Source: a virus | Taxonomy: Duplodnaviria; Heunggongvirae; Uroviricota; Caudoviricetes | Reading direction: 5' to 3' (one strand) | Length of the DNA stretch: 4,417 bases | IMG/VR virus record: IMGVR_UViG_2529292873_000012 | Shown here: positions 1-4,417 of the stretch, piece after piece | Layout: every line of letters starts with the position of its first letter | How positions within the stretch are numbered: the first letter of the stretch is position 1 | The notes under the pieces: model-generated | Told to the model about the DNA's origin: nothing | Seen by the model: the letters and a program-made list of their open reading frames with translations, nothing else | Database searches by the model: none | Program-made: the position numbers and the translations under genes

Positions 1-2
1 CG

Positions 3-326
3 CGCTATGCCATTGATGCTCCTGCTGACGCGCCTGATGGCTCAAGCCGCCCCACGCTGTCACTGAGTGCACTGCTGAAGCAGTATGGTATCCGCCTGAC
101 AGCTAATCAGGCATATCACCAGATGGCGAAGCTGGGGATCGTTGAACAACGTGAACGATACAGCCGCACTGCGATTAACAACATCAAAAAATTCTGGTCG
201 CTGACGGCGAAAGGCTGCATGTTCGGCAAGAACATCACCAGTCCCGCAAATCCGCGCGAGACGCAGCCGCATTTCTTCGAATCCCGGTTCCCTGAGCTGT
301 TAAAGCTGCTCGATACCGTTCATTGA
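3..326 (+). CDS. Phage protein, 5'-truncated by the window edge; C-terminal part resembles antirepressor/KilA-C-type domains (tentative)
   Basis: Frame +3 is open from position 3 to TGA at 324-326, with no ATG/GTG/TTG before the ATG at 123. The residues upstream of 123 (…LSLSALLKQYGIRLTANQAYHQ|MAKLGIV…) read as one continuous helical segment, so the gene probably starts left of the window; ATG 123 has only a weak SD. The stop overlaps the next gene's start region. Confidence 0.5.
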   Translation, partial: RYAIDAPADAPDGSSRPTLSLSALLKQYGIRLTANQAYHQMAKLGIVEQRERYSRTAINNIKKFWSLTAKGCMFGKNITSPANPRETQPHFFESRFPELLKLLDTVH

Positions 327-327
327 G

Positions 328-1322
328 GTGACCGTGAGAGCGCTACTGACCCCTGAAATTGCCCCGCGTATGGGGATCGTCTTGTTCAGACCCGGTTCAG
401 AGCTGATGCCCCTGTTTATGCAGGGGCGTGTCCTGCTGGAGCCTGAGCCGGAACGTTATTCATCTTTCGCCAGTGGTGCCGTTCCGGCAGCATCACAACC
501 GCTGGCGGATGATCCTGCCGTTCGGGCCGTGTTCCGCCATGAGGCGGTGATCCGTCGTGCTGGTGGCGTGGAATGCCTTGAGAGCTGGTTACTTCGTGAA
601 AAAGGCTGCCAGTGGCCTCATTCCGGATGGCACAGCGAGAACATGACCACAATGCGACACGCGCCGGGCGCAATCCGTCTGTGCTGGCACTGCGATAACC
701 TGCTTCGCGATCAGTTCACGGAACGTCTGGAGTCAATGGCAACGGATAACTGTGCCCGCTGGGTGTTGTCCGTAGTCCGTCGTGATCTCGGTTTTGATGA
801 CAGTCACGTTGTGACAATGCCTGAACTGTGCTGGTGGCTGGTTCGTAATGACCTGGCGGATGCCTTACCGGAAAGTGCAGCCCGTAAGGCCCTGAGATTA
901 CCGAAGCCTGTTGTGCCGTCTGTCACCCGGGAGAGTGACCTTGTGCCTTCGGTTCCTGCCACCAGCATTATCCAGGATAAAGCGAAAAAGGTGCTGGCGC
1001 TGAAAGTGGATCCGGAGTCGCCGGAGTCTTTTATGTTACGCCCAAACGTCGCCGCTGGGTTAATGAAAAGTACACGCGCTGGGTTAAGACACAGCCGTGT
1101 GCATGTTGTGGAAAGCCCGCTGATGATCCCCACCACCTGATAGGCCACGGTCAGTGTGGAATGGGTACAAAAGCGCATGACCTTTTTGTGTTGCCTTTGT
1201 GCAGAAAGCATCACGACGAGCTGCATGCGGATACCGTGGCATTTGAAGAGAAGTATGGCTCCCAACTGGAGCTGATATTTCGTTTTATCGATCGCGCGCT
1301 GGCAATTGGCGTACTGGCGTAA
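328..1322 (+). pseudogene. ydfU: YdfU/DUF968-family prophage protein, disrupted: body in frame +1 (328..1140), conserved C-terminal Cys/His motif in frame +3 (981..1322)
   Basis: Frame +1 ORF of 270 aa (CWHCDN motif) ends at TGA 1138-1140. Frame +3, open from 981 after TAA 978-980, encodes …FYVTPKRRRWVNEKYTRWVKTQPCACCGKPADDPHHLIGHGQCGMGTKAHDLFVLPLCRKHHDELHADTVAFEEKYGSQLELIFRFIDRALAIGVLA* ending at TAA 1320-1322, 13 nt before the Q start. The two frames overlap between 981 and 1140. Start is ambiguous (GTG 328, GTG 334 with GAGG at 325-328, or ATG 370). Confidence 0.55.
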
Positions 1323-1335
1323 GTGGAGAACGAGC

Positions 1336-2088
1336 ATGAACCTTGAAGCCTTACCGAAATATTACTCCCCGAAATCTCCAAAACTGAGCGATGACGCACC
1401 GGCGACAGGCTCTGGTGGTTTAACAATTACGGATGTGATGGCTGCGCAGGGGATGGTGCAGTCAAAAGCACCGCTTGGGTTTGCTTTATTCCTGGCAAAA
1501 GTTGGTGTTCAGGATCCTCAGTTTGCGATTGAAGGTCTGCTCAATTACGCGATGGCACTGGATAACCCGACATTGAATAAATTGAGTGAAGAAACCCGGC
1601 TACAGATCATTCCTTACCTTGTGAATTTTGCCTTTGCTGATTGTTCCAGGTCTGCGGCAAGTAAGGCTCGCTGTGAGCATTGTGCTGGTACTGGATTTCA
1701 TAATGTATTGCGCGAGGTGGTGAAACACTCCAGAAGCGGGGAATCTGTTATTAAGGAAGAGTGGGTGAAGGAACTATGTCAGCATTGTCATGGTAAGGGA
1801 GAAGTCAGCACAGCATGCAGAGGGTGCAAGGGTAAAGGTATTGTCCTGGATGAAAAAAGAACCCGGCTTCATGGCACGCCTGTTTATAAGGTTTGTGGGC
1901 GTTGCAATGGAAACCGGTTTAGCCGTTTACCAACCACACTGGCGCGGCTTCATGTCCAGAAGCTGGTACCAGACCTGACGGATTATCAGTGGTACAAAGG
2001 ATATGCAGATGTCATTGATAAACTGGTTACAAAGTGCTGGCAGGAAGAAGCATATGCAGAGATACAATTGAGAAAGGTGACAAGATAA
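1336..2088 (+). CDS. quuQ: Late-gene antitermination protein Q (QuuQ-like), 250 aa
   Basis: ATG at 1336 preceded by GGAG at 1325-1328 with a 7-nt spacer; the protein begins MNLEALPKYYSPKSPKLSDD and carries four CxxC pairs (CEHC, CQHC, CRGC, CGRC); stop TAA 2086-2088. Followed immediately by a pR'-like promoter and terminator. The ORF-track start at 1306 lacks an RBS. Confidence 0.85.
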   Translation: MNLEALPKYYSPKSPKLSDDAPATGSGGLTITDVMAAQGMVQSKAPLGFALFLAKVGVQDPQFAIEGLLNYAMALDNPTLNKLSEETRLQIIPYLVNFAFADCSRSAASKARCEHCAGTGFHNVLREVVKHSRSGESVIKEEWVKELCQHCHGKGEVSTACRGCKGKGIVLDEKRTRLHGTPVYKVCGRCNGNRFSRLPTTLARLHVQKLVPDLTDYQWYKGYADVIDKLVTKCWQEEAYAEIQLRKVTR

Positions 2089-2119
2089 ATGGTTTTCGCC
2101 GAAGATGACGACATGATGC

Positions 2120-2160
2120 TTGCATTTTTCAAAAAATATGGATAAGATTTTCCCAACGAT
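2120..2160 (+). promoter_or_regulatory. Late promoter pR'-like with sigma70-dependent pause element (qut region)
   Basis: -35 TTGCAT (2120-2125), 17-nt spacer, -10 TAAGAT (2143-2148), predicted start near 2155. The initial transcribed sequence AACGATGGG (2155-2163) matches the lambda pR' pause-inducing -10-like element as I recall it. Confidence 0.5.
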
Positions 2161-2195
2161 GGGCTTTGTATACCCGACGTTAAGAAAAAGTAGAA

Positions 2196-2221
2196 AACCC
2201 GCTGATGAGCGGGTTTTGTGC
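2196..2221. terminator. Rho-independent terminator, bidirectional: tR'-like for the short pR' transcript and terminator for the convergent cspF-like gene
   Basis: Stem CCCGCT (2198-2203) / AGCGGG (2208-2213), loop GATG, followed by TTTTGTGCTTT on + and preceded by an A-run (GAAAAAGTAGAAAA) that gives a T-run on the - strand. Confidence 0.7.
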
Positions 2222-2509
2222 TTTAAATGGGGCAATGGTAATGTTGAATCTCATCCCGGGACTCATGTCTGTTAACTTATTATTTAGCTGGTGACTTGGT
2301 TATTTGCCTGATGTTTAAAATGTTTTCTTCCAGTACAATGTCCCTAAACACAATGAGTCTGCTTATTATATTATTAGCAGAGCTATTACGGCCAAAGTAC
2401 AGCATAAGCTTTTAAAGCCAATCAACCAGTCATCAAGACAGACGGGGTTATTCATAAAAACTCTCCATGTGTGATCCGATGGGGCCTGAAATTAAAGCTT
2501 TAATATAGC

Positions 2510-2722
2510 TCATGAAAGGTAAACATTGGCAGCTGAAGGGCCACGCAGACCATTTATCCGGCAAAATTCCACGCGTAATCCGGTGGTAATTTCTTCTGCA
2601 TCGCGGAGATTGAGCGCTGAAACATGAAGCTGGACATCGATACGACCATCGGATGGGGTGATAAGACCCTTGCCGCTTTTGCCGTCAAAGGTTTTGACAA
2701 TTCCTGTCATTTTACGGGACAA
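2510..2722 (-). CDS. cspF: Cold-shock-like protein, CspF/CspH subfamily, 70 aa
   Basis: Translation [27 protein letters not shown]…[21 protein letters not shown] matches the CspF/CspH subfamily from memory. Divergent from the cspB-like gene as in Qin. Predicted start is TTG (2720-2722 on +) with AAGGA 7 nt upstream; an in-frame ATG lies 4 codons downstream. Stop TGA. Confidence 0.85.
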
Positions 2723-2826
2723 AAAAATTCCTTAATACTGATAACTTGGCGCACTATACACACGTTCCTGAAGAAAGCTATAGTTTTTTGATGGGGTTGA
2801 AGATGGCTGGATGTCTAAAATAAACA

Positions 2827-2861
2827 TTGCTTCATATGTTCAACTATGCGTTAATGATTGC
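2827..2861 (+). promoter_or_regulatory. cspB-like promoter (CspA-type, extended -10)
   Basis: -35 TTGCTT (2827-2832), 17-nt spacer, TGcGTTAAT extended -10 (2847-2855), comparable to cspA TTGCAT / TGgCTTAAT. Predicted start near 2862 gives a leader of about 161 nt. Confidence 0.5.
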
Positions 2862-3022
2862 GTCGGTTTGAAGAACAGACGATATACGAAGTAGTTTACT
2901 AAAGCAGTTCTCATTTCAGGTGTTATTCACTTATTCCTTCTTTGAGTCTCTCCAATTAAGTACGAAGTCGTTTCTGTTATGCAAACCATTTATGCCGAAA
3001 GGCTCAAGTTAAGGAATGTAGA
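2862..3022 (+). promoter_or_regulatory. Long cspB 5' leader with cold-box-like and upstream-box elements
   Basis: GGTTTGAAGAACAGAC (2866-2881) resembles the cspA cold box GGTTTGACGTACAGAC; AAAGCAGT is conserved; the GCCGAAAGGC upstream box (2995-3004) precedes the AAGGA SD (3011-3015). Confidence 0.6.
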
Positions 3023-3238
3023 ATGTCAAATAAAATGACTGGTTTAGTAAAATGGTTTAACGCTGATAAAGGTTTCGGCTTTATTTCTCCTGTTGATGGT
3101 AGTAAAGATGTGTTTGTGCATTTTTCTGCGATTCAGAATGATAATTATCGAACCTTATTTGAAGGTCAAAAGGTTACCTTCTCTATAGAGAGTGGTGCTA
3201 AAGGTCCTGCAGCAGCAAATGTCATCATTACTGATTAA
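3023..3238 (+). CDS. cspB: Major cold-shock protein CspB-like, 71 aa
   Basis: [71 protein letters not shown] carries the RNP1/RNP2 motifs (KGFGFI, VFVHF); AAGGA SD 7 nt upstream; stop TAA 3236-3238. Confidence 0.9.
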
Positions 3239-3518
3239 AATTCATCGCTCGTCTGTATACGATAACGAAGAAGGCTGATGCCTGAGTAGAGATACGGACA
3301 GAGTAGTGAATATTGGATCTCTTTAATAAAAAATAAGGAGGTCCAATACATGAAACAATGGCTAGCATATTTGGCAAAATCTTAATCAGGAAAAGTATGC
3401 TAACCATTGTGGTGAAGTGCAGGTTTGCTGCATGAATAGTTTTACAGCAGAAGCTAACTGCTGGCATGGCAAAACAAAGTGCGTAAGTGGATGACTCCCA
3501 CAAAAAGCACCACAATCT

Positions 3519-3545
3519 CAAACCCGCTCAGGCGGGTTTTTTATT
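3519..3545. terminator. Rho-independent terminator (strong on +, weaker on -) between cspB-like and the zinc-ribbon gene
   Basis: Stem CCCGC (3523-3527) / GCGGG (3532-3536), loop TCAG, then TTTTTTATTAT; preceded by CAAA. Nearly identical in stem and 3' context to the terminator at 2196-2221. Confidence 0.7.
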
Positions 3546-3601
3546 ATCTGCTTTAAATATATTATTAAAATATAAAAAATACTTGTTACTAATAAAATCA
3601 A

Positions 3602-3772
3602 TCAGGCTACAGCTTTAAGATTTGTCTGGAATACTTTGTTGCAATGAGGGCAGATCAAAAGGGCACCTTTTTGTACTCTTGAAAAACTGTGTTCTGACTC
3701 TTGGGTGCAGTTTGGGCAGGAACATTTAACGAGATAATTACGGCGTGATTTTGAGTTTTTACGTTCTGACAT
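3602..3772 (-). CDS. ynfU: Small zinc-ribbon protein (YnfU-like), 56 aa
   Basis: MSERKNSKSRRNYLVKCSCPNCTQESEHSFSRVQKGALLICPHCNKVFQTNLKAVA has two CxxC pairs. The ATG at 3770-3772 (- strand) has AGGA 7 nt upstream; the longer track ORF starting at 3823 has no SD. The symbol is from recollection of a 56-aa zinc-binding protein in Qin and is tentative. Confidence 0.55.
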   Translation of the reverse strand: MSERKNSKSRRNYLVKCSCPNCTQESEHSFSRVQKGALLICPHCNKVFQTNLKAVA

Positions 3773-3991
3773 AGGCTTTTCCTGTATAAATGGCCGTATA
3801 CAGTACACTAAATATGAAAACATTTCTCGTATTATTATTTTATATATGACTTTCTTTCAAAATAATTACCCACATTTTTAATGTGTATGTTTTTTTAGCG
3901 CCGTTGAGAACAACGTGTGCTGTCAAAACTACCCCGTAGACTCCGATCTTTTCAAACATATTGCACCATCCGTGTACATCGGGGTGAGGAT

Positions 3992-4207
3992 ATGAAATCA
4001 ATGGATAAGTTAACAACAGGTGTTGCCTATGGCACATCGGCGGGTAATGCTGGTTTCTGGGCATTGCAGTTACTCGATAAAGTAACTCCGTCACAGTGGG
4101 CTGCAATCGGTGTGCTGGGTAGCCTGGTTTTTGGCCTGCTGACGTATCTGACAAATCTTTATTTCAAGATTAAAGAAGACAGGCGTAAGGCTGCGAGAGG
4201 AGAGTAA
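3992..4207 (+). CDS. essQ: Class II holin / pinholin, phage 21 S-like, dual-start motif, 71 aa
   Basis: [71 protein letters not shown] is very close to phage 21 S21 as I recall it. GAGGA SD at 3986-3990; two in-frame starts (ATG 3992 and ATG 4001, Met1 and Met4); stop TAA 4205-4207. The track ORF from 3917 is an unsupported N-terminal extension. Confidence 0.85.
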
Positions 4208-4211
4208 TCCA

Positions 4212-4417
4212 ATGACTCAAGACTATGAACTGGTTGTGAAAGGAGTCCGTAATTTTGAGAATAAAGTTACGGTAACTGTAGCCTTACAGGACAAAGAACG
4301 CTTTGACGGTGAAATTTTTGACCTGGATGTCGCCATGGACCGTGTTGAAGGAGCTGCGCTGGAGTTTTATGAGGCAGCAGCCAGAAGGAGCGTCGGCAAG
4401 TCTCCTGGAAGTAGCAG
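4212..4417 (+). CDS. ydfR: DUF1327/YdfR-like prophage protein, 3'-truncated by the window edge
   Basis: ATG 4212 with AGGAG SD (4197-4201) straddling the holin stop; open frame to the window end encoding MTQDYELVVKGVRNFENKVTVTVALQDKERFDGEIFDLDVAMDRVEGAALEFYEAAARRSVGKSPGSS. Sits directly after the holin, as ydfR does after essQ in Qin. Confidence 0.7.
   Translation, partial: MTQDYELVVKGVRNFENKVTVTVALQDKERFDGEIFDLDVAMDRVEGAALEFYEAAARRSVGKSPGSS

Follow-up and report, generated by a model that had tools for sequence, protein, structure and literature searches.

The stretch of DNA analysed here (the window; 4,417 nt) comes from a Qin-like lambdoid prophage. Gene names were taken from the annotation of homologous Escherichia coli loci and from Pfam. 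The genes in the window, and the features of the one gene that is split, are as follows.

1 to 326, plus strand: 3' end of a KilA-N-domain gene, running off the window (annotation of homologous loci).
334 to 1322, plus strand: DUF968/YdfU-family gene.
334 to 1044, plus strand: codons 1 to 237 of that gene in the correct frame (+1), assigned by homology, Pfam and PHROG.
1012 to 1029, plus strand: 9-bp tandem duplication encoding PES-PES.
1029 to 1032, plus strand: T4 run, intact in the window, and the site of an independent T4-to-T3 frameshift in other E. coli strains.
1041 to 1047, plus strand: C_CCA_AAC, a canonical X_XXY_YYZ −1 slippery heptamer in the 0 frame, made by the deletion itself.
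1044 to 1046, plus strand: the lesion, an A3 run that is A4 in all intact relatives, with one A gone from codon 238 (AAA, Lys, in the intact gene).
1045 to 1140, plus strand: out-of-frame tail of 31 codons (NVAAGLMKSTRAGLRHSRVHVVESPLMIPTT), ending in the stop TGA at 1138 to 1140.
1047 to 1322, plus strand: codons 239 to 329 and the stop TAA in frame +3, encoding the predicted C-terminal zinc-finger/His-Me-finger (HNH-like) domain, CxCC...HH...C..HH...H.
1336 to 2088, plus strand: late-gene antiterminator Q (ydfT/quuQ type), intact (Pfam Antiterm, E = 3e-51).
2510 to 2722, minus strand: cspF.
3023 to 3238: cspB.
3602 to 3772, minus strand: ynfU.
3992 to 4207: essQ, holin.
4212 to 4417, plus strand: 5' part of ydfR, with two private one-base deletions relative to K-12.

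The split gene is placed in a ninR-like region, with the KilA-N gene on one side and the Q antiterminator on the other. The other five complete genes of the window (Q, cspF, cspB, ynfU, and essQ) are intact, and the exact Q protein is recorded in 347 blocks of the assembly collection. Compared with the Qin prophage of K-12 MG1655, window positions 2250 to 4390 (~2.1 kb) differ by 1 substitution and positions 1006 to 2250 are ~9.5% divergent; upstream of 1006 lies a different mosaic module, nearest to prophages of O111, O26, and O145 strains (97 to 98%). The best match to the whole window was ~96% among complete E. coli genomes, with none better, and 95.7% in the phage collection.

Read from the sequence, the frame +1 open reading frame (ORF) runs from GTG at 328 to TGA at 1138 to 1140, which is followed by TAG at 1141 to 1143; the start annotated in RefSeq homologues is GTG at 334, with GTG at 328 as an alternative. 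Frame +3 is open from 981 (after TAA at 978 to 980) to TAA at 1320 to 1322 and encodes ...PKRRRWVNEKYTRWVKTQPCACCGKPADDPHHLIGHG...LCRKHHDELH.... Both products matched Pfam DUF968 (PF06147) above its cut-off of 27.8 bits, the frame +1 product over profile positions 2 to 84 (E = 7.5e-24) and the frame +3 product over positions 84 to 171 (E = 2.4e-48). PHROG 96 (“HNH endonuclease”; 334 positions) was divided at the same place, with frame +1 covering positions 1 to 243 (E = 2e-111) and frame +3 covering 244 to 334 (E = 4e-55), and both profiles cease to match the frame +1 product at residue 238 to 239. The two frames are contiguous halves of one DUF968/YdfU-family gene, far past what chance would give. 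This agrees with the initial annotation, which had described a split YdfU/DUF968-like gene with its Cys/His domain out of frame.

The window was aligned with the intact 990-nt genes of E. coli O111:NM 14614 and E2865 and with ten further loci, and each of these alignments contained a single gap in the gene. The gap falls at the A run at 1044 to 1046, where CGCCCAAAACGT in the intact copies corresponds to CCCAAAC in the window (wider alignment, CGCCCAAAACGTCGC in the intact copies versus CGCCCAAACGTCGC in the window). The indel thus lies inside the interval (981 to 1140) for which a −1 or +2 shift had been predicted. The part from 334 to 1044 is 97 to 98% identical in nucleotides to the intact 990-nt genes. 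When one A is put back, a 990-nt ORF of 329 aa results, equal in length to the intact homologues, of which there are thousands in E. coli; the restored gene aligns without gaps to intact 329-aa genes, and its protein can be aligned with K-12 YdfU over its full length (E = 4e-143). Codon 238 (Lys) sits in an invariant FMLRPKRRRW stretch, and K238 itself does not vary among 23 homologues. The split is due to one A having dropped out of the A4 run.

Matches covering at least 80% of the gene were found in 2,363 complete E. coli genomes. Each copy inspected was 329 aa, and the full-length annotated or called copies that were read out were single genes without exception (13/13). The intact homologues are single 329-aa ORFs, not shorter genes ending at the equivalent of 1140 with a separate Cys/His gene downstream; the window has, in place of the one continuous ORF of the DUF968/YdfU family, an ORF split at codon 238 by a one-base deletion.

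Three features upstream of the lesion had been noted in the initial annotation, two of them as candidate slip sites. The A5 run at 985 to 989 is present as described; the T4 run exists, at 1029 to 1032 and not at 1028 to 1031; and the 9-bp tandem repeat (CCGGAGTCG/CCGGAGTCT) is present at 1012 to 1029. None of the three is involved in the frameshift, because all are unchanged in the intact genes, both runs being whole in the window as well. In the PES-PES repeat, P227, E228, P230, E231, and S232 are invariant among the 23 intact homologues.

As written, the gene has a predicted product of 268 aa, made up of 237 native and 31 out-of-frame residues. Such a product would keep the N-terminal domains and lose the entire predicted C-terminal zinc-finger/His-Me-finger (HNH-like) nuclease module. 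Residues C256, C258, C259, H267, H268, C290, H293, H294, and H298 are invariant or nearly so among the 23 intact homologues (down to ~69% identity), and all the Cys/His motif residues are present in frame +3 of the window. The C-terminal module matched Pfam HNHc_6 (E = 7e-7, 29.4 bits; cut-off, 26.6 bits), and its residues 255 to 311 gave a weak match to YbcO of prophage DLP12 (DUF1364; PDB 3g27; E = 0.023). YbcO differs in being a 96-residue single domain, whereas YdfU-type proteins have ~240 extra N-terminal residues; the nuclease role of both is predicted. DUF968 has been grouped with DUF1364/YbcO in His-Me finger group 7 (PMC5714182), and in another description, DUF968 proteins join a zinc-finger HNH motif to an N-terminal part that binds DNA (PMC4118853). 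From sequence, the intact protein is a putative nuclease of the His-Me finger (beta-beta-alpha-metal) type, predicted to cut DNA.

An AlphaFold model of an intact homologue (P0016; mean pLDDT, 64, and used for domain layout only) has a confident core at residues 55 to 185, a disordered linker at 194 to 243, and a C-terminal module (250 to 320) of moderate confidence. In this layout, the break is located at the linker's end. A Foldseek search of the P0016 model against the PDB returned no significant match, with weak recurring hits to Cap5 and Cas5-HNH.

Among the known relatives, the 329-aa DUF968 proteins of E. coli lambdoid/Stx-type prophages (WP_100030281.1, O111:NM 14614; WP_001428967.1, E2865) are encoded by genes with 97 to 98% nucleotide identity over the whole gene, equal in length to that of the window once the A is restored, and with the same neighbours (KilA-N upstream, Q downstream); they have an A4 run and one ORF, whereas the window has A3 and a split ORF. 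K-12 YdfU (b1560, NP_416078; cryptic prophage Qin) is colinear with the restored protein and nearly identical over the C-terminal ~100 residues, and the genes downstream of it in Qin are those of the window (ydfT/Q, cspF, cspB, ynfU, essQ, and ydfR). K-12 YdfU is, however, intact, 349 aa long, and 56% identical overall, with a different N-terminal allele and a linker that is 20 aa longer.

The A3 allele was then sought in other sequences. Across 5,426 complete E. coli genomes, the 70-mer at 1011 to 1080 was matched exactly at 0 of 3,221 homologous places, every one of which has the extra A; a 29-mer across the lesion had none in GTDB representative genomes and none in IMG/VR; and neither truncated product (268 or 270 aa) has an exact record in the assembly collection. 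The only exact match to the 29-mer was in a metagenome contig (L011) with 94.9% identity to the window, fragmented neighbour ORFs, and 6 gapped positions within the DUF968 gene alone. L011 is an error-rich contig, and the presence of A3 in it shows that the same miscall does arise as an artefact. As a source of the window, L011 was rejected, being too divergent and riddled with gaps.

The private substitutions in the window's copy of the gene are all synonymous in the restored frame (5/5), and two of the five lie downstream of the break. In the downstream part, comparison with E2865 (L002) and L003, which are closest there, gave 3 synonymous and 0 non-synonymous differences, and pairwise pN/pS was 0 to 0.14 throughout. 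No decay has followed the break, and the lesion is therefore either very recent or not real.

We infer that an indel error in the source assembly, namely a homopolymer under-call, is the likeliest origin, with a somewhat better than even chance of being right. The organism would then carry the A4 run and an intact gene, one A having been dropped in assembly. The two private one-base deletions in ydfR relative to K-12 are CC to C after 4393 and TT to T after 4402; the last 88 nt of the window had 0 exact matches at 4,363 places in complete E. coli genomes, and the 3'-end pattern had no matches in GTDB representatives or IMG/VR. The window has, in all, three private one-base contractions of short runs within 4.4 kb and almost no private substitutions, and the indel-to-substitution ratio of 2:1 in the K-12-like 3' stretch is typical of sequencing error rather than of evolution. 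The window also ends at the exact point where the prophage alleles diverge, as expected of a short, repeat-bounded draft contig, and several other one-base-disrupted public copies (L022, L027, and L028) sit in assemblies with fragmented neighbours. Since it holds three private one-base deletions in 4.4 kb, the record should be flagged for possible indel errors. Several points speak against an error: a run of four is short, assemblies seldom err in contig interiors, the five other complete genes of the window are whole, and genuine inactivation of the DUF968 gene is common; the two ydfR deletions, moreover, cluster in the last 25 nt and may be an end effect only.

A genuine recent frameshift, in which slipped-strand loss of one A during replication turned the gene into a pseudogene, is a tentative alternative that we consider quite possible, at rather less than an even chance. 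The cell would then make no more than a 268-aa protein lacking the His-Me-finger module, and the lesion would be neutral in a gene dispensable to the host. Consistent with this, the lesion is well inside the window, distant from both ends, its neighbour genes are intact, and the gene has repeatedly been broken in nature. Disrupted copies in public assemblies are the following.

Cluster P0002, 24 distinct 268-aa proteins: T4-to-T3 deletion in the T run equivalent to 1029 to 1032.
P0082, 26 blocks, adjoining an LRR-NEL ipaH-like gene in a Shigella-type remnant: one-base deletion at gene position 574.
L008: nonsense codon 120.
L021: nonsense codon 254.
L023: IS3-family insertion.
L025, L026, L029, and L030: other one-base indels.
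L022, L027, and L028: several indels each, in visibly noisy assemblies.

The T4-to-T3 deletion was confirmed at the DNA level in GCA_005399085.1, DRR159843, and SRR30170617 (L015 to L017), and the allele is present in at least 2 to 3 independent runs. The T run flagged in the initial annotation is a genuine frameshift site in these other E. coli strains, not in the window. The allele (GCJ14347.1, E. coli BvCmsA139A, in P0002) shares with the window the wrong frame, the TGA, the 268-aa product, and an orphan 53-aa ORF; it differs in that its site is 15 nt upstream and in that it occurs in several independent assemblies, whereas the A3 of the window is nowhere else reliable. Cluster P0002 was rejected as the same allele, its lesion being a different one. 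All one-base deletions lead to the same wrong frame and the same TGA, so that unrelated lesions yield 268-aa products. Against a genuine mutation in the window stand the lack of its exact allele in any other genome searched, the lack of accumulated damage downstream of the break, and the two further private one-base deletions, which suggest indel errors in the record.

Whichever origin applies, assembly error or very recent pseudogenisation, this one-base frameshift in the DUF968/YdfU gene of a prophage is ordinary and not programmed, and the one-base split of a prophage gene is an already known kind of event.

Were the deletion real, ribosomes might slip by −1 on the C_CCA_AAC heptamer and restore a full-length protein, either as a leak from a pseudogene or as a programmed shift; we regard such rescue as highly improbable. 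The heptamer is formally canonical and correctly phased: after a −1 slip, translation would pick up at CGT 1047, exactly in the ancestral frame, and yield the full-length protein with K238N, a change at a residue that is otherwise invariant. A GGAG (1023 to 1026) stands 14 nt upstream of the heptamer, as a Shine-Dalgarno-like stimulator might; it is part of the conserved PES-PES coding repeat and is also found in intact genes. The private changes downstream are only synonymous, as rescue would have it, with n = 2 and no statistical power. In E. coli reporters, on the other hand, the rate of −1 frameshifting on CCCAAAC was 0.179% when no stimulator was present (background, 0.055%) and 0.149% when those of IS911 were; even the strong IS3 pseudoknot raised it only to 0.488% (PMC4066793, Table S3 and text). 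Re-pairing from AAC to AAA is poorly tolerated by bacterial ribosomes (PMC4066793). The 93 nt of RNA downstream (1048 to 1140) fold at −26.1 kcal/mol, no better than shuffled sequences (z = −0.43; 57 of 200 shuffles fold as well), with no stimulatory structure. Of the 3,221 homologous copies that complete E. coli genomes contain, none has the heptamer with its two-frame layout, and neither GTDB representatives nor IMG/VR yielded one.

The −1 sites of dnaX and of the IS911/IS3 transposases likewise have an X_XXY_YYZ heptamer in the 0 frame. Those sites are, however, of the A_AAA_AAG type, conserved, and accompanied by Shine-Dalgarno-like and hairpin or pseudoknot stimulators, whereas the heptamer of the window is poor (0.18%), has no stimulator, and is unique to one sequence. 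Genes that require no shift have identical flanks, and nothing in these has therefore been selected for frameshifting. Programmed frameshifting is very unlikely, with at most a leak of ~0.2%, given the poor motif and the lack of structure and conservation; its rank in the initial annotation, below decay and sequencing error, fits the evidence. A leaky pseudogene, in which the deletion is real and ~0.2% of ribosomes slip by −1 on the heptamer that the lesion made, is likewise a most doubtful proposition; if true, it would be a natural indel partly corrected by the frameshift-prone sequence that it generated, and it would matter only if trace protein sufficed or if an unrecognised stimulator boosted the slip.

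The last reading has two forms: the halves work as two genes, the N-terminal and the Cys/His protein each being translated on its own, or expression is switched reversibly on and off by run length (phase variation). To this reading as a whole we assign virtually no probability: gene callers do call a 53-aa ORF (1161 to 1322) in broken copies, but none of the start codons ATG, GTG, and TTG occurs in frame +3 from 981 up to 1161, so that the Cys/His module cannot be initiated separately; this 53-aa ORF, the sole frame +3 ORF that can be initiated independently, begins past the CxCC and HH motifs and cannot form the finger; every full-length copy read out is one 329-aa gene; and the tract is only A3/A4, far under the lengths that give useful slippage rates, for which contingency loci need runs of about 7 or more. 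Separate initiation of the Cys/His domain was accordingly rejected.

As a routine frameshift in a dispensable prophage gene, with many independently broken copies already public, the lesion carries little biological weight. The intact family, a conserved two-module putative zinc/His-Me-finger protein encoded beside Q in lambdoid phages, is worth study in itself, to which the window adds nothing. The value of the case is in annotation, where a single frameshifted DUF968 gene should take the place of the two ORFs, the orphan 53-aa ORF, and a 177-aa antisense ORF. The long antisense ORF (804 to 1337) is a by-product of the same deletion and open at this length in the window alone, with 177 to 178 aa there versus 113 to 115 aa in intact genes. 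Gene calls in 332 blocks of the assembly collection include the orphan 53-aa ORF.

Broken copies of the DUF968/YdfU-family gene carry a range of lesions, and the T4 run that the initial annotation put forward as a candidate slippery site (window 1029-1032) is itself affected in other E. coli strains, where a T4 to T3 deletion was found at L015:4690-4718 and in loci L016 and L017. This allele encodes a 268-aa product that has LCYAQNVAAG... as its tail and terminates at the stop also used by the window's split gene. The protein cluster of this product held 24 distinct sequences, one deposited as GCJ14347.1. Other damaged copies and the related features of the window were as follows.

About 4172-5162 in each of loci L021-L030: broken DUF968 copies with the 53-aa ORF
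L018:4001-4807, also L019 and L020: divergent DUF968 copy that has lost one base at position 574 of the gene
Window 4212-4417: ydfR, with two one-base deletions relative to K-12, at 4393 and 4402
Window 804-1337, minus strand: antisense ORF of 177 aa

Gene calls for the orphan 53-aa ORF (window 1161-1322), a C-terminal remnant of the broken gene, occur in 332 blocks of the assembly collection. The lesions behind it in L021-L030 ranged from nonsense codons and the insertion of an IS3-family element to various one-base indels, some of these in visibly noisy assemblies. The divergent copy (about 79% nucleotide identity) is adjoined in L018, L019, and L020 by an LRR-NEL (ipaH-like E3 ligase) gene, and the locus looks like a Shigella-type prophage remnant. 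With its position-574 deletion, this copy was present in 26 blocks of the collection and is therefore a lineage-fixed pseudogene.

Both ydfR deletions (CC to C at 4393, TT to T at 4402) lie in the final 25 nt of the window and would also shift the ydfR frame. They are private, being found in no complete E. coli genome, nor in GTDB representatives or IMG/VR, which suggests that the window record carries indel errors, at least close to its end. Compared with K-12 Qin, the window has sharp mosaic boundaries at about 2250 and 1006: positions 2250-4390 differed by one substitution, and 1006-2250 diverged by about 9.5%. Upstream of 1006, the ydfU allele belongs to a different module, with 56% amino acid identity overall to K-12 YdfU.

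AlphaFold modeled residues 55-185 of P0016, an intact homologue, as a confident N-terminal core (window about 496-888), in which a beta-hairpin (104-117) is followed by a helix (118-124); within the core, C92, H96, H100, C117, and C120 are invariant. The core had no Pfam match and possibly represents another zinc-binding element, beta-beta-alpha-like and the second in this protein, lying upstream of the part annotated as DUF968. In a variant of this DUF968/YdfU-family protein from an NCBI assembly (P0001, 406 aa), about 77 internal residues are duplicated in tandem and in frame, so that the unit LIRNDLADALPES...PKRRRWVN is present twice; the duplication covers the linker as well as the position at which the window's gene is broken.

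The 177-aa antisense ORF was open in the window only, intact homologues having at most 113-115 aa open on the same strand. It is a by-product, not a gene, because the one-base deletion that splits the window's DUF968 gene joins two antisense reading frames.

Follow-up and report, generated by a model that had tools for sequence, protein, structure and literature searches.

A Q antiterminator gene raises the question of whether the DNA immediately downstream contains the late promoter on which the protein acts, and of what becomes of a transcript started there when Q is absent. We addressed this question for positions 2120-2221 of a phage DNA of 4,417 nucleotides, which is referred to here in its entirety as the window. 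An earlier note on this DNA had read the region as a lambda-type module, and the promoter TTGCAT-17-TAAGAT, the pause sequence and the hairpin that it described were all recovered exactly where it had placed them. Our data indicate that the region is very probably the cassette by which a Qin/SfV-type lambdoid prophage controls its late genes, and that it is homologous to the pR'-qut-tR' regions of lambda and P22. The anatomy of the sequence, its homology, its conservation across the family and a matching RNA 3′ end in K-12 were observed directly. The cassette is a well-supported member of a textbook system, and the first interpretation was essentially right.

The 4.4-kb window is the part of a Qin-type lambdoid prophage from which late gene expression is controlled. 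In it, a ydfU-family (DUF968) gene is followed by Q and by the cassette, whose -35 hexamer begins 31 nt past the stop codon of the PF03589 gene, in agreement with the proposed location directly downstream of Q. The ydfU-family gene adjoining Q contains a frameshift, for which reason this prophage copy may be decaying. Beyond cspF follow cspB with a cspA-type 5′ UTR, a ynfU-like gene with minus-strand orientation and the plus-strand holin gene, the latter 1.84 kb downstream of the predicted +1, with two minus-strand genes and the cspB unit with its terminator in between. The lysis genes thus lie downstream of the cassette on the same strand, and the holin gene is the predicted late-operon target of the Q-modified polymerase. 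The order Q - cspF - cspB - ynfU - holin is common to the window and the phages PhiR42_1 and 2H10, and the gene order of K-12 Qin likewise matches. The cassette stretch was found in approximately 45% of the complete E. coli genomes (2,459 of 5,426); a match to the whole window above ~96% was not detected among complete E. coli genomes. A permissive Rfam scan of the whole window gave nothing at 2100-2230, the hits being confined to cspB, which matched the cspA thermoregulator, and to two chance matches, and significant structure was not found in the region 2222-2395. The coordinates of all features are compiled in Table 1.

Table 1. Elements of the late-control region and their positions in the window
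Feature	Position	Strand	Basis or remark
Q antiterminator gene (250 aa)	1336-2088	+	Pfam PF03589, BLASTP against lambda Q, PDB matches
pR' -35 hexamer TTGCAT	2120-2125	+	Sequence; same hexamer annotated as pR' -35 in the phi80 record; invariant in 13 related phages and prophages
17-nt spacer TTTTCAAAAAATATGGA	2126-2142	+	In register with the lambda spacer, 11 of 17 nucleotides identical
Candidate Q-binding element	~2128-2140	+	Predicted from family-conserved spacer positions
pR' -10 hexamer TAAGAT	2143-2148	+	Sequence; TAAAAT in K-12 Qin
TTTCCC, 6-nt gap between -10 and +1	2149-2154	+	Sequence
Predicted +1 (A2155) and sigma70-dependent pause element AACGATGGG	2155-2163	+	Identity with lambda; family scan
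5′-terminal stem-loop of the leader RNA	2155-2181	+	Minimum-free-energy fold and family covariation
Predicted terminated leader RNA, 67 nt	2155-2221	+	Predicted +1 and Term-seq 3′ end
tR' intrinsic terminator, stem AAAACCCGCU / AGCGGGUUUU, loop GAUG, tail GUGC	2194-2221	+	Fold, compensatory changes, K-12 Term-seq
Same hairpin, minus-strand reading, followed by CUACUUUUUC	2185-2217	-	Terminator scan and fold
ynfS	2366-2455	-	Identical to K-12 YnfS
cspF	2510-2722	-	Converges on the cassette together with ynfS
First lysis gene, class II holin, essQ-like	3992-4207	+	Pfam PF04971, E = 4e-34

The gene preceding the cassette encodes a protein matching the Pfam family PF03589 (E = 3e-51), which has been equated with the Q-lambda family (PMC9388147); the family DnaJ_CXXCXGXG was matched as well, below the curated cut-off. 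In a BLASTP comparison, the protein aligned with lambda Q over its full length, including N- and C-terminal parts, with an identity of 34% (E = 3e-40) and a gap at residues 121-168. Matches were also obtained to the PDB entries 7UBM and 7UBN (solved Q-lambda structures), 4MO1 and 7UBJ. Judged by its sequence, the Q gene is intact and a member of the lambda family. Its product is a long form of Q with an insertion of ~48 amino acids in the zinc-ribbon arm and two extra CxxCxGxG motifs. Since phi80 and most of the relatives sampled possess the long form too, we regard it as a common variant and not as a novelty. The Q protein of phage Lys8385Vzw is 99.2% identical to that of the window.

Shortly after the Q stop codon, a sigma70-type promoter homologous to pR' was identified. 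The lambda pR' sequence fetched for comparison reads TTGACT-17-TAAATT-TGACTC-AACGATGGG, and the pause sequence of lambda given in the earlier note proved to be exact. When the stretch from -35 to +20 was aligned with lambda pR' in the same register, as the note had suggested, 34 of 55 nucleotides were identical. No other offset on either strand of the 1.5-kb lambda locus scored as high (mean 13.8, sd 3.4, next best 27), and the value lies 6 sd above the background. The promoter hexamers themselves are weak, agreeing with the consensus at only three of six (-35) and four of six (-10) positions, which is the reason why a generic promoter scan omitted 2120-2148.

Several positions of the spacer are conserved within the family, namely TTc at -27 to -25, aaa at -22 to -20 and TgG at -17 to -15. 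The Q-binding element (QBE) of lambda comprises 13 bp and is contacted at positions 1-4 and 11-13 (PMC9388147). The conserved nucleotides at about -27 to -25 and -17 to -15 are compatible with these contacted positions, and in the record of phi80 a Q-binding annotation occupies the corresponding part of the spacer. We infer that a Q-binding element resides in the spacer between -35 and -10; the candidate, TTCA...ATG in the window versus TTGA...TTG in lambda, exhibits partial similarity only.

The pause element is composed of a -10-like AACGAT at +1 to +6, which has A2 and T6, and of GGG at +7 to +9. The exact 9-mer AACGATGGG occurs a single time in the window, with ~0.03 occurrences expected in 8.8 kb. 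The corresponding element of P22 is AACGATGGA, and in the P22 record, where AACGATGG stands at the annotated start, the first A is marked as the "probable 5' terminus". By analogy with this homologous A, transcription in the window is predicted to begin with the first A of the pause element. The Cappable-seq supplement contained no entry near the expected start coordinates, and the locus was not mentioned in the RNET-seq sigma-pause paper and its supplements.

At lambda pR', the pause-site consensus T+14 N Y+16 G+17 stabilizes the scrunched paused complex (PMC9191641). The window does not have this consensus, but GTAT at +14 to +17, while TTTG sits at +11 to +14, so that the position of the pause is not precisely predictable. 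Lambda furthermore possesses a -35-like TTGACT 1 bp upstream of the pause element, which in the Q-loading complex becomes the new site of sigma region 4 (PMC9388147). This sequence was not found at -7 to -2 of the window, where TTTTCC agrees with it at three of six positions. Among close relatives the -7 to -2 stretch is the most variable promoter-proximal part, and it is not conserved family-wide; the TTGACT thus looks like a feature specific to lambda and P22 and not like one that defines the family. The designation as a lambda-type module is justified for promoter, pause element and terminator, but does not extend to the TTGACT beside the pause element nor to T+14 N Y+16 G+17.

The DNA behind Q genes was surveyed by a scan of one genome per species, which comprised 80 Q loci, 75 of them distinct. 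Exact AACGATGGG was found 38-88 nt past the Q stop in 35 of the 75 distinct loci, whereas in-gene and reverse-strand controls gave no exact AACGATGGG (~0.05 expected by chance). The 9-mer was present in 26 of 64 loci whose Q protein is at most 45% identical to that of the window, and it was kept even after Q genes sharing only 36-42% identity with the window Q, the flanking sequences being different. If up to two mismatches were allowed and A2 and T6 were kept, 57 of 75 loci contained the motif. The distance between the motif and the first intrinsic terminator had a median of ~68 nt (range 54-242), the usual leader being ~55-75 nt long. From this 75-locus scan we concluded that a short RNA is the norm in the family and that the motif is under selection; a coincidental AACGAT match, which the earlier note had considered, does not account for 35 of 75 loci against none in the controls. 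A strict regular expression (-35/-10/AACnnT) had caught only 31 of the 75 loci because many promoters of the family have a -10 hexamer agreeing at three of six positions, and a looser anchor was used afterwards.

Downstream of the pause element, 2194-2203 can pair with 2208-2217 to form a GC-rich hairpin of 10 bp, which is followed by UUUUGUGCUUU. The RNA 2155-2226 folds at -30.4 kcal/mol (z = -6.4). An intrinsic terminator is indicated by the hairpin itself, by compensatory changes in its stem and by an RNA 3′ end of K-12; in addition, the SfV and Ayreon records annotate its equivalent as a putative rho-independent terminator. The compensatory changes were detected in Salmonella phage 118970_sal3 and phage SKA5 (CCUCGC/GCGGGG versus CCCGCU/AGCGGG). 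RNAalifold applied to a MAFFT alignment of the close relatives yielded no compensatory pairs, since neither the divergent Salmonella terminator nor the variable loops had been aligned in register. On the plus strand the U-tract is interrupted (UUUUGUGC), and for this reason the hairpin was assigned to the minus strand by a generic scan for terminators. Being flanked by an A-tract and a U-tract, the hairpin is a bidirectional terminator, which in its minus-strand reading likely serves the converging ynfS-cspF unit; the K-12 Term-seq tables contain no 3′ end equivalent to this minus-strand terminator.

The leader of Qin, a cryptic prophage of K-12 that is presumably repressed, is identical to that of the window from +1 to +120. 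Term-seq data for K-12 (Adams et al. 2021, PMC7815308, Supplementary file 1) include a 3′ end at 1642356 (-), which was classified as 'orphan' and recorded under three growth conditions, with average reads of 103,591 and 55,368 in the two conditions shown. It maps to position 2221 of the window, the C in GGGUUUUGUGC, and the flanking sequence printed there is that of the window leader. The end is situated 8 nt past the GC stem, as expected for intrinsic termination, and within the interval 2217-2221 that had been predicted for it. Taking A2155 as the start, a terminated RNA of 67 nt results, which is close to the ~65 nt originally estimated. A Term-seq 3′ end could in principle also derive from a transcript starting upstream. 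The comparison of the RNA with the 6S RNA of lambda was appropriate regarding its kind, but not its length, which is 67 nt versus 194 nt in lambda, short leaders being the family norm.

A comparison with 13 closely related phages and prophages showed conservation all the way from the Q stop codon up to the terminator, past which homology is lost at once. The cassette behaves as a unit in these mosaic genomes. From inside Q to +15, the cassettes of SfV, mEp460, Ayreon and a Stx2c phage share 98-100% identity with the window. From -100 to +15 the window is 100% identical to the mEp460/Stx2c-phage type, while Ayreon differs by one base; from +15 to +120 it is 100% identical to K-12 Qin. Because the identity switches from the SfV/Stx2c type to K-12 Qin, the window is taken as a recombinant whose junction falls within the conserved AACGATGGGCTTTGTAT (2154-2171). 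Leader and terminator of the SfV type differ from the window from about +17 onward, where the window has the K-12 Qin version. While the SfV-type terminator has a one-sided U7 tract and faces no converging gene, that of the Qin type has an A-tract as well as a U-tract and faces ynfS-cspF.

With lambda the window shares a Q protein of the same family, the 17-nt spacer, the 6-nt gap between -10 and +1, the identical AACGATGGG at +1 to +9, an intrinsic terminator ahead of the lysis genes and an RNA 5′ end that can pair with +19 to +23. The differences concern the -35 hexamer (TTGACT in lambda, TTGCAT in the window), the TTGACT at -7 to -2 and the TNYG at +14 to +17, both present in lambda only, and the length of the leader. 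Moreover, the window Q has ~48 residues more in its zinc-ribbon arm, with which lambda Q contacts the QBE and sigma region 4; the terminator of the window is bidirectional, and an insert of 1.8 kb with cold-shock genes separates tR' from the holin gene. The records of P22 (P-late/gene 23) and phi80 (pR') show the same layout of pR', Q site, start and tR' with leaders of ~60-75 nt, though their leader bodies and terminator sequences are unlike those of the window. P22 resembles the window in its identical promoter and pause geometry and in lacking the T+14 N Y+16 G+17 consensus, but has a short-form Q and contains the TTGACT element. Phi80 has the -35 hexamer TTGCAT and a long-form Q in common with the window and differs in its pause-element variant AACGCT and a spacing that is one base longer.

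Start site, pause, Q binding and antitermination are predicted from these homologies, and the following course of events is proposed. The sigma70 holoenzyme would initiate at A2155 from TTGCAT-17-TAAGAT. Sigma region 2 would then bind again, this time to the non-template AACGAT (+1 to +6) together with GGG (+7 to +9), as a consequence of which the early elongation complex should pause within ~+12 to +17. Without Q, the polymerase would escape, and termination at the hairpin 2194-2217 would set free an RNA of 67 nt with C2221 as its last nucleotide. If Q is present, whose gene ends 31 nt upstream, the protein would bind the promoter spacer and load onto the paused complex, thereby creating a terminator-resistant polymerase. 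The modified enzyme could cross tR', the cspF/cspB insert and the cspB terminator and in this way reach the holin and lysis genes.

Other explanations of the region were weighed against this model. It might be argued that the hairpin is nothing but a bidirectional terminator separating early-right/Q transcripts from the converging ynfS-cspF transcripts, and that the promoter-like sequence and AACGAT have no function. The generic scans, which called a minus-strand terminator and no promoter at 2120-2148, fit this assumption, as do the A-tract and U-tract flanking the hairpin, and the Term-seq 3′ end alone is silent on the origin of the RNA. However, the in-register match to pR' of lambda and P22 is far above background, AACGATGGG is preserved after Q genes that are only 36-42% identical and have different flanks, and SfV, mEp460 and Ayreon retain promoter, pause element and terminator although no gene converges on them. 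As a 3′ end corresponding to the minus strand is moreover missing from the K-12 Term-seq tables, we consider a mere terminator very improbable. Still less can be said for a coding function. An open reading frame of 51 amino acids does extend from 2120 to 2275, and it is listed as 'hypothetical protein' in some phage records, e.g. that of PhiR42_1. But the TTG with which it starts is at the same time the beginning of the -35 hexamer, among relatives it varies from 24 to >47 amino acids without conservation of the C-terminus, in phage 2H10 the frame is altered by a U-tract that differs by 1 nt, and it passes through the strong terminator hairpin. That the region encodes this protein is practically negligible as a possibility.

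A different matter is whether the 67-nt RNA, besides being the leader of a late promoter, acts in trans as a regulatory RNA of the lysogen, like StxS from the pR' of a Shiga-toxin phage. StxS is likewise a short constitutive RNA terminated at tR' that originates from a Q-controlled late promoter in the lysogen, and its authors propose pR' leaders as a general raw material for sRNAs (PMC7547250). For StxS, Hfq binding and targets were demonstrated (PMC7547250), whereas a sequence relationship between StxS and the window RNA was not found. The abundance of the K-12 RNA end under three conditions would suit such a role, and an A-rich, ARN-like tract (AAGAAAAAGUAGAAAA) lies between the two hairpins of the leader. 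RNA of the cspF-ydfT intergenic region does occur in Hfq RIL-seq chimeras, but cspF.ydfT.IGR, a region given without strand, obtained a classifier sRNA score of 0.0024, with two interactions, and its place within the chimeras was target-like. Between Qin-type and SfV-type cassettes the central part of the leader is not conserved either, the U-tail is short, and the RNA has no match in Rfam. The 66-nt prophage sRNA HnrS (EcOnc10-12) is unrelated, since it lies elsewhere in its prophage, in strain Sakai with the Rz and terminase genes on either side and in an orientation opposite to that of the late operon. PasD/STnc100, sRNAs linked to PF03589 Q genes, have been reported to be absent from K-12 and gave no Rfam match in the window. 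Taken together, an additional function in trans is unlikely, albeit less so than a mere terminator.

With the late-control cassette, a function can be assigned to DNA that otherwise has no annotation or is wrongly listed as 'hypothetical protein', and an abundant 'orphan' Term-seq 3′ end of K-12 is explained as the tR'-terminated leader of the Qin late promoter. Across Enterobacterales, exact AACGATGGG is the commonest variant after genes of the Q-lambda type, and leaders of ~55-75 nt are the rule, to which the 194 nt of lambda are the exception. The textbook mechanism is left unchanged. Possibly of interest to specialists are the -35-like element for sigma region 4, which is absent here and in most relatives, and a covarying stem-loop at the 5′ end of the RNA.

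This stem-loop is the sole element of the cassette that might be new, a published description not having been found in a limited literature search. The stem of the window joins 2155-2158 to 2178-2181 and 2160-2163 to 2173-2176 and is only modestly stable (-6.5 kcal/mol, z = -1.3). The same fold occurs at the 5′ end of the leaders of lambda, P22, phi80 and most relatives, with the transcribed pause element as its 5′ arm. The downstream arm covaries with +3/+4, AACG being combined with CGUU, AAUG with CAUU and AACA with UGUU. In non-redundant leaders, which are mutually related and in which the position of the 3′ arm was picked by best fit, CGTT at +12 to +32 was present in 16 of 16 leaders of the AACG type versus 2 of 13 others (p = 2e-6), TGTT in 6 of 6 of the AACA type versus 3 of 23 (p = 2e-4), and CATT in 4 of 7 of the AATG type versus 2 of 16 (p = 0.045). 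The helix starting at +1 comprised 4.3 bp on average compared to 2.7 bp in shuffled sequences, and the observed value was reached by none of 200 shuffles. A covariance model of the 5′ stem recovered only members with similar sequences and missed the window's own type; the covariation was therefore tested by motif tables, shuffles and pair counts on the model-fitted alignment. In this alignment, three of five pairs were changed on both sides, while controls with a slid register collapsed.

The most plausible role of the 5′ stem-loop would be protection of the short as well as the long transcript at the 5′ end. It is conceivable, though we hold it with some doubt, that the RNA copy of the pause element (AACGAUGGG, of which the first 4-9 nt are concerned) is kept complementary to ~+19 to +27 as a functional third constraint, beyond a mere by-product of the pause sequence. 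If this is true, both the short leader and the very long late mRNA could for instance be shielded by the structure, at their triphosphate 5′ ends, from RppH/RNase E, in lambda as well as in the window.

The 5′-terminal nucleotides of the pR′ transcript (from nt 1 up to nt 4-9) are paired with a segment at about +19 to +27, giving a stem-loop whose 5′ arm is the transcribed pause element. Besides the window, lambda and P22, the structure was found in many of the Q loci obtained by the one-genome-per-species scan (L021-L100). Its 3′ arm covaries with the pause-element variant, the combinations being AACG/CGTT, AATG/CATT and AACA/TGTT. A limited literature search revealed no prior account of a 5′-terminal stem-loop of the pR′ transcript.

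Coordinates of features in the pR′ cassettes
Feature	Sequence	Coordinates	Strand	Remarks
5′-terminal stem-loop	window	2155-2181		
5′-terminal stem-loop	lambda (L004)	788-812		
5′-terminal stem-loop	P22 (L015)	1502-1526		
51-aa ORF	window	2120-2275	+	in the PhiR42_1 record and some others, annotated as "hypothetical protein"
tR′ hairpin, converging-strand reading	window	2185-2217	-	

L036, L039, L047, L055 and further Xenorhabdus/Photorhabdus loci contain CCCATCAT as the -10 region (segment considered, about -20 to +9 of pR′). Since this sequence comes close to being the reverse complement of AACGATGGG, the pause element that follows about 6 nt further on, promoter and pause element of these loci constitute an imperfect inverted repeat, whereas the window cassette does not possess such a repeat.

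The leader of the window also harbors a recombination junction (2154-2171). Upstream of it, the window shares 100% identity with the mEp460/Stx2c-phage type but only about 80-91% with K-12, while downstream of it the identity is 100% to the K-12 prophage Qin and about 50% to the mEp460 type. In phage 640R1, Q is only 40% identical and the promoter is different, but the leader is homologous from +6 on. Hence leader and terminator are able to move independently of Q and its promoter. The 51-aa ORF has the TTG of the -35 hexamer as its first codon, and its reading frame crosses the terminator. Since its length and C-terminus differ between relatives, the ORF is very likely an artefact of annotation.

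Compared to lambda Q, the Q protein of the window contains an insertion of about 48 aa (window 1681-1830, residues about 116-165), which carries two extra DnaJ-like CxxCxGxG motifs scoring just under the Pfam cut-off. The insertion resides within the zinc-ribbon arm, the part which in lambda Q touches the Q-binding element and sigma region 4. This long form of Q is common to most sampled relatives. Cassettes with long-form Q lack the lambda -35-like TTGACT beside the pause element. The ydfU-family (DUF968/HNH) gene located within 328-1322 is broken into two ORFs (328-1140 and 1161-1322) due to one A absent from a CCCAAA(A)CG run at about 1043, as judged by the intact Ayreon gene. It is either a pseudogene of a decaying prophage or the result of a sequencing error.

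Only in Qin-type cassettes is the tR′ hairpin flanked by both an A-tract and a U-tract, and there the genes ynfS-cspF converge on it; SfV-type cassettes, in contrast, have a U7 tract on one side only. For K-12, the Term-seq tables list no converging-strand 3′ end at this hairpin. They contain a second 3′ end on the same strand as tR′, 168 nt past it (K-12 1642188 (-), window about 2389 (+)), which is antisense to ynfS and was recorded in one condition with 87,904 reads. This end implies either read-through of tR′ or an additional start between 2222 and 2389. No significant structure was predicted for the region from 2222 to about 2389.

Further downstream (window 2862-3254, +), cspB has a full-length cspA-type thermoregulator 5′ UTR (Rfam RF01766, 158.8 bits). 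According to the Term-seq tables, very abundant K-12 3′ ends lie inside this 5′ UTR and also about 110 nt past the cspB stop codon (window about 3350 (+)), the latter well upstream of the intrinsic terminator at 3520-3545.

Follow-up and report, generated by a model that had tools for sequence, protein, structure and literature searches.

Two look-alike terminators, probably independent, flank the cspF–cspB pair of a Qin-type prophage: a bidirectional tR′ and the terminator of a structured cspB 3′ UTR

The two repeat modules on either side of the cspF–cspB pair are most probably independent Rho-independent terminators that lie at two convergence points and use the same stem in parallel, with no local duplication involved. 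The left one is the tR′ of Qin, a bidirectional terminator that is shared with the opposing cspF–ynfS unit, while the right one follows cspB. What was acquired is a cold-shock cassette of three genes (cspF, cspB, ynfU). Where similar terminators border a moron, they are easily misread as scars of duplication or insertion, and here the comparative data say otherwise. The locus is familiar but had been described poorly, and the analysis establishes its layout. The window is the whole stretch of 4,417 nt that was analysed, and its features are as follows.

1336–2088, + strand, late-gene antiterminator Q (ydfT/quuQ; ORF, annotated ydfT in K-12)
2120–2163, + strand, putative pR′-type late promoter and initial transcribed region (read from the sequence)
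2187–2228, both strands (bidirectional), module 1, tR′ (fold, inverted repeat, mapped K-12 ends, orthologues)
2366–2455, − strand, ynfS, 29-amino-acid small protein (exact match to K-12 YnfS)
2510–2722, − strand, cspF (ORF, K-12 annotation)
2862–3254, + strand, cspA-type thermoregulator of cspB, 5′ UTR and CDS (Rfam RF01766)
3023–3238, + strand, cspB CDS (ORF)
3310–3355, + strand, 14 bp hairpin in the cspB 3′ UTR (fold; mapped 3′ end directly after it)
3403–3522, + strand, conserved four-way-junction RNA domain in the cspB 3′ UTR (alignment, covariation, covariance model)
3520–3547, + strand, module 2 hairpin, cspB terminator (terminator scan, fold, K-12 terminus, orthologues)
3549–3558, + strand, right copy of TGCTTTAAAT, between the cspB terminator and the ynfU stop
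3602–3772, − strand, ynfU, zinc-knuckle small protein (ORF, K-12 annotation), convergent with cspB
3966–4207, + strand, right edge of the variable block and holin essQ (homology to csp-less relatives resumes at 3966–3980)
3992–4207, + strand, holin essQ (ORF, annotation)

The coordinates and strings of the preliminary description are exact: positions 2194–2230 read AAAACCCGCTGATGAGCGGGTTTTGTGCTTTAAATGG and positions 3519–3560 read CAAACCCGCTCAGGCGGGTTTTTTATTATCTGCTTTAAATAT, with the same orientation and the same order of blocks. Each module consists of a AAACCCGC(T)/GCGGGTTTT hairpin followed by an exact TGCTTTAAAT, and the blocks in common are AAACCCGCT (9 nt), GCGGGTTTT (9 nt) and TGCTTTAAAT (10 nt; the 10-mer below). 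To call the modules near-identical is nevertheless an overstatement. The loops (GATG versus TCAG), the spacer between stem and 10-mer (1 versus 8 nt) and the flanks all differ, and a pairwise alignment matches the three blocks and nothing outside them. Both hairpins are strong (z of about −4.3 to −5.6 upon folding) and they are the two best terminator-like sites of the window in a terminator scan. Each is a GC-rich stem-loop followed by a U-rich tract, and the published K-12 termini place 3′ ends in vivo in or just after this tract. The idea that intrinsic terminators stand on either side of the csp pair is therefore sound.

Q is a Q-lambda-family protein interrupted by a Cys-rich insertion, and it matches PDB entry 7ubm_Q ('Antitermination protein Q') in two stretches using phmmer (E = 2.6e-36). 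Downstream of it, TTGCAT (2120–2125), a 17 nt spacer and TAAGAT (2143–2148) form the layout of a pR′ promoter, and the initial transcribed sequence AACGAT+GGG (2155–2163) is the sigma70 pause element of lambda pR′. Judged from these elements, both promoter and pause activity are likely, and pR′ is conserved in all relatives with the same Q. Module 1 is the first terminator after pR′ and the pause element, with Q upstream and the holin downstream, which is the position of a lambdoid tR′ and agrees with what was first proposed for the left module. In SfV and Ayreon the annotation marks a terminator at this site. The core of hairpin 1 (2194–2217) is AAAACCCGCT-GATG-AGCGGGTTTT with a 10 bp stem, which is extended by AAAGTA/TGCTTT pairing of 2187–2192 with 2219–2224; the left 10-mer occupies 2219–2228. 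The fold has an energy of −30.5 kcal/mol (z = −5.6) and coincides with inverted repeat I8. The flanking tracts are UUUUGUGCUUU on the plus strand and UUUUCUACUUUUU on the minus strand, and because the hairpin is thus bordered by both A's and T's it also stops the cspF–ynfS transcripts that arrive from the opposite side. This is in agreement with the 3′ ends mapped in K-12 at around 2223–2227 on the Q strand and around 2189 on the cspF/ynfS strand (PMC10687069, Supplementary Data 2–4). These data come from RNAtag-seq/Term-seq of K-12 at 37 °C, and the K-12 sequence is identical at these sites. Polymerase starting from pR′ (at about 2155) would halt at tR′ after some 70 nt unless it is modified by Q.

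Hairpin 2 (AAACCCGC-TCAG-GCGGGTTT followed by TTTTATTAT) has an 8 bp stem and a U-rich tract, UUUUUUAUUAU, on the plus strand. It is positioned at the end of the conserved cspB 3′ UTR and would end the cspB transcript there, closing its structured 3′ UTR. A K-12 3′ terminus at 1641031 (about 3546 in the window) has a signal of 0.993 and rank 140 (PMC10687069). Since the minus-strand U-tract UUUGAGAUUG is poor and no ynfU-strand 3′ end is listed at hairpin 2 among the published K-12 termini (PMC10687069), we assign bidirectional function to hairpin 1 only. Hairpin 2 and its tail through TTTATTA are orthologous to the cspB terminator of the phage-plasmid Cyrano, and the homology of the cspB unit to Cyrano stops at 3546, 2 nt before the right 10-mer. 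Orthologous hairpins also follow cspB at loci L115 and L142, and neither these loci nor Cyrano carry Q or pR′. In some genomes an IS200 insertion is observed at 3545/3546.

The origin of the shared stem follows from the orthologues of each terminator. Orthologues of tR′ in csp-less phages already carry the AACCCGC..GCGGGTTTT stem, which means that neither hairpin was copied from the other. As the stem was present in the lineage of each terminator before the two met, their likeness reflects parallel use of the stem and not local duplication. An intermediate tR′ allele in Escherichia sp. E1V33 connects allele A to allele B, and homology among the tR′ alleles stops inside the left 10-mer, after GTGC. 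The explanation that the stem is simply ubiquitous was rejected, as only one ACCCGC..GCGGGT hairpin occurs among about 25 terminator-like sites in a 150 kb sample of K-12; our argument consequently rests on lineage and not on ubiquity. Rare among chromosomal terminators (the string occurs 27 times in the rows of the TRS table), the AACCCGC stem recurs in lambdoid late regions and appears to be common in lambdoid and mobile DNA contexts only. Because short GC-rich palindromes bear little phylogenetic signal, gene conversion between the two hairpins may also have contributed.

Comparison with relatives that have the same Q (mEp460, PhiR47_1, Ayreon, SfV and Stx2c phages) defines the block in which these terminators lie. 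Homology is lost at around 2172–2222 and is resumed at around 3965–3980, just 5′ of the holin ATG. The left edge of the variable block thus falls at or in tR′, as anticipated in the preliminary description; in at least eight IMG/VR prophages the csp block starts at position 2031 of the window, inside Q. The right edge is a different matter. The block takes in ynfU and extends for about 400 nt past the right repeat, and it is this larger segment, not the one between the repeats, that is replaced in related prophages. In the relatives the slot after the same Q is filled by tRNAs, a DNA methylase, stx2c or small ORFs, and the csp-less relatives are also without ynfU. The csp block therefore has the properties of a moron, namely autonomous transcription units at a fixed slot that only some related phages carry. 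Within E. coli, the segment 2172–2520 is whole in 1406 of 1417 genomes and 3239–3991 in 1623 of 1653. A related-locus search with CspB returned only identical Qin-type copies, which are informative for breakpoints and not for diversity.

The cspF–cspB–ynfU cassette, including the 3′-UTR element, is conserved across Enterobacteriaceae (at least ten genera), with a ynfU homologue in the same position in Kosakonia, Enterobacter, Kluyvera and Superficieibacter, which places the right repeat inside the cassette. The cassette is a moron that sits between tR′ and the holin. By analogy with lambda Q, modified polymerase would have to pass both terminators on its way to the lysis genes; to get to the holin, late transcription would have to cross the cspB terminator and read cspF and ynfU in antisense. 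The cspF–cspB pair is paralogous to the chromosomal cspH–cspG pair (77% over 2520–3137), and the cspB thermoregulator matches RF01766 with 158.8 bits (E = 1.2e-42). It had been suggested that each csp gene has a 3′ UTR of about 290 nt. The distances to the stems are indeed 292 and 282 nt, but the resulting picture is misleading. The cspF tail contains a translated gene, ynfS (2455–2366), the product of which has been detected experimentally (PMC6001520; bioRxiv 10.1101/511675), as has the YnfU protein (bioRxiv 10.1101/511675). The cspB tail in K-12 has, besides the end at around 3546, an earlier one at +118 (terminus 1641222, 'cspB distant primary', 3′ UTR of 118 nt, about 3355 in the window; PMC10687069).

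The 10-mer speaks against the independent-terminator reading. TGCTTTAAAT occurs twice in the window where 0.04 occurrences are expected, an exact 10-mer shared by two 45 nt downstream flanks has p of about 7e-4 upon shuffling, and the rate of such sharing among random non-coding 45-mers of the window is about 5e-3. Among approximately 1590 mapped K-12 3′ termini it is found at these two sites only and is therefore not a general terminator-context motif; an origin as a ubiquitous terminator-context sequence, the possibility that would have counted against the preliminary reading of the repeats, was rejected on this basis. Being both improbable by chance and no general context, the coincidence is left unexplained by two independent terminators, and the rarity of the AACCCGC stem in chromosomal E. 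coli terminators also weighs against them.

The 10-mer pair could instead be a target-site-type duplication or microhomology joints around a segment at about 2229–3548, comprising ynfS, cspF and the cspB gene together with its 3′ UTR and terminator, that would have entered between tR′ and ynfU in a forebear of the Qin-type prophages. An exact 10 bp direct repeat directly after the terminator on each side (p of about 1e-3) is what such joints would leave, and the homologies are suggestively placed, that to Cyrano ending just short of the right copy and that among tR′ alleles ending within the left one. Nevertheless we regard this as quite improbable. A chimeric query joining 2109–2228 to 3559–3678 found no empty site in 5426 complete E. 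coli genomes (no place covering at least 80% of the query), and the exact empty-site junction pattern occurs in no contig in IMG/VR, so that no presence/absence polymorphism bounded by the repeats is seen. In several other genera cspB and ynfU are adjacent and convergent without the 10-mer, which argues that ynfU arrived together with cspB and not earlier, and ynfU is likewise missing from the csp-less relatives. No transposase or recombinase is present in the segment. The repeats had been put forward as possible recombination joints on the understanding that insert boundaries elsewhere would contradict this, and the boundaries in related prophages do not coincide with them.

That module 2 is a duplicated tR′, produced by moron insertion or unequal recombination and leaving two tR′ in the late operon, is hardly credible. 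The two modules do share stem and orientation, there is a likeness between the module 2 tail GGGTTTTTTATTATCTGC and the tail of lambda tR′, GGGATTTTTTATATCTGC, and real tandem pR′–tR′ duplications exist in relatives (L054 type, PhiR63_1, HannyBb). These genuine duplications, however, span the 3′ end of Q and pR′ and lie upstream of cspF, whereas modules 1 and 2 have only the stem arms and the 10-mer in common and differ in loop, spacer, leader and downstream sequence. Most of the case falls with the Cyrano-type orthologues, in which hairpin 2 ends cspB in replicons without Q or pR′. The combination expected of a local duplication, similarity beyond the stem bases together with ancestral absence of the copy, is not found for module 2. 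A functional element selected at both sites would account for the improbable coincidence of the 10-mers. As downstream DNA it could tune termination or Q read-through, it could be a protein-binding site, or on the minus strand (ATTTAAAGCA) it could be an element upstream of the cspF–ynfS and ynfU terminators. TGCTT(T) can pair with upstream AAAGTA/AAGCA in both modules and so extend the hairpin, and the left copy finishes at the mapped tR′ 3′ end. A common function is nonetheless very unlikely: the first bases of the left copy are part of tR′ and are transcribed, whereas the right copy is located shortly beyond the RNA 3′ end; the two copies stand at unequal distances from the stem; and hairpin 2 has no reported 3′ end on the ynfU strand. 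The 10-mer is moreover substituted independently at both sites in the diverged lineage Escherichia sp. E1V33 (where the right copy reads TGATTTAAAT) and at the left site in L040, and neither tR′ alleles B and C nor the cspB terminators of other contexts have it.

In addition to being the cspB terminator, hairpin 2 closes a folded RNA. The four-way junction upstream of it contains helices P1 (3409–3415 with 3509–3515), P2 (3419–3433), P3 (3447–3461) and P4 (3488–3502), and its invariant parts are the P3 loop AAGCUAA and the 12 nt single-stranded AAAGUGCGUAAG. In an alignment of 22 distinct homologues from at least ten genera, RNAalifold finds compensatory changes in 9 of the 25 pairs, and 98.2% of cells are paired versus 90.7% in shuffles (0/500) and 24–63% in slid controls. 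The homologues were gathered with exact anchors in P3 and J3/4, and an independent anchor gave the same invariance. The covariance-model hit scores 126 bits. The structure is thus kept through compensatory substitutions over divergent homologues, as in a conserved structured RNA. It follows cspB-type genes in Escherichia, Enterobacter, Kosakonia, Kluyvera, Leclercia, Phytobacter and Superficieibacter and in phage-plasmids. The domain belongs to no Rfam family (a search at E ≤ 1 gave spurious Trp_leader and P9 hits on the terminator only), no ncRNA is annotated at this position in K-12, and literature searches found no cspB 3′ UTR RNA, so that the element appears to be undescribed. The supplements of PMC7815308 hold no 3′-end table for this locus. 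ARAGORN finds nothing that would make the junction tRNA-like, and the invariant segments pair with the cspB 5′ UTR no better than shuffled oligonucleotides do in seven homologues.

In the published K-12 data the sharp 3′ end at about 3546 and the end at about 3355 bracket a segment of about 190 nt, and a stable 3′-UTR-derived RNA of this size may accumulate. In cold adaptation the domain may work as an sRNA, bind a protein or influence mRNA stability. The most far-reaching reading, which we hold to be somewhat short of probable, is that hairpin 2 is the 3′ end of an undescribed conserved structured RNA of about 110 nt, with the further ∼190 nt species and the role in cold adaptation included. 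Given the covariation, the very strong K-12 3′ end and the absence of an Rfam family, the fold offers a concrete candidate for a new RNA element linked to cold shock, and this could outweigh the finding on the repeats.

The closest known counterpart of module 1 is the lambda tR′/6S RNA system (pR′–qut–tR′). As in lambda, module 1 follows a Q-lambda-family gene and precedes the lysis genes, and pR′ has the same layout and spacing, with an identical pause-inducing start AACGATGGG and an identical CAACGATGGG. The terminated RNA would, however, be about 70 nt here compared with 194 nt in lambda, the hairpin sequence is unrelated to that of lambda, module 1 also terminates the opposing cspF–ynfS unit, and a 1.8 kb moron separates it from the holin. 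With its palindromic GC stem between an A-tract and a T-tract and its mapped K-12 3′ ends on both strands, hairpin 1 resembles the bidirectional terminators of convergent genes of the SEnd-seq/Term-seq class, from which hairpin 2 differs by its poor minus-strand U-tract. The csp block occupies the same slot as other phage morons (stx, tRNA islands after Q) and has its own promoters and terminator. It differs in that other genera also have the cassette away from lambdoid late regions and in that its left terminator is the resident tR′, which was not brought by the block. Finally, cspB resembles the cspA-family mRNAs in its 5′ UTR and CDS, which match the RF01766 thermoregulator, but carries its structured domain without an Rfam match in the 3′ UTR; the chromosomal paralogue cspG lacks this RNA domain and is followed by ymcF–ymcE–gnsA instead.

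The window covers the late-control region of a Qin-type lambdoid prophage. Qin of K-12 is 96% identical to it from position 1006 onwards, and full-length matches are found in other E. coli prophages and in phage 2H10. The features are as follows.

First feature of the window, end part of a KilA-N gene
328–1322, plus strand, ydfU (DUF968), between the KilA-N gene and Q
1336–2088, Q (ydfT)
2194–2217, hairpin 1
2455–2366, minus strand, ynfS
2722–2510, minus strand, cspF
3023–3238, cspB, with a cspA-type thermoregulator (Rfam RF01766, E = 1.2e-42)
3520–3539, hairpin 2, with a T-run after it
3772–3602, minus strand, ynfU
3992–4207, holin gene essQ
Last feature, after essQ, ydfR

A CCCAAA(A)CG run in ydfU (window ∼1043) is one A short compared with mEp460, Ayreon and SKA5. 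The missing A splits this DUF968/HNH gene into 328–1140 and 1161–1322, and the gene is either a frameshifted pseudogene or carries a homopolymer sequencing error.

The two terminator-like sites that flank cspF–cspB had been described as near-identical, and the strings and coordinates in that preliminary description are exact. The stem arms AAACCCGCT and GCGGGTTTT and the 10-mer TGCTTTAAAT (2219–2228 and 3549–3558) are common to both sites in the same order and orientation. The loops differ, the spacer between stem and 10-mer is 1 nt on the left and 8 nt on the right, and nothing further can be aligned; 'near-identical' is therefore too strong. Both sites fold into a strong hairpin, and these are the top two terminator-like sites of the window. 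They are real, ordinary terminators of separate ancestry.

An atlas of RNA 3′ ends in K-12, which is identical in sequence to the window at the terminator locus, covers this region (PMC10687069, Supplementary Data 2–4). Its 'Fold seq' entries were confirmed on thrL to stop at the terminus. The termini at the locus (K-12 position, then window position) are listed here.

1642350 and 1642354, ∼2227 and ∼2223, Q strand, at hairpin 1
1642388, ∼2189, cspF–ynfS strand, at hairpin 1
1641031, ∼3546, cspB strand, labelled cspB.ynfU.IGR, signal 0.993, rank 140
1641222, ∼3355, cspB, labelled 'distant primary', 118 nt past the cspB stop and behind a 14-bp hairpin

With 3′ ends on both strands, hairpin 1 is thus bidirectional in vivo in K-12, and the end at ∼3546 shows that hairpin 2 terminates the cspB strand. 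The atlas holds no ynfU-strand 3′ end at hairpin 2, the minus-strand tail of which is U-poor.

The left site is tR′. The Q upstream of it is a member of the Q-lambda family (PDB entry 7ubm, E = 2.6e-36). This Q is followed by a promoter consisting of TTGCAT (2120–2125), a 17-nt spacer and TAAGAT (2143–2148). After TAAGAT comes CAACGATGGG, identical to the start of the lambda pR′ transcript, which from established lambda biology we take to be the sigma70 pause element. Hairpin 1 lies ∼40 nt beyond CAACGATGGG, so that the terminated RNA would be ∼70 nt long. In all relatives with this Q the promoter is kept together with the initial ∼17 nt of the transcript, and a terminator then occurs at the same place, annotated as such in SfV and Ayreon. 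Three alleles were observed at this position: allele A in the window, K-12 and Tritos, allele B (AAGAACCCGCCnCTGAGCGGGTTTTTTTGTGCC) in mEp460, PhiR47_1, Ayreon, SfV, 720R4 and Stx2c phages, and allele C in SKA5 and Salmonella phage sal3. The tR′ leader of Escherichia sp. E1V33 is intermediate between A and B, and the alleles are therefore treated as orthologous.

The right site belongs to cspB and not to tR′. The cspB homologue of the phage-plasmid Cyrano is 72% identical across window 2845–3546, a match that spans the 5′ UTR, the coding sequence, the 3′ UTR, the hairpin TAAACCCGCCAACAGGCGGGTTTTC and a TTTATTA tail, and that stops 2 nt short of the 10-mer. Its neighbours are hicAB and dnaE; there is no Q. 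The proposal that this site is a duplicate of tR′ is not supported: hairpin and tail also trail cspB in Cyrano. Similar hairpins, AACCCGCC..GGCGGGTTTT, are also found 3′ of cspB in the related locus L115, Superficieibacter and Klebsiella phage pJN2-26. The AACCCGC stem was therefore present in the lineage of each terminator before the two sites came to lie side by side.

The repeats had alternatively been read as the recombination joints of an acquired block. In relatives with the same Q, close homology is lost at ∼2172, a weak similarity of tR′ extends as far as GTGC at 2221, and homology returns only at 3966–3980, directly before the holin ATG; between these borders they carry tRNAs, a methylase, small ORFs or stx2c. 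The right border lies well past the right repeat, and a constructed empty-site query gave no match in 5,426 E. coli genomes, nor did the exact junction pattern in IMG/VR; such joints are not supported. Among E. coli genomes the block is intact in 1406 of 1417 cases for 2172–2520 and in 1623 of 1653 for 3239–3991. Using tblastn, divergent cspF, cspB, the structured element of its 3′ UTR and convergent ynfU are found in Kosakonia, Enterobacter, Kluyvera and Superficieibacter, mostly without a nearby Q or holin; beside cspF–cspB–element in Phytobacter, Leclercia and other genera, ynfU went undetected by tblastn. The right repeat therefore lies within a conserved cassette. Downstream of the cspF homologue, Kosakonia, Phytobacter, Leclercia and related genera have a small, distantly YnfU-like CxxC...CxxC zinc-ribbon ORF, which takes the place of ynfS in the Escherichia layout (related loci L138, 4780–4940, L140, L145, L155 and L165).

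Several other breakpoints occur. The csp block begins at 2031 in at least eight IMG/VR prophages, where a first, diverged pR′–terminator is followed, 1.55 kb further downstream, by a Q 3′-end remnant and a second pR′–tR′ (allele A). This tandem layout (Q–pR′-like terminator, 1.55-kb insert, Q remnant from 2031 with pR′–tR′ of allele A, csp cassette) is seen in the loci L054 (779–6862), L027, L031, L033, L052, L055, L066 and L118 and in phages PhiR63_1 and HannyBb. A recurrent Tritos-type deletion of 258 bp (2262–2519; 35 IMG/VR loci) takes out ynfS and the cspF stop codon, as in Tritos (L007). In E1V33 cspF is wholly gone (∼2233–2803) while cspB, the 3′ UTR element and ynfU are retained. An IS200-family insertion sits at 3545/3546, exactly between the T-run of hairpin 2 and the right 10-mer (loci L223, 618–1324, L045 and L250; E. 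coli elppa5, H92), and locus L091 carries a ∼1.26-kb, IS3-sized insertion at ∼3403, the 5′ edge of the element.

The 10-mer pair is most likely chance or a neutral micro-event. A common exact 10-mer in both 45-nt downstream flanks has p ∼7e-4 by shuffling, and for non-coding 45-mers drawn at random from the window the sharing rate is ∼5e-3. Among ∼1590 mapped K-12 3′ termini this 10-mer occurs at these two sites only. The coincidence is therefore real and not general to terminators, and the 10-mer is not a ubiquitous terminator context. As a source of this coincidence target duplication is very unlikely. None of the breakpoints found (2031 start, 2262–2519 deletion, IS200-family and IS3-sized insertions) matches a one-copy 10-mer junction. 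The left copy lies inside the terminated RNA and the right copy starts 2 nt past the RNA end, making a common RNA-level role unlikely. Neither tR′ alleles B and C nor the cspB terminators of other loci contain the 10-mer, and it varies in E1V33 (left TGTTTTAAAT, right TGATTTAAAT) and in locus L040 (left TGCTTTAGAT). A functional motif is likewise very unlikely.

The lead worth following is the RNA of the cspB 3′ UTR, the terminator pair itself being of low interest. This UTR is strongly structured (z = −7.7), and its distal part (3403–3522, plus strand) is conserved 3′ of cspB-type genes in at least ten genera and in phage-plasmids. The structure shared by 22 distinct aligned sequences is a four-way junction (stems P1–P4) of 25 pairs, nine of which show compensatory changes. 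Paired cells amount to 98.2% versus 90.7% in shuffles (0/500), and slid controls are 24–63% paired. The P3 loop AAGCUAA and a 12-nt single strand, AAAGUGCGUAAG, are invariant, and the same holds in loci from an independent anchor. Searching with a covariance model gave a single copy in the window (126 bits) and none in the csp-less phages or the K-12 chromosomal sample. Rfam has no family for the element, the K-12 annotation has no ncRNA at its site and our literature searches found no report of a cspB 3′ UTR RNA. ARAGORN gave no tRNA reading of the junction, and pairing of the element with the cspB 5′ UTR was no better than in shuffled controls. Enterobacter-type homologues lack the canonical hairpin and have a U-run directly after P1. 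In Raoultella lignicola (L150, ∼4465–4560), tandem GCCTGAAA units replace the 5′ half of the element (P1–P2), with P3, the invariant strand and P4 remaining. The strong mapped K-12 3′ ends at ∼3355 and ∼3546 bracket ∼190 nt, and this segment could be a stable 3′-UTR-derived RNA. Within 3333–3385 (plus strand), a perfect Shine–Dalgarno sequence, TAAGGAGGT, stands 7 nt 5′ of the ATG of an 11-codon ORF (MKQWLAYLAKS). The Shine–Dalgarno sequence is sequestered in a 14-bp hairpin (3310–3347), the 3′ end at ∼3355 falls inside the ORF, and Cyrano has no conserved counterpart of this ORF.

The tail of lambda tR′, GGGATTTTTTATATCTGC (∼985–1010 in the lambda locus L170), resembles that of hairpin 2, GGGTTTTTTATTATCTGC (window 3534–3552), probably by chance. 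The same AACCCGC stem is found in tR′ of K-12 DLP12, upstream of essD, in a second terminator of mEp460-type phages and in tR′ of PhiR49_2. In DLP12 and PhiR49_2, which have a different Q type, the tR′ stem is TTAAACCCGCC..GAGCGGGTTTTT (K-12 577275–577283, essD 5′ UTR, TRS table; related locus L004, 1967–1986). The AACCCGC stem is rare in a 150-kb K-12 chromosomal sample, yet recurrent in lambdoid late-region terminators, and seems to be characteristic of phage and mobile DNA, not of E. coli terminators generally.

Follow-up and report, generated by a model that had tools for sequence, protein, structure and literature searches.

How does transcription from the late promoter of a lambdoid prophage reach the holin gene when a block of cold-shock genes lies between the two? 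The question is raised by a window of 4,417 nucleotides (the whole stretch of DNA that was analysed, from IMG/VR virus record IMGVR_UViG_2529292873_000012), in which a sequence-only reading had recognized a csp block of about 1.8 kb between pR'/tR' and the holin gene and had proposed that Q-antiterminated transcription must cross it. The elements are present at, or close to, the places where that reading had put them, and the distance from the end of tR' to the ATG of the holin gene is 1770 bp. In our view the locus belongs, with high probability, to a lambdoid prophage of the Qin type and represents the leader of its late operon, carrying moron cargo.

Q, the late promoter and the pause element

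Q, a late-gene antiterminator of the ydfT/quuQ type, is encoded on the plus strand at 1336-2088 (250 amino acids; Pfam Antiterm PF03589, E=3.3e-51). It matches the lambda Q of PDB entry 7ubm in two aligned blocks (E=2.6e-36); it belongs to the lambda-Q family but has an extra CxxCxGxG zinc-knuckle insert, which lambda Q lacks, and it is 97-99% identical to the Q of phages mEp460 and SfV and of Stx2c phages. The literature searched for the function of ydfT, quuQ and essQ contained incidental mentions only.

The Q gene lies immediately upstream of a pR'-type late promoter (plus strand, 2120-2148; -35 TTGCAT at 2120-2125, a 17-nt spacer and -10 TAAGAT at 2143-2148), with a gap of 32 nt between the Q stop codon (2088) and the -35 element. 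Since this promoter matches the consensus at only 7 of 12 positions, it was not listed by a generic promoter scan. It is in register with lambda pR', with which it shares 11 of the 17 spacer bases; in lambda, the 17-nt spacer is the position of the Q-binding element. The promoter is also nearly invariant among mEp460, SfV, the Stx1 phage Lys8385Vzw, K-12, 2H10 and Tritos.

At the predicted transcription start (2155) begins AACGATGGG (plus strand, 2155-2163), a candidate -10-like, sigma70-dependent pause element. It is the same 9-mer as at lambda pR' and is found at an equal distance from the -10 (TAAGAT, 6 nt and AACGATGGG here vs TAAATT, 6 nt and AACGATGGG in lambda); it is unchanged in all 10 loci compared. 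The pausing role of the -10-like element at pR' is established in lambda, and AACGATGGG is probably the pause-inducing element of the initial transcribed region in this prophage as well. Judged by their sequences, Q, pR', the pause element and tR' together appear to constitute a lambdoid Q-dependent late control region. The lysis cassette follows downstream in the same orientation, as in lambda.

A predicted short leader RNA that ends at tR'

Transcription starting at 2155 would soon encounter tR', an intrinsic terminator at 2194-2221 composed of a hairpin (2194-2217; AAAACCCGCT-GATG-AGCGGGTTTT) and a U-tract that extends to 2221. The predicted product is a leader RNA of 67 nt (plus strand, 2155-2221), for which a fold with two hairpins is computed (-26.3 kcal/mol, z=-5.9) and which would correspond to 6S RNA in lambda and to the precursor of StxS. 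The lambda leader RNA, likewise a short terminated transcript, is about 194 nt long. The K-12 counterpart of the predicted start site is located at about 1642422 on the minus strand. In published K-12 data, termination at tR' is directly visible as a strong Term-seq 3' end at 1642356(-), a position which is equivalent to 2221 of the window and thus coincides exactly with tR'; its scores are 103591 (LB, OD 0.4), 55368 (LB, OD 2.0) and 123305 (M63), and it was classed as 'orphan' (PMC7815308).

The tails of the tR' hairpin distinguish this locus from related phages. On the plus strand, the U-tract is UUUUGUGCUUU here vs UUUUUUUGU in mEp460, SfV and the Stx1 phage; on the minus strand, the tail is UUUUCUACUUUUUC here and poor in these three phages. 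A consensus scan also calls the hairpin on the minus strand, so that tR' is predicted to be bidirectional and would likewise terminate transcription arriving from cspF-ynfS in the opposite direction. The K-12 Term-seq data report an end at tR' on the strand of late transcription and none on the opposite strand, which leaves bidirectional termination as a prediction from sequence.

Genes and signals of the csp block

The sequence-only reading had described three small genes in alternating orientation. cspF (minus strand), cspB (plus strand) and ynfU (minus strand) are all present, but a fourth gene, ynfS (minus strand), had been missed; the orientations are therefore - - + - and do not strictly alternate.

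ynfS (2366-2455) codes for a 29-amino acid protein (Pfam YnfS PF23697, E=4.7e-23) which is annotated in K-12 and has been detected by tagging (PMC6001520). cspF (2510-2722), antisense to late transcription, codes for a cold-shock-domain protein (Pfam CSD, E=5.6e-22) and is annotated in K-12 and RefSeq. Together with cspB it forms a pair that is 77% identical to the chromosomal divergent pair cspH-cspG, and the promoter regions of cspB and cspA/cspG are homologous. cspB itself (plus strand, 3023-3238; Pfam CSD, E=9.8e-32) is the one cargo gene in sense to late transcription. The 5' leader in front of it (plus strand, 2862-3022) resembles the cspA thermoregulator: the Rfam model RF01766 is matched over its full length (1-428) at 2862-3254, scoring 158.8 bits (gathering score, 78; E=1.2e-42), and this was the sole match in an Rfam scan of the window for sRNAs. 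In K-12, a reporter construct for cspB begins at GTCGGTTTGAAGAACAGAC, which is position 2862 of the window; the leader has a 3' end at the equivalent of 2943 and a region of Rho termination around 3040, and expression of the fusion is >2-fold higher in rhoR66S (PMC7815308).

Downstream of cspB, a stable hairpin (plus strand, 3311-3353; 15-bp stem, -18.4 kcal/mol, z=-5.7) is found at the dominant 3' end of the mRNA; the K-12 Term-seq ends at 1641224/1641226(-), the strongest of the region with scores of 0.6-2.5 million, map to 3351-3353 (PMC7815308). A mini-ORF at 3351-3386 with a perfect ribosome-binding site was rejected as a gene, its apparent Shine-Dalgarno sequence being the 3' arm of this 15-bp hairpin. 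A second intrinsic terminator, predicted to be bidirectional, separates cspB from ynfU (3517-3545; AAACCCGC-TCAG-GCGGGTTT, followed by TTTTATTAT on the plus strand). On the ynfU strand, K-12 Term-seq places a 3' end at 1641060(+), i.e. at 3517 of the window, and no end is reported there on the plus strand (PMC7815308). Rfam hits to Trp_leader and P9 at 3461-3583 were discarded as sub-threshold look-alikes caused by terminators. Both terminators of the block thus appear to be shared by convergent units.

ynfU (minus strand, 3602-3772), antisense to late transcription, codes for a 56-amino acid zinc-ribbon protein that is annotated in K-12 (Pfam YnfU PF23499, E=3.5e-31). Upstream of it, and positioned so that it could drive this gene, lies the best promoter-like site of the window (minus strand, 3831-3860; TTGAAA-18-AATAAT, 10 of 12 matches), a consensus match in a window whose count of such sites is not above that of shuffled sequence.

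The moron-like character of the block is supported by several features. GC content is 0.34-0.46 across 2100-4050 (mostly 0.35-0.40), compared with 0.46-0.59 for Q together with its upstream neighbours and 0.45-0.47 for the holin/ydfR region. The cargo has signals of its own, namely the cspB promoter and leader from 2862 with the K-12 3' ends at 3351-3353, and the ynfU site at 3860-3831 with the 3' end at 3517. Its presence is polymorphic: mEp460, SfV and Lys8385Vzw share the Q/pR'/tR' region as far as 2172-2217, beyond which their cargo is different. Mosaic joints coincide with the pR' start and with the tR' hairpin.

The holin gene and the search for a promoter close to it

The first gene of the lysis cassette is essQ (plus strand, 3992-4207; 71 amino acids; Pfam P21 holin S (Phage_holin_2_1) PF04971, E=4.4e-34). 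With its dual start and N-terminal MKSM, the product is predicted to be an S21-type class II holin (pinholin). In the late operon it is followed by ydfR (DUF1327), the 5' part of which occupies 4212-4417 (plus strand; Pfam PF07041, E=4.6e-34). The family assignment was clear for every protein.

If the lysis cassette were served by its own sigma70, sigmaE or sigma32 promoter, located past the cspB terminator and ahead of the holin gene, the csp block would be bypassed. This possibility deserves attention since Genomic SELEX in K-12 assigned RpoH and RpoE holoenzyme sites to the essQ/cspB spacer (PMC5493296), and the related cassette of DLP12 is reported to be regulated by RpoE as well as by Q (PMC7918800). 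After coordinate conversion, however, the SELEX peaks fall at about 3530-3670 of the window, the AT-rich area of the terminator and ynfU, and not at 3840-3990, where an independent promoter would have spoken against the sequence-only reading by its own account and where scans found no credible one. A weak sigma70-like match lies at 3839-3866 (plus strand; TTTATA-16-AATAAT, 9 of 12); such matches are as frequent as in shuffled sequence (8 sites vs 7.0 +/- 2.7 expected), and this one stands back-to-back with the better minus-strand ynfU promoter. Neither a consensus scan, nor a looser scan, nor motif scans revealed a convincing sigma70-, sigmaE- or sigma32-like promoter upstream of the holin gene, and at modest thresholds no sigmaE or sigma32 motif was present in 3546-3995. 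In addition, homology with the S21-type cassettes of DLP12 (essD), mEp460 and phage D2 starts only at 3966-3980, just before the ribosome-binding site; therefore, no promoter travels with the cassette. A bypass of the block is consequently quite improbable, albeit that a minor promoter close to the holin may exist given the RpoH and RpoE binding in the spacer. In view of these results, read-through from pR' is the most economical explanation for holin expression, and the crossing of the csp block by a Q-modified polymerase is well supported by inference.

Distribution of the block and comparison with known systems

The sequence-only reading had noted that the arrangement seems to be shared with K-12 Qin, and the annotation of K-12 shows the same genes in the same order and orientations (ydfT-ynfS-cspF-cspB-ynfU-essQ-ydfR). 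Across 2154-4392, Qin differs from the window by one base. Upstream of 2154, Q and pR' are those of another allele (120 differences in 1148 nt, with a -10 of TAAAAT vs TAAGAT in the window), and upstream of 1006 the two sequences do not align. The Q/pR' allele of the window is 100% identical to that of a prophage in O157:H7 strains 493/89 and LSU61.

The arrangement had also been called unusual, which is not borne out. This Q-to-holin block is carried by 1417 of 5426 complete E. coli genomes, roughly one in four, and 1252 genomes have the block at 99% identity or above. Among the 2413 E. coli genomes that possess this type of Q, the csp block adjoins it in 1367 (~57%); hence, the block is the common state. 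It is also found between the same Q and holin, at 96-99.6% identity, in phages 2H10, Tritos (LF82 prophage 3), HannyBb, PhiR42_1 and PhiR63_1. In Tritos, positions 2262-2519 of the window are missing, which removes ynfS and truncates cspF at its end. An additional insert of 1.55 kb is present in HannyBb and PhiR63_1, together with another, diverged copy of the late promoter upstream. No tRNA or Rfam family was found in the HannyBb insert; it contains a minus-strand ORF.

It had further been assumed that in lambdoid phages the holin gene follows tR' almost directly. This is correct for lambda, where 677 bp in all separate the Q stop from the start of S (the holin being lambda S, vs an S21-type holin here), but SfV, mEp460, the Stx1 phage and DLP12 carry cargo. 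Where the Q/pR'/tR' region is the same, the other cargo amounts to 1.7-4.9 kb (SfV 1.7 kb, mEp460 2.3 kb, Stx1 phage 4.9 kb), so that cargo at this position is the rule and lambda the short extreme.

A parallel is provided by the Stx phages, in which pR' is constitutive, tR' terminates transcription in the lysogen, self-regulated cargo precedes the lysis genes and Q mediates read-through on induction (PMC7547250); Lys8385Vzw even has the very same Q/pR'/tR' as the window. The cargo differs, because in Stx phages the stxAB toxin genes lie in sense orientation between pR'/tR' and S, whereas the genes of the csp block are mostly antisense. The short RNA differs too. PR' and tR' of the Stx phages are 258 nt apart, and the longer StxS precursor is processed into an Hfq-binding sRNA (PMC7547250); the RNA of the window is not known to have such a function, and it ends in a tail of four U only.

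Cargo in antisense orientation is found in other lambdoid phages. In lambda, bor is an antisense moron in the path of the late transcript, and in DLP12 the antisense porin gene nmpC lies between quuD and the S21-type holin gene essD. The holin gene of DLP12 has 86% DNA identity to that of the window, beginning 12 nt ahead of the ATG, and Q control of the DLP12 cassette has been reported alongside the RpoE control mentioned above (PMC7918800). DLP12 differs from the window in having a Q of another family (quuD, 127 amino acids) and a single large cargo gene, which is interrupted by IS5.

Proposed late transcription across the block

These observations suggest the following course of events. In the lysogen, pR' would be constitutively active, and polymerase would pause at the AACGAT element and end at tR', giving the 67-nt RNA. 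The cargo units would meanwhile be expressed from their own signals, insulated from one another by the two bidirectional terminators: transcription of cspF-ynfS would converge on tR', cspB would depend on a cold-responsive promoter and its leader with the mRNA ending at the 3' hairpin, and ynfU would be transcribed from its own promoter and stop at the second terminator. Once produced from the gene just upstream, Q would load on the paused pR' complex and render the polymerase resistant to terminators. This polymerase would pass tR', run antisense through ynfS and cspF, traverse the Rho-sensitive cspB leader and cspB in sense, and continue through the terminator at 3517-3545 and antisense through ynfU to the S21-type holin gene and the other late genes.

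The same locus might instead be a decay product of a cryptic prophage, in which the inserted block, made polar by terminators and opposing promoters, has uncoupled the lysis genes from Q and functional late transcription no longer occurs. K-12 Qin is a cryptic prophage, the tR' U-tract of the window is altered in comparison with other phages, ydfR has indels near the end of the window and, upstream, the DUF968 gene is frameshifted, on account of which the prophage of the window may be decaying. Yet Q, pR', the pause element and the holin gene with its dual start are all intact in the window, and lambda-type Q complexes read through both intrinsic and Rho-dependent terminators, as established in lambda. 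The same block is, moreover, situated between an intact Q and holin in the five phages named above, one of which, Tritos, is reported to form virions (PMC9928086). We regard decay as the origin of the arrangement as highly improbable.

Read-through by a Q-modified polymerase could have consequences for the cargo, as the sequence-only reading had envisaged. Late transcription would silence cspF, ynfS and ynfU through antisense RNA or collision and boost cspB, while the opposing promoters and the cold-regulated leader would tune read-through to the holin and with it the timing of lysis. The geometry alone, with three antisense genes and one sense gene in the late path, invites this idea, and so do the Rho-dependent, temperature-sensitive leader and the very high conservation of the block. 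Nevertheless, antisense cargo is common in the late paths of lambdoid phages without a known role in timing (bor, nmpC and the ORF of the HannyBb insert), and virions are formed by Tritos in spite of the loss of ynfS and the end of cspF. The promoters of cspF and ynfU look weak, and the opposite strand yields no 3' end at tR' in K-12. A function of cargo orientation is, on balance, unlikely, and effects through collision, antisense RNA or lysis timing are speculation. Similarly doubtful is a pair of proposals taken together, according to which the 67-nt RNA would be a trans-acting regulator of Qin-type prophages like StxS, and the cspB leader with the opposing promoters would make late transcription that reaches the holin dependent on temperature, tuning lysis timing in the cold.

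The arrangement is already known: the gene order is annotated in K-12, and for Stx phages the textbook model has Q driving read-through of the cargo that separates pR'/tR' from the lysis genes. The csp genes of Tritos have been called morons from RNA-seq, both cspB (59-fold over the local prophage background in strain LF82 grown in LB) and cspI (PMC9928086). Since roughly one in four complete E. coli genomes and several deposited phage genomes possess it, it is an ordinary late-gene control region of a Qin-type lambdoid E. coli prophage. What is added here is a precise placement of pR', the pause element and tR' in prophages of the Qin type, and a link between these late-control elements and an abundant short RNA that published K-12 3'-end data contain but leave unannotated. 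The mosaic joints have been located, and both terminators of the block appear to serve convergent units. These details should be useful for asking whether the orientation of cargo affects late transcription.

Gene organization between Q and the holin

The window was mapped by reading its ORFs and scanning their proteins against Pfam. On the plus strand it opens with the 3' end of a KilA-N gene (3–326; named from the RefSeq annotation of the matching locus, the fragment itself having no Pfam match), followed by a ydfU-like DUF968 gene (328–1322) and the antiterminator gene Q (1336–2088; PF03589, E = 3.3e-51). Then come ynfS (2366–2455, minus strand; Pfam YnfS), cspF (2510–2722, minus; Pfam CSD), cspB (3023–3238, plus; Pfam CSD) and ynfU (3602–3772, minus; Pfam YnfU), before the S21-type holin gene (3992–4207, plus; Pfam P21 holin S) and the start of ydfR (4212 onward, plus; Pfam DUF1327). 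The csp block thus lies between pR'/tR' and the holin, as the sequence-only reading had placed it; cspF, cspB and ynfU had been recognized, and ynfS and a second terminator (3517–3545) had been omitted. The order ydfU-ydfT-ynfS-cspF-cspB-ynfU-essQ-ydfR of the E. coli K-12 prophage Qin is that of the window, which bears out the earlier comparison, and many RefSeq genomes have it too. GC content is 0.34–0.46 (mostly 0.35–0.40) across 2100–4050, versus 0.46–0.59 in Q and the preceding genes and 0.45–0.47 in the holin region. The only significant RNA found by an Rfam scan of the window was the cspA thermoregulator (2862–3254; 158.8 bits, gathering score 78), which covers the cspB leader and coding region.

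The DUF968 gene is split into two ORFs (328–1140 and 1161–1322) by a 1-nt deletion in an A-run (1036–1046) relative to strain CH4799, phage 2H10 and K-12, and ydfR has two more single-base gaps relative to K-12 (4393 and 4402); the deletion and gaps are either sequencing errors at homopolymers or marks of genuine pseudogenisation. The window Q matches the solved structure of lambda Q (7ubm, E = 2.6e-36) and has in addition a CxxCxGxG insert of ~40 residues. This insert is a zinc-knuckle repeat (1696–1815, residues about 121–159; Pfam DnaJ_CXXCXGXG at E = 3.3e-7, which falls short of the gathering score), on either side of which the lambda Q alignment falls into two blocks.

Frequency and mosaic structure of the arrangement

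The arrangement had been considered unusual, a premise that proves wrong: among the 5426 complete E. coli genomes, 1417 contain the interval 2089–4207 (at least 80% coverage), and in 1252 records the identity of the best match reaches 99% or more. The same Q/pR' type occurs in 2413 genomes; ynfS/cspF follows it directly in 1367 of these. Phage genomes 2H10, Tritos, HannyBb, PhiR42_1 and PhiR63_1 also carry the csp block between the same Q and holin as the window; Tritos is reported to form virions, and RNA-seq led to its cspB (59-fold) and cspI (93-fold) being classed as morons (PMC9928086). Other phages with the same Q/pR'/tR' have different cargo here: mEp460 carries 2.3 kb with two small genes and a DNA methylase, SfV 1.7 kb with orf47 and a methylase, and Lys8385Vzw 4.9 kb that includes stx1AB. 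Lambda, with 677 bp from the Q stop to the S start, represents the short extreme; its bor gene, between Rz and cos, is encoded on the opposite strand. DLP12 likewise has antisense cargo in its late path, with nmpC between quuD and essD, and its lysis cassette is reported to be Q-controlled (PMC7918800). The arrangement is already known and for that reason of low interest.

Homology of mEp460, SfV and Lys8385Vzw to the window stops at 2172–2217, and that of other S21-type cassettes (DLP12 essD, mEp460 and phage D2) starts at 3966–3980. Compared with K-12 Qin, the window shows 120 differences in 1006–2153 (10.5%) and a single one in 2154–4392 (A/G at 3333); this change in density places a mosaic joint at 2153/2154, within 1–2 nt of the inferred pR' start. 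The Q and pR' allele is 100% identical to that of prophages in the O157:H7 strains 493/89 and LSU61.

Several variants of the region were observed. Tritos has a clean deletion of window 2262–2519 (at 2500/2501 of its locus), which removes ynfS and the stop and last codons of cspF. HannyBb (1295–3060 of its locus) and strain M114 (2590–4350) have a tandem pair of late-promoter regions: downstream of an intact Q lies a diverged pR'-like copy (AATGAT for AACGAT, and a different spacer), then come ~1.55 kb with a minus-strand 94-aa ORF containing a C-terminal transmembrane helix, and then a 57-nt remnant of a Q 3' end with window-type pR'/tR' and the csp block. In three further loci a third paralogue, cspI, lies in sense just past the spanin genes (L001, 12471–12683; L002, 2456–2668; L008, 7381–7593), accompanied by ynfQ/ymcF, so that the lysis cassette is flanked on both sides by cold-shock genes.

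The late promoter and tR'

Elements resembling pR' start 32 bases past the Q stop: a -35 element TTGCAT (2120–2125), a 17-nt spacer and TAAGAT (2143–2148), followed after 6 nt by AACGATGGG (2155–2163), which occurs once in the whole window. Lambda pR' has its -10 element, 6-nt gap and the 9-mer AACGATGGG in the same register, and 11 of the 17 spacer bases are identical. In lambda, the Q-binding element is located in this spacer, and AACGAT is a -10-like element whose hold on sigma70 makes the polymerase pause, giving Q the opportunity to load. The promoter and pause segment is nearly invariant among mEp460, SfV, the Stx1 phage Lys8385Vzw, 2H10, Tritos and K-12. Another 40 bases downstream stands the 10-bp tR' hairpin (2194–2217) followed by UUUUGUGC, and the inferred 67-nt RNA (2155–2221) folds at -26.3 kcal/mol (z = -5.9).

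K-12 Term-seq data contain a strong 'orphan' 3' end at 1642356(-), seen in LB at OD 0.4, LB at OD 2.0 and M63 (Adams et al. 2021, PMC7815308, Supplementary file 1). Coordinate conversion, with which the printed flanking sequence agrees, puts it at window 2221. This end indicates that tR' works in uninduced K-12 cells and that transcription from just upstream of it is constitutive, as expected for pR' (PMC7547250). A second late-strand end, 1642188(-) (window 2389), overlaps the ynfS 3' end in antisense; it appears in LB at OD 2.0 only, where it scores 87904 versus 55368 for tR', and suggests tR' leakage, or processing, in stationary phase.

On the plus strand, the tR' tail of alleles with the csp genes reads UUUUGUGCUUU or, with five U's (2H10, strain CH4799 and Tritos), UUUUUGUGCUUU; on the minus strand it reads UUUUCUACUUUUUC. 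The plus tail of mEp460, SfV and the Stx1 phage is UUUUUUUGU, and their minus tail is poor. Judged from these tails, tR' looks bidirectional, a further amendment to the earlier picture, as would suit a terminator also serving the convergent cspF-ynfS unit; no minus-strand 3' end at tR' is reported in the K-12 Term-seq data. It is improbable that the abundant 67-nt leader acts as a regulatory RNA like StxS of Stx phages, or that a cold-regulated cspB leader gates late transcription.

Signals within the cargo

The cargo genes form insulated units. The cspB leader starts at 2862, the base where a K-12 reporter construct begins. In K-12 a 3' end falls within this leader (window 2943), Rho-dependent termination occurs in a region around 3040, and a cspB fusion is up more than 2-fold in rhoR66S; the main cspB 3' end (3351–3353) falls at the foot of a 15-bp hairpin. 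The best promoter-like site of the window (3860 to 3831, 10/12 matches) is placed to drive ynfU, whose 3' end in K-12 is at window 3517, the minus-strand side of the 3517–3545 hairpin; the plus-strand U-tract of this hairpin is also good. The gene pair cspF-cspB shares 77% identity with the chromosomal pair cspH-cspG.

An 11-codon ORF (MKQWLAYLAKS, 3351–3386) with a perfect TAAGGAGGT and ATG was rejected as a gene: its 'SD' forms the 3' arm of the 15-bp hairpin, and K-12 cspB mRNA ends mainly at 3351–3353. The hairpin in this region (3311–3386) is probably an RNA-stabilising structure.

Probable transcription of the lysis genes across the block

An independent holin promoter would remove the need for late transcription to cross the block. 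Upstream of the holin, a sigma70 scan gave a sole plus-strand match (9/12, within shuffle expectation), and a motif scan of 3546–3995 found no sigmaE- or sigma32-like motifs; the lysis cassette brings no promoter of its own along. Genomic SELEX did place RpoH- and RpoE-holoenzyme sites in the K-12 essQ/cspB spacer (PMC5493296), which hints weakly at a holin-proximal promoter of that type, but if their coordinates follow the older K-12 numbering they lie near window 3530–3670, within the AT-rich region of the terminator and ynfU.

Neither intrinsic nor Rho-dependent terminators stop lambda-type Q complexes. Given this property, the lack of an alternative promoter in the scans and the retention of the block at this position in virion-forming Tritos and other phage genomes, we infer that read-through from pR' is the best-supported route to the holin, and it is very likely that Q-antiterminated polymerase crosses the block, as had been proposed. 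Collision, antisense silencing and effects on lysis timing are possible, although no support for them was found in the literature or data, and Tritos lacks ynfS and the cspF end yet forms virions. The arrangement follows the same logic as the Stx-phage model, in which pR' is constitutive, tR' terminates and the cargo is read through on induction (PMC7547250).

Follow-up and report, generated by a model that had tools for sequence, protein, structure and literature searches.

A Shine-Dalgarno sequence and an 11-codon open reading frame 3' of a prophage cspB gene most likely belong to a conserved, folded mRNA tail

The window analysed here, a stretch of DNA of 4,417 nt, is a segment of an Escherichia coli Qin-type lambdoid prophage. 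K-12 coordinates are obtained by subtracting the window coordinate from 1644577. The stretch at the centre of this study, positions 3239-3560, matches O157 strain 493/89 at 100% identity and K-12 at 99.7%. Of 5426 complete E. coli genomes, 1640 contain it. The genes and flanking features lie in the following order.

First in gene order, before quuQ/ydfT: ydfU-like gene
1336-2088: quuQ/ydfT
~2198-2221: tR'-like terminator
2366-2455, minus strand: ynfS
2510-2722, minus strand: cspF
2862-3254, plus strand: 5'UTR and coding sequence of the cspB mRNA, a match to the cspA-type thermoregulator (Rfam RF01766, 158.8 bits, E = 1.2e-42)
3023-3238, plus strand: cspB coding sequence, present in the list of open reading frames (ORFs) and annotated as cspB in K-12 and O157 493/89
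3602-3772, minus strand: ynfU, encoding a validated 56-aa zinc-ribbon small protein; convergent with cspB and annotated in K-12 and O157 493/89
3982-4207: essQ

Together with the tail of cspB, ynfU forms part of a conserved cassette. The interval between cspB and ynfU carries no annotated feature in NC_000913.3, though the small proteins YnfU and YnfS are annotated there.

An initial annotation of this interval had drawn attention to a perfect Shine-Dalgarno (SD) sequence, a short ORF, two hairpin-prone segments and a terminator, and had proposed an unannotated micro-protein, a leader peptide or part of a 3'UTR-derived small RNA. Most of the features were confirmed by reading the sequence. The SD, AAGGAGGT, occupies 3335-3342 and is separated by a 7-nt spacer (CCAATAC) from the ATG at 3350-3352, which opens an ORF of 11 codons, MKQWLAYLAKS, with its TAA stop codon at 3383-3385. 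The match to the 3' end of 16S rRNA is in fact 9 nt long (TAAGGAGGT, 3334-3342). The hairpin GCAG-GTTTG-CTGC was found at 3419-3431 as described, and the terminator was borne out, with a stem at 3520-3527/3532-3539 followed by a T-run. The hairpin CAGCAG-AAGCTAA-CTGCTG had been placed at 3456-3474 and is in truth at 3445-3463. The argument that so strong an SD is rare by chance proved weak: the expected number of the 8-mer is 0.08 per window, 15 of 200 shuffles contained it at least once, and AGGAGG followed 5-10 nt later by ATG arose in 28 of 200 shuffled windows (14%).

The 310 nt from 3239 to 3548 fold with a minimum free energy (MFE) of -105.2 kcal/mol, far better than shuffles (z = -7.7), which the initial annotation had not noticed. 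The upstream portion, 3239-3353, has an MFE of -43.2 kcal/mol (z = -6.7). The elements of the tail are as follows.

3240-3311, plus strand: H1, a long hairpin directly after the cspB stop codon (MFE -25 kcal/mol)
3311-3348, plus strand: H2, a hairpin of 14-15 bp (AUUGGAUCUCUUUA / UAAGGAGGUCCAAU) with an 8-nt A-rich loop, the 3' arm of which is the SD
3348-3354, plus strand: single-stranded linker ACAUGAA between H2 and H3, which holds the ATG (P(unpaired) 0.93)
3350-3385, plus strand: 11-codon ORF MKQWLAYLAKS with its stop codon, judged fortuitous
3355-3410, plus strand: H3, a 17-bp hairpin (MFE -19 kcal/mol)
3406-3516, plus strand: four-way junction, with P1 at 3406-3414/3508-3516, P2 at 3417-3422/3428-3433, P3 at 3445-3450/3458-3463 and P4 at 3487-3490/3498-3501
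3520-3545, both strands: bidirectional intrinsic terminator common to cspB and the convergent ynfU (8 pairs, 5 of them G-C, then a T-run)

That the SD makes up the 3' strand of a hairpin of 14-15 bp had also escaped the initial annotation. H2 has an MFE of -18.3 kcal/mol (z = -7.5), a stability reached by none of 200 shuffles, and its MFE at 15 °C is -23.8 kcal/mol. In partition function calculations on the whole cspB mRNA, the unpaired probability of the SD was 0.002 at 37 °C, dropping to 0.000 at 15 °C, and that of the ATG was 0.97. Opening a ribosome-sized site (3330-3366) would cost 26.5 kcal/mol, and the 11-codon ORF has no accessible ribosome-binding site. The 5' arm of H2 is transcribed ahead of the SD arm, so sequestration of the SD should be immediate. 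Codons 2-8 of the ORF constitute the 5' arm of H3, and its stop codon falls within the H3 loop. With the SD as the 3' strand of H2, the ATG in the sole exposed linker and the next seven codons as the 5' strand of H3, the ORF looks like a structural by-product and not a gene. The core of H3 (GGYYAGC / GCURRCC) is kept across genera, and 90.6% of its cells are paired across 18 distinct sequences, with covariation that is not significant. In the full-length MFE structure, the base of H3 (ACAAUGG / CCAUUGU) competes with P1 of the junction, which is thereby reduced to 4 bp.

Variation in the ORF was analysed in 25 distinct Qin-type sequences. Six substitutions were found (L5P, which is common, W4stop, A9V, K10I, S11T and S11P), all of them nonsynonymous or nonsense, and none of the 25 sequences has a synonymous change. 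Most Qin-type copies retain the SD, the ATG and the stop codon; the SD variants are AAGGAGAT, which improves the pairing of H2, and AAGGCGGT. The H2 loop is hypervariable among natural variants, and three of four variants in its arms keep pairing, with C3319T and C3321T in the 5' arm giving U.G pairs. Outside the Qin type the SD does not occur. The Qin-related lineage L079/L138 lacks the SD, the ORF and H3 and keeps H1 and the junction, and the other genera have ATT at the position of the ATG and no SD-like motif. Where H2 would lie, unrelated hairpins are found in the phage-plasmid Cyrano and in L139, and weak ones in other lineages. No homology was found between the mini-ORF region and the small genes downstream of cspI (ymcF-like, ynfR, ynfN). 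Conservation of the ORF and SD, which the initial annotation had offered as a check, thus went against a gene: the peptide is not conserved, the start codon and SD are missing from other genera, the whole segment is absent from L079/L138, and no purifying selection on the peptide is seen. This pattern fits a structural spacer, not a gene.

RNA 3' ends in MG1655 were taken from the Term-seq study of Adams et al. 2021 (eLife, PMC7815308; supplementary file 1), which covers three conditions at 37 °C, cspB being a cold-induced gene. The register of the coordinates was checked by tR' (1642356, window 2221) and by sgrS. Three ends on the K-12 minus strand, all classed as 'orphan' (PMC7815308), lie at the H2-H3 linker.

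LB, OD 0.4: K-12 1641226, window 3351, 604,404 reads
LB, OD 2.0: K-12 1641224, window 3353, 1,233,565 reads
M63: K-12 1641224, window 3353, 2,464,295 reads

Comparators on the same strand are the end in the cspB 5'UTR (~57,000), tR' (55,000-123,000), the rpsT terminator (304,673) and sroA (976,436) (PMC7815308). Since these ends map to 3351-3353, the dominant K-12 RNA at 37 °C stops on the ATG, 3-5 nt past H2, and does not contain the ORF. At the terminator after the junction, no curated end was recorded on the cspB strand (K-12 minus) in the three 37 °C conditions; the only entry there is 1641060(+), window 3517, which is a 3' end of the ynfU strand (PMC7815308). The G+C-rich hairpin and U-run at 3520-3545 are those of an intrinsic terminator, and it is used on the ynfU strand.

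H2 is a stable stem-loop with RNA 3' ends 3-5 nt downstream, as found for protective hairpins, and because no U-tract follows it, the end is most simply read as a processed one. Most likely, then, H2 defines a stable processed 3' end. We propose that transcripts are cleaved within the linker between H2 and H3 or shortened as far as this linker: RNase E would cleave the exposed AU-rich linker, and/or 3'-to-5' exonucleases would stall 3-5 nt past H2. H2 would thereby serve as a protective 3' cap and leave a stable species ending with H1-H2, which could be the cspB mRNA or merely a fragment of its 3'UTR. Alternatively, an internal promoter or a non-canonical termination event may be behind the abundant species that ends at 3351-3353; a consensus scan of the plus strand from 2785 to 3838 detected no internal promoter for an independent small RNA.

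The most conserved module of the tail is the four-way junction. RNAalifold predicted 25 pairs in it, comprising the closing stem P1 and the hairpins P2-P4. Across 29 distinct sequences, 97% of the pair cells hold standard pairs, and 9 of 26 pairs have changed on both sides, with every helix contributing. The covariation score was reached by none of 500 shuffles, and pairing fell to 22-61% in controls with slid partners. G.U pairs are frequent, for example 3417.3433 in 20 sequences, which fits an RNA transcribed from the plus strand. The loop of P3, AAGCUAA, has a P(unpaired) of 0.99, and the conserved J3/4 strand AAAGUGCGUAAG (3476-3487) one of 0.69. Compensatory changes across species are also found in H1, where RNAalifold on 17 sequences from several genera placed 10 pairs in the outer stem, 8 of them with such changes; the internal loop of H1 (CGAUAACGAAGAAGG / CCUGAGUAGA) is strongly conserved. 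The two hairpin-prone segments of the initial annotation are P2 and P3 of this conserved junction, a correspondence that it had not noticed. A tRNA- or tmRNA-like identity of this cloverleaf-shaped junction was considered and rejected, as ARAGORN was negative and the linkers are unlike those of tRNA.

Distant BLAST matches to 3404-3546 were found in the phage-plasmid Cyrano and ~90 E. coli plasmids, where they follow an unannotated csp gene (81.6% identity), and in phage PHB10, again behind a csp gene (75% identity). When one genome per species was scanned with a pattern, 28 loci emerged, distributed over nine named genera of Enterobacteriaceae (Escherichia, Shigella, Kosakonia, Enterobacter, Phytobacter, Kluyvera, Superficieibacter, Raoultella and Leclercia) and a few contigs of metagenome-assembled genomes, among them Pseudescherichia and Atlantibacter. 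More than 120 further matches came from a scan of viral contigs. The patterns by which most copies were gathered demand the motifs of the P3 loop and J3/4, and their invariance is therefore partly a matter of ascertainment; an independent scan anchored on P1 and P2 found both motifs in 49 of 49 copies, with little added diversity. The genomic context is consistent: a csp gene ends 120-220 nt upstream of the junction in 133 of 135 copies, and an ORF for a ynfU-like CxxC...CxxC zinc ribbon lies downstream on the opposite strand in 110 of 135. With a covariance model, exactly one copy of the junction was found per locus (104-162 bits), and no paralogous copies were found near other csp genes, including cspI. 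An intrinsic terminator follows the junction in the Qin type, in Cyrano and in L011, and in most of the other genera it is not conserved.

In a scan of Rfam 15 (4227 families, E <= 1), H1, H2, H3 and the junction had no match; the only hits were the cspA thermoregulator and two sub-threshold hits on the terminator. One of the latter, Trp_leader, scored 21.7 bits against a gathering score of 41. The searched literature held no report of a cspB 3'UTR RNA or of the 11-codon ORF. An antisense ORF of 97 aa at 3228-3521, annotated in two phage records, was set aside as a candidate, as it is not conserved beyond the Qin type.

We consider it probable, taking the explanation as a whole, that the region 3' of cspB is an untranslated mRNA tail, formed as a chain of RNA modules: H1, H2, linker, H3, four-way junction and terminator. 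The SD and the ORF are most likely not a gene, the SD being locked in a hairpin within the conserved, folded csp tail. We presume that the junction forms the functional core of an RNA that acts in cis or is released.

Several alternatives put translation at the centre. The micro-protein of the initial annotation, with MKQWLAYLAKS made as a functional product, would account for the perfect 9-nt SD, the 7-nt spacer, the ATG and the in-frame stop codon; the ATG itself is unpaired, and validated small proteins, YnfU and YnfS, are encoded in the same prophage region. We nevertheless regard it as very improbable. The SD is buried in a stem of 14-15 bp that would cost 26.5 kcal/mol to open, the dominant RNA 3' end severs the ATG from the rest of the ORF, and 14% of shuffled windows contain an SD core with an ATG by chance. 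The peptide varies (W4stop, L5P, K10I, A9V, S11T/P) with zero synonymous changes, and the ORF is missing from related lineages and other genera. It is unannotated in NC_000913.3, and Stringer et al. 2021 list no ORF in the interval 16408xx-16412xx in their supplement. Low-level or cold-induced translation of the 11 codons may occur. A leader peptide fares no better, because no regulated gene lies downstream of the ORF, which sits in the cspB 3'UTR and has the terminator shared with ynfU as the next feature. The act of translation, rather than the peptide, could in principle matter: by melting H3, a ribosome translating 3350-3385 would release CCAUUGU for the completion of P1, which would make the ORF a Qin-specific, leader-like regulatory element. 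Codons 2-8 are indeed the 5' arm of H3, the base of which competes with P1 in the full-length MFE structure, and most Qin-type copies retain the SD, ATG and stop codon despite changes in the peptide. This too is improbable, if somewhat less so than a functional peptide, as it meets the same evidence from SD sequestration and RNA 3' ends. In addition, variant L044 cuts the ORF to 3 codons and L051 weakens the SD, neither the L079/L138 lineage nor any of the other genera has the ORF, no co-oriented gene precedes the terminator after this 3'UTR location, and the Trp_leader hit is below threshold and rests on the terminator. The conserved core itself might encode a Cys-rich small peptide (...C.E.Q.CCMNS..AEANC...), given an open frame with conserved Cys codons through P1-P3 in several lineages; in phage PHB10 the region carries the annotation of a 41-aa hypothetical protein. 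Of all the readings this is the least credible and was rejected: Cyrano, L017, L023 and L022 carry 1-nt indels that disrupt the frame and leave the pairing intact, neither a start codon nor an SD is conserved (the GTG at 3417 is the sole opening of the frame in the window), and compensatory changes and G.U pairs fit an RNA, not a coding sequence.

The remaining alternative concerns the RNA downstream of the cut and is compatible with the preferred explanation for the upstream part. Cleavage in the linker would release a trans-acting RNA of ~195 nt (H3, junction and terminator, ~3352-3545) that acts through its exposed loops or by binding protein. The strong covariation of the junction speaks for such an RNA, as do the exposure of its conserved motifs (0.99 unpaired for the P3 loop, 0.69 for J3/4), the terminator that follows the junction in the Qin type, Cyrano and L011, and the 5' end that a cut at 3351-3353 would create. 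On the other hand, the K-12 Term-seq lists at 37 °C have no cspB-strand end at the terminator, the terminator lacks conservation in the majority of the other genera, and no report of the RNA was found in the searched literature. When the cassettes of five lineages were searched for sites that could pair with the P3 loop or J3/4, only the trivial self-antisense match came up, and no conserved complementary site. We judge this reading rather unlikely, though well ahead of those that invoke translation. The suggestion of a 3'UTR-derived RNA in the initial annotation therefore stands in part: a conserved structured RNA is present, but a discrete RNA ending at about 3545 is missing from the cspB-strand Term-seq ends at 37 °C.

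Going beyond the untranslated, processed tail that we favor, we tentatively hypothesize that the tail (H1, H3 and the junction; ~270 nt) is an undescribed functional structured-RNA family. It would be carried on a mobile cold-shock cassette (cspF, cspB with the RNA, ynfU, ynfN) of prophages, phage-plasmids and islands of Enterobacteriaceae, and would yield two stable parts on processing at the H2-H3 linker. In cold adaptation or in phage-host interplay, the junction would bind protein or act in trans, and one product in K-12 would be the abundant unannotated RNA that ends at 1641224-1641226.

The conserved tail, chiefly its four-way junction, is a more interesting object than the ORF. A textbook SD and ATG can be a by-product of RNA structure, which calls for caution in annotation, and accessibility and conservation should therefore be checked before a small protein is called. 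In the 3'UTR of cspB, E. coli K-12 appears to carry an unannotated, conserved, multi-domain structured RNA whose processed 3' end is very abundant. The junction, if functional, would add a 3'UTR layer to cold-shock control, which has so far been studied almost wholly through 5'UTR thermosensors, and the mobile csp cassette would gain a conserved RNA cargo.

Among known systems, the cspA thermoregulator (RF01766) lies on the same mRNA, but it ends at the start of the 3'UTR. YnfU (56 aa) and YnfS (29 aa) belong to the same prophage region and were found, like the ORF studied here, as short unannotated ORFs; they are now annotated and conserved, whereas the 11-codon ORF is neither. In STAB-SD elements, such as that of Bacillus cryIIIA, an SD in the 5' leader stabilizes the RNA by binding 30S subunits, without starting translation. 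The cspB tail likewise has a strong SD-like sequence that probably does not serve a real gene, but this one is paired intramolecularly, lies in a 3'UTR and is limited to one lineage. Small RNAs derived from 3'UTRs include CpxQ, SroC, DapZ and RaiZ. The cspB tail resembles them in following a stop codon, in sharing the terminator of the mRNA and in having exposed conserved motifs and an upstream processing site; it differs in that the K-12 records at 37 °C contain no stable species with its end at the terminator and in that the junction is far more structured than seed-bearing small RNAs. RNase E reportedly initiates decay of the cspA mRNA through a site in its 3'UTR. There, as here, a csp mRNA has a 3'UTR processing site in an exposed AU-rich stretch between structured elements, although the cspB-type tail is ~300 nt long, multi-domain and covarying, and the enzyme at cspB is a proposed one. 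Finally, 3' ends of bacterial mRNAs can be protected by stem-loops, for example REP or terminator-like hairpins, which stall PNPase and RNase II. H2 resembles these as a stable hairpin with abundant RNA 3' ends 3-5 nt downstream, but it has no U-tract after it and contains a full SD sequence.

The csp cassette also occurs beyond lambdoid late regions. At loci of Enterobacter, Kosakonia, Kluyvera and other genera (L004-L032), the order cspF-like(-), cspB-like(+) with the structured RNA tail, ynfU-like(-) and ynfN-like(+) is conserved, and in PHB10 and in Enterobacter loci the cassette adjoins genes for an integrase and an SOS-response peptidase. Phage Cyrano, an SSU5-like phage-plasmid, carries a csp gene followed by H1, a differing H2, H3 and the junction; this csp-to-junction stretch is also present in about 90 E. 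coli plasmids. Features of the window and of Cyrano are as follows.

Window 328-1322: ydfU-like (DUF968) gene, in two ORFs (328-1140 and 1161-1322)
Window 2100-2221: region with a tR'-like terminator, immediately 3' of quuQ/ydfT
Window 3228-3521, minus strand: 97-aa antisense ORF spanning the entire 3'UTR (at the comparison loci L005, 2490-2765, and L155, 1490-1729)
Window 3517-3545, both strands: bidirectional terminator
Cyrano (OV696614; L003) 2631-2846: unannotated csp gene between hicB and dnaE

Within H1, a conserved internal loop (window 3260-3292) places AGUA opposite GAA (CGAUAACGAAGAAGG / CCUGAGUAGA). The arrangement recalls sarcin-ricin or loop-E motifs, and the loop might bind a protein. 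The 5' arm of H2 (window 3312-3325; UUGGAUCUCUUUA) is similar to the 16S rRNA 3' end (UUGGAUCACCUCCUUA), the two having the 7-nt UUGGAUC in common. Judged by its sequence, H2 looks like a Shine-Dalgarno (SD) element paired with an anti-SD mimic; the anti-SD likeness of the arm may be a mere result of complementarity.

ACAAU is found twice in the window (3355-3359 and 3512-3516), and AUUGU at 3406-3410 can pair with either copy; the segments in competition between H3 and P1 are 3355-3361, 3404-3414 and 3508-3516. The full-length minimum-free-energy fold favours extension of the H3 base, with P1 down to 4 bp, and the alternative pairings form a possible structural switch limited to the Qin type. 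In the Raoultella lignicola copy (L018, about 4455-4560), a tandem (AAAGCCTG)n expansion stands in place of the junction segment that lies between P2 and P3.

In the records of phages PhiR42_1 and PhiR63_1, the 97-aa antisense ORF bears a hypothetical-protein annotation. It lacks conservation beyond the Qin type, and as a gene it is probably spurious. At the bidirectional terminator, the sole curated Term-seq end is that of the ynfU strand, K-12 1641060(+).

Relative to O157 strain 493/89, the middle of the ydfU-like gene is a divergent allele and has a 1-nt gap near 1040. Together with the split into two ORFs, this indicates that the gene is mosaic and probably frameshifted; given the divergent allele, the window, taken whole, is not identical to 493/89.

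Downstream of quuQ/ydfT, K-12 Term-seq data place an RNA 3' end at 1642356(-), equivalent to window 2221, with 55,000-123,000 reads. This points to a short constitutive pR'-tR' RNA, which would end at the tR'-like terminator and be a counterpart of lambda 6S RNA or StxS.
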